Part shown: in pieces, positions 1-64,000 of the stretch
Layout of the letters: each line of letters starts with the position of its first letter
How positions within the stretch are numbered: the stretch's first letter is position 1
Translations under genes and position numbers: made by a program
DNA from: Proteromonas lacertae
Taxonomy: Eukaryota
NCBI GenBank assembly: GCA_002245135.1
Contig: NGBS01000584.1
Location: 186,001 to 250,000, forward strand
Reading direction: 5' to 3'
Length of the DNA: 64,000 nt
Notes under the pieces: generated by a model
Told to the model about the DNA's origin: nothing
Seen by the model: only the letters and a program-made list of their open reading frames with translations
Database searches by the model: none

Positions 1-860
1 ATGATATTGTTATCACAAGAATTATATAAGTATCCTTGTGTTGAAAAAATTAATATTAGGCAGAACAGTGATATTAATTCAAGTGGATGGAAAGCCATAT
101 TTTTAGTTTTTACAATTTCTAAAATCGAATTTGATTTTAATGGAAGTAAAGAATTACTGGTTGACAAAGATATTCCAGAATTCATCCAATACATCACAGA
201 TAAATATAATAGATTAAACCTGAGTTATTTAAAAATTGATGATGTTTTTCTCAAATCATTTTTCTTGTTAAGAGTAAATGAGTTTAGTGAAATTACAAAG
301 TTGGATTTGAGTAGTATAATTGAATGTTATTATATTATTATTATAGATAATAAATTGACATATAAAGGTATAGAAATATTGATAAACATTTTATCATCAT
401 TAAGTCTTGAATATCTTGAATTATCTGGAAATGAAATAGGAAATGAAGGTATGAAAATTTTATCTCCTCATTTGCATTTATTGAAAGATAATAATATTGA
501 AATGAATTGTTCAAGTATACCTGTAAATATAGTATAATGTGAAATAGATATGGGATTGTCTTGCAATGGATTAAAGTATATCATGAATTATGTTAAAGAA
601 AATGATAATATTGAAAAGCTTTTCATTCACAGTATCTTTAATATTATATTATCAATTACATAGGTAATCCAATCGGCAATGATGGATTTAAATTATTATT
701 ATATAAGTTAAATCTATTGATTAATGATTATCCAACATATGAAATGAATTTAGGTTACATTTATCCATTTATAGAAATGATTTGTTCATCATGGACTAAT
801 GAAGAATTGGATTATTATTTGAATTATTGCATAATAAAGAAAGAAAGACACAATGAATGA
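1..860 (+). CDS. LRR (RNI-like) protein, 3' part; 5' end lies outside the window
   Basis: LxLSGNEIGNEG and GNPIGNDG repeats; short GT-AG introns; stop TGA at 858-860; clear paralog of the 61932-64000 gene. Confidence 0.75.
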
Positions 861-924
861 TATATTTATTCTTAAAAACAAATACCAAAAGAAAAAGAAA
901 ATGGAATAATAATACTCCTTTTAC

Positions 925-988
925 ATCAAACATCAGAACAATCACATCAAATAATTTGATTTATTGATTATTCTTCATCAATTTTGAT
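925..988 (-). promoter_or_regulatory. SECIS element (form 2) in the selenophosphate synthetase 3' UTR
   Basis: Minus strand reads ATGA-AGAATAATCA-ATAA-ATCAAA-TTA-TTTGAT-G-TGATTGTTCT-GA. It has the AUGA/GA core, a 10-bp helix II (one GU pair), unpaired AA, an apical ministem, and helix I ATCAAA/TTTGAT. Confidence 0.9.
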
Positions 989-1085
989 TATATTACCTCT
1001 TATCTCGGGTTATAATTAGTAATATATGTAAAAATGAAATATTATTTATTTATTTTCTTTTCTTTTTCTTTTCTTTTCTATTAAC

Positions 1086-2235
1086 TCAAACTTCTAAAAA
1101 CTTCACATCATCTGTTAATCTAGCTGTTCCATCACCAGCAATTACTCCACCAACAATCCATGCTGGACAATGATCAATCTCTTCAATCTCTTTTAAAAAT
1201 CCTTTTGAATCTTCTTCACTCATTGCAATTAGAAGTCCTCCTGACGTTTCAGCTGCTCTTCCTTTCACAAAATTATAACCAGGTGAAATAGCCGCAATCT
1301 AATATAATGAAATTTAATAATAATTACATAAAAATACTTTCAACATATTCTTAACAACAGGCATTGTGTGTATCTCAAATGTTACTTTTTCATTTTGAGT
1401 AGATGCTAGATTATTAGCATGACCAATAATTCCAAATCCAGTGACATCTGTACATGCATGTGAATGATATTTATGCATTAATAACGCACCAGTTCTGTTC
1501 AATCTTGACATACTTTTACATCCTTTTTCATAAGCTTCCATTATTTCTTCTTTTGATATTTTATCACTCACTGTTTCATATTTACCATTATGTGTCCATT
1601 CAAATCCATTTACTATCAATTGCATTCCCAATGGCTTTGTTAATATTAAAACATCGCCTGGAATAGCATAGATTGGCCTTAAGAAATCTACTCCTTCTTT
1701 ACATATACTCGTTGCTACTCCACCAATTAAAGGCCATTGATTCATTGTAGTTTGACCACCTGTTACTGTAGTACCTGCCTCTCTAGCTAAATCATTAAAT
1801 CCACGAATCATTTCAGTTGTTATTACATCTTTTTCTTTATCATCCATATCTACACTTACACCTAATATCATTAACATAGTGTCTATATCCACTACACCCA
1901 TTGCATACATATCTGATAAGACGTTACATGCTGCTATTCTTCCCTGCATATATGGATCATCAACCAGTGGGAAGAAATAATCGGTTGTTGAGATTAAATA
2001 GGTATCTGGTATTTTGGTTTTAACTACACTGCAATCCATACCTGGAGTTTCATTTGGTTTTATGTCATTACCTATATTTGTTAAGTACCCGAGTAATTTG
2101 TTTTGTGCCAACTTACAACCTCATCCCTTCCTCTATTTTGGATATAATAAAAATATATAATACTTTTGTAAATTTGGTTAAATGAAAATCTGATTTTAAA
2201 CCATGATCAACAGGATTCCATTTCCTGCCTTCCAT
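1086..2235 (-). CDS. SEPHS2: Selenophosphate synthetase 2 (SelD/SPS2), a selenoprotein
   Basis: ATG at 2235; introns 2133-2163 and 1299-1337. Spliced protein reads ...LTKFTKRKG-U(TGA 2121-2123)-GCKL, with TTDYFFP, GGQT, TDVTGFG and ETSGGLLI motifs. Confidence 0.95.
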
Positions 2236-2390
2236 TTTCGATTTTTAAAAGCTAATTGTGTAATATATACAAATGCTAACTCAACTAAACTGATAAATAA
2301 ACTATAAACAAAGATAAAAAGAAAGAAATATGTGATTCAAAAATATATTCGTTATTTTACTAAAAAAATAAAAAACAACTTAATTTAAGC

Positions 2391-3724
2391 TTAATTCTCT
2401 TCATCTTTTATATATATAGCCATTCCACTATTAGGATGTATTTGTAGGATTCTTTCTTTTGTTTCTTCAATATCTTTCAATTCATTTCCAAATATCCATA
2501 GATTACTTAAATTCTGACAATTATCTAATTCTTTAATCATATAATCCATTCCTTCATCAGTAATTTCACAATTTGCAATTGATAAAGATTCAAGTTTTGG
2601 TAGATTCTTTATATTTTCACTCAACTCTTTTATTGTTTTATTTCCTATCTTTATATTGGGAATGAATAATCCTCTCAATTTCTCTACATATTTCAAATTC
2701 TTGCTTAATTCAATTATACCTTCATCACCTACAGGATTATCTATATAAATAAATAACATAATATAAATATTTATATACTTTCAATTGATAATATATTTAA
2801 ATTTGGTATATCCTTCAAATGTTGACTTAATGAGATTAAACCTTTATCACCAATCTTGTTATCTGATAAATAAAGTGATTGAAGATTAGAAATATGATGT
2901 AAATTCTCACTAAATTCATACATTCCTTTATCAGTAATTTGATTTAAACCAATTTGAAAATGTTTCAGAATTGGTAAATTTATTAGATTTTCACTTATTG
3001 AAATCATACCATCATCTCCTATCTTATTAGCTATAATAATAATAATAATAATAATAATATAATTATACATGATAAATAGAGTGTTTGTAAATTGTTTATA
3101 TATCCAAATTTCTCACTTAATATGTTTACTCCTCTATCACCAATTTCATTTCCAATTGCAGAGAATACTCTAAGATTTGGTGTATATATTAAACTATTAC
3201 TTAACATTTGCATCCCTTTATCTGTTATTTTATTATCACCTATATCTAATAACAATAAATTCTCCTGATTGTATAATTTGTTGCAAAATTGTTCAAAACC
3301 AATATCATGAATGTCATTATCATTTATGTGGATTTGTTTTATTTGTTTCAATGTTGGTAACATATCACTGAGATATTCTAAACCAAAATCACCTATTTCT
3401 TTTTTTCTAAGGTTTAATATTCCTCCTTTCATTTGTTCATTTGCCATAGATGCTTTTTCTTCAATCATTGTTCCTATATTATAATGAACATACCAATACG
3501 TAAATTTGGTGGTAAAGGATGATAAATATTATAGTATGCTTCTCTTGGAATAGCTTTCATTGGATTTATATCAATATGAATTGGAGCTGGACCTTCTACA
3601 TAGGATCCTATACTTCTAAACTGAAATACACTGTCTATATGATTATATAAATAATATTACTTATTAAAAATCTATTATTATTTCTGGTAATGGGTAAAGT
3701 TTTAGAAAATACTCTATTTAGCAT
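2391..3724 (-). CDS. LRR (RNI-like) protein with possible mitochondrial/MRO presequence
   Basis: Many NxIGDxG repeats across the ORF fragments, joined by short introns; N-terminus MLNRVFSKTLPITRNNNRFL is basic and lacks acidic residues. Confidence 0.75.
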
Positions 3725-3842
3725 GAGAAATCAAAGAAAATTTAAAAATAGAATTTTTTGAATAACCTGTTTTATTAATTTTCAAACACCAAAAATATTA
3801 AAAACTATCAAAAAATAAAAAATAGTAATTTATATTCAAATA

Positions 3843-6800
3843 TTACAGTGATTCTAAATCATCATAACTAGGTTCTCTTTCTTTAAGTGTAAATTTTTCA
3901 TTCTCATAACTCTCTTTACTATTACCAATATCTATTGGTACATTTGTTATATCAATAAATCCTTCATTCTCCACCAATCGAATTGGTTCATTTTCTCTAT
4001 CAGGAAAATTATCTTTATTACTGCCATTATAAAGTGTAATACTAGAGTTGTTATTTGAAGTAATAATATCCTGTACAAATGGAATAGAGGTAGATAGAGG
4101 TAAAGAAGGTGGTGGTGTAGGTAATTCTTCCAACGGAGCAGCAGGTAATAAATGACAAATTGGCAAGCTATTTTCAATGAAATAGGCTAACATATTCCAA
4201 AATAGTGCAGGTCTGGTAGTAATAAATTGATGTTTAGTAAAATCAACATCTCTATTAAAATCTATAGATCTTTGAATTTCTTTCAACAATATCCAAGGTG
4301 ATAAGTATTCAGTCCATAATTCATCCGTTTCACTATTATACAATGTACTAAAATCAGCAGCTATTCTAATTCTTGCTACAAATCTCACAGGCTTGTCTGG
4401 AGGCTTGATCCCTTTAATTGGAATATTAAAGCATTTATTACATTGTGTTGTATAATCATTAATAGAAACATACCATCCTTGTTTAATTTCATCATCCTGA
4501 ATTAACATATTACAATACGGACATGAATCTAATGATTTATTGATCTTTAAGCCAGGAAATATTTTATTCAAAGATGTGATTTGGTATTGAGTTAATAAAT
4601 GTTTAGTCCAAATATTGAAATAAGATGTTTCTGATGTGTTTGATGATTTTGATCTTAATGAGATCCATGAATCTAATAAATTCTCATTTTTCTTCTTTTT
4701 TGCTTCACTGGCTTTTATTCTTTGAGTAAAAGCTTCTAAAGAGAAGTTTTCATCGTTATTGAAAGCTTTAATTATATGATTATAGAGCGAAGAATCAGGA
4801 GTATATCCATAATCACCCATTAATTCAATAATTAACAAAGCAAATTGAACATTCTTCATTTTACCAGCTGAAATAATTAAAGTTCTGAATATAATTTCTG
4901 TTGGGATTATATTACGTTTTTTCATTGATCTTAATACTAAATAACACATTTCTAATGCAGGAATATTATTGACACTATCTATTACATTATTATTACTATT
5001 ATTATTAAACGAAGAAGAAGAAGACGAGGAGGTAGTTGAAAGTGAAGATGAGGAAGTTGAATTGATTAGTTTATTCCTTTTAGGAAATATTTCATTTAGA
5101 TATTTATTACCTGCTGTTATTTTATCAAAATTATTAATATTTAAATTCTTTTTTAGATTTTCTGAAGTACAAACAACGATAAACCATAATGTATAAATAC
5201 ACTGTTCATATGTATAATTCACAATAGATGCATATTTGGCTTTATTCTCTAACAATGAATTTCTTCTAACTCTCGTTTCAACTGGTAATAAATGATATCT
5301 TGGTGGTAAAATATATTCATCATTCATTATAGGAAAATGATCATATTTCCATTTCTTATTTCTAAACGGACATTTTGGTAAATCACTTGCATCAATTGAT
5401 GGAATAACAATTACTTTATTCACAAAACCTGATGTTGTCATCATTCCTAAATGTGTTTTTAGTGGTTGTCCAAAATGAGGTTTTCTGATCTTGTTGCTTG
5501 ATTCGATCGTTTAATATTGTAACTGTATAATGTGTTCCATTTGTTTTTATATAAGTATCAATAAATGATAATAGAAATTGAGTTTCTAAGAAATGTGTAA
5601 CAAATTCTTTTTGATGTGGTGTTGAGTTGTTGATGAATATTTCATTGTTAAAATGATTCTATTTATATTCATAAATATAATAATAATTATTATATACTCT
5701 TATATTTAACGAAGTTTCTTCCTTAGATATACACATTTCATATGGTTTCATCAATCGTGCAATAAAATTCAAAAATGCATTTCTAAAAGTTTGCCAACTA
5801 TCTATATATATAATATATAAAATAAATATTGAATATTGAATATACAATATCTCTTTTCTCTTTCATTTGTTTTACCTAACATTGGAAATATATCAGTATA
5901 ATAATTATCACCTCTTTCTCTATATATATCATCATATATTTTAATATCATTCATCAATTGATTCAGTGTAGAAGGCGCTGGTTGTGGTAATATATTTATA
6001 TCCGTTGGATAGATCAGTTTACCCGTATCTATATTATAACATATTGTATTTTCACCTATTGGCACTTTTACATTGGGTTTATCAACTGGTAAACCAAGTA
6101 AGAATGGAATTGGAGCTTCTAGCACTCCATACATTATTTCAGGGATTATAGGAATATATACATGAAGCCATTTAAAGGGATATAATATATTTCGCAATAT
6201 TTCACATGTTGTTGATAATAAATATGAATTTGTTGATATAATAATTGTTTGTTTTTCTAATAATAAACCTATAAATAGTTTAACTATTACTTCCACTCCT
6301 AATGCTTCTATTACTTCATAAAATGGTAAATCAGTGAATATAAATGGTTCTTTATTTGGTGATCTAATAAACTCTAATGTATAGTGTGATAGTATATATT
6401 GATATGAACAAAATCCTTTTGGTGGTGATGGAAATTCGAATATAAAGTTGGATAAATATCTTTCTATGGGATATTCTAAATCAGATAATGATAGACTATA
6501 TAATAACAACAGATAATCTTTGAATTTTGTTGGAAATACATATTTTGAGATTAAACATAAACATTTTGGAATGTATAGATCTGATAGATTTATAGCAAAT
6601 CTTGTTGTTATTTCTTCTATTGAAAAATCAATCCCATAGGTTAATTGACATAATTTTGTTACTAGTTCTTCTGTTGCTTTTTCATATATTGTTAAACAGT
6701 ATCCATATAATTGTTTACCATCATCTCTTGTGGTTACAAACATGAAAAAGCTTGGGACTGAGGTTGAATGTGATAATTTAAGTGAATGAGGCATACAGAA

Positions 6801-7057
6801 ATTCAATACACCTATTTTGATATGTTATAAACTAATACCATTAGCAAATGTTGGATCAATATCTTCTTTAGGGAGTGTATCAAGAATTTTGGGTGCAAAT
6901 CTATTTGTATTAAAAAATATACATTATAAATGAGAATATACTTATTTTTAAGAAATTCTAACTTATTAATTGGCTTTATAATACAAGTTTCATCAACTGG
7001 TTCTTCTAGTCCAACAAGAAAATACATTTCAATCAGTCTCTTCCATGTTTTGTCCAT
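3843..7057 (-). CDS. DENN-domain Rab GEF with PPR repeat and C-terminal Cys-rich region (DENND4-like)
   Basis: uDENN FCMPH and YGYCLT, cDENN LLYPFKWLHVYIP, dDENN FLETQ, PPR GYTPDSSLYNHII, CPYC...CNKC and EYLSPWILLKE; one frame break near 5490. Confidence 0.85.
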
Positions 7058-7339
7058 ATGACTTTTATAATGAAAAAACTATTTCGTTTAGCTTCCAAAA
7101 AGAGAAAAATAACTTCGTTTGTGATTTGGATATTCAAGCTTTTTCTTATTCAAATCTAATGTTTGTGAAATAGGTGTAGTGAAAATTTTGGCAGAGATTG
7201 TTTCACCAAAAGATTATATATCTTCTTTTTTTGTAGGTATATATCCTCCTATATATTCTGTTATTTTTATTTGTTTTATTTTTGCTTGGCATATTCTGAT
7301 TTTTCCATATTGCTTTACTTATTTTTTGAAATAGAATTA

Positions 7340-8848
7340 ATGTCAACTGAAGAAAAACCAAAGATCGATCCTTTATGTATAGAAGGTATGCAATATTAAA
7401 TATTATAAAATCTATCTTTTATAGATCCTCCAGATAGAAGAGGTAAAGAAGAAGTTGGTGAAGACTATGTTCAACCTAGTTTGTTCATGCATATATTAAA
7501 GTCACTAATGCCTGGTATATGATGTTATTTATTGTATTTAGGTCAAGATTTAACACGTGTATTAATTCCAGTGTTTTTCTTGGAACCAAGATCTTTATTA
7601 GAAAGATTTGCTGATGTTATGATGCACATTGATTTAATCGAAGATCCAAAGTAAAATTTTGGTGATTATATTTTATAATAGATTAATGGCAGGAAATGAG
7701 GAAGAAAGATTCTTATGTTTCTTAAAATGGTACTTATCAGGTTGGCATTACAAGACAAAGGGATGCAAAAAGCCATATAATCCAATACTTGGTGAAACAT
7801 TTGCCTGTTATTATGATACTGGCAAGGCAAGATATCATTATTTAGCTGAACAGGTCGGTCATCACCCTCCAGTCAGTGCTCTTTACTTTGAGAGTGAAGA
7901 TTGTCAAATGGTTGCCAATGGTCAGATCTGGACCAAGTCATCATTCACAGGTAACTCTGCTAAGAGTATAATTGATGGATTCGTAAAGTTAGAATTATTT
8001 AAAAACGGTGATAAATACTATTTCACTTTCCCATCATTTGCTGCTACTGGTTTATTCATTGGTACATTAACAATGCAATTATGTGAGAAATCAGAAGTAA
8101 AATGTATGAATACAGGTTTAGAAGCACAAATTACTTGGTATTTGAAGCCAATGATATATGGTGAATATAACTGTGTGGAATGTGTAGTAAAGAACAAAGA
8201 AGGAGTTCAAATCTACAAAATCAAAGGTCATTGGGATAAAGAATTCGAAATTACAGATTTAAGAACCAAAAAGACAGAACCATTTTTGAAGATTGAAGGT
8301 AGAGAAGTATTGCCAAAATACTGTTTAAGAGATGAGTTACAAGGACCATTCGAATCTAGAAGATTGTGGAGTAATGTGACAAAATACATTCGAGTTAAAC
8401 CCAAGCCAGATTGGGATAATGTTCAAATCGAAAAAACTGCTATAGAAGAAGATCAAAGAAAATTACCATCACAACAAGATAAAAAGAGTGGAAAATATAA
8501 GCCATGGACAAGAAAGTTATTCCATTTAGAACAAGATCCAGATTTAGATGAAGAAGTATGGATGTTTAATGAACCATACACTAAAGATCACGTTCCACAT
8601 GTATTGATTTTATTGTTTATTTTGTATAATAGAGAGATTTAGTTACTGTTTCAAGAGATTCTACTCTTCTTGATGAAAGAATCGACAAAGAAAAGTTTAT
8701 ACCAACAAAAGAGATAGTTAGAAGTATGAATATAAATTGTTAATTATAATTAATAGAATGCGAAGCAGGTGAAATTAAAATCACTCCAGATTCTGTAGAA
8801 TTACCAGAAGAGTTGAAAGTTAATATTGTAAAACCATATCCAAAATAA
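7340..8848 (+). CDS. Oxysterol-binding protein family (ORD-only)
   Basis: [34 protein letters not shown] and EQVGHHPP signatures; stop at 8846-8848. Confidence 0.93.
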
Positions 8849-8946
8849 ATATTAATTATTGATATCAATTATATACTTATTATAACATATTATCAATTGT
8901 TTTTTTTTGTGTTCCAAAAACAACATCAAGCTTTTGATTTGAGATT

Positions 8947-10679
8947 ATGAAATCTGTTATTATTTGTTTGATTCTCGTAGGTTTTTGTAGCTGTGCTACA
9001 ACTTATTTGAAACTGGGAGCTATTTTCCAAGATAATATGGTTTTACAAGTATATTTTCTCAATTAGTAAAATATAGAAAGAACCATATAGAGCACAGCTT
9101 TGGGGATATGCTAAACCACACTCTTATGTTTATGCTAGATTAGAAGGTGCTGATTATAGAGGAAGATCTGATGCTAATGGGTATATTTCATTAAATAATA
9201 CTTAGATTCTGGGTTATTACAATGGACCCACATAAACAAAACGATAGAGCTTATTCAATTCATATTAATTCAGGAGATGAATTAATTATTTTGAACAATG
9301 TATTGTTTGGAGATGTATGGATTTGTGCAGGACAATCTAACATGGAAATGAATATTGAAGTAGCTTATAACAAAACAAAGACATTTGAAGAAGGTGATGA
9401 CTATCAAACCTATCGATTAATGAGAATCATGTCAATCAAAAGAAAATGGTCTGATAAAGAAGAAAAAGATTTCCAACCAGAAGATATTCAATTACCATGG
9501 CAATATCCAACATCACAAGCTTTAGGAAAAGGTAGAACAGATGGATTTTCTTACTTTTCAGCAACATGTTTTCACTTTGGTAATTCATTATACCATCGTA
9601 CTTATGTGCCAATTGGATTAATATCTCTTTCATTTAGTTCAAGTACAATTGAAAGTTGGGTATCTCAAGATATATTCCCACTTGTATATTATTTAATTTT
9701 TATTTGTGTGTAGTGTAAAAATCCATACTTTCCTTCCAAAGTTCCATTTGAAAAACCATCAAGATTATACAATGCAATGATTAATCCTTTGATTCACACT
9801 ACAATAAAAGGAATGGTTTGGTATCAAGGTGAAAGCAATTATGCAAATCCAGGTGATTATAAAACAAATGATGGTTATGCTTGTTTCTTCCCCAAAATGA
9901 TTGAAGATTATAGAACAAAATTCTCAAAGAATTCAAACACTAATCCAAAATTCCCATTCGGATTTGTTCAATTAGCTGGATATTGTGATTCAAAGAATCA
10001 TACCTGTGATGGAAGAAATGAAAATATTGGTGATATTAGATATGCACAAACAGCTGATTATGGTTTTGCACCAAACCCAGCTATGCAAAATACATTCATG
10101 GCTGAAGCGTATATAACTAAATTTAATATTATCCTATTAATAATAGAATGGATTTACCTGATCCACTTGATACTGAACCAAAGTTTGGAGATTTACACCC
10201 AAGAAGTAAATTAGATGTTGGTATAAGATTAGCAAATGGAGCATTAAAATTTGTATTATTATATTCATTATATTTAATAGGCTTACAATGTAGATTGGGT
10301 TTCTTACACTGGTCCAGTGTTTGATTCTTGTGCAATTAGTGGTAAAGAACTACATATTCAATTTAATAAAGAATTATTAGGAAATGATGCAGTTAATGTT
10401 AAGAATGAAAGAGGTGTTGAAGTATATAGTAATAATAATTGGTTATCTGTTCCAATCATCAATCATTCTCAAACCAATATTACAATCAGCCTAGAAAATG
10501 CACCCAATCCAAGTATGGTAAGATATGCTTGGGCTAATAATCCATGTTGTCCTTTAGCATATCAATTTGAAAAACCTGTAAGATGTCCAAATTATCAATG
10601 TGCTCTTTACACTCAGAATGGAAATTTACCTACACCTCCATTCTTATCAAGTATTGTTAATGGAAGATGCTCAAATTAA
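8947..10679 (+). CDS. SIAE: Secreted sialate O-acetylesterase (SASA/SGNH hydrolase)
   Basis: Signal peptide MKSVIICLILVGFCSC; DNMVLQ, GDVWICAGQSNM (catalytic Ser), WYQGESN, DLHPRSK and VRYAW motifs. Confidence 0.9.
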
Positions 10680-10861
10680 TTAATCAATTGTTAAATTAGA
10701 AACATTGATTGTAATATCTTGTTTTTATTGGGTGATCATATGCTATTACATTTATAAATTTAAAAAAATATATGAATGTCATCATTAAAAAAGAATAGAA
10801 AATTTACACCCTTTCGATTTGATCAGATCTGATCCAGTAATATAAAAAATCTATTTTTTGA

Positions 10862-13800
10862 ATGAAGAAGGAATATATATATGGAGTTGACATTGGATCT
10901 TATTACTTAGTTGTATCTAGAACAAAATACACAGACTCAGATGTTAATTTTCAAGTATTGTCAAACTCATTGGACAGAAGACTTACTAGGTATATTTTTA
11001 TAATATTTTCCTTATATAGAACATGCATATCATTCACTAAAGGGAAATTAAATCCAGTTGGCAAGACATTAGTATATATTTGATATTTGATTACTATAGA
11101 CAGCTAAAGATTTGCCAAATACAATAGTAAACGGAAAAGACTTTTTTGTAGACAAATTTGATTATGAAGAAGGTAAAATGAACTACTATCCATTTAATCT
11201 TCAATTAAACTCCTACAATCAACCTTGCTTTAAGGTATATGCAAAAATTTATATTAATATAGGTTAATTATATTGAAGATAACAGAGAATATAATCTAAA
11301 AGGGATTTATTTGTCATATTTTCATATAATTGAACAAATAATCGAGAATAAGGCAAATGAAGAAGAAAAGAGTATGATTCAAAACTGGATATTAGCTTAT
11401 CCTCCATATTATTCTAAAGAACAACAGAATAAATTGAGAATCTTGTGTAATTTTGAATTAAATGGAAATAATGTATTATGTGAAGAAGTAATAAGTGAAA
11501 GTTTAGCATATTCATTAAGTTTTGGATATGAGAATAATTCAAAATTTGAAAAAAACAGTTCAATTGTATTTTTAGTGGATATAGGATATCAATGTGCAAC
11601 AATTACATGTACAAAATATGAAAAAGTATATAATTGTTATAATGATAATGTTTGTTTAGGATAAATGTATAATATTAGGAAGTGTATATGATCAAAGCAT
11701 ATGTGGAAGAAAGATAGATGGAATGTTACTTGAATATGTTAGACATAAAGTTGAAAAAGATGAAACTTTTAAAGAAAATATTGATAAGATAAAGAATGAT
11801 AGATGTTGTGATTTTAGATTATTATCATCAATTATTTCTGTTAAAGAGAAATTGTCAGCTGATGGAGCTAGTTGTGTATTATATATATATATATATATAT
11901 AATAGATAAATCTAACTGTTTCTGATCTTTATAATTGTGAGGATTTTGAATGTAACTTTAGCAAAGATGAATTAAACGAAATACTTAAAAGTGCGAAATA
12001 TGAAGAGATGTTGAATAGTTTGTTGAATAAATGTATTGAGAATAGTAAAATTAAACCAGAAGAAGTATCAGAAATAGTGATTGCAGGTGGTACATGTAGA
12101 ATACCATATATTCAAAGCATATTAAAGGATTATTTAAACAAAAGGATGAAAAAGAAATGTGATTTAACCAAATCAATTAATATGGATGAACATATATCAA
12201 ATGGTTGTAATTATTATGGAATGATATTAGATGATAGATGGAATTATAGAGTTGAAATACAGAACAAAGAAATATCTAATGATTTACTTATTCTAAAAGA
12301 TAAAGATTCAAAACATATGACAATAAGAATAAGAGAGAATTTAGGAAAAACGATTCATACTTTATTTACTCCAAATAATGAAAAAATGCTTAGACAGACA
12401 ATTATCACTGAAATTGAGAATGAATGTAAGTTAGTAGTAGACGAAATAAGAGATTGTGAAAAATGTGATACATATAATTTCATATTAAAGAATATTGAAT
12501 TTAGTACAGATACATCAAAAGCAGATAAATTGAGAAATGATATAGAACAAAGAATATATGAGTATCAACGTGATTTAAACTTAATAACTGATAAGCAATA
12601 TGTTGAAATTCAACAGAAGTATTTGAAGGATGTAATAACAACTTTACACAATGATTTGGAATTGAAAATTTACAATAAAGCTCATGAATATGAGAAAGAG
12701 TTTAATCACAATTGGTTAAAGAGAAAAACAGATTTAAAAGAAGAATCAACTATCTATATGTATTTATTTAGATTAAATGTAATTACTTAGAGATATATTC
12801 ATATCAAATAATCCAAAATCAAATGGTAAGTATAATACTATCAAACAGAAAATAAAAGCAATAAATGAAGAGGAGATGAAATTATCTGAATGTTTCAATA
12901 TATGTAATGAAGTGTTAAGCAATAAAAAAGTATTGTTAGAAAAAATGAAAAATGAATTGTATAATTTGTATTAATATTTATATTAGGATAAAGTGTGTAA
13001 ATCCTATGAGAAAACATCAAAAAATTGTAAAAGAAATGCACCTAACATTATACGACAGAATAGAAGAAGCATTGAAAATAGTAAAAATAGATAATATACC
13101 ACTTGAATCATTGAAAAGGCTAAATAAACTTTATGAACTATATGTGAAGAATATATACGCAAAATTCAGTACAAGAATATTAATATTGAAGTATATATCT
13201 AATAATAGTGTTATTCTGTTTAATAGAAAAGATATAAATAAAGATTATGAAGAATGTATAAAAGTAAAATTTCAGAAACTTGATTTGAAAGAGTTAAAAA
13301 GTTTAATAGACAATTTAAATATATTATCAGAAAGTCCAAAAGATTATGATAAGAGACTAGAAGAATTATTAGAGAATTTCCAGAAGTTATATGAAGAATA
13401 TAATAACAGAATTAAAGAATACAGAAAGAAAATATTTACATTTAGAAGTAGAATGACTAATGAAATCAATATATTGAATCCAAAACCACCATATTTAGAA
13501 GATGTTATAAAGAAAACAGAAGAAATAGAATTTCCAGAAGAAAATTCAAAACAAACAAATAATGGCGATAATGATGATGATGATGATAGTAAAGAAGAGT
13601 CAAAGTATATACTATTTATGTTAGCTAAAGGAAATGAAAAAATGAGAAGATATTACACAGATGGATTAAATAAGTTTAAACTAGAGTTTGAAGTATATAT
13701 TTTGATATATTATTAATAATTAGGAAAAAAAGAAGGAATTAATCCAAGAAGTGATAGATAATCAATCAATCTTTTCATTACCAGGATTATTAGACGAAAT

Positions 13801-15144
13801 TGGTAAAATTACACTGGAAGGATGTAATGGTATAACAAAAACAAGACAACAGATGATAGTATAATAATTAAATATAAATGTTACTGATATAGCTATTGGA
13901 AGAGAAAAGAAAGGTATATGAAGGTGTTATAAGAAACAAATTGAGTGAAATAATAAAGTATTTGAAAGAAATTCCATCATTAAAATGTCAATTTATTAAA
14001 CCAATTGAAAAAAAGAAATTAGATGAATATGAAAAACAATTGAAAGAAAGTATAAAAAAAGATGTGATAAGTGATATTGTTTTACAAAAAAATGGAATTG
14101 AGAATGAATTGGAAGCTTTATCAGAAGAGATAGAAAATTCAAATGTCACAGATAAGAATGATAGAAATATATTAAATGAATTTAAAAAGAATGAAAATAG
14201 ATTCTCTCAAATTAGTGTATAATATAATTTTGTTTAATAATGGATAGGATATATGTAATTTACACTCAAAATATCACAAAATAAGAGTTGAAAAATTGTA
14301 TTATCTTATATTTATGTGATGAATAAATAGAGTTAAGGAGATTGGAAACTTAAAAGATGTTACTGACTCTGAAGAAGATGCAATAGAATTACTTAAAGAA
14401 ACAAAGACAAAAGAAGAAGATTATAATAACATAAGATTAAAAGAAATAAACGATTTAATCAAAGTATATTTCCATGTAAATATAATCAATAGAATGTAAT
14501 TAAAATTAAGAATAGTATTATAGAAGAAGTGAGAAATAAACTGTATTTATTTCTCTTTATTTCATTTCTTAGATGTAAATGCACCAAACTTGATGAAATT
14601 ATCTCTCTTAATGGTAGTGTTTTTAAAGAATATAGAATATCTACAACTAAATTTAACTTATATTATAAGTCATTGGATAGAAAGGAAGAAGTAGTATCAA
14701 GAATGAAATATTTAATCATACCAATTGATAAAGAATATAATGTTATTTTAGCCAAAATGAAAGAATGTGATAAAGGAACAATTTGTATATAAAAACCATT
14801 TTATAATTTTATAATTGTAAATAGTCCAGATGCTAATATTCGATGGTTTAAAAGATGAAGAAGTTATAGATAAATTCATCGAATTAGATATAAATAAAAA
14901 CCTACCAGTAGTTAAAGAAAATAATGAGGAATCAAAACCAGAAACAGACATAAATACAGAATCAACAGTATTAAATCCTAAACCAACACCATCAGCAACA
15001 TCACAACCAGAAAAGTCAACATCAGTAAAGCAAAATCCAACTATACAATCAAATCAAGTAGGAGATACAAGATCACCAACATCAGAATCAAAAACAAAGC
15101 CATCAAATACACAATCATCCACTACATCAAAGCCTAGTCAGTAA
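10862..15144 (+). CDS. Divergent Hsp70/Hsp110-fold ATPase domain followed by long coiled coil and S/T/P-rich tail
   Basis: GVDIGS, LVDIGY, IAGGTCRIP and NMDEHISNG are degenerate Hsp70 NBD motifs; downstream exons join through short introns. Confidence 0.7.
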
Positions 15145-15416
15145 ATGAATAAATTCTCTAAGAATAATAGAAACAGGTTTATTCTACAATATTATATAAA
15201 TATATGATTTGAACGATAGTCACTTTGTATTATGTTTTTATCCGGTTTCAAAATTTCATATGATATTTGAAGAGTGAAAGAATTAGTGATTAAACACTTC
15301 TAAAAATTCTAATTCTTTATTCAGCCAAAATTTTGGAACCAATATTTTATTTCACATCTTTTCATTTTGTTTGAATATAAAAACAATTTGGCTGTGATAA
15401 ATACATATTATTTATA

Positions 15417-18400
15417 ATGAATAATTATGAAATCGTCAAGGAGATAGGGAAAGGTGGTTCTGCTACATGTTATTTAGTTAAACAGAAAATAACAGGCGAT
15501 GAATATGTTTGTAAAAAGGCTGATGCTACTAGTGAAGGATTGAACCAAAAAGACGTATTATCTATCATTTTTTACTGATTGTAGATTGAAAAGTACTACA
15601 TGGAGTTAGATATAATGGAAAGATTAAATCATCCTAATGTATATTTATATATAATCTATATTAGATAATTAAACTAATTGAGTCTTTTGTTGAAGAAGAA
15701 AGAAAATACATTATCCTAGAATATGCTTCTTTTGGCACTTTAGATGTCTACATAAATGACCATTTTCCTTTGCCAGAAGATACAATAGGATCATATATTT
15801 CACAGATTGTGTATGGTTTACAGTATCTACATGAGATACATGTGTTGCATCGGTATATTTGCATTTAATAATATTATTATAGTGATATGAAGACATCAAA
15901 TATATTTGTTTTCGCTCCAGATGCACAAATCGTCAAAATTGCAGATTTCGGTATATCTAAAATACTCGATCCTGCCAATTTAACAGCCACAATGGTAGGA
16001 ACACCATTTTATTTAGCTCCAGAGATGTGTTCTAATCAATCTTATGGATATCCTTCTGATATGTGGAGTTTAGGCTGTCTTATCTATGAAATATTAGAAG
16101 GACATAGAGCCTTTGAAAGTGATAATTTAGCAGAAATATTAGGATCAGTATGCAGTGGAACATACAGTGAAATGAAATTAAAACATTATAACCCTGAATG
16201 GAGAGAAATAGTTCAATCGTTACTTCAAGTAGAACCAACAGATCGACCAACAATTAATGAACTATGTAATAATCCATTGATATTAAAATATCACAACAAT
16301 TTCAAAGATCCATCTCATTCTTCATCAAAGATAAGTTCAAGGAATAGTTCAAGAAGAACATCAGTAGTTAGTATGTCTAACAGTAGTAACAATAATAACA
16401 ACTTATTACGTGATATATTAATTCCTACTTCTAATTCATTAAAGTCTCCACCAGCGTTAGATGGATCAGGTCATTGGAATTCACCAATGAATACACCTGG
16501 AAATGGACCAAGGAAAAGATTTTCATTCCAGGATGAAAGTTCACCATCTTTTAATATTAGAAAAAATGTAAAGAGTTCTATTAATGAAGGTACAGTTGTA
16601 TATATATATATATATTATTATTATTATTATTATAGTTGATAACAATTCATAATATATTGGATGAGATAGTTCAACATCATAATACATATGGAGTAGTATC
16701 AAATCCAGATGTTAAACAGAAATTAGATGATACAATTACTGTTATTAATAGTGTAGTAGTATATTTATATTTATATTTATTTATATAGTGTTGTAAAACT
16801 GGCCAATCATTGGAAGGCATAGGTGATTGTTATTATGAAATTGGTGAGTTTGAATTAGCCAATGATTTCTATGAAGAAGCTACACATTGTAAAAGAGGAG
16901 GTGCAAGTATTGATGTTATGGAAAAGAAAGGTAGAACATTAGCACAACATGCAATATCATTATACAAAGACTTGGTAAATCCAAAGAATTCTAATGTTAT
17001 ACTATCAGATTCAGTTATTGAAGGAATTCATGATAGAATATCTGTATAAATATATAATAATAATTATTAATAATAAATAGTCTGGTATAGATACTCTTAG
17101 TAGATTAGTTCAACTTAGCACAAGTCCAAAAAGACTTTATCTATTAGGTAATGCTTATTTTAAAAGAGCTTATCTTGGTACAGAGACATTTGTCGCTGAT
17201 TTAAATTCAGCAAAAGAATCATTTAAAGCTGCAGATCAATTAGAAACCGAAAGTGGAGGTTTTAATCCACAACATTTTATAAATTATTTATTATTAGAAG
17301 TTTTAGATGATCCACAAGTTGAATTATTTAACCAAGCAATAATCTGTAAAAATAAATGTATTAATTACAGTTCACATGCTGAAGAAGATGAAGAATATAC
17401 TTCACTGATTGACTGTAATAATATGGTCTTTTCTAATTTATTATTTATATTATTTACTGCCAATAAAAATATTTCAGTGACTATTGAAAGACAATATAGA
17501 AGTATTAATATTGATGAGTTTTCAAATGATATTATTAACGTATAATTATTATTTGTTTTTTTTTTTACTTTACTATTATAGATGCTTCATGAACCAACAC
17601 TTTCAAGGAATGATTATACAATATTATTATCTTACATTCCATTATTAACACAAATTGCATATAATAAATTACACACTAAACTATATGCAAAGAATTTCAG
17701 ATATTTACAATCTCAATATCAAATGTTAAACAATATTTTAGGCAATTTATTAGTAGCATTTCAAGAGAATATGAGGTCTAATAGAAATCCCAATAATTAT
17801 GATGATCAAATTATTATAAGTGAAAAAGACTATCACTGGTTTCAATATGTATATGATTTGAAAGATCGTAAAGATTCTTGTGATACAATTGTTTCTTCTC
17901 CAGAAAGCACAATCAATAGAAAGTATGATTTTCATATTTCATATTTATTTAGATTAACAAATCTAAGTAGTGATACAGCTGTTGATATAAATGAAGTAAT
18001 AATATCATCAACACAACAAGCAAAGAGGAGGTTGAAAGAACATGCAGGAATGAGAAAGAACACAACAGGTCATCCAGTTCCATTGGATGTATTACAGAGA
18101 ATTAATTTAAACTTTCAAAGACAGAATATACTATCTGAAGATGATTCAAGTGATACAATTGTATATATATATTATTTATTATTATTATAGAATTCCTATT
18201 CATTTGGAAGTAATAGATTCAATAAGTCACACAGTATGTTTGCACCATTAGTAGCACCAACAAAAAGTGCAAGTTTAACATTTTCCATTAATGATGATAG
18301 AAGGTTAGACAGTTCAAATAGCAATGTAGTTATACCTCCATCAAATCCAGTGTTACATGATTATCAAGGTGGAGATATTCGACTAGTTAGAAAGTCAATG

Positions 18401-18946
18401 ACTAGAAGAGCTAGCTCAAGTATTTCTCGTAAAAGTGCAAAGAGTGAATCAACTTATTCATCTCCCTCTGTAGTAAATAGATCATCACTTCAAGATGAAT
18501 TAACACCATCTCCTGTTACTCCACCAATCACAAAGAAACTATTTCATACACCTCCATCACCACAAAAACATGACTTTACTCCTTTAATACAATCTCCACT
18601 TTCTAGTAGTGATGTTGTTATGCCTCCAATACCTGAAGAAGTTCAATCTAAAGAAAGACTTCAGAAATTACAACAACAACAACAACAACAATCTCAAGAT
18701 AAAAAAGAAGTTAGTAGTAGTAATAATAAAACTCAACAGAAACAACAACAAGATAATAATAATAATAGTCAATCGAATCAAAAAGAAAAACAGAATCAAG
18801 AAAAGTCTCAAGAAACAAAAAGAGAAAGTAGGAATTCAAAACAAGATAAAATGCCAACACCTCCAACCTCACCAAATCCATCAGATTCAAAACAGAAAGA
18901 GAAGAATATTGTAGTTTCTGAAAGACACTGTTGTATTATTCTTTAA
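15417..18946 (+). CDS. NEK/NIMA-like Ser/Thr kinase with TPR-like region and C-terminal CCIIL
   Basis: IGKGGSA, HR|DMKTSNIF, IADFGISK, GTPFYLAPE and SDMWSLGC; TPR-like EGIGDCYYEIGEFELANDFY. Confidence 0.85.
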
Positions 18947-19056
18947 TTTACATAAATTTACTAATTAACTATTTTTGCTCTTTTTTATTATCTAAAACAT
19001 AATAATAATAAATGCAAAATAATATTAATTAACAAATACAAAAAAAAACTTAATCA

Positions 19057-20403
19057 TTACAATAAATGAGTTTTCATTATATACTTATATTTCCTATAAA
19101 ACACAAAACTCAATCCAATTAATGCTACAAGTAAGAACACAAATGGCCATTTCCATTTTCCTTGATTTTTATTCACTTCAGTATCAATCTCCTGTTGTAA
19201 CACTCTTTCAACAGCTTGTAACCTTTGATTTACCTCAGAATTAACTTTCTCTTCCAATAATTCCTTCAGTTTCTTTTCTAATTCAATAATTCTTTCTTCA
19301 GAAGCATCTCCTTGCTTTTGTATTTTACCAATTGTTTGTTTTAACTCATCATTTACTGCTGTTAATTGATGCTCTAAATGATGTTCTAAATCTCCTAACT
19401 TTATTTCAGTTTGTAATTCTAATCCATTAATTTTTTCATGTAATGCTTTTTCAATTGGATTCATTTGAGTTATATCACCTCCAGCTTTTGCTACTTCATT
19501 ATTAAATTCAGATTCTTTTTCATTCTTTTCTTCTTCTAATTTCTTCTTCTCTTCATCAGGAATTTCATCAATATTAGCTGTATTATAAACATTGAAACTT
19601 AATATATCATGATTATCAGCTAATTGACCAGTAGCTGCTGATATACCAACAAATATACTATCAGCCCATGATTTATCAAAAGGAACTTCAGTTTCAGCAC
19701 AATCTACATACTTTCCATCACCTTTTGCATCAATTACAACTTTAAATTTCTTTGTTTCAGCATTGTAGGAGAATCTAGCTTCTGCATGGTTATGAATATT
19801 AAAGTCATCTCGACTTTCACACCATCTATAGTAACTATCACAACCTGGAACCTCTGTATTCATATCTGTTATATCCCTACCACCATCATTTACAACTATA
19901 CTTATATCTTTGTGAATATTGGCTCTTTCCGTATTTTTGAATGTATCGAAGGTAATTGCTACACCTTTGAACATTCCTGATGTACCAAAGTATTTACCAT
20001 TTCTAAAACTTGGTTGAGTACTGAATATTATTGTAAAACCATCACCAAATAATGTTTTACCCTATTAAAAATGCAAAATAAATATCAAATTATACTTGTC
20101 CTGAAACTCTAAATCTTAGAGATGCAGAAAATACATGACCATCAAAACCAGTGTTACTGTAAATGAAACCACTTTTACTTTGACGATCTGGAGTAAGTCT
20201 TAGAAAATTTTCTTGTAATGTTGCATCACCTCCAATTCTCCATTCAGGAACAATTCTTTTACCTAGAATGTTAGAAATGAGTTTCAAAAAATACCACTTT
20301 CATCAAACTTTTTGAAAGGTGAATTAAATGATACCTTTTCAACCTTATCAACAGCAAGAACAGTTAGAAGAATTGATAATAACACCAAAATGATAGTTTT
20401 CAT
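19057..20403 (-). CDS. L-type lectin cargo receptor (ERGIC-53/VIP36 family)
   Basis: Signal peptide, LRLTPDRQSK, GDGF, FDTFKN, GISAATGQLADNHDI, coiled coil, TM helix and short tail KTHLL. Confidence 0.9.
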
Positions 20404-20734
20404 TTTTCAAATAAAGCTCGAAACACAATCTTCTCAAGCCAAATCGAAAAATCCATTTTGATTTTTTGAACTTAATAGAAGGTATTTTAAAATAATAACT
20501 CCTGAAACTATTAATTCACTACAAACATGTTTGATGTTGACGAAATTGTTTTACTTTAATTTTAAATGTAAATAATTCTCTTCTATGTTTTGTGCAAAGT
20601 ATTTTCGTTTGATTCTTATTTTATAAAGAATGATTTTAATAAAACTATTATTGCACTTTAAAACACATTAGACAAAATGCTTGAACAAGTTCAAGCTTTA
20701 TTTTTTCGATAATTTAAAATTGTAACTGGACTGA

Positions 20735-23700
20735 ATGTTTACAGCCGCTGCAGCTGCTGCAAGGAATAAAGCAAATTTTGACCAACCAAATTCTAAGTCA
20801 AGAATAAGTCGTATTATTAGTTTTGAGTTTATTTTTTAATTTATAGTTAAAAGAGCAGGAGAAGGATTAGAAGATACATCTGTGATAATCAACCCTATTT
20901 ATGGATATCAAAAAAGAGTTAAACATCCTCGGAAGTCCATTTCAGGAAGAGAAAGGTCTTCTTCCATGTCGTCCCTTTCAGGTGATGATAGTGAATCTAG
21001 GATATATATAAAACGTTATTATAAATTCACAATAAATCCAAATGTTACTTACAAACTATTGTGGGATGCTCTTGTTGCAGTAATCGTCATTTATTCAATT
21101 ATAATGGTTCCCCTACAACTGGCATTTTCTACAGCGTCAGATGGAGCATTTGTAGTTATTGATTGGATTGTAGATGGTCTATTTATGGTAGATATTATTA
21201 TTAATTTCTTTACTGCATATAATGACAGTAGAGGAACAGTATATAGTAATTGTATGATAGTAAAACATTATTTTAAAACATGGTTTATAATTGATTTAGT
21301 TTCAACTATTCCTTTTGATAAAATATTTTGTATATTCTATTTATTTTATTAATAATAATGATTATAATAGCATCAGCATCATCAGCTCTAAAACTAATGA
21401 GGTTATTAAAAGCCTTAAGATTATTAAAACTGTTGAAATTATTTCGAGTGTTGAAGTTATCAAGATATATTGATACAATTAAAGAAAGCTTTCCAGGAAA
21501 TGATACACTATTTACTTTACTCACATTTTCAGTCACTTTGACATTAGCAGGTCATTTAATGGCATGTTTATGGTATGGGACTATATCAATGGATTCTAAT
21601 AATGATTTAAATTGGATTCATTTATCTGAAGATATTGATCTAGATAATACAGGAAAACAGTATGTTGTTTCATTATATTGGGCTTTTACTACGTATATTT
21701 GTATATATTATATTATTATAATTAGTATGACAACTGTTGGTTTTGGTGATATAGTCGCTGAGAGTATAAGTGAGAAGATAGTAGCTTCAATATGTATGGT
21801 TATTGGAGCAGCTGTATTAGGTTATGTATTAGGAAATATATCAAGTTTATTACAAGATTATAATTTAATTGATGTAGCTAGGAAAAAACAAATGGAAAGG
21901 CTAAAGAATTATTGTGTATATTATTATATATATTATTATTATTATGTGTAAATAGTATGACAGAAATGTTCCAACAAATCTAAGAAAAAGGTTAGAAGCA
22001 CATCAAAAATACAGTCAAAGAATCAAATCAGTAATTGATGAAGATGATTTATTGAATAAATTTCCTTCTAGAGATCATATTGGATTAATATATAAAGAAT
22101 ATAGTCAAATAATTGAAGATGTTCGAGTATTAAAAGAATTTTATAATTACACTGCTGTTTGTCAGTTTGTTCATGTCATTTATCCATTTTATGCAATTAA
22201 AGGAGAGTTTATTATGTTAAGAGGTGAAATTGCTTATCAAATATACGTATTAAGAAGTGGCAAATTGTATTATGGTTTACCAGTTAATGGTAAAATAGAT
22301 CCTAAAAAGTCACATATTGTCACATCAGTGATGGGTGAAATGCCAAAGTACGAATTCTTTGGTAAAGATGCATTGAATGAACATGAGAGTATTTACTCAT
22401 ATAATATATTATGTGAAGTAAAGAGTGAGCTATTATTTGCTAGAAATGTTGATGTTTTACCAATGATTAATACTTATCCATATCTAAGGGATAATATGTT
22501 CAAATATGAAGTGAAAATAATGAATAAATTATCAAAAACAGCGTATTATTTTGTTATTAATTATATTATGTAGGAGAATTGAAGGTACTGGACAACTGTC
22601 ATCATCGCAAATAATAAGACCAAAAGAATCATCACGTTTTGCAACTCCAATAGTATTAGGAAGATCAATTCGAGATAGATTATCTAATAGTAATAGACAG
22701 TATTTAGATTCACCTGATCATAGTCCAGTTGATATTCTATTAGATAATAAGAAAAAACAATATTCAAAAGAGTTAGCTCCACCACCATTTGAACCAATTA
22801 CAACCCAAGAAAAGAAGGAAGAGAATAAAGAAAAAGTGGAAGAGAATAGAGAGAGTCAACCAACAGTAGAACAACAAACTAAGCAAAATACATTCACAAA
22901 TACCACTACAACAACCACAAATAATTATTACAATAATCCATTAGAATCAGTGAATAACAATGACGCTAATGAATTTGATATAGATGATGATGATGATATT
23001 GATAATAATACAATTACCTTTATAAAGAATGTCAGAAATAGTAAAGCAAGTGAAAGAGCATCAACAACATCCAATAGAACCTCAATAATATCACAAGAAT
23101 CATCATTTAGAGCATTTAAGAAACATCATTATGTTATTTATCCTTATCATCCATTCAAAATCATTTGGGATTTATATATAGCTGTATTAATCTTGTACAG
23201 TGTTATTGAAGTTCCTTTTGTAATAGCATTTGAAGTAAAACTACCAGAAGGTTTACACATATTTGATTTATATATTATAACCATATCATTTGTTATTGAT
23301 ATGATATTATCCTTTAATACTGGATTGATTAATTCATTTGATGCTCCAAATTATAAAAGAAAAGATATATGTAAATCATATTTAAAGTTCTGGTTTTGGA
23401 TTGATTTAATATCAACTATTCCATTTGATGAATTATTTGTTACTACTAGTGGTGGATTGAAAGCAATAAAATTAGTAAAAGTAATACGTCTAATTCGATT
23501 AGTAAGGTTAATTCGTCTTTTAAAACTTGATAAAATAATGCAGAAATATGATGATTATATTAACCCAACCGCAATTCAAATCATTAAACAGTTATTTATA
23601 ATGTTATTTATTGCTCATTTAGTTGGTTGTTTATGGTATGGAGTTTCTGCTTATTCTATAACTGAAGAAGATCCAGATAGCAACTGGATAAGTGGTTATT

Positions 23701-24717
23701 GTGTATATCAAAATGCTTCAGATTATTCAGATTGTTTACCATTAAAAAATGAAACTTTAGGTATTAAATACCTAACTTCAATATATTTTTCTTTTGCTTT
23801 AATGGGTACTGTTGGTTATGGAGATATACACGCTAATCATTTGAATATAGCTGAAATGTTAGTTAGTTGTTTTCTATTGGTCGTTGGTACAACAACAATG
23901 TCATATTTAATCTCCAGTGTAATGGGTTTAGTTCTGAATGTCAATCCTGGTAAAGCAATAAGAAGTGATAAATTGAGATTAATTAATGGATATAGTGATG
24001 ATATTGGATTGTCAGATGATATGACTAAGAGATTGAAGAAAATAAGTGATTATACTTTGACAATGCAAAGTGGATTTGATACTGATAATTTATTCAGAAA
24101 TTTCCCAAATTTATTAAAAGAGGAAGTGATTAGAAATATCAACTGATCCAATAGTATCAACTTTTAGCATATTGAATGAATTAGAACAAGCGTTTCCTGG
24201 CTTTGTTTCTTATATTTGGCCTTTATTTCGATGTTATCAAGCTTTACCAAATGATTATTTGTGGAAAACAGGTGAAGATATAAATGAATTGTATTTCATA
24301 TTTCATGGACAATTACGAGTTAGTAAAATGGATGGTCAAACTACGTTGATCAATATTGGATCAATATTAGGAGAAGCAGCTATGTTGATTCCGTTGAGTG
24401 TGTATTGCATCAATTGTAGTGATTGTCAAGCTGTAATAACAAGCCAGATATTATCACTACAAAGAAATCAATTAGATTATATTAAAGGTGTTAGTCATGA
24501 AGTATATAATCAAATGAAACTCAAATTGTTGCATAATATTGAAGTTGAACAACCAATTTATATAGATCCTGTAAATATAGATGATGAAATTAGAGATATG
24601 CATTTGTGTATTGAGAGTTATTGCCCTCCTAGAAGCACACACGAATTTTTGACTGATGTAAATATAACTAATATAACTGAAGGGGAAGATGTAAATAAGA
24701 ATAATAATAAGAAATAG
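20735..24717 (+). CDS. Cyclic-nucleotide-binding-domain K+ channel with two tandem 6TM-pore-CNBD repeats
   Basis: Two S4 segments (RLLKALRLLK; RLIRLVRLIRLLK), two pores (TTVGFGD; GTVGYGD), two C-linker/CNBD regions; a +1 frame break at about 24140. Confidence 0.85.
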
Positions 24718-25009
24718 ATAGATATTGTATAATATAGTCCTTATTTTTTCCGTTAATAATATATTTCTTTTTTTATTTTCATATTTTTATCAAAATCAAA
24801 AAGTACAATTAATTCATACATTTATATGTGAAATAAATTAACATATGCGATGAAATGAAGAAATAAAAAAAAACTGAACATTTCTATTTTCTTTGATTAT
24901 CAAGAGTATCGATGACTATACTTAAATGGGATTGGTGTTGAAACACATTGTTGTAACACATAAATTTTTGAATTGTTAACCACTCTTTCTTGACTGTTTA
25001 TATTGATAA

Positions 25010-26446
25010 ATGAAGATTATTTATCTATTTTTCATTATTTTGTCTTTAAGTTCTGTTAAGGCTTTAGATGACACATTAAATATGTATTTTGATTTGGAAG
25101 GAGTAGTTCCTGGTTTTCAAACTGAACTACATATTATGAATGCAGGCAGATTCAACTCTGAAGTAGCAAGATTTGCAAACAGTATTGCAATACCAGCAAA
25201 TGTTTCAAGATGCAAACTGAGATGGCATGCAGGTGAAGGTAAAGGCACTACTTATAAAGCTAAAGTTATAGCAGATCAGCCAGAAAATTTAGGTGTTGCT
25301 TTAGATATACCCTCAAAAGGTAGTGTTACAACCTACGTACAAGAGTATAGTAATTACTCATTATTTTGATAGATTTTTTATTTATTTCACTTGCCATCAG
25401 TTAGGAACATATAAAATGACATTGAAACTTCAATTTTTTAATAAAGATGGAACAGAAGAATATGAAGGATTTGAAATTTACCCAAGTCACATATGTTCGC
25501 AAATAGGTATTGTGATTGTTATTTTATTTTATGTATAGATTATGATCCTTGTACTTATTATCATGATTCAATCCCAGCTAAAAAGAGATCTACAATAGAA
25601 TTTACAAGTGTTAATCTTCAACCTTATGATGTTGATACAATTGAAAGATTTAAGACTATTTATGAAAATTTATATAGTAGTACTACAGTATTATCCATTC
25701 AAGGAGCTACAAGTGATGTAAGAGAACAACTTACAAAAACTGTTTTAAATACATATAAATATAGAATTCCCTATCCACATAAAAAGGATGAAGAACAATC
25801 TGCACCACTTTATTTGATGAGTGCAAATCCAATTTATACTTGTAATTATTTTGAATTTGATGAAAATCATGAATATGGTGCTGTTATTGCTGGTATAGCG
25901 ATGGGTGAAAATAGAATTGCATTTGTGATTAATGCTTTATTTCCTCCACTTGTAGAAGATAATTATGAAGCAGTAATAAAACAAGTTACAGAAGAATTAG
26001 ATAATAGCAGTTAACTGCTTTTATGGAAGATCATCCAAAATATTTTGTTGATGGCTACTTTATGGGTGATGTGAATTTTGATACTGATTTTGAAACTACA
26101 TTTATGAAAGAATTAAATTCTACAATTGGAGAAACTATAGGCACAAATCATCCTGGAAATGGTTTAGTATTAGGATATTATAAGAAAACAACTAATACTA
26201 CAGTTACTTCATATCAGACAAAAACGTATATATAAGCATAATATTATTACATCTTATAGAATTGGAAATAAAAATTATACATATGATGAAGGTTATTTTA
26301 TTGGTGCAGTAAAGGATGGTGCTCTTGTAACAAAAATAAGTTTGGGACAAGATCCAGTACCTGATGATACTAGTGATTCTGCTAGTGATTTATTCAGTTT
26401 AATGTGTTTAATCTTGTCATTCATTTCTATTTTAATAATTATGTAA
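25010..26446 (+). CDS. Signal peptide + WIF-like domain + degenerate EEP domain + C-terminal hydrophobic (GPI-like) signal
   Basis: Introns 25345-25372, 25507-25538 and 26226-26259, plus a frame break or atypical intron near 26010; C-terminus SDSASDLFSLMCLILSFISILIIM*. Confidence 0.8.
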
Positions 26447-26526
26447 AAATGAAAGTTTTATAAATGTTTTTATTTAATTTTTTATTGTTTGGCTTAAAGA
26501 AAATAGTATGAAATACACAACAACAA

Positions 26527-27941
26527 TTACAAACAAAATGTTTTATAATAATGAATTAAATTTGATTGAGAATGAATGAACAAAGATAAAACTTCTCTCT
26601 TTTTTGATTTATTACTAATTTTCCAACAACGATTCCTGAAATTCATTATACTATTTCATATATTAAATCATATAAAATAAATACTCTGTTGGTAATTCAT
26701 AATTTATTACAATATCACAATCTAAATTAACATTTAACATTGAATCTGTTGTTATTATAGTTGATGGTTGATTTGAAAAAATACTATTCAATACTAAAAC
26801 TCTCTTTTCCTATTAATATAATAATATTATTATACATTCAATCCTGGACAATAAAGAACATTCTCAACTTTATTCTTAGTTAAATAATTATGAAGGAATG
26901 TTGAAGATCTACTAGAGTTACAGAAAATCACTATTTTATTATCCTTACTATTCATTCTCACAAATTTAAGACATTCTTCTAACTGAGAGTGATAATTAAC
27001 AATCTTAAAACAGTAATTTATTGATGAAGGAAAAAGAAGATTGTTTACTTTTTTATCACTTATACAATCCACTATCTTTAAATCTGGAATGAATTTGTTA
27101 TATAAATCAATAATAAAAGGGTTGATAGTATCAGTTGTGAATAGTAATTGAAATAACCTTTGATTCTAATGATGTTATATGAATGTAAATATAAATTGAT
27201 AATACTTTTGGATAATCAGTATAATTCTTATAATCTTTACCAGCATCTTGAATAATATTCAATATTTCATTTCTATTTTCACTGTTAGTAATCATAGTGT
27301 GACTATTTACAATAATATTGTGTGTTTTATTTAAATTAACAACTCCATCTTTAATTAAATAACTCAAATATGAAGGAATTGATAATAAAATATCTATTCT
27401 TTTTGTTGATTTTAACTGTAGCTTTGTTTCTTTTATTTGTTGATTTGGATTTAATACAGTTATATTATATCTTGTTCTATCATAATATTGTTTGTAATAA
27501 CTATATGTCTGACAAAGTGATTCTAAAGAAGGTTCTAAACATAATATTAACGGTTCTCTTATATTTCTTTTTGGAAATAACATTGTATTCTCTTTTGCAT
27601 TTTTCTCTAGATTTAACATTCTTGAACTTTCTAATAAAGACAATAACTCTATTCCTGTTTGAGGTAATGATGAACATAATAAATTGTGATTATCTAGAAT
27701 CTATTTATATTAATAGTAATGATGAAAAATACATAAGGTACTGAATTGTTTTGAATGGCAGTTGCATTTTCTGAATAAATAGAAAATTTCTTAATATTGT
27801 CACTATATTGGTTAGGTAAATTCAGTTTTGTTATAATATCTGTTATTTTAGTACTTAATCGTCTTAATGACTACAACAAAATAGATATAAATGTACCATA
27901 TTCATTAAAATGCAAGAATTATTTATCTTACATGGAAACAT
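26527..27941 (-). CDS. Degenerate DEAD-box-like (two RecA domains) protein, possibly organelle-targeted
   Basis: ILCLEPSLESLCQ (motif Ia-like), DILLSIPSYL (Ib), KIVIFCNS (IV), IITTD and VINYELP (V); no DEAD or Walker A motif seen. Confidence 0.55.
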
Positions 27942-28080
27942 TTCGACTCTATTAGAAAATCAATGAAAAAATCAATGAAATATTGTATATTGGCTTGAGA
28001 TAGTTTGAACACATTTTGTTTATTTATTCACTTTTAGAATCTTTATTTATTATTAAAAGCATTTGTAATCTGTACCGAAA

Positions 28081-29052
28081 ATGTGTTTTTTGTCATGCCT
28101 TATACCTAAATCATTTAGAGATAAGTTTTATGAAAATGTTCCTTGTTGGTGGATTTATTGGGATTTAAGTGGGTTTTTAGCATCACTAGTAGGTATTATA
28201 TGGTGTAATTTATTCATGTTTAGCTTTTTATCAAATCATTGCCACAATTATATTCATGAATTGGCGTTTATTATATGAAAGCACTTATCCTGAAAATGCA
28301 AAAATTGTTTTTGGAATAATTTTCAATTTATTAGCAATCATGACAATCTGGTGTTATTGTAAAACTCAGTTTACTGAACCTGGTTGTGCTTGTCTTCCAA
28401 AAGTATAATTATTAAACATATTCATTAATTATAATCAAATAGTTAACAGATGAAGAATACCAAAAAGCATATGAAGATGGTTGGCATATGTGTAAAAGAT
28501 GCAGAACAATAAAGCCAAAGAGAGTTCATCATTGCAGTATATGTGATTGTTGCATTGTAAAAATGGATCATCATTGTCCTTGGACTAATAACTGTGTAGG
28601 TTTAAGAAATCAAAAACATTTTTTACTATTTATCATTTACTTTACAATGGGTGAAGGATTATGTGCTTTATTTGTATTATTAAAGATGTATGATATATAT
28701 AAGAATCTTGTAGTATATTTACAATACATATTGCTATTGAATCTCACTCATTTTATGATTGATATTGCTTATGTATTGAATTGTATTTTGACTTTAACAT
28801 TTTTTGTATTTGGTGTAGTGATGTTTTTTTCTCAAGTATAGTTATTATGATTATCATTGATAGTTACAATCAATAAGGTATGATATTACATATATTGAAT
28901 CACTCAGAGAAGATAGAACCCGTCCTGTATCATTTAAAGACAGCGTTGATGAAATGATGGGTGAGAAGTATAGTTATAGATGGTTTATACCTGTGGATGG
29001 TAGAGATCATGATATAATAATTAAGAAAATATTAGGCATTAAAACTGAATAG
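28081..29052 (+). CDS. DHHC palmitoyl acyltransferase
   Basis: [39 protein letters not shown] helices; stop at 29050-29052. Confidence 0.95.
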
Positions 29053-29258
29053 ATACTGAAGTAATTGACATTTAAATGTATTTGTGATTTTTTATTAAAA
29101 TTGATTATAATATGTATGTTCATATTAGAAATTGATGATATAAATTATATTTATGGGACAATATTTAAAGAAAAATGATAAAATATAAAATACATACTCA
29201 AACCTGATTCAAATTAGAGTCATTACTATAATTCCGGACAAGCATCACATTATTTTCA

Positions 29259-29710
29259 ATGGTATATATCTCTTCACTGACTTAATTATACTTATAAATA
29301 TGTTAATATTCAATCTCTCATGTCTTTTACTAACTCATTTATCATGAATTTTGTTTATTATTATTCAATAGGGACAAGCTGGACCAGCAAGAAAGAAGGT
29401 ATTGTAAGAATTATATTATTCATTAGTGGACAAAAGGTAAGGCAAGAGAAAAGACTAACAACGCTGTAATTTACGATCAAGAAACTTATGATCGTTTATT
29501 AAAGGAAGTACCAAAAGTATAGATAGTGTATATAATTTTTGAAAATAGCTTAAGTTGATCACCGCCTCAGTACTTGTAGATCGTTTAAAGATCAACGTAT
29601 CATTAGCTAAACGTTCACTCAAGGATTTATGTCAAAAAGGTTTAATCCGTGAAGTATCATCACACCCATCACAAGTTATTTACACCCGTGCTACAGCCGG
29701 ATCTGAATAG
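29259..29710 (+). CDS. RPS25: 40S ribosomal protein eS25 (missed by ORF track)
   Basis: ATG, intron 29262-29371, GQAGPARKK, intron 29399-29426, [30 protein letters not shown], intron 29517-29548, [24 protein letters not shown]...[12 protein letters not shown]. Confidence 0.95.
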
Positions 29711-29813
29711 ATGATTTAAAAAATATACAGTCTTGTCTGCTTTACGATATTTTGTTCGGGTTTGTTTTAGTTTAAATAAAAACATAATTAAAATAGTAGA
29801 ATTATATTATCGT

Positions 29814-30601
29814 TTATTGAGGAATACATTTTTCGAATTTAAAACCACCACAAAGAGGAATAACAATAGCTGCAGCAACAATCTATTGATATATATAGTG
29901 ATAGTATAATATACAAGTAAAATGATAATAATATAACAAGTACATCTAACTCTTTTCCAAAATAAGTTCTTTTTTAAAGTAACAGCTCCTTTTCTAAATT
30001 GAAATGCTTCTTGATTTAATTGATCTGTTTTTCCAATGATCTGATACATCTGTTGTTCTCTATCGAATAATCTGTCAATATTGTCAAGCATAACAACCTT
30101 TACATCATCTAATTGATTTCTAACATGTGAAATATTATCACTTGATGGGTTTTTATTAAAGAAATCCTATATTTCATATAAATCAAACAATAATACAATC
30201 TGTTTTTTCAATATTGGTAAAAACTTTTCATTCAAAGCTAATTCGCCTTGAGCTTGATCGATAAGTGGTCCTAGTGAATTAACAAACCTTTGACTGATAT
30301 CTTCTAAGAAAGCGTATGGAAGTCTTTTTTCATAATCTGTATCTGTTGCACACATATATAAAATATGATCTTTAGTTAAATAATGAAATAAAAATCTAAT
30401 AAAGTCAAATTTGGATATAAAATACGTATCATATTTGTATGACATTTTCTTTTCAGTTGAATCTATTTTAGAAAGCAATACACGAGCAACAGAACCAAAG
30501 CTTCCTGTAGTTGAAGCATACTCTGCAAGTGGCGTGTTATCTCTTGCTACTAAACCATATCTATTAAATCATTACACAATATGGAAATACACAATAGGCA
30601 T
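29814..30601 (-). CDS. VAMP7: Longin R-SNARE VAMP7
   Basis: MPIVYGLVARDNTPLAEY longin domain, RLPYAFLEDI, SNARE motif MLDNIDRLFDR, TM helix and GGFKFEKC tail. Confidence 0.9.
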
Positions 30602-30693
30602 TAAAGATTGATTCCAATAAAAACACTAATTTATAATTAATACAGATTATACAATTATAATACACTGTATTGTCATATTTTTGTTTTATTCTT

Positions 30694-32198
30694 ATGTGTA
30701 ATTATGCTTTCTGTTGTTGCGCTTCAATACAGACTATATCAAATTGTGTTCAGTCATGCTTAACTGTTTCAGGGACAAAAGCTGCTAAAGTTTATAATTT
30801 CGTGTTATTTGTTCTTTCAACAATTGTGGCTATTCTATTAAAATTTTATGGCAATAAAGTAGCGTTGGATTGGGGCGGAATCAATGTATTGTTGTTATTT
30901 TGTAACTTACAAATAGGTTGGTTGTATTAATGGAACGACACATCTACCGTTCATTGATAAAGACTCTTATGCTTGTTCTGGTAATCAAGTCGTTTATAGA
31001 ATAGCGCTTGGGCTAATATTTTATTATTTATTCAATTTAATCCTTTCAGTTATTCATCCTGTGTTTCATGGTTGGTTTTTAGCATTTAAATGGATAATGT
31101 ATTATATATTTATATTTATTATTAATAATAATAATTAAATAGTTTGGTAGCAACAATTGTTATTTCAATATTATGGATTCCAGCTGGTTTTATTGATGTA
31201 TATTTGGATATTTCGAGATTTATATCTGTCTTATTCTTATTCATTCAGTTGATATTATTTATTGACTTTGCCTATGATGTTCATAAAAGCATAGTACAAA
31301 GAATAGAAGCTCATGTAACAGCAAATCCAGATAAATCAATATATAGTAGCATATGGTCTATGTTATACATTTCTATAAGTTTAATACTGGTAATAATAAG
31401 TTTTGTTATTATCATATATGGTTATACACAATTCCATTGTAGTGTTCATATGTTGATGTTAAGTATAAGTGTTGTGGTGTTAATTACTATTGCTATTATA
31501 TCAAGTATATATTATTATTATTATTATTATTATTATAAAATAGCCAGTCAAATTGGTAGAGGATTTCTCATTGGTGCTGGTGTAATGGTTTATTCAAGTT
31601 ATTTATTATTTTCAACACTATCTAGTAACCCAAATGAAAAGTGTAATCCTTATGTTAATTATGAAACAATATGGAATTATATCATAGGAATAATTATAAC
31701 GATAACATCAATTGGATATAGTTGTTTCTCCATGTACAATTCCGTTGGGACATTGTGTAGTTTAATTGTATCAATTATTACATGTGGAAGATTTAAAGGA
31801 TGTACAAGTGAAGCTAAGAGCAGTAAAGAAGGTATTCTAGATAGTGATACTAATAATAGTACAGATAAAGATAAAGATAAATATGATACAAGGGGAAATC
31901 TTGCTAGTTTTTATATTATTTTAATATTTGCTACTTGTTATATGGCTATGACATTAACTGATTGGGTGTCAGATAGTGGGTATATTTTAAATATATATAT
32001 TTTTGTTTTATTTTATAGATTGGATCCTAAATCGAAGAATCCATCAATTGGAAGAATAAATATGTATTCTAAAGGGATTTCTACGTATTTTTATATATGA
32101 TGTATATTATTGTTTTGTATAGAATTATATGTGTAATTTTATATATGGTTGGTTTATGTTTGCCTGCTGTTTTGAAGGATTATGAATTTGGTGATTAA
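30694..32198 (+). CDS. SERINC: Serinc/TDE family membrane protein
   Basis: Cys-rich N-terminus, CSGNQVVYR, FLFIQLILFIDFAY, LSSNPNEKCNP and YMAMTLTDW. Confidence 0.88.
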
Positions 32199-32353
32199 AA
32201 AGCTTTCTTATTTTATAATTTTAATTATTTGTATTGATTGTTTCTTAAATTGGGTAATATTATTTTGTAATATCATTTTTAATGTTTTAAAGTGCTTTGT
32301 CCAACCTTCATTAAAAAATATTCGTTTCTATTTTTCTATTTCGAATTTTATTA

Positions 32354-33591
32354 ATGTCTGGCGCAGATAGGAATATTGAAGTATATTCTTTTGCAGTTTA
32401 TAAAATTAGACTTTTAAACAAAGAGGAAAACAAGCTATTCAAGAGAAAGATTTTGCTGAAGCAGAATCTTGCTATTCTAGAGTATTCTATAAAGCTATTA
32501 ATGAATAGGCTCTTGAAATTGATCCTAATGATGCTGTTTTATATAGCAACCGTGCAATTTCTAGAATCCATCTAGGTAAATATGAATTAGCTTTAGCTGA
32601 CAGTTTGCAATGCATTGATTTAAAACCTAGTTGGTTTAAAGGTTATTCAAATCAAGGAACAGCACTTTTAAAATTAGGGAGAAAAGAAGAAGCAATTGCT
32701 GCTTATAGAAGAGGTTTAGAATATAATCCAGATAATGAAAACTTAAGACAACGTATAAGAGAAGCAGAAGAATCACCAGCTCATTACATTCCACCTGAAA
32801 GTAATGGAATGTCCAACAATACAAGTGGTTCTTTGAAGGATTTCCTATGGGGAACAGCACAAGACCAAGATAGAACAGCTACATTTGGTATAAGGTTTTT
32901 GATAGTGTTATTATCAATAATGTACATATTACCAGTTGGATATTTGAGATACAAATTCTACTACTGGGGACATATGTTTTCAATGATTAATGCAGTATTA
33001 TACATTAAGAAAAATCATAGAAATTTATCACTTTCAATTGCTTATGCACAGGAAATATTATTAGATACAAAAAGTCATATGTTGTTTTTCAGTTTAATGT
33101 TTTATTTTGCACCTCCAAAATCACTCTCATTAATGACATTGTTTATATATTATTCAATGGATGGTTTTGATTATTTATATCAATTATTATTACATGTCAA
33201 TAGATCATATGCTAATAAATTATATGATGCAGGTATGGGAATAATTAACAAAATGACAGGTGATAATACATTCTCATCATTTGTTTATTTAGAGAAAAGA
33301 AAGATGTTTGAACCAATTATACAACAGTTTACATGTGCTACTCAAGTGTATGTTGGATTTTTCTTAATTTTGGAATTGATATTACCAACTAGATCTTTCT
33401 CTTTATTGTTAGTTTATTGGAATTTTATTAGATTTAAAACTGCTGTAGATTATAACATGTCAGCTGTATTTCATAAATTAGATGAACAGTTTTTGTCGTA
33501 TGTTAATCACAGATTCTGTCCAGGTGTAGTTAAATCTGCTTATATGATGATTCGAGGTTTTTTGAAGAAATTAGTTACTCCACAACAATAA
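32354..33591 (+). CDS. STI1-type TPR domain fused to TMEM33/Pom33-family membrane domain
   Basis: ALEIDPNDAVLYSNRA...KPSWFKGY...AYRRGLEYNPDN, then TM region ending LLVYWNFIRFK...HRFCPGVVK. Confidence 0.75.
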
Positions 33592-33699
33592 TTAATAGTT
33601 TCATTGTTTTTTTCTATTTGTCTATATTTATATTATCCCAAAATAAAAACAAAAATTCTCTCAGTTGTTTTACCAACAAAACAGTAATTAATATTACGT

Positions 33700-34345
33700 T
33701 TATCGGTATCTTGGCATTTGAACAGCGTTTCTTCTGTTCCAAGCGGCTTTCCATGATCCTCCAATGATACGATGAGCCCTGTGTCCCTTGCAACGTAAAC
33801 CACGGGCTTTTCTTCCAGCTGAGGTTAATCCTCTTAATTCTCTGTGTTTATGTACATTACCGCAGATCCAGTTGATGTGTGGATCTCTTCTGATGGCTTC
33901 GTGTGATGGATCTACACAAATTACTTCATAGTATTTGTAGATAGCATCTTGATTAACCCAGTATGAGTTTAATACTCTTAAGTTTGTACATACACGACCT
34001 ACACGTTCTTCAGCAACAGATTGGATGTTTCTGTCGAATTTAAGGTAGTTAATACCTTGACTGTGTGGTTTTCCATATACAACACCCTTACGATTTGGTC
34101 GCTTTCTGCCTCCTCTTCTAACACAGGATCTGTAAATAACGAAACCTTGTTTAGCTTTGTATCCTAACATACGTGCTTTTTCTGGACGGGTTGGACGACT
34201 AGCTCTTACAACACGTGGATGTTGTCTAATTGTTATTAAAAATGCTCTTATACCTGTATTCCCAAGCTCTGATACGTAATAAGTATCTCATTACATCACT
34301 TTGCTTCTTTCTCCATAACTCTTCTAAGTATTTGTAAGCTCCCAT
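33700..34345 (-). CDS. RPL15: 60S ribosomal protein eL15
   Basis: [31 protein letters not shown], intron 34226-34253, then LGYKAKQG...[13 protein letters not shown]. Confidence 0.98.
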
Positions 34346-34805
34346 TGATTAAATTTTAGAAATGCCAAAAAACTGAGATAATTTTGTTTAGTTACTCAAG
34401 CAACACATACAAGCTTTTTATAATTATCAAATGTTCTATTCTTTTGCTTTTTTCTCTATTATCTTTATCATAATAGTTTCAATAAATCCAATATACCATT
34501 ATAAAGACATATTTAATTGATATATCTATTTTAATGTAAATATTTATTTATGTTGTGTTCTACTAAAGTACTTATGAAATATAGGTGTAAATATATTATC
34601 ATTATCATTAATAAAAAAATTAATCTCATAATTGTCTGGTATTGAAATATAGTTTGGTAATTTAGCCACACGAGATATATATCTATTTGTACGTAATATA
34701 TAGAATGAAAAGAATATAATGATTGATTCTTCTAAAATAATAAAGAATTGAGTACTCAAACTTGTTTGAGATATCTTTCTTTTTTAATTGATATTAAGCT
34801 ATCTG

Positions 34806-35143
34806 ATGGTATAATATTTTTATAATCACATGTAGTCAACAAAGAAAAGAGGATTGGGCCATGTTCTAATAACACCATCGTGTTATACCACAGAACCAGA
34901 TTGTAATGACATAATCTTGGGTAAAATAGAAAAAGACGGTATTACTATCACAGGTCCAGATGGGACTAAATATAACAGGTATTTTATCATATTTTATATA
35001 GTGTGATTTACTTTGTTCAGTCAATGTGCTTGAAAGAAGGCATGGAAGAAAGGTATAAATAGTTTTATATCTATTCACATAGTGATTCAAGCGAAGATGA
35101 CATAGTATATGACAATATTATTGGTGATAGGGCTAATGTTTAA
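34806..35143 (+). CDS. Small hypothetical protein of about 85 aa (missed by ORF track)
   Basis: ATG, intron 34809-34835, STKKRGLGHVLITPSC...GKIEKDGITITGPDGTKYN; two further GT-AG introns keep the frame open to TAA at 35141-35143. Confidence 0.55.
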
Positions 35144-35310
35144 AAACAAGTGTATCTTTTAACATGTAACTATTTCTTTTCTATATATATACATATTAAA
35201 GTATTCTCTTTATTTTGCAATTGTATATATGGGCTTAAAACAATACACACATCATTGAAATGAATATATAACAAAATAATAAAAATAATAATGAATAGAA
35301 TAATAATTAC

Positions 35311-36011
35311 TTACTTTTTCACTGGTTTGTAGCGAGGTAAACCAAGTGTTCCGTCATCTCTAGGTACACGCCATATCTCCCAACCTTCTTTTCTTCTTAT
35401 AGTCCAGCAGGTTTCGTTGTATTCTAAAATCTCTGATTTCTTTACAGCTTCTAATAACACATTGTAATCTTGTGTGTATCTATTGTGGATAATATATATT
35501 ATATATGATACTGGTAAATTCTAGGAAAATTTAAAAACAATGTTAATGGAACATATCCATCTTCATCCATAAATCCTCTTAAATATATATCTTTTGATAA
35601 ATTAGTGTCACTGAAGTAATATTCCCTAATTATTTATAGCATATGAATGTTTGCATTAAATACATCTGATAAAGAAGATATTGCTGGATTTGTTCTGGTG
35701 GTGGTGGTATAACAAGACCATAATCACTATTACAATAAACAAAATAGAAAAATACGGATGGTACATTGGCTCATTAAAAGATTGAGGTTTTGAGTATGAA
35801 TTTTGATAATTTCCATTTTGATTCCTTCGCTCTCTATAGCCACTGTTACGTCTCTTATATGATTGATGTCGGGGTGGTCTAGTCTATCAAATTTGATGAA
35901 CATACTCTGAAGCATATAACTCTGCTGGTAGAAGAACCCACTTCTTTTTCTATGTTATTAAACGATATGATATACTTTGTGAGATTGAGTTGTCTGAGCT
36001 GTATCTGTCAT
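35311..36011 (-). CDS. La-motif RNA-binding protein (LARP1-like, short)
   Basis: Spliced KKKWVLL and QMEYYFSDTNLSKDIYLRGFMDEDGYVPLTLFLNFPRI La motif; probable 5' UTR intron 36012-36082. Confidence 0.85.
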
Positions 36012-36375
36012 CTATGTATTGTATTAATCGAATTTCATGGAGTAATGTATAGATATATGTGTGAATAACAATTATATAATACTTTTATATATAAATAGAA
36101 AGTGAATGAGAAAAAAGTAAAGGAAATGCAAAATATGAACCAAAACGACTAATTTTTTAGTAAATTAAAACACAAATAATAAAGCAATTATTATCAATAT
36201 ATTAGTTATAAGTGTATTTATTACATTAAAATCGATGTATATGGAGTATCAACAATCAATAAGACTAATATTTCTTTAAAATTATGATTCTTTTATTTGG
36301 TTCTTCAAGCTTATAGAATAATTAAATATATTAGCAAAAAAACAATTAAAAATATAATAATATTAAATAATATAA

Positions 36376-38101
36376 TTATCGTTTACTTTCTTTCATATAA
36401 AATGACACTTGAACCATATTAATCTTCTCCTCTGGTGTTTTACCAGCATATAAATCTTCAATCTTCTGATTCTTAACCCAAGGTAATATTTTATATGGGG
36501 CAATTACAGGATCATCTAAATCAAGGTCAATAGGGAATGGTAGAACAATATCAGGTATAACATCGCCCAATTTAATAGAGTTCAAATTACCAGCATGAGA
36601 TTCACTCAATTGGCTCATTACTTTAACATTTTTACTCTTATTAGAAGTTAATAGCTTATATTTTCTTTCTTTAGCTTTTAAATGTTGGATTTCCTCTTTA
36701 GCTTTATTCTCTTTTATTTCACTAGTTCGATGAGTCCAAGTACTTTCTATATCTTTTATCTTATTATCAAATTCTTTTTGTTTTTTCATATCTTTCTTTA
36801 ACCTTTCTTCTTCTATCTTTTTTCTTCTTTCAGCTACTTCTTCCATCTTTCTATTGTGTTTTTCTAAGTACATTAATTGTAATTTCTTTGATTCTTCTTC
36901 TTTATTCTTTCTTTCTTCATCTTCTTTCTTTTGTTCTTCATTACTCATTTCCCACTTCACACTGTGTATTTGCTTCTGTACTTTTTTATATTCATCTTCT
37001 AATTCTAAACTCCTTTTCAATTGTTCTGTTTTATTTTCATTATTACTTTGATTTTCTTTTATATCTTTTAATATTCTATTCTTTTCTTTATTCAATCGAT
37101 CTAATCTTTCTTGTAATGATTCTCCTTTGGATGGTGATAATAGCTGTGATTGTTGTTGTTGTTGTTTTGGTTTATTCTTACGTTGGAGTGATGGAGTTGT
37201 TCTTACAAATAATGGTTTCTTTACAACTTTATTAGTATTACTTTTAGGTTTTGTTTGAGTCTTTTTTAAGGCTTTTGATTGAGTTTTTGCTTTAAGTTTA
37301 TCTGATGGAGATGATTTGGGTTGTTTTGGTTTTTGTTGTTCATTTGTTGGTTTATTTTCTATAATTCCTCCTCCTTCTTCCTCATCACTATCATATCCTA
37401 GTGGTGAAGATGCTCCTGGTGGTTGTACTGCTGATGTGACTATTTCATTAGGCGGTTTGTCTGGCTGTATTGGAATTTCTTCAAATTGTAGCGGAGGTGG
37501 TGGATTTGGTTCAGATTGTGATTCTGGAGCTGGTGGTGGTGGTGGTGCTGCTGCTGGTTCTGGTTCTTTCTTAGTTTCATTTCTTAGTTTGGCGACTGCA
37601 GAATCCTCACTGCTCAGATCTGAATCCATTAAATCTAAAATATCATCTCCATCATTTGATATTGTATCATCTTTTGGCTTTGTTTCTTCATTTGTACTTG
37701 TTGGTTCTTGTGGAGCATGTACTGGTGATTCAGCTTTTGGCTCTGTCTCTGCTGGTGTCTCTTTATTTGGAGATGTAGCTGGTGTACTTCTTATAATATC
37801 TGGAGATAAGTGTTCTTGATCATTGTCTGATGGTGGTGCTGAAATACCTTCAGACATTTCATCAGGATTGACTGTAGTATTAACAGTTGTATCAGGTTCA
37901 ATAGCTGAAGGCATAGAATCTTCATTATTCATAACAGGCTTGTCTGCTCCTGGTAGATCTATTGATATATCTGAAAAATCGCTTAAATCTGAATCTGAAT
38001 CACTATCGAGTAAGGCATTTATTGGTTTATCTTGTGTTGGTTGATCGTCACTTGTTGGATTGTTATCACTCTAGATTATGTATATAAAACAAATATACCA
38101 T
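36376..38101 (-). CDS. Hypothetical Pro/acidic low-complexity and coiled-coil protein
   Basis: ATG at 38099-38101, intron 38071-38098, then one long exon including the 518-aa ORF. Confidence 0.75.
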
Positions 38102-38161
38102 TTTAAATCAAAAAAAATAAATCTTTTAAATCAAGCCTATTTATTACTCAAGCTTTTTCTG

Positions 38162-41116
38162 ATGAATCAAGTCCAACACTGCAAAATCAGCGACTTTATT
38201 CAGGGTCTAACCAATGCAGCTTCATCTGAATTGGCGAATACTTTCTCTAAAATGAAAGACCAGAGCAACTCAAATGAAAGAGCAAAAACACTTCAATTAT
38301 ACACAGAAAAATACCGATTATTGATGTTAAAGACATTTGTGTTGATGAATTGGTGTAAAGAAGGTGAAACAGCATGTATAGCTGAAGCATTATTTAATCA
38401 GTTGAATTCTGAGCATTTGTCTTATGCAAGATGCTCAGACGCCTTAATGAAATTAAAGAATAATCTTATACTATCCCAAACCAATGTATTTGCAGTCCAT
38501 TTAGCTTATGATATATTATGTTCAGGTATTTCTTTTCATTATTAATCATTTATTAGAGAATGGATTTAAGTTTACTGATGAAATAAAAAAGGAAATGGGT
38601 TTAGAATTATCATCAGAATCAGATTTGTCAATAGAAGACAAAAACAGATTGTTAAGAATAAAATTAATGAAACATAAAATCAATTCAAATTATGAAACTC
38701 CAATAATTGAAGATGGTAAAATAACATTAAAAGTGAATGGATATTTTGAAGTTACATCAACAATAAATGATTATGATTCATCATCAGTACCTATAATATT
38801 GAATTTATCATTGTTATTCTCTCAATCTACCTATCTTTCTTCACTAATTCCACAATGTAATGGTTTTATCACAAAGAATAACGAAAAAGCGATAATCAAT
38901 CAGTTACAAATGTCTATTAATAATTATAATAATAGTGGATATAAAAATCATTTTGAAGTAATGTATATATATATATATATATTGTTATTAAAATATATAT
39001 TTTGTAATAGTTATAATAAAATGATGATATTATGTAATAATTTGATTATTTCAGTGTTGTTGAGTCAATTACAATATTATGGTTATCATCCTGATATAAA
39101 TGAAGATTATACAGTCGTTACAGTCAATATCTATGAGAAGAATATTGAGAAAAGAGGAAATAAAAGGAAATATGATGGAGAAATAAAGAATGATAAATTA
39201 CAGATAAGTATATTAAATGAGAATCATTTAATTGAATGTAAGTTATTGTCAATTAATACTAATGAATATATGTTGGATAGGCTTGATACTAATTCAATAT
39301 CTATTGAAAATGTTATTGATAATGTATAAATATATATTAATAATATATACTGTAATAGGCAAAAACAAAAGCAAGTGAGTTGTATTTGAAAGATATATTC
39401 AACATCTTTTTAGACAGTTCATTTCCAGTTAATACCTATGATGCATTATTAGTCAATAATCTTATAAAAATAAAAGTTAAATTCTTACCTTATATGATTA
39501 TTATTACAAGAAATCTTATAAATGGTCAGTTCACTGTATATAAATATTCTATATTATATATAATTATAGTATTTTATTGAAAAAGAGAATCACATAATTT
39601 CCACCAATTATTATTTAGATAAAACAATGGAAGAATTTCTGGTATTACTAAAAGATCATTATGATTTATCAAAACTTAGTGAATTATTTATTGGAATAAT
39701 CAAATCATTAACCATTCATTATTTATGTGAAATATTTGTTAATAATAAAATAGAAATAAATATCAATCCATTTGGTGAAAAAGACATTAATTATGAAGAA
39801 GTCTTTTTGATATATCCATTAATCAATTATCGTAGTTTGAATAGTTATTGTAAAGTTAGCCTTGATAGTGATTGTATTCCTCAATTTCATATATGTATTT
39901 ATTATCATAAAGTATTATCAGATATACAGATATTGCCAAGTAGTGCATATAAGACTATATTAGATGAGTATTTTAATGACAATAAATCTATTTTGAAACA
40001 TCCAATGAAATCATCCCAATTAATTCCATCTATTTTGGCAATGTATAGAGATGGAGTTCAATTGGCAAAAGCAAAGATAATATTCTTCTGCCAATCATTA
40101 TTTAAAGAAATATTAAAAATTACGAATGTGACTGAAAAAAAGGAAAATAATCTCTACCATATAGAAACAGCTTTTAATGGTGAAGTATTTAATAAAATAT
40201 TCCAAGACAACATGTTAATTGTTATACAGAAAACTGGTAATTGGATAGTCAAATTAAAATGGACCAATAATATTTCTCCAATAAATTGTGGTAGTTTTTT
40301 CACTCTACAGACCAAATCACAGATTCAAATTACAAATGAATCAATTCTATTGAAATATCATTATTACATCTCATTTCCTGAGTTTTTGGAAGATATTTCA
40401 TCATTTTCTAAGAATAAGAAGTTTATGGAATATACTAATGAGAATAATCAAATGCTTTCTAATATATGTGATTCAATACTAGATTTTAATGGATTGACTG
40501 TTAATGTTAAATGTCAATGTTGCAATAATGTATATATTTTTTTAAATATATTTGTTATATTATATTAAATAGCACGCTTATGCTGTAAGGTTTTATTCGA
40601 AATATAGACATGCAAGACATTCAATTTTGACAATTGATTTCCAAACTTATAATCCCATCACATTTTTCATTTCTCATTTACATTTTTTATCAATTTACAC
40701 AATCATTAAGTATTTATGTTTTATCAGTGGAATTATTTGTTCTTTCAATAAATTCTATGAGAATTATGGATTAAAATCTGATGCATATAGTATATATATA
40801 TATATATATATAATACATATTAATAGATGAAAGAATCAATAGATGTCATTATAGACATTGGTCAATCGATTCTTTTATTGTCATTTTCAAATATTTTAAT
40901 CAATTTGAGATATATATTAAACATCAGTTCAGATTAACGTTATATGTAAAATCCATGAATGATATATTTATCAAATGTATTACCAACAATATAAATTTCA
41001 GTAATTTTCAGTATTTAAAGAGATCTGCAGATGGAAGTACTTTCATATGTCCAACTCAAAAGTTTTACCAATTTTTGATTGATACAGCAAGCGCCACTCA
41101 ATTATATGTTGCATAG
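38162..41116 (+). CDS. MED14: Mediator subunit Med14-like
   Basis: N-terminal ERAKTLQLYTEKYRLLMLKTFVLMNW and LAYDILCSG resemble the Med14 domain; the remainder is divergent. Confidence 0.6.
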
Positions 41117-41394
41117 TATTTAGAACCCAAATTCTTTCTATTTTAAGTTTATTTTTGTTTTGTCATTATCTTATGGATGTATATAAACCAATAATAATAC
41201 CATTTAAAAATCGAAATGAAATAATGAAAAATATTAAAGGATAAGGTTATAAAAAGAAGAGAACCCTAACATTTAATCGTTTTAGAACTCCCTCGTACTG
41301 AATAAAAATAAGAATACGCTTTATGAAAGATTTTAGATAAATTATTTTCTATTCGTTACACAATTTAGTTTTTGTATTGGTGATGAAGAACTGA

Positions 41395-42793
41395 ATGAAT
41401 AATTCTGTGATTGCTGAAGACACTCCTAAATTAAGGACATCAACTATCCAGCTCTTCAAATTGTTCTTTTGTATGACATTTTGAATTTATTCGCTATTAG
41501 TTAATAATTATGATGTTGATGGAGTTACTAAGGCTTATTACAAATTATCACATAAGTATAACCTTGTATTTATTTTTTCTATTAGAAATTCTGTGATTAG
41601 TGTAACAGAACTTAAAAGAACAATAAATCTAATTGGAAAATATGTAGATGTTTTGTTTTCACCATTCAGTATTTTTTTGAAGCTCTAATTTTAGTGCCTT
41701 CCATGTCATTAGATGATTTCATATATTTTAGCTGTATGATTTGTACAGCAAGCTTTCATACATTAGCTATACGTATTTTTATACTATTTTCTATCTACTA
41801 AAAATAGTATGTTTATCCTTAGTTCCAGATAGTGTTGTTGATAAAATCGAATTTGTATATATATATACCACTTTTATCCATATTGTTGTTTAGAATCATG
41901 TGAAAATGATGATATTAATATTAGGAAGTGAGTTTTCTCCAGATATGGCATATCTCAACTATCACTTAGAAAGAACAGCCAAAATGAAGGATTTTCTGCT
42001 GCAAGAAGATTTTCTTACATTTTCTGATAATTACAGCTACTTATTTAAACCAATAGTTGAATTTCAGTCAAGATTCAGAAATATTACACTCGGGAAAACT
42101 ACATGGATGGATATACGAAAGAGACAAAAATCAATTAAAGATATAATAGCATTTAGAGAACTAAATAACGGTAAGTACCCACCATGTTCCACTTCGAATT
42201 GTTATTGTCACTGTTGTTACTGTTTTGTAGAGTTATACCGAAGAATATTTAGATTACCCAACCCTATGGAATATGAATATGAAATGCCTCCAGAATTAGC
42301 AAAATGCCAATATAAAACTGCAATTAAGGTATTTTATGGTAAATATAACACATACTTCAAGAAGAATCAGCGGCAAGTCGATTTAAAAGCACGTGAATTA
42401 AATGCACCACCGCCAAATCTTACTACTGAATATAACACGTATAATACTAACACAACAAAGAGTACATCCAGTATTAGTAGTAAACAGAAGATTAATTCTT
42501 TGTCATCTGGTAAATTCATATCACCTCCAATGGTCACACATACTTCTTTCCCTTCTACCTCTAAGAGTTTAACAATTTTGAATAATACTCCCAATATAGA
42601 CAAAGTTAATAATCATCAGCATTATCATTCATGTACGAATATAGCGAATATTCATAATTCACTGTTGGTAAGGAATATAGAACAGAAGAAAGAGAAATTA
42701 CACTCAGATACTACTCAGGAGCAGTCTAGTAATACTCATGGTCCATCTTGTTCAATTACAGATGGAACTCCTACTTCAAATATTTTGGTTTAA
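41395..42793 (+). CDS. Hypothetical protein (possibly degenerate EF-hand-like N-terminus, Cys patch, S/T-rich tail)
   Basis: Multi-exon open frame; YLFKPIVEFQSRFRNITLGKTTW block. Confidence 0.55.
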
Positions 42794-43045
42794 TAATACT
42801 TTATAAAATCGAATATCATTTTATTTATTAAATGAATTTGTGTTTATTTTTTGCTTTTTAAATGTGTTTGTTGGTTGTGTAAAATACATTTTTCATCGAT
42901 TTGATGTATATTACTTCATTATTTTACATTTTTTTTATTGAAAGCTTGATATATGTTTGTGATACTAAAACGGTATTTTCTGTTATTAAAATTTTACTCA
43001 TTTTAATAAACATATAAAAATAACTTAAATTAAAAAGTCATTCTT

Positions 43046-46000
43046 ATGCACAAGACGGACTCTTTTGTATATAATATTATCTTTATAATTATCATTTTAA
43101 TCAATTAATGTCATTTTATAGCCATTACGTCCTACATCTGGTTTATTAGCTCCAATACGTTTCAAAAAATCTCTAAGCATGGAACAGCAGAGTTCGGGTT
43201 GGTATCAAAACGAAAATATCGAATTCACAAAATCTAATTCATGTATCTATAATAATATTGCTTATTGTTTTTTCTAGTATCCTCTTCTGCATCAGAAGGT
43301 GCTATTCCTGGATATAGAACAGTATTTCCTCTATTGTTATATTACAATATAGAACTTAACTTCCACTAATCTTGGTAATACTGGTATTAAGCTTACAAGT
43401 TATAATTTACCATCAGATAGCCCAAGAAGAATTCATCATGTAGAACCACTTGGTCAAAAAACATTTACACCTGCTTTATCACCAGTGGGAGAACCATCTG
43501 ATTCTGTATATAATGTAATAGAATCATCCACTGATGAGATGGAATTGAGACAAACCCTGTCAAACGTATATTTATATTTATAATAATAATAATAATAATT
43601 ATATATTATATAGCTTGATAAAGATTCTATTATAAATTTATTTATTTCCTCTAAATTACACGCTAAACAATACAAAGATGTTCAAAAATCAGTTACTTCA
43701 ATATCAATTGCAGATAATATAGACAATATATTGGACTCTTTTTTCAGATATTCCAAGCAAATCTTAAAATGTCAAGATATCAAGTTTTATGTTCCAAATC
43801 CCGATAATTCAGGTTCAATAATTGATTATACCACCAAACAGATAGTTCCATATGATGAAGGTATTATTGGCGAAGTATTACAGAATTCATCTGCCAAAGC
43901 TGTAGAAAATGTCCAATCAAAATCACAGTATAAAGACTATGAAGATAGTAAAGTGAATTCAATATTATGTGTTCCAGCTTATGATTATAAACAGAGATTA
44001 ATATGTATTGGTAAAGCAATAAATAAAAACAACAATGCTCCATTTAATGAAGATGACGAAAGATCATTTTTGATATTATTATTGACAACTGGTAATAATT
44101 TCAAGAGAGCAATGTTATTAGAGAGATTAAAGTCAGCACAAGAATCAACAACTTCTGCATTAAAAATTACACAAGTATTATCGTCCTCTATAAATTATGA
44201 AGAAATCATTCGAGATATTATTAATGTATTATTATTATATATTTTATATATTGAAATAGATCACTAAAGAGATTGTACAATGTAAATTTTTCCGTCTTTT
44301 ATTAGTTGAAGGTTCAGAATTAGTAGATTACACTTCCAGTATTTATTTTTATTTTTTTATTTTTCTTGTAGATTTTCGTAAAAGTATTGAAGGTTCGTTA
44401 TCTGGAGAATGTATAAAAACATCACATGTTATTACAATTGGTGATTTCAGTAGTATAAAACCTGAGAAGTTAATGAAAGAAATTGATACTATTCAACCAA
44501 ATGAATTGATTAATATGTTGTGTGTTCCTATACTAGATCAAGATAATCGTATAAATATAATTATAATGTATTATTAAATAGATAATCCAGTTGCTGTACT
44601 TGAAGCTTATAATCATAATTATGGTCAATTTACTAAAGAAGAAGAGAATTTATTGCAGTATATAGCAGATACAGCAAGTGTACAGTTTCACCATTCAAAA
44701 TTACATAAACAAGCGATGGTACAAGAGAAGATGAATAGGGGATTAGTACAAATAATGAAAATAGTTTCACAAACAGATGATGTATACATAATAATAATAA
44801 TAATAATAATAATTAATAGAAAGATGATATATTTACATCATTGAATAAACTGGTAGAGATTGGTTATGATGGTGTTGATTGTGAAAGAATTACTGTGTTT
44901 CTATTAGATGCAAATACACATACATTACATACAAAGTATAAAAATATATATATACAATAACGTTTTATAGAATATCAAGAGATTTAGATCCAAATTATCA
45001 TTTACCATTAAACAACAGTATAGCAGGATGTTGTATTGCATCAAAACAGACAATCAATATATCAAATGCATATAATGATAATAGATTCAATAAAGCATTT
45101 GATAAAGAAACAGGTTTTCAGACAAAATCAATAATCGCATTGTGTTTAACTGATGCAGCAGGTAATCCAATTGGTGTTTTAGAAGCAGTGAATAAGAAAG
45201 GAATTCATCAACGATTTGATGATGATGATATATTACTGCTAAACACTTTAGCCACTGAAATTAGTAATTTCCTAAGAAAAAGAGCAATGGAATTAGCCTA
45301 TGAAGTTCATTCATTACATAGCAACAACCAAAGTTCAAAGTTTATTCAAAGTCTCTTATCTCAATATAGTGAAGTAACAACTCCAATATCTCCTCAACCA
45401 GTTTTATCAACCACTACATTACTCCCAAAACAAATCAGTTTGATGAATCATAGTAATGAAATAGCAAGTAAAATAGAGAGTTGGGCATTTAACTCATTAG
45501 AATATGAACCTGATCAATTGTTTCCATTTATTAAATACTGTTTTGATTCATATGATTTATTTCATCAATGGAATATAGATCAGAATAAATTTTTCAATTT
45601 CATTAAAGTTGTACAATCTAATTATTTTGATAATCCTTATCATAATTATTTTCATGCAATGGGAGTGTTTCATATATGTTTTATGTTTTTAAAGAAAGCT
45701 GAAGCTGTAAAAGGAATAACTGCAATTGATGTATATATATAAATTATCATTTATAATTATATTTATTGAATAGACATTGGCTTTATTACTTAGTGCAATT
45801 GTCCATGATATTGATCATCCAGGACATAATAATGATTATGAAATTAAACTAGGAAGTACATTAAGCATATTATACAATGACCAATCAGTATTAGAAAATC
45901 ACCATTGTGCTTTAACATTCCAATTAATGAGAGATAATAGTTGTGCATTATTATTATCACTAAGTTATAATGATTATAGACTATTAAGAAAAGGAATGAT

Positions 46001-46523
46001 TCAAGCAATATTAGCTACAGATATGGTTCATCATAATGAGTATATAAAATATGTGGAAGATTTTGTTCCAAAACCAAATTCAAATCCAATTTCATCAATT
46101 GGTATGAATAATAATAATAAAAATATTGATGAAGAAGAATCTAGAAAATTAATAGCAACCATTATTCATGCTGCTGATTTGAGTAATCCAGTAGTTCCTT
46201 CATTTGATGTTTGTAGAGATTGGTCTATAAGAATATGTACAGAGTTTTCAAATCAGTTTAATCATGAGAAAGAGAATAATTTACCAATATCTTATCATAT
46301 GCAAATAGATGTTAATAATGATAGTGCTGTTGCTGCATTTCAGTTGAGTTTTATTGATTTTGTTATTAGACCTCTGTGGAATCCGTTAGTGACAAAGATA
46401 TATCCATTAGCTAATGAATTGATTGGTTTTTTGAATAATAATTATAAGAGATGGAAAGAATTAGCAAATAAGAATAGTCGAGTGATTCAAATACTACAGA
46501 TTCAAAAAACAATAAATAAATAA
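43046..46523 (+). CDS. Class I cyclic-nucleotide phosphodiesterase with three GAF domains
   Basis: GAF motifs SILCVP...AINK...FNEDDE, MLCVP...FTKEEE and DNRFNKAFDKETGF...AVNK; catalytic YHNYFH, HDIDHPGHNN, LENHH, ILATDM and HAADLSN. Confidence 0.93.
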
Positions 46524-46584
46524 AAATAACAATATTATATAATGTAATTTTGATATTCTACTTTTTTTTTAATATTGAAATTGA

Positions 46585-48215
46585 TTATTTGTGGGTTTTA
46601 ATATGCTTGTTTAAATTAGATTTTACTGTACAATCATAATTGCATCCTGGATAATTGCATTTATATGGCTTTTCACCTGTGTGTGTTCTAATATGACTAT
46701 CTAAATGATCTTTTCTGCTAAATTCACAATTGCATCCTGGATAATTGCATTTGAATGGCTTTTCACCTGTATGAATCAAATAATGATTTTTAATACTACT
46801 AATTACTTTAGTTTTATAATTGCATATTCCATAATTACAATGAAACAAACCATCACCTTCTCTTTTAAACTCAGGTAAATTAGGTTCAACATATGTAAAA
46901 TACTTTCCATCAACTGGCTCAATTTTCACTCTTTCCATATTCACTTTTTTCACTTCATTTATATTTTCATTATCACTAATACATTCTTCTTCATTATTAT
47001 TATCATTTATATCTTCTTCTATAGATTCATCAACAATATTCTTTACATCTGATAAATCAAAATCATCTTCTTCATCCTCTTCATTGTCATTTTCACTATA
47101 TTCTGAAGATTCTTCACTTTCATTATCACTATCACTTTCAGTTTCTTCCTTTTCCTCATTTTTTCTTCCTTTTTCCAATATTCTTCTATTCATTTCTCTT
47201 GTTTTTTCATCTTCATATTCACTCAATCCTCTACATAAATCATATAATCGATTAAAATCTTCATAATTTCTATATTTCTTTGACATTATGGCTATTGCTT
47301 CTTCTTCTGCCTTTGGTGCAATTGAAATAGTTATATTCTTTCGAATTAATGGTTCTATTTATTATTTATTGATAATATATATATACTATCACTATTATAT
47401 TTCTTGATAATTTCATCAATTAACTCTTTATTTTTGTCTATTTCTACTTCTTTATAGTGCTATAACAAAAACAATTATAAATAATCATACTCTCTTCAAC
47501 ATCTTCCAATCTGAATTTGACACATAGGCTGGCTTATTTTGTGCTAATAATAATAATAATAATAATATATAAATACATTTCACAAACCAAATCATTACAT
47601 CATCCTTCTTATACTTCATCATACAACTAAAAGTTAAAATAAAATAAAATAAAATATAATTATACTCACTACATATACAACTACCCTTCTCTTCTAGATA
47701 GTGTGCATCTATTGATCCTCTCTTGATCTGATCACCTGCCTTTCCATCCACAATACACTTCTGATTGTAATTCTCATAAAATTTCTCAACCATCTCTTCT
47801 AATATCTACACATAATATGTTATATAATATACCAAATGCGGATATGGATCGGCACTGTCTAAAATCCTCTATTTACAGAAAATTATACTAATTATACTTT
47901 CAAGAAGGCTTTACCAACAGAAACTGGGATAGTCTTGTCAACTAAATACGAAATAAGCTATATTATAGTCAGACTTTGTATACAGTTGTATTCAACGATG
48001 TAATTCCAGGTAATAATATGCTTATTGAGTCCCTCAATCTATAAAAACGATATAAAACACAAAATACAACGATTTGCTTTAACTCAGGATGCAGAACTGA
48101 GGTTTCTTTTTCGCAAATAGTTCATAGATTCCCAGTATAAACGTAACTCTGTTTGCATCAATGCTTCTGGTAATTTAGAATAGTTGATTGAATTGTTTGA
48201 GCTGTTTTGTTGCAT
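46585..48215 (-). CDS. C2H2 zinc-finger protein (three fingers, TGEKP linkers)
   Basis: HTGEKPFKC and HTGEKPYKC; upstream exons splice in frame except for a +1 break near 48110. Confidence 0.8.
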
Positions 48216-48633
48216 GATTGAGTAGTTTAAAGTCTTTTAAATTGGCGAAGAAAGTGATTATTTTGGCGCGCAATGACGAGTTGATAACGAAATCTGCAGA
48301 AATGCTACATTTCACTTCAAGACATTATAGACATGCAATTATTTTGCTGAAAGATTGTGGATTTAACCATTTTTTGGTGATTTTTGAATTTTCTGGACAA
48401 AATTCTCACACAATAATGCTGACATTTTATAAACACATCTGTCAATATTTATATCTCCTGAAACTACTAAACAATAAAATCATTCCATTTTCTTAATGTA
48501 ATCGTCAGAATCTCACTATATATCATTGTTTATCACATTTCTATACTTTCATAGGTATTATTTAGCTTATTATAATCAAACATCAAAATTGAAACGAATA
48601 GTTTTCAGTTACAATCTATTTTGCAACTCGCAT

Positions 48634-49015
48634 CACTGAAATGGGATGATACAAATCTTGTCTGATATGATAGTTTTGGCTAAAATATTGGTATATTTAT
48701 ATTCTACTATATATTCTCTGCTGGCTGAAGCTCTTTCAGCTTTCAACTGAACTAATCAATTAATTCTATTGTTAATATTCACTTATTTATCTCCATAGAG
48801 GCAAAATAAAGATTTGGGGAAAGTCTCCGAGTAATTAGTAGAGAGTACAACCTTAGTTGGCAATCACCCTTTTATGAGAAGTTAACGAAGAAGATAGTTC
48901 AAGCTATCCGAGTTTTCTCTAGCAAAGGCGTTTTTACTATATCACAGTTATTCATCCATTGTAGGAATCCTGGTAAGATTCTTGCAATAACCCAACGGAG
49001 CTTACATTTCACGTG
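48634..49015 (+). ncRNA. RMRP: RNase MRP RNA
   Basis: P1 CACTGAAATG/CATTTCACGTG; P2 GGATGA/TCATCC; P3 CAAATCTT/AAGATTTG; CR-I GGAAAGTCTCCG pairs with CR-V CGGAGCTT (P4); P8 GTA-GAGAG-TAC (GARAR loop); CR-IV ACAGTTA (ANAGNNA); 12-bp P19 at 48958-48988. Confidence 0.92.
48691..48798 (+). other. Putative 108-nt spliceosomal intron inside RNase MRP P3
   Basis: TG|GTATAT...CTAAT...CATAG|; AT-rich; removal restores a compact ~60-nt P3. Confidence 0.6.
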
Positions 49016-49150
49016 GTTGTTACCACGACAGAATATGTTAAGAAATTCATTCATATTATTATATATATTTATCTATAGGAACTAGTAAAGACACAGAAAT
49101 TGAAAAATCGAAGTAATTATGATATATACATAAGTAAATTAACTATTTCT

Positions 49151-50375
49151 CTAATTTTTAATAACACTATTTCTAGGGGTTGGGATAAATGTCCAAGGTA
49201 TATAACTAGAAGAATCAAAATCTTCTTCAACTGGATCCATCTTACTCTCAGTCCTTTGATTTCGTGTATTTTCCAACTATATTAAAAGATATAATATAAT
49301 AATATATATACATCTTGTAGTGTCATATTAATTTCTACTTTACTAACACCAATTTTCTGTACAATCCATTGTCTTTCAATTGCAGACAAACTTCCTTCTT
49401 TCTCATATCTTTTGTTATCCAAATGTTCTGGGTTATTCTGTTTAGATTCTTCATATTCTTCAATTTCAAAACTTTCCTCTTTATTTATATCCCATCCTAA
49501 TCCAACAGGAACACCTCCTCGTAACGGTACACTTGTTGGCGCAATATTACTCTTATATTCTCTTATATTTATCTTATTCCATTTAATATGAGGTTTTTGT
49601 TTATTTTCTGACTTTTTCACTGTTATTTCCTCAACTATTTCAACATTATCATTGTCTATCTCATTTTTAAATGTGAAATTTTCATCTACTGAATTATCAC
49701 TGTTCTTAGTTGATAATAAATCATTAATTTTCACATGATTTCTAGGGGTTGGAATAGTGGTAGTAACATGACATGAATTGGGTCTATATCTATCAATACT
49801 CTGCATAGAAGCAGAATTTGACTTAGGAGAGTCTATTGGAGATGGAATATCTAAAACTGATTCTGAATGACACATTTTCAGTGTTTTCGAATTATTTATA
49901 GGAAGTAAAAGACGAGGAGGAGCTATATAAATGAATTTATGTAAATAATACTCACTAATTTCTTTTTTAATGCTGAAATGTGTAATTGTTTATCATCTAT
50001 TGGATCTTCAACATGCTTTCGCATTGTTCTGGATACTATACCTGGACTCATAGAATATGACCTATTCACAAGCTTTCTTTGTTCTGACAGAGGTGAAGGC
50101 ATATATGAAGATGATTGAGTTGTTGGAATAATTACACTACTTTTCATATCACCAGCTCCAATTGAATCTATATCGTCATTATCTGAAAAATCTAAATATT
50201 CTGTTTTTCTGTTTGACATTTTCGGTATATTTGGAGCTGATACAGTGTTCTGATTTTTAATTAAGGAAAAAGATATATCTAACAGATTAGAATAGAATTC
50301 GATACTACAAACACCCACTTTGGGATTTGTATTGAAATTTTGACGTTTTGAACTTTTTGTTTGGGAGTTTTTCAT
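49151..50375 (-). CDS. Ser-rich protein with CSRNP_N-like block (paralog 1)
   Basis: IKWNKINIREY...SVPLRGGVPVGLGW...FEIEEYE; ATG at 50373-50375, stop at 49151-49153. Confidence 0.65.
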
Positions 50376-50539
50376 TTTATTTAGTTTAGTATAAAATACA
50401 TAAAACAAAAATAAAACAACAAACCTATACAAGCTTTAATTTTTGGCTTGATTCTATTTTTATAAAAAACTCATAAACAAGACATTTTAGACTTACTCAA
50501 ATAGTAACATACATTATTGGTTAAATTACAGTAAACAAT

Positions 50540-50781
50540 TCACTTGAAAACATTATAAGCTTTATGCAAAATTACATTACTCATTGCTGGTGGAGCAATT
50601 CTGATTGGAGTATAATTAGAAGAAATATTTACTCTTCTACGATTATCAATAGAACTTTCTACTCTTTGTTTTCTTGTGTAATTGACATTTTTGACAGTGA
50701 AATTAATAAGAGATGGAGGTGTGCCAATTCTGTTTAAGATTCGCATCCTTTCATTTGGTGGTATAAATCCATTCTATTTAC

Positions 50782-50816
<35 letters not shown>

Positions 50817-51583
50817 TACTCTTTGATAATTCTTAATGTCAGTGTATTCTGGATCTTTCTCTTTATACTCTTCATATTCATCCAATTTATATTCCTCTTC
50901 TTTTACAATACTCCAACTCAATCCAATTGGCAAACTATCATTTGTAGGAATAGATGTTGATGAAATGGAAGTTTTATATTCTCTTATTTTTACATTACTC
51001 CAAGAAACATGCAATTCTGATTTATCTGGATACTTTATATTAACTTCTGTCTTTGCAGGACTATCTTTAACTTTAAATGACATATTTGACATTTGTATTA
51101 CAGCTTCTGTCTCTTCATTACTCTCTTCTTCTGATTCATTTCTTTCATTACTATTTTCAATTTCATTACTACTTCCATTATCTTGGCTTGAACTACTTCT
51201 ACTGCTAGTCGATGAAAATGAATTTTCATGAAGACTATTTTTAGATAATAAACTATTAGACGATTTTCTTAATTGAACTGTTTTTGTATTTAAAAAATTA
51301 CTTTTACTTTTCATTTGTGGTTTGTGTATCAATTTCATATTTGTATTTGAGAAACATTTAGGAAGAATGCAACTACTTTTTACTAGTCCTAATAACAATT
51401 CATAAATTAAACGAAAATACTCTGTTTTACTCTTGGCAAATATCGTTTATGTGTGTATATTTCATCTTCTGAGTCACTACTAGATGAAGATGAGTCAGAA
51501 TATGAACTGCTGCTATATGACGAACTATCTTCTGAACCAGAAGAGCAAAAGCTTCCTCTGTTCAATTTAGGCAAAAAACTCAT
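50540..51583 (-). CDS. Ser-rich protein with CSRNP_N-like block (paralog 2)
   Basis: VSWSNVKIREY...SIPTNDSLPIGLSW...YKLDEYE; two short introns. Confidence 0.65.
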
Positions 51584-51631
51584 TGGTGGTCTTTATATTC
51601 GTCTATATTCTGACATTTAGTTAAAAACGAC

Positions 51632-51658
51632 AAAAAAAAAAAAAAAAAAAAAAAAAAA
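51632..51658. repeat. A27 homopolymer
   Basis: 27 consecutive A in an intergenic region. Confidence 0.9.
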
Positions 51659-51741
51659 CAGAAAAATGGGCAATGAAAATTTTCATGGAATAATACCCCA
51701 AAATAGTTTAAAAAAGAAATTCAATTATAAACGGAAAGTTA

Positions 51742-54700
51742 TTAATCCTCATATTCCATTGTAGTCATACCAGTACTTTCATCTTCTACGATATATAGAG
51801 AATAAGTATACTTATTGTGGTTAAAATATCAAATAACTGGTAATATAATTCTTTTGATTTCTTCCCATGCACACATTGATTATCACCCAATGATAATATC
51901 GATTTTATAAAAACTTCATTTATTGCCTTACATAAATATTCTTCTATAGATATAAAATGATTGTAAGAATCATACTTGAATAACTGGCGTTAATTAAAAA
52001 TAAGAATATTTGTTGAAGAAATTCAGGGAATACATCATACTGTATTTCATTCAAAATACTATCCATAACATCTTTTGTTATTATCAAATCAAGGAAATGA
52101 TTTACCTGAATAATATATGTTAATAATTTCATAATATAAAACTTAACCAATTGACTTCTGTAATTATTATCTTCACAGTTATTGAATGTATTAACCAAAT
52201 ACGAAACATCATCTTCTTTAATGATCATATTTCCACAGCAAATGAAACATATATTCATGAGTATTTGATAATAATATCTTTCACACAATTCACCACAGTT
52301 TTGCTTTATTATGCTTATTAAAATTGAACTAGAAACTTCACATTTACTGAAAGATTCAATTAATTTATCTAAATATCGAGAGAATATATAGAAAGAATAT
52401 TTTATTATTATATACCATTTGAAGATAATAGTAACAGCAATGAACTGATTTGTTTTCTGAGATTTAATCTTTGTTGAACATGACCCAAACATATAAATAA
52501 ACTATTAATAACTTCAGAGTTAAAATAGTTTATATAACCTTCTTCACTTTTAATAGCCATTTCTTTACAGGATGCAATAACTATATCTTTATAATCAGAA
52601 TTTGTAACTTCATAAATATATTTCACATATTTATCCAAATTCTCTAGAAATACATTACCAAATTTAACATCTTTGTAATAGTATTTATATATTTCATATA
52701 AACAAAGACGTTCTGAAGGTGTTACAACATCAAAATTCTTAAGAACAATGGACAATTCTTTTGGAGTTATAAAAATATGGCCATTACTGACAATTTGCGT
52801 GAATAACTTGGATCTTAATGTGTTTAATTTATTATCACTTATGATAATATTGTTATAAACCATTATTAAATAGTTATTGGCTATTAATAGTTGGATCATC
52901 ATTGCTACATATAATAATATAAATTAATGATGATAATATACGATTTTGACACAGGGAATAGAATAAGTCGAATAATACATAGGTTAATGTATTGAGTTTG
53001 TTATTCACTAAATTTGTTGATAAACAATTGATTATTAACAAAAGTAAATCATTATTGTAAAATAATGGTTCATCATCTATACATACATATAATATTATAA
53101 TAATTTTAATAAATATAATGATAAATATACCATAATCAGTCGCTCTTTTTAATATATATTTCACTTCTCCCTCAATATAACTGTTTGATATCACAGATAT
53201 AATTTCAATAATCTCATTTAAGAAATAAGGATACTTACTGATGCTGAAACATTCATATTTATTTTGATGATTATTATTTAATACTATAAAAATATATAAA
53301 ATATTATGATATTAATACTGTTTTTAATAAACATTGAATATAATGATATGATCTGTGTTTTACTCTCTTCGTCAGTCTTAAAGTATATATACTTAAAGAG
53401 ATTATATATGTTCTTATTAAATAATGGATAATTCAGATAATACGCTAATATATATTTATATTTATAGTCAATTTATATATACTCTTATTAGCTATTTCTT
53501 TGATAAATTCAATATAGCTTTTCAATACTTCATTACTGGTATTAACATCAACATTATTATTCAAATTTTCAGAGACTAAAACAAGAATTGGAACTATTTC
53601 ATCATAGATGTTATAATCAATCATTTTATTAAGTATATTAGACACTTTCAACAATGAATAAACAAATTTCCAAATAATTGAAATCCAGTTTATATTTGTT
53701 AGTCTTGCTGAAATATTCATCAATCTAACAACAGTTTCAATTTTAATGTTATTATAATTAATATCATCATGAAATATATTCAACAATTTACATACCAACA
53801 TCATGGTTTCAACATCATTTCTATCAACATCATTAAATTCTGATTCTAATATTTTCATCATTTCATCTTTACATTCACTCTCTGAATCATCATCATCATC
53901 ATTATCAGATGAGAAAATTCTATATATTATATCTAATGACAGTTTCTTTACAACAAAATCATCATCTGATATTAAAGTGATCAAAAAATATAAACTATCT
54001 TTATAACTATGATCAGTTTCACCTATTATTATAAATATATGATATAGATGTAATTTATACTTGTTAATATTGATTGAATAGTATAAAGCACCAACTTTAT
54101 TTCATCTTTGTTATCGTTTTTGTATAATATATCTGTTAGACTACTTTCATTTATTGATTCTGTTATATTGCTGGCTAATAATGAATAAAGAAATAATGAC
54201 ATATACAATCATTTCTAATTAATATTGACAATAATGCTAATGTTAAGTCCTTTATTTGATTATCACTTGACTTTAGAAACACTTCGCTCATCTCCATGAA
54301 TCTATCGATAATTCTGTTTTTATAACAATCTATTTATATAAAATGAATTATATATATATATATATTTATTTATACCATATGGTGATATATTTATCAATAA
54401 AACTAACAATGATTTTATAACATCATTATTCTCTGATAATAATTTATCACATAATAAATCAATAAATTCATTTTCTGGAAAGCTTTGAGTAAATTGCTCT
54501 ACAAATCAGACGAATTAATTAATACTATTCTCTTTGTTATTATTACGGTGAATTAGAACTGCATCAATACTTGTCATTTCATACATACTTACATAATTCA
54601 TTGGGTTATAAACGCTATCAAGATTCTCTCGATTGAAGGTGGCATTTAATGATAGATTTGAGAAAAACATACACAACACACACAAATAATCACTAGTATA

Positions 54701-55047
54701 GTTTGTAACCTTTAATAAAGACATTAAATCATATTCTTCAGGAGATGAGAGTAGTGCATTCTTGTTTGCCTCTATAAAAATATAATATACATAATACCAT
54801 TATGTGACAAAAACAGTAATATCTTTACACACACATCCTTCAATTCATCACTCTGAGGTATTAAAACCTTGGCTATAGGGTACATTATGTAGCCATAGTT
54901 GTGCAATGTTGATATATCATCTATGCATCAAATAAAGGTTATACAATTTTCGATGGATGCTAAAGATTGATTTAAAACTTCTTTTGTATCGTTGATATTA
55001 GTCTTCCAATAACCTTGAAGGAAATCTGCGGGTATAGCTGCTGTCAT
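51742..55047 (-). CDS. Divergent ARM/HEAT-repeat protein
   Basis: Many helical exons (e.g. LISDDDFVVKKLSLDIIYRI) joined by short introns; ATG at 55045-55047. Confidence 0.6.
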
Positions 55048-55390
55048 AGTTGCTGTTAATGATGAGAATGTAAAAATCAGAAAAAGTGATTTCTGCAAAG
55101 TTCTTTATGCATAAATGATTATAAAGCCCGAAGTTTCGATGTTTTCATATCCATTCTTATGCAATATATCATTTCAGAATATATTATGAATAAAATATGA
55201 ATATGTGTTGATATCACAAGTGATTGGTATGTTGAGAAATATTTTGGTCATAATCTATTATTTAGATTTTTTTAATTCACAATACGCTAAAAATATTTAT
55301 GAATTCCTACTATACTGTGAATAAATCAAATCACAAATACAAAAAATAACGTTTTCTATTCTCTATATTTTTGTCATTATCTTGCTTATT

Positions 55391-56794
55391 ATGTCAACAA
55401 GCGTTGTAAATACTAGGTCAACAGGTCATGCAACCTTTGATTCAAGAGAAGTACAATTTTTGAATGAAATATCGAAGAAAGATCTTGAGTATTTCTTTAT
55501 TCAATAATCATTTAGTCAAAACATGGAAGATCAAAGAAGATACAATCTGTGGGAAAGAACTCAAAAGGAAAGTGGGAGAGTTATACCCAACTTATATCAT
55601 CCCCCACCTCAACATAAAGTAGAGCCAAAGCCATTAACTGCAGAAGAAACAGAAGCAATACAAAAGCTGTTAGATAAAGAAATGATGTTAGCTAAAGAAA
55701 TAGAAAAGATACAAAAAAGAATTCAAGAAATTTCAGTAGAACCAACTGATAATATATTAGTGCTTGATAATCAAGATCAAGAACAAACAGAAGAAGATGA
55801 AGAAAACGAAGAAAAAGAAGGTGAAGATGAGAATGCAACAGAAGATGGTAAATTACCAGAAATTGATACATGTAGACCTCAATCTCCTCGAATAGAAACA
55901 AATTCACCTCGTCCAATCTCTCCAAGATATGATTTATCACTCATAAACAGACCAATGAGTCCAAGATATGAAGATCCTAAGAAAGAGAGAGTATATAGAG
56001 TTGCATCACCGCGACAATTACCTCAATTACCATTAAGACCACCACTTTCACCTCGTCCACATTCACCTCGTGTAGAAACACAAAGAAATGATGTTTCAAC
56101 TACCTTACCTAATCAGAATCTTAATATTACTACTAATACATCAAGACCTTGTACTTCAGATGGTGTATTGAGTGGATCTAAAATGAATAGTTCAATTTCA
56201 CCAATTAATGCAATGCAAGCTTCTATGAAATATAACAATACTGGAAATATGTCAAATATGCAGTCAACAGCAAGTCTAGCTAATCCTTCAACATCATTAA
56301 AATCGGTAAATGAGTTAATTCAGAATAATCAAAAGTATATAGCCAGTAATAATCTATCTCCACGTAATTCAAGACCACCCACAAGAGGTAGAAAAATAAT
56401 TACTCCAACAATACAAAACAAACCTTTAGCTGAAGATGAAATTGCTTGTAAAGGTAGAACATACAGTAATGATTTTAATTTAATTACTAAACATCCAACT
56501 ACTGCTTTTGTGAGAAAAGATAATTTAAGAAAATACTTCACACCACCAGAAGCTGCTAATCCACCAAAGATTAAGATAGTAAATGGTAAAATAAATACAT
56601 GTAAATTAGATGTGATAGATCCATGGTCTTCTAAAGTACATAAGTTACAGCAGGAGTTTGAATCTGATAGAAATGCCTATATTCCTCAAATTAGTACATA
56701 TGCTCCAAGTAGTGATAATCAACACATGTATGGTGGTTTTACAAAGTCACTTGATACATCACAAAGAGTATTCTTTGGATTACCTACATTTTGA
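55391..56794 (+). CDS. Hypothetical protein with coiled coil, acidic tract and repeated SPR motifs
   Basis: 423-aa ORF plus a short upstream exon; many SPR sites (proline-directed kinase-type). Confidence 0.65.
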
Positions 56795-56943
56795 GGTGTA
56801 TTTTATATTAATTTCATTTATTTATTACTATTTATATATACACACACATTTAAATCAAACTTATAACTCATTTGTTATGTTATTTTATTATTGTTGTTTT
56901 GGTAAAATTAAAAATACAATGAAAAATAAATAAAAAAACAAAA

Positions 56944-57542
56944 TTAAAATAAATCTTCTTTGATAAGTGGCAGTGTTATAGATAAAGTGTGATTTCTATT
57001 ATCAAATTGTGCTTTTCCTTCTTTGTCATTAACTTTATGTGGTAGAAATAGTTTTAAATAATAATCCTTTGTTGAAACTAACAATCTAGTTTGATTCACA
57101 TCACTTTCTATATCTTCTGTTTTGCAATCTGGCAATTTTACTTTTATTACCATCCAATTACATGATGATATTGATGGAGTAACATCATCATCCAATCCAA
57201 AATAAACATCTTCAGCTGAAACATTCTGTTTATATATTATATCATATCTAAAATAAATGAATAATTACATTTAAATACTCTGGCTGTATTCTATCGTCAT
57301 TTTCGTTATCACTATCAACTCCAAAATCAGGAACTTCTTCTACAGTCCATATTGCTTTTGGATCTGTTTTAGTCTGTGGTTCTTCTTGTACTGCCGGAGC
57401 AGCAGGGCCAATTGCAGCTGGTGTGAATTCTTTGTCTGGTCTTTCTTCCTACTGATATTAAAAGCGTTATTTATACATCACTGTCTTCATCTGGATGAAG
57501 CAAATTATTTAGTTCAACAATATTAATCCCCAAACTATCCAT
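56944..57542 (-). CDS. PIH1D3: PIH1D3/DNAAF6 (Twister) axonemal dynein assembly factor homolog
   Basis: Spliced TPAAIGP...AIWTVEEVP...DDRIQPEYDIIYKQNVSAEDVYFG...PSISSC...IKVKLP followed by a CS domain. Confidence 0.82.
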
Positions 57543-57647
57543 TTATTCAAAAATTTAAAAAGAAAAATTAAAAACTGAAGGCTTGAATAAAGTTTGAGAT
57601 TTCGCTCCATTTTTCAATCTCAACCATCTGAGTATTTTTTAAAGCAA

Positions 57648-60600
57648 ATGTCCACTCCAACTAAAAGACCGTTTCAAGGAGGGTATGATTTTAGTAGAAA
57701 GAAGGCAGAAAAAGAAGCTTATTTGTCAAGTCCTACGTATTGACATCACTTCTTTATTATTCTAGTTTTTTAAAAGGTCAAACTCAATTTGAAGATCATT
57801 GGAAAAGACCAGATGCTCCGGCGATTGATCCTCGTCAAACTGATCTTGTTTTTCAATGGTTAGATGTGTCTATGTATGATGGTCAACCATTAAAATCCAA
57901 TCCAGCAGTGGGTGAGCCAGTTCCAGGATCGAAGCAAGTATTTATTAAACAGATTTATATATATAGTTTCCTGTTCCAATCATTAGATTATATGGAATTA
58001 CTAAAACAGGCAATAGTGTATTAGTTCATATTCATGGTGTAACTCCATATGTATAATAATTGATTTTAATAATTAATTAGTTCTATGTAAATGCTCCACC
58101 CAATTGGAATGCTAAATATCATGAACCAATCTTCTTACAAAGACTAAACCAATTGCTCTCACAAACATCCAAAACATCTTCACAATTAGTAGTTGGTGTT
58201 GAAACAATATTAGCACAATCAATTATGGGATATCATTTCAATCAAAAGTCACAGTTTATAAAAGTATATGCATCTTTACCAAATTATGTTCCAAAAATCA
58301 GAACTCTTTTAAAGAATGGTATAAATATAGGTCATGATATAGGTCAGTATGCATTTCAATGTTATGAAGCTAATTTGCCATTTATTCTTCGATTTATGGT
58401 TGACTATAACATAGGAGGTGGTTATTGGTTGGAATTACCCAAAAATAAATATTCGATTAGAGATAATAATCAGAAAACTACTACATGTCAATATGAATGT
58501 GATATTGTTTATAATTCACTAATATCTCATGAACCACAAGGTGAATACAGTCATATTGCTCCATTTAGAATATTGAGTTATGATATTGAATGTTATGCTG
58601 AAAAAGGTACATTTTGTACGCCAGAGAAAGATGCAGTAATTCAAATTGCTAATATTATCTCAGAATATGGTAATGAAGAAGCAATTATTAAAAACGTGTT
58701 TGTTTTACATTCATGTAAACCTATTGCTGGTGCACAAGTTATAGAATGTAATACAGAAGAAGAATTGTTATTAAAATGGAGAGATTTTATTGTAGCAAGC
58801 GATCCAGATTTAATCACAGGTTATAACATCGATAATTTCGATTTTCCATACTTATTAAATCGTGCAAAGACATTAAAAGTGAATGGTTTTACTAGATTCT
58901 GTAGAACTATCAATATGGATGCTAAAATGAAAGCAACTACATTCAGTTCCAGTGCTTATGGTAAAAGTGAAAATATGGAAATAACTATAGATGGAAGAGT
59001 TGTGTTTGATATGATTCAATATATGAGGAGAAATCATAAACTATCATCCTATTCATTGAATTCAGTGAGTAGCGTGTTTTTATCACAACAAAAGGAAGAT
59101 GTTGATCATAATATAATATCGTATAATATATTTATACTTTATTAATTATTATATATTTTTAGTGTTTTACATGATGGTACTGATGAGGATCGTCGTAGAT
59201 TAGCAGTATATTGCTTAAAGGATGCATATTTACCACAACAATTAATGGATAAACTGTTAGTCTTAGTTAATCACATTGAAATGGCAAGAGTCACTGGTGT
59301 TCCATTGAGTTTTTTACTAGCAAGAGGACAACAGATTAAAGTTGTTTCTATGTTATATAGAAGAGCAAGACAAGATGGTTTATTAATCCCAACTTTAGAA
59401 AGAGCATCTGCAGCTGATGCAGATGAAAGTACATACGAAGGTGCGACAGTTATAAGTCCCAAGACAGGATTTTATAATGAACCTATTTGTACATTGGATT
59501 TTGCATCTCTATATCCTTCTATTATGAGAGCTCATAATTTATGTTATTCTACATTAATAGCTCCATCAGATTTACCAAAACTAAATAAAGATGATTATAT
59601 TAAAACACCATCTAATACTTATTTCATTAAAGCAAAAGTTCATCAAGGGATATTACCACAAATTCTTAAAGCACTTTTAGATCAAAGAGCTGTAGCAAAG
59701 AAAGATATGAAAGCAGCAAAAGATCCATTAATTAAAGCAGTTCAAAATGGTAGACAATTAGCTTTAAAAGTAAGCGCTAATTCTGTTTATGGTTTTACTG
59801 GTGCAACTAATGGATTTTTACCATGTTTAGAAATATCAGAAGCTGTTACTTCATTTGGTAGACAGATGATTGATTCTACTGCTAATTATGTTATAGAACA
59901 TTATCCTGGTTCAGATGTTATCTATGGTGATACTGATTCTGTGATGATTAAATTTGGTGTAAAAACTGTAAAAGAAGCGATCGATTTAGGATATGAAGCT
60001 GCTCCTGAAGTAAGTAAACTATTCCCTTCACCAGTTAAGTTGGAGTTTGAAAAAGTATATTTTCCTTACTTGTTAATGAATAAGAAAAGATATGCTGGGT
60101 TATGGTGGACAAATCCTGACAAATGGGATAAATTAGATGCAAAAGGTATAGAAAGTGTAAGAAGAGATAATTGTTTACTAGTTCGTAACTTAGTCAGCAC
60201 TTGTTTGAATAAAATATTAATTGATAGAGATGTTGAAGCTGCAATTCAATATGTGAAAAATACCATCAGTGACTTGTTACAGAATAAACTAGATATATCA
60301 GTATAATTATTATTCAGTATATTTATAATTAAATAGTTGTTGGTTATTACAAAGGCATTAGGAAAATCAGCAAGTTCAGATGGTTATGCAGCAAAACAAG
60401 CTCATGTTGAATTAGCAGAAAGAATGAGGAAAAGAGATCCAGCTTCTGCACCACAAGTGGGAGATCGAGTTCCTTATGTTATTATTGAGGCAGTTAAAGG
60501 TGCTCCTGCTTATGAAAAGAGTGAAGATCCTATATATGTATTAGATCATAACTTACCTATTGATGCTAATTACTATTTAGAGAATCAACTGAAGAAACCT

Positions 60601-61014
60601 ATTCAGAGGTTGTTTTCTCCAATTATTTCAAATCCTGATACATTGTTGAAAGGAGATCATACAAGAATGGTTATAAGATCAACACCATCTACTAATTCAG
60701 GTATTATGGCTTTTGCAGTAAAAACATTAAAGTGTTTATATTGTAAAGCTCCATTAAAACCTAAAGAGACAGGCCCTGTTTGTCAGAATTGTCAAGATAA
60801 AGTTCCTGAAGTGTATATGGGAGTAATTTCACAAGTATCAGAATTGGAAAAGAGATATTGTGAATTATGGAGTACATGTCAAAAATGTCAAGGTAGTTTA
60901 ACACAGAATATACTTTGCACTTCAAGAGATTGTCCTTTATTCTATCAACGAAGGAAAGTAGAAAAAGATTTAGAGCAAGTAAAGGAAACGTTTAACAGAT
61001 TCAAAACAGCTTAA
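57648..61014 (+). CDS. POLD1: DNA polymerase delta catalytic subunit
   Basis: Exo[41 protein letters not shown], and C-terminal CysA/CysB motifs. Confidence 0.97.
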
Positions 61015-61138
61015 TTTTGAATTTGAATATATATTTATTCTTTTTTATTTTATAAAATACACTAATACATTATTATATCAAACATAAGCTTGGCTCATTG
61101 ATTTATTTTTTTGTTTATACTCCTTTATGCAATAAGAT

Positions 61139-61815
61139 ATGACTGAAATAGACGAAATTCCAGCAGGACACCTTCAGCACTTTGATCATTTAGAAGGAAG
61201 TCACATTACAGGCACTGTAACGTATTGTATCTATATTCTATGTTGTAGAAGACAAACCATTAAAACTGTTTCACGAAATACTCGAGCGGCAAGGTATAAA
61301 CATATTTGTATAATTTTTAAAGGATGGTGTTGATGAATTTAGAATCTGCGGCTGTGCCGAAGGATAAAGCAGGTAAAATTAGAATAGAAGAATTTGAAGG
61401 ACTGCAAACTGCCAAATTAACAAGTCCAGCTATAGATACAAAAAACAAACACTTTGTTTTTCCCGATGATGATGAATTGAGTGAAAAGAGTCCAGAGACA
61501 CTACCAGAAGCGGATAATACAAATCAAATATTACAAGTTGAACATGATTCTCCTCCTCCTCCTTTACATAGTAATTATGAGAATCAACAATCTGTAAATA
61601 CTCTCAGTAATGATGAAACTGTAACAGTTATTCCAAAGAATATTAAAGTATCTTGTGAATCAATTAGACCTCCTGATGAAATAGATTATCTCAATCACAC
61701 ACAATCAGATGAATCTACTCATTCTTTGTTAAATAAGAAAAGTAATAGTAATATACAAGATGAGAAAAATCAGATTATAGTTAAACAAAAACAATTCTGT
61801 TGTGTTTTTTTTTAA
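61139..61815 (+). CDS. Hypothetical protein ending in CCVFF (possible lipidation motif)
   Basis: Two short introns (the second with an AAG acceptor) join 61139 to the 61324 ORF. Confidence 0.55.
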
Positions 61816-61931
61816 TCTCGTAAATAATAATACTAGTAGTAATAATTATGTAAATATATTTCAAATTTCATTTATATTAGTAGTTTTTAAAATTTTGTTG
61901 TTTGATTGGTTATATAAACGTATGACTTTCA

Positions 61932-64000
61932 TCATTCACAGTTAACGAAAGTTTTTGACAATTCTATCCTTTCTTCTTCTGATATTCCATCTAGATTTAT
62001 TCTTCCAATTGATGAGAAAGTTTGTAAGAATGATTTTAATTCTAATTTATCTATATCTTCTTTTAAAAATATTGACATTTCTTCTAAACAATCAAACACT
62101 TCTTTGTTTTCTTTCATTAATCTCAATTCATTTTCATTTAATTCATTTCCTAATAAATTTATCTCTTCTAATTGTTTGTAATCTTTTAATCTTTCTATTA
62201 ACAATTTTAATCCCTTTTCACTCATTCTAATATCTATTCGGATTATAGAATATATATAATACTCGAAAGATTCAATATTATGGGAAAACAATCTTCATCC
62301 ATTTGAACAAATTTATCTAAATATTTACATATTATCTTCACTCCTTCATCTCCGATGTTATTATTATGAATTGATATATATTTTACATCTTCTGGTAAAG
62401 AATCTGTTAATTTTTTTAATCCTTTAGAAGTAATTCTATTGTTGGATAAATCTAGCGTTTTATATTCGATCTGTCTTATTAATGACATATGAGAATCATT
62501 AATATTCATATCTATTTCATAATAATTAATAATTTTTATACTTGAAAAATCATACTCACTTTCCCAACTTTTCCTTTCCTTTTTTGAACAATAATACAAA
62601 TAATGTTCCAATTCTTTACTTGTCCATGTTGAACATTTCAATTCAATAAATGGATAGTTTTCATCCTCTAACGACTTACAACAAATAGCTTTTAATCCTT
62701 TAAAACTTTCATTATTCCCACTTAATTTTATTGTACTACATCCTCTAATTGAATTTATTTCTTTCGTTAATAACATAATACTTTCATCATCTATTGACAT
62801 ATTACTCAAATTCATTTCACTCTCGTCTTTCACTAATATATTCAAAATATCCAGTATCAGTTTAAATCCATTATTACCAATAGGATTATCTATTTTCAAA
62901 TATTACATATAGCAATATATATACTGTGAATACATAATTGTCCTATATTGTTTTCTTCTTTCATATATTTCATCAAATATTCAATTCCATCTGAATCTAT
63001 ATTATTGCCACTTATATCTAGCATTATATTTTTGGTGATATTATTTAAACCATCTAACAAATATCTCAATCCAACAGAAGATAATCCCATTTCTCTAAAA
63101 CTACAATCGATATATTTATTTGAATAATTCATTGTATAATTATTTATTAAATGTAAATATGGAGATAATGTTTTCATTCCTTCATCTCCTATCTGATTTC
63201 CATTAACCATAAGCTCTTTTAGATTTGTAAACGAAGATATATTGTTGATCATTATTTCTATACTTTCTTGAGTTAGTTTATTATCTAAATAATATTAAAA
63301 AGACAATCTATACTACTCAATTTTAACTCTTTTACATCTTTTAATTCATTTGATCTAAACGAAATGAACGATTTGAAAAAATCATCATCAATTTCAGAAT
63401 TATTCAGGTTTAAGCATTCAATATACTTGATTAATTCTGGAATACTTTTATCAATTAGTAATTCTCTACTCCCATTATAATCAAATTCTATTCTTGAAAT
63501 GCTAAACACCGAGAATAAGGCTTTTAATCCCTTTGAATGAATATTCTTGTTGTTTTTAATATCTATTTGATAAACATATCCATATTTATATAATTCTTCA
63601 GATAATAACACCATCGATTCATCATTTAAGTTCATTCCATATAGATTTAATATTTTTTCTCTGTCTACTAATAAATGCAAATGTGGAAGTAACAGTTTAA
63701 ATCCTTTTGGGCCAATTCTATTGCCTATTTCATTATAATTAAAAATAGTGTAATAAATACATGAAAAATCAAGGATTTTTAATTTCATCAACGGGATTGA
63801 CTTGACAAATGATTCAATAAAGTGAAATGTTAAATGACATTTCCACACATCTATTTCTTGTAAATCTGTGAATTGACATATATAAGAACCTAATAAATAA
63901 TGATATTGAATAGGTATAGTGTTATATTCATAATCTAAATAAATAAAAGTATCTAAAAATCATACTAAATCTGAGCTTTGTAGGATTTGTTAGTTTTAGT
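61932..64000 (-). CDS. LRR (RNI-like) protein; 5' end outside the window
   Basis: GNRIGPKG, GNQIGDEG and NNNIGDEG repeats; paralog of the 1-860 gene. Confidence 0.78.

Follow-up and report, generated by a model that had tools for sequence, protein, structure and literature searches.

Wnt-inhibitory factor (WIF) domains are treated as an animal, cnidarian-bilaterian innovation, and a match to one in a 64-kb stretch of Proteromonas lacertae DNA (the whole stretch analysed, hereafter the window) raises the question of whether the domain is genuine, whether the gene belongs to the protist and what its product might bind. The preliminary description of this locus had quoted a string of WIF motifs, and each of these occurs, in the sequence given, on the + strand at 25076-25502 (residues 23-155) after removal of an intron at 25345-25372. 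The whole gene runs from ATG to TAA (26444-26446) at 25010..26446 on the + strand, according to a spliced model and its alignment with the homolog P0008, and encodes a protein of 435-447 amino acids, the length being set by the reading of its third junction. The predicted product is a surface protein in which a signal peptide, the WIF domain, an EEP-fold domain and a hydrophobic tail follow one another. The earlier gene description captured the WIF part but missed the EEP-fold domain, which makes up most of the protein, and a frame break near 26010.

Identity and relatives of the WIF domain

The domain covers residues ~21-155 (25070..25502, + strand; Pfam PF02019 and family profile) and is interrupted by intron 1. 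In the HMMER comparison proposed in the preliminary description, exon 1 alone matched the Pfam WIF model (PF02019/IPR003306) with E 5.7e-6 and 26.6 bits, above the cut-off of 25, over model positions 11-85 of 131, and PF02019 was the sole Pfam family to match it up to E 10. Exon 2 alone gave no Pfam match; on an independent profile, built from three homologs with the window rows left out, it scored 31.8 bits. On the same profile the spliced WIF domain reached 108 bits and 1000 shuffles at most 9.2. Two homologs match PF02019 through its last model position (P0009, E 9e-14; P0008, E 3.2e-6); those exceeding its gathering cut-off score 51.8, 31.8 and 27.4 bits, P0022 and P0023 stay under the cut-off and P0001 has no Pfam match. 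Conversely, a profile made from protist-type sequences only retrieved eight PDB sequences at E <= 10, the first six of which are Drl-2 and human WIF1, two of them at E < 0.001. Its best match is the RYK/Derailed-type Drl-2 (PDB 7me5, E 1.2e-5), with which the family has in common the Gly, Phe, Pro, Trp, Tyr, Gly-x-Val and Cys positions and a predicted membrane-tethered extracellular WIF. Human WIF1 follows at E 3.4e-4 to 0.029 (WIF1/Shifted; PDB 2d3j, 2ygn-2ygq), chain residues 7-138 being aligned at E 3.4e-4. A single-sequence search of the PDB with exon 1 found no WIF. With exon 1 above the Pfam cut-off and the protist-only profile retrieving Drl-2 and WIF1, the WIF identity asserted at the outset is borne out.

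Both cysteines of the predicted disulfide named earlier also hold up. Cys119 (25392..25394, + strand) is aligned with a Cys of WIF1 and Drl-2, and Cys153 (25494..25496, + strand) is the inferred second member of the pair, aligning with C160 of P0008 and C155 of P0009, at which the Pfam WIF matches of these two homologs end. Three further cysteines, Cys68 (25211), Cys161 (25550) and Cys258, are common to P0008 (C71, C168 and C266), and going by this conservation could provide an extra disulfide. Searched with a single-sequence fold of exon 1 (pLDDT 48.9), Foldseek ranked WIF structures 1, 3, 4, 5 and 7, the best of them at E 0.74, which is not significant; a wide structure search with the same low-confidence fold gave no WIF among the best 50 rows. 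The order of secondary-structure elements fits WIF in a low-confidence model (pLDDT 40-49).

Overall, we regard homology of the window domain to WIF as close to certain. Chance resemblance or animal contamination might be read into the 1.6 bits by which exon 1 exceeds the Pfam cut-off and into the relatives that fall below it or go unmatched, but this explanation is largely refuted by the score of P0009, the reciprocal PDB matches, native introns and GC3 (G+C content at third codon positions), five independent clusters of relatives and protist-type neighbouring genes, and we consider it very improbable.

These relatives were gathered in two ways. Searched with phmmer, 1.84 billion representatives yielded 11 matches at E <= 0.001, of which three are true relatives (P0001, P0008 and P0009). 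The other eight are multi-stretch proteins and were set aside as unrelated; six of them were scanned with Pfam and carry no WIF, P0002 and P0004 being the two outside that scan. A profile search contributed P0022 and P0023 (4 of 1098 candidates confirmed). The five resulting clusters, with 2, 6, 5, 1 and 7 members, all come from Logan. Their WIF domains are 60-62% identical to that of the window in P0001, P0022 and P0023 and 32-34% in P0008 and P0009, and the protist WIF subfamilies are mutually 28-37% identical. The family is thus divergent, and the two-domain layout of WIF and EEP also occurs in the intact homolog P0008. Members of the P0008 cluster (P0008, P0013-P0017) are full homologs of 451 amino acids. 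On their Logan contigs, 1.5-7.1 kb long, they were called as intron-free, so that in some related organism or paralog the WIF gene seems to have no introns at all; by eye, variants within this cluster diverge most in the WIF domain.

No animal WIF came within the phmmer threshold (E <= 0.001, 1.84 billion representatives), and for this reason absence from other protists cannot be concluded. Word-indexed searches confirmed none of 173 candidates for exon 1 against longer proteins and, with P0008, retrieved only P0008 itself of 5313. In two scans of JGI metagenomes none of 220 and none of 258 pattern matches was confirmed, nor was any of 164 in viral contigs; phage records gave no match, and NCBIfam returned nothing relevant for the window protein. 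The one match among 40 in prokaryote genomes (L001) was rejected as chance: it sits in an ORF that, by its motifs, we take to be a short-chain dehydrogenase, in a genome without a WIF match. The controls of this prokaryote search were silent, so that it does not demonstrate absence.

Gene structure and the EEP-fold domain

The three introns, at 25345..25372 (intron 1, 28 nt, splitting the WIF domain), 25507..25538 (intron 2) and 26226..26259 (34 nt), lie on the + strand, are short and are all of the GT-AG type. Splicing of introns 1 and 2 is established by the spliced model and by comparison with homologs; in P0001, P0022 and P0023 the reading continues into an intron located at the intron 1 site. 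Homology backs the last intron weakly, since identity in the C-terminal alignment is just 20%. With these junctions, residues 10-332 of the spliced gene model align with P0008 (blastp E ~1e-46). The window has 27% GC, short introns and the standard code; a ciliate genetic code was considered and is not required, as the standard code suffices.

At 26005..26012 (+ strand), comparison with P0008 exposes a frame break, which could be either a purine-rich intron of 23-38 nt or a single-base indel arising from an assembly error or a lesion. Read with an X and no intron, the segment has 69 residues against 69 in P0008 and aligns without gaps, whereas the intron readings introduce 8-12 gaps; the alignment scores are close (67 without and 64-66 with an intron). 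Purines make up 69-71% of the short candidate introns, four in number, compared with 41-50% of the three accepted introns. Directly upstream of the WIF gene lie tandem genes for channels of the cyclic-nucleotide-gated type (20840-22570 and 22524-24714, + strand). The second (Ion_trans E 4.8e-24, cNMP E 3.5e-6) also changes frame, at 24130-24147, where no short intron fits and bridging would need introns of 64-196 nt with mostly poor splice sites; here too an assembly indel is probable. This similar frame change points to assembly indels, and the break near 26010 is likely one of them, with a short in-frame intron as the possible alternative. That the window copy is instead a pseudogene broken near 26010, in a family functional elsewhere, would agree with the preference of the homolog length for a single-base indel over an intron. 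We consider this quite unlikely, because the frames on either side of the break are open and conserved, the neighbouring channel gene points to the assembly, and an intron could still restore the frame.

The EEP-fold (DNase I-like, sphingomyelinase-like) domain with a degenerate active site was placed at 25592..26360 (+ strand, end approximate) by homology to P0008 and a structural model. In this region the window protein and P0008 are 30% identical over 163 aligned residues. At the sequence level P0008 matches PF03372 (Exo_endo_phos) with E 0.0037, below the cut-off; the EEP exons of the window gene itself drew no Pfam match to EEP, and sequence searches of the PDB brought up no EEP relative. 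An AlphaFold model of the intact P0008 (451 amino acids), made from 11 rows with pLDDT 40.0, was compared over residues 179-402. The best three Foldseek rows were sphingomyelinases, at E 2.2e-5 (nSMase2) to 1.2e-4 and 18-20% identity. In VIA, the sphingomyelinase matches had Z 10.9-12.2, the best being human neutral sphingomyelinase (Z 12.2, rmsd 3.5, 185 aligned); TDP2 tied with it at Z 11.7, which leaves a sphingomyelinase ancestry unproven. Judging by title or family, we take the best 38 VIA rows all to be of the EEP fold, and a viral library returned viral EEP proteins at E 8.6e-6. From this model, the second domain very probably adopts an EEP fold, resembling neutral sphingomyelinases and sphingomyelinase C (PDB 8j2f, 5uvg, 7cne; PF03372) in the fold of P0008 and in strand motifs.

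Unlike active sphingomyelinases, this domain is fused to a WIF domain and has apparently lost its metal-binding Glu together with other catalytic residues. At what we take, from family motifs, to be the Glu site, the window protein and P0008 both have Gly. By the same presumed motifs the window domain keeps the Asn and Asp-x-Asn and has seemingly lost both His sites, while P0008 has retained no more than one Asn and the last His. That the two proteins have lost different residues suggests relaxed catalysis. Human nSMase1 needs each of N15, E49, D178 and H272, according to the available part of PMC10682184. Judged by these residues, the domain has in all likelihood lost catalysis.

The surface-protein layout proposed earlier was recovered by hydropathy. 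A predicted signal peptide occupies residues 1-18 (25010..25063, + strand; hydropathy peak at residues 2-17, cleavage site inferred), and the gene ends in a polar spacer and an 18-residue hydrophobic C-terminus without a cytosolic tail, resembling a GPI signal (26363..26443, + strand). P0008 likewise has an N-terminal hydrophobic stretch, a polar spacer and a terminal hydrophobic tail. The window protein is acidic and bears glycosylation sites, and surface anchoring with a GPI-like layout is probable.

Candidate ligands

The available part of bioRxiv 2021.04.29.442059 describes WIF1 as holding DPPC via two inserts, one of six residues ahead of alpha-2 and one of four residues in beta-9, the latter a proline insert, and Drl-2's WIF domain as cavity-less; it also reports that DWnt-5 binding is abolished when Drl Tyr52, Phe56 or Val58 is changed to Glu. 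The counterpart of this Wnt contact in the window is the helix alpha-2/beta-3 region (25160..25186, + strand), located by Drl-2 alignment and family survey, where Glu51, Phe55 and Ile59 align with Drl-2 Tyr57, Phe61 and Val63 in a register that a two-residue insert beside alpha-2 leaves slightly uncertain. Phe55 does not vary in any of the 12 sequences, and position 59 stays Ile or Leu. In contrast, the contact tyrosine (Drl Tyr52/Drl-2 Tyr57) is replaced in all 12 protist sequences: the window has Glu, and each of the 11 homologs has Gln, Asp, Glu or Val. Across alpha-2, the span from Gly to Pro is 16 in six of six protist sequences, compared with 14 in Drl-2 and 20 in WIF1. This indicates that four of the six inserted residues that help open the DPPC pocket in WIF1 are missing, and two are extra relative to Drl-2. 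The cavity measures about 1500 cubic angstroms in WIF1 and 77 in Drl-2.

The surroundings of the domain differ from both animal types. Like WIF1, the protist protein carries its WIF directly after the signal peptide, but it lacks the five EGF repeats of WIF1/Shifted; an EEP-fold domain stands after the WIF instead, with a predicted C-terminal anchor. Unlike RYK/Derailed, it has no transmembrane helix and tyrosine pseudokinase and ends at the hydrophobic tail, and unlike Drl-2 its WIF, with the two extra alpha-2 residues, leads into the EEP domain in an organism that is not an animal.

The explanation that we prefer overall, with a probability of roughly 40%, is a native, spliced surface protein in which a WIF and an inactive EEP domain bind lipid. 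The two domains would form a non-catalytic lipid-binding receptor, predicted to be GPI-anchored, on the coat of the gut flagellate, and would hold choline lipids (phosphatidylcholine, sphingomyelin) from the mucus or membranes of the host, serving adhesion or scavenging; the enzyme half would have decayed into a binding platform. Lipid binding by the window protein is a tentative analogy, favoured only because the solved relatives of both domains handle choline lipids: WIF1 holds DPPC and nSMases cleave sphingomyelin. Against it, the alpha-2 insert is short and the family scores better against the cavity-less Drl-2 than against WIF1. The same two observations lend themselves to a generic surface-coat or adhesion protein, in which a cavity-less RYK-like WIF would serve as a protein-binding module or spacer, the dead EEP domain as scaffold, and the ligand would be a host or microbial protein or glycan. 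The divergence among WIF subfamilies, the six copies in P. lacertae and the acidic, GPI-like layout with its glycosylation sites would suit such a protein. It leaves unexplained that both domains have phospholipid-handling relatives, and we judge it somewhat unlikely.

The preliminary description had offered either a decoy for host Wnt or a lipid binder. The lipid half remains plausible and is helped by the sphingomyelinase-like partner, but the decoy has been weakened. As a decoy, the WIF would capture Wnt or Hedgehog of the host at the surface of the gut, dampening or redirecting epithelial signalling. This reading can draw on Phe55 and Ile/Leu59, which match two of the three residues that Drl needs for DWnt-5 binding, on Glu39, which in the window copy aligns with Drl-2 Asp45, and on the obligate animal-gut commensalism of Opalinata (stated in the accessible part of PMC12129017). 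However, Glu39 is not conserved across the family, and the third essential position is Glu51 in the window, the very substitution (Y52E) that abolishes binding, and non-aromatic in the 11 homologs. The EGF repeats that WIF1 requires for full activity are absent, and Wg is not inhibited by the WIF domain of Shifted (PMC3285576 and PMC6292148, in the parts available). The replaced Tyr, the missing repeats and the Shifted precedent together make a Wnt decoy improbable. Less probable still is its extended form, in which a host-captured family of WIF and dead sphingomyelinase decoys would bind lipid-modified Wnt or Hedgehog and tune signalling in the gut epithelium. The fusion to a decayed sphingomyelinase-like domain offers a Wnt-free setting for asking whether lipid handling is basic to WIF, and the protein is a candidate for host interaction in poorly studied gut commensals.

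Native status and origin

The gene is native, as the preliminary description had argued from its short introns: its three introns are short and of the GT-AG type, its GC3 resembles that of the host, and its relatives form five clusters. GC3 of the WIF exons (0.18-0.19) falls within that of eight other ORFs in the window (0.14-0.26). The occurrence of WIF in P. lacertae is already on record as an uncommented count, six domains, in Supplemental Table S5 of PMC12129017 (2025), in a comparison of ten stramenopile genomes; the accessible main text mentions neither WIF nor Wnt. These six predictions, known as a count only, represent the same domain and probably the same family. The table gives no WIF domain for Cafeteria or for any of eight Blastocystis, and lists seven sphingomyelinase C/SMPD2-like domains in P. 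lacertae compared with 0-1 in the other nine genomes; these seven possibly overlap the six WIF proteins. Among titles and the beginnings of abstracts, with most subscription papers outside this scope, we found no discussion of non-animal WIF domains and no report of a fusion between WIF and a sphingomyelinase. What is new here is an architecture and a lineage for a known domain: as far as our searches reach, the combination of WIF, dead EEP and GPI-like tail and its family are undescribed.

Published WIF distributions favour an animal origin, which makes transfer from an animal host the simpler reading. In the available part of PMC3091302, the gain of WIF is placed at Bilateria_Cnidaria among 114 genomes including 16 chromalveolates, an assignment taken from the order of headings (the block preceding 'Caenorhabditis'). 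PMC2959043, in the part available, calls WIF a probable bilaterian novelty. A search of 12 of the 16 supplementary files of PMC6040629 found no WIF. An ancestor of gut protists would have taken the domain from its animal host and fused it to a secreted sphingomyelinase-type enzyme, after which the family would have expanded; we consider acquisition from the host reasonably probable. Alternatively, WIF may predate animals, having descended vertically in opalinatans and been lost or become unrecognisable elsewhere. Deep divergence within the protist family would fit this, and a phmmer search that missed animal WIFs would let distant protist WIFs escape too. Yet the zero counts in Cafeteria and the eight Blastocystis and the gain inferred at Bilateria and Cnidaria run counter to it, and it would require many losses, so that we hold it rather unlikely. 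The WIF tree built here contains protist rows only. A diversified native family in gut protists implies either that a developmental-signalling module passed, in a rare event, from an animal to a protist, or that the domain is older than supposed.

Downstream of the WIF gene, a gene at 26833-27700 (- strand) had two weak matches, one DEAD-like at E 0.014 and the other rhodanese/phosphatase-like at E 0.0013. Farther away, the window holds genes for a sialate O-acetylesterase (9195-10676, + strand), a cyclic-nucleotide phosphodiesterase (PDEase; 45774-46520, + strand) and a PIH1-CS protein (56947-57264, - strand). In the accessible data of PMC12129017, PDEase and PIH1-CS are absent from all eight Blastocystis and the esterase from Cafeteria, and P. 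lacertae alone among the ten genomes has all three. Within this set of genomes, the gene content of the window makes a Proteromonas-like opalinatan host probable. Leucine-rich-repeat genes stand at both ends of the window (1-534; 2394-3528, - strand; 61935-63959, - strand), and two neighbouring ORFs (49285-49989 and 50781-51446, both - strand) have a common C-terminal motif and look like tandem paralogs. A gene with AIRS domains at 1317-2120 (- strand) is, by its motifs, presumably selenophosphate-synthetase-like. The gene at 11263-12787 (+ strand) is Hsp70-like but divergent, with a partial match to PF00012 at E 1.5e-12, and long coiled-coil ORFs come after it.

Follow-up and report, generated by a model that had tools for sequence, protein, structure and literature searches.

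A likely spliceosomal intron in the P3 domain of an RNase MRP RNA gene of Proteromonas lacertae

Is the oversized P3 domain of this RNase MRP RNA gene a retained expansion, or is it split by an intron? The gene is found at 48634-49017 (+) in the window, which is the whole 64,000-nt stretch of Proteromonas lacertae DNA that was analysed. Its P3 is interrupted by a 108-nt segment (48691..48798, +), which a preliminary description had proposed to be spliced out. We regard this segment as a likely U2-type spliceosomal intron; the predicted RNA would then be about 275 nt long. The intron reading is preferred because the insert has splice signals of the type used in this genome, because P3 is restored by its removal, because the RPS25 gene of the window provides a control for a long intron, and because a second MRP gene (locus L010, from a metagenome) has an insert of its own. 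Shuffles of the boundary region point the same way. The proposal stands as probable, with support from sequence and predicted folding.

The MRP RNA gene and its P3 domain

The gene is identified by a match to Rfam family RF00030 together with a reading of sequence complementarity. The match spans 48791-49017 (E 9.9e-12, 47.5 bits); the gathering score is 50, and there is no match at gathering. The score is low because the alignment omits P3, which is skipped via a local end, and places a false 5' end within the insert. The 5' part of the gene (P1, P2 and the closing helix of P3) was assigned by complementarity in the sequence and then folded. P1 (48634-48643/49005-49015, +) has a pair probability of 1.0 and P2 (48644-48649/48952-48957, +) of 0.85-0.98 in all three forms of the RNA that were folded. 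The P3 closing helix is formed by 48652-48659/48809-48816 (+), again by sequence and fold. The two strands of P4, in CR-I (48819-48828) and CR-V (48997-49003, both +), are complementary and both align to the Rfam consensus; CR-I, which is of the GAAAGUCUCC type, pairs with CR-V in the P4 pseudoknot that marks members of RF00030. The Rfam alignment also places a GAGAG loop in P8 (48841-48845, +) and an ACAGTTA element (48944-48950, +). We take these to be the GARAR pentaloop and the ANAGNNA element, both specific to MRP. All of these hallmarks had been claimed from inspection of the sequence, and each is present where it had been placed.

Predicted exon 1 (48634..48690, +) holds the 5' strands of P1, P2 and the P3 closing helix as well as the distal P3 hairpin. 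Predicted exon 2 (48799..49017, +) is delimited by the RF00030 alignment and the fold; it runs from the 3' loop strand of P3 through the closing helix, CR-I with the 5' strand of P4, the P8 GAGAG loop and ACAGTTA to the 3' strand of P2, a P19-type hairpin, and the 3' strands of P4 and P1. The gene shares P1, P2, the P4 pseudoknot, the P8 GAGAG loop, ACAGTTA and CR-V with RNase MRP RNA as described by RF00030, and its length of about 275 nt without the insert is comparable to that of other MRP matches (199-310 nt). It differs from members of the family in that its P3 is broken by the 108-nt intron-like segment and in that there is no T-run at the 3' end. By analogy, the predicted role of the RNA is to assemble with Pop1/Pop6/Pop7-type proteins and to cleave pre-rRNA in ITS1.

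P3 measures 165 nt unspliced and 57 nt without 48691-48798, and the RNA 382 and 274 nt, in agreement with the lengths of about 165 and about 274 nt given initially. It had also been claimed that the segment is exactly the excess; this holds in so far as P3 shrinks to 57 nt, but the remaining domain is still about 10 nt over the Rfam consensus P3. CR-I lies 185 nt from the 5' end in the unspliced and 77 nt in the spliced form, compared to 56-101 nt in 45 distinct MRP sequences, which are rich in close kin and do not represent 45 independent cases. The distance was measured from the Rfam start to CR-I; in L010, L033 and L051 that start lies inside P1. The comparison set comes from a pattern scan of metagenome contigs, which returned 64 loci. 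Rfam was run on 55 of these; the nine left out are largely duplicates, and two loci (L006 and L050) are chance matches. Fifty full-length MRP matches, exclusive of truncated matches and obvious duplicates, were entered by hand and reduced to the 45 distinct sequences, none of which has a P3 of 165 nt. The same pattern finds no relatives of the gene in viral contigs (0 loci) or in genome contigs (0 loci). None of the 64 metagenome loci resembles it beyond the core motifs, and there is no orthologue among them that lacks the insert.

Folding is consistent with removal of the segment, within limits. With pairing of the P4 strands disallowed, the P3 closing helix forms with a probability of 0.88 in the spliced RNA, 0.74 after a 28-nt deletion (48771-48798) and 0.00 in the unspliced RNA; without this constraint the value is 0.08 even for the spliced RNA, and P3 is not formed in any form. 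It should be noted that P3 also stays below 0.2 with 29 of 40 shuffled inserts, so the loss of P3 is non-specific. The insert interrupts the internal loop of P3 on its 3' strand. For spliced P3, a structure with loop strands of 8 nt (5') and 10 nt (3') is possible, compared to 8 and 9 in the Rfam consensus. The minimum-energy fold of spliced P3 pairs part of these strands, and the 5' loop strand does not have the ACA/UAC-like letters of the consensus. Spliced and unspliced forms are not told apart by a profile built from the 45 MRP sequences (31.6 versus 31.8 bits); this profile aligns only from CR-I on, and a test with it over 297 deletion variants is uninformative for that reason.

Splice signals and the introns of the window

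The window is eukaryotic, uses the standard code and has a GC content of about 27%; a value of 27.0% is reported for Proteromonas (PMC12129017). Its DNA polymerase delta has stramenopiles as best named relatives (57-63%), and the best named match of its oxysterol-binding protein is tortoise-type Blastocystis (46%). By these matches the source reads as a divergent stramenopile, probably close to Blastocystis/Proteromonas. Close relatives are present in Logan assemblies, with protein identities of 94-98% and, for one group, 75%. Introns were predicted ab initio. A first-pass model which allowed any GT..AG yielded 99 introns, 57 of them no longer than 50 nt; of these short introns, 54 start with GTAT and 56 end with TAG. 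A second pass, trained on the first-pass introns and circular for the donor, yielded 169 introns with a median length of 32 nt, of which 152 are 48 nt or shorter; the bulk falls between 23 and 48 nt. Where second-pass introns are of the GTAT..TAG type, almost all (145/151) stop at the first TAG found 22 nt or more past the donor. No branch motif is enriched in the short predicted introns of the second pass, and CTAAY is found in 3 of 146 compared to 6.4 in shuffles. For comparison, introns are 30 nt long in human Blastocystis, and longer and more variable in tortoise isolates (PMC12129017).

The ends of the insert conform to this pattern. Its predicted 5' splice site, GTATAT (48691..48696, +), has a donor score of 9.6 (median of the training donors 9.1), and this is the commonest donor hexamer of the short predicted introns (17/57). 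The predicted 3' splice site is TAG (48796..48798, +), the first such triplet after the donor; applied to donor 48691, the first-TAG rule gives an end at 48798. The acceptor is weak, with a score of 4.6 which is just below the 5th percentile (4.8). ACTAAT (48751..48756, +), 43 nt ahead of the insert's 3' end, is a candidate branch point. GTATAT, CTAAT and TAG, all listed in the preliminary description, are present (at 48691, 48752 and 48796). Both ends of the insert are intron-like in composition (+0.12 and -0.02 bits/nt, versus -0.41 and -0.46 for the exons), and the insert is purine-poor (0.37 versus 0.53-0.54). Its GC content is 0.28, compared to 0.14 for short introns.

Among the predicted introns of the window, the first intron of RPS25 is the only well-supported long one. 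RPS25 (29259-29710, +; Pfam PF03297) has a 110-nt intron (29262-29371) directly 3' of the ATG, with a GTATAT donor, TACTAAC, and an end at ATAG which is the first TAG. This segment must be spliced, since it has an in-frame stop at its end. Its ACTAAC is 38 nt before the end; the corresponding distance for ACTAAT in the MRP insert is 43 nt. A 12-nt word also recurs in both segments (25/2,000 shuffles), located on a different side of the branch motif in each; it may be a chance match. A third segment of this kind, GTATTT..ACTAAT..TAG (36214-36316, +; 103 nt), lies outside the predicted exons; it is possibly an untranslated-region intron, or a chance occurrence.

Retained segment, shorter introns and guide RNA

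The main alternative is that the insert is an expansion segment of P3 which is kept in a mature RNA of about 382 nt, its splice-like ends being produced by chance in AT-rich DNA. We consider this unlikely. The length of the insert is in its favour, being unusual for an intron of this genome: it is three times the median and outside the 23-48-nt bulk. The middle third (48716-48750) is also exon-like in composition (-0.42 bits/nt), is GC-richer (52% GC around it) and contains a 7-bp hairpin (48723..48741, +), and the isolated P3 fold can close over the whole insert. However, the hairpin is not significant (z -0.76), and the insert as a whole, unlike a helical expansion, folds no more stably than its shuffles (z -0.87). 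In the full RNA the insert abolishes the predicted P3 and pairs with P8, and a P3 of equal size is absent from the 45 MRP matches. In yeast, P3 is described as a binding hub for Pop6/Pop7 and Pop1 (PMC4536320); since it has this role, an unstructured 108-nt insert kept in its loop would presumably be costly. A transposon-like origin of the insert was rejected, as its hairpin has no second real copy within the window.

The chance origin of the ends can be estimated. GTAT is frequent in intergenic DNA (6 times per kb), which fits the retained reading. Nevertheless, a GTAT..TAG deletion leaving a 3' loop strand of 6-13 nt is found in fewer than 1% of dinucleotide shuffles of 48691-48808 (126/20,000), or in 35/20,000 if CTAAY is also demanded, and in 90 of 10,581 overlapping intergenic windows; the 6-13-nt range was chosen after inspection of the data, and the chance level is best taken as about 1%. 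Insertions that are kept have been described in domain 2 of Candida MRP RNA (PMC5033589) and in basidiomycete SRP RNA (PMC4605306), and both lend the retained reading some plausibility. The SRP RNA case had been considered as a precedent for spliceosomal introns; it was dropped, because PMC4605306 says the opposite. The expanded MRP RNAs of Candida albicans and the C. parapsilosis group (PMC5033589) resemble the present gene in being lengthened by insertion. They differ in that the Candida insertions are in domain 2 and are treated as retained, while the present one interrupts P3 and carries splice signals. Large retained MRP insertions are reported for Candida and for Kuraishia (PMC5033589, PMC3879985).

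The preliminary description offered a 28-nt intron (48771-48798) as an alternative; in this case, or if several small pieces were spliced, P3 would stay at about 137 nt. This is very unlikely. A length of 28 nt fits the intron mode of the genome, and the product folds P3 well (0.74; -26.9 kcal/mol), but the donor it would need, GTTAAT, has a score of -1.9, compared to a 5th percentile of 3.7, and a GTTA start is seen in just one of the 57 short introns. For splicing in smaller pieces, the AGs available at 48730 (GAAG) and 48739 (TCAG) both score below zero. The 137-nt P3 that would remain is outside the range of other MRP RNAs.

Long introns in genomes with short introns often host snoRNAs. 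The idea that the insert is an intron kept long as the host of a small nucleolar RNA is extremely unlikely here: it has two CTGA motifs, but no C box and no Rfam snoRNA match up to E 1, and its guide-position sequences pair with rRNA (eight eukaryotic rRNA loci of other organisms) over 8-10 bp, compared to 6-11 bp for shuffles. A C/D-like pair upstream of the gene (48273-48350) was likewise rejected as a snoRNA, as it has no rRNA guide match.

Under the preferred reading, that of a 108-nt spliceosomal intron, the insert may also affect the folding of the precursor. A 13-nt stretch of the insert (48712..48724, +) is complementary to the P8 GAGAG hairpin (48835-48847), with four G-U pairs and an energy of -14.8 kcal/mol. 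A pairing of this length is reached by 17 of 400 shuffles and the energy of the best 14-nt duplex by 1 of 150; the complementarity was found post hoc. In the model the unspliced precursor misfolds, and it is the pairing with P8 that drives the misfolding. The preliminary description had inferred a coupling of splicing to rRNA processing, which is hypothetical as a form of regulation. A more elaborate scenario, which we regard as doubtful, treats the insert as a safety catch and a point of control over ribosome production: by pairing over 13 bp with the P8 GARAR hairpin and blocking P3, it would allow MRP assembly only after splicing. Together with the first intron of RPS25 it would then form a small class of long introns with branch points, linked by the 12-nt word, which co-regulate an rRNA-processing ribozyme and a ribosomal protein; introns would have entered MRP genes independently several times (in P3 here and in P1 in L010).

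Transcription, precedents and other MRP loci

Runs of four T are found inside the gene at 48674, 48870 and 48913 and a run of five at 48931; the first T-run 3' of the gene is a T5 at 49155. The presence of internal runs and the absence of one after P1 had been noted, correctly, as an argument for Pol II. The Pol III pattern, a terminal T-run and none inside the gene, is not seen, but the terminator length of this host may differ. Lists of Pol III transcripts usually include MRP RNA (PMC6619189). The T-runs fit Pol II better, and we think it reasonably probable from the sequence that the gene is transcribed by Pol II. The intron does not add to this argument, because U6 of S. pombe is spliced (PMC5855946) and U6 is a Pol III transcript (PMC6619189).

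The flanks of the gene contain several further features. A 6-bp hairpin overlaps the 3' strand of P1 and the 3' flank (49012..49027, +; z -2.80, 3/200 shuffles) and is a possible 3'-end processing element. In yeast, Rex3 trims the 3' end of MRP RNA (PMC12129344), and by analogy similar trimming may take place here. Upstream, a 47-nt GTAT..TAG segment (48555-48601, +) ends 33 nt before the MRP 5' end and has an acceptor-like TAG directly before it; one possibility is an intron in the leader of a Pol II precursor. Segments of this kind (22-50 nt) are common, at 1.75 per kb of intergenic DNA. A host intron around the MRP gene, from donor 48555 to acceptor 49078, was also considered; it found no support, as under the first-TAG rule this donor would end its intron at 48601, and short GTAT..TAG segments are common. 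Further upstream, in the 840-nt gap between a zinc-finger gene and the MRP gene, 48244-48280 (+) contains GC-rich TTGGCG / TTTGGCGCGC and ATGACG words. These resemble E2F- and CRE-type promoter elements.

If the 108-nt segment is an intron, the precursor would be transcribed, more likely by Pol II than by Pol III, and the major spliceosome would recognise GTATAT (48691) as donor, cut at the first TAG, which ends at 48798, and probably branch at the ACTAAT motif. Ligation would generate a helix-loop-helix P3 of 57 nt; the ends would be trimmed to P1, and the RNP would then cut pre-rRNA. By analogy with the route proposed for snRNA introns, the intron was most likely gained in the present lineage via reverse splicing and retro-recombination.

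No description of an intron inside MRP RNA was found in the literature searched, although the text and supplements of related papers may bear on novelty. For fungi, spliceosomal introns have been reported in U6, U1, U2 and U5 snRNA genes and in rRNA genes (PMC5855946). Like the present insert, these are of the mRNA type, with a donor, a branch motif and an acceptor, and lie within a structured ncRNA; they are lineage-specific gains. The present case differs in its host RNA, which is MRP RNA and does not lie close to the spliceosome's active site, in its organism, a stramenopile-like protist, and in that splicing is predicted from sequence. In insects, crustaceans and nematodes RNase P or MRP RNA can be intron-encoded (PMC9849065; PMC6797745). 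There, too, P/MRP biogenesis is linked to Pol II and an intron-containing context; however, the RNA is within a host intron, whereas here the intron is within the RNA.

If the prediction is true, RNase MRP RNA would be added, outside fungi, to the few RNAs with a catalytic or structural role that need splicing, and an early rRNA-processing step would be tied to the spliceosome. It would also be a case of intron gain in a nucleolar RNA outside the spliceosome, and would bear on what decides intron insertion in ncRNAs, a question posed in PMC5855946. Such introns would drop MRP genes under the Rfam threshold, as here (47.5 versus 50 bits). Some 'missing' protist MRP RNAs may therefore be hidden.

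The MRP gene at L010 is a likely second intron-containing case, unrelated to the present one, as judged from sequence. It has a 96-nt GTAAGT..CTAAC..TAG insert (501-596, +) where the 5' strand of P1 ends; its relatives L033 and L055 do not have this insert. Without the insert its 5' segment is 21 nt long, compared to 22 nt in L033 and 21 nt in L055, and the P1 duplex reaches -24.6 kcal/mol versus -7.2 kcal/mol. In L051, which belongs to the same group, about 130 additional nt, in which GT and AG motifs occur, apparently lie between the 5' strand of P1 and P2 (approximately 520-650, +; boundaries are approximate).

Other observations concern the remaining loci. AG|GT is present at both RNA ends in 16 of the 40 MRP matches examined, as if the RNA filled a whole intron; loci flanked in this way include L003, L005, L007, L012, L015, L024, L029, L031, L036, L041, L042, L047 and L057. 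Eukaryotic 18S rDNA contigs are contained in at least 46 prokaryotic genome assemblies (L065-L110), which is contamination. Two weak SNORD33-like matches are located upstream of MRP in L061 (969-1151, -), and a tRNA-Sec gene adjoins the MRP gene in L017 (415-500, -). Three tandem MRP copies, spaced about 460-470 nt apart, are found in each of L036, L042 and L062.
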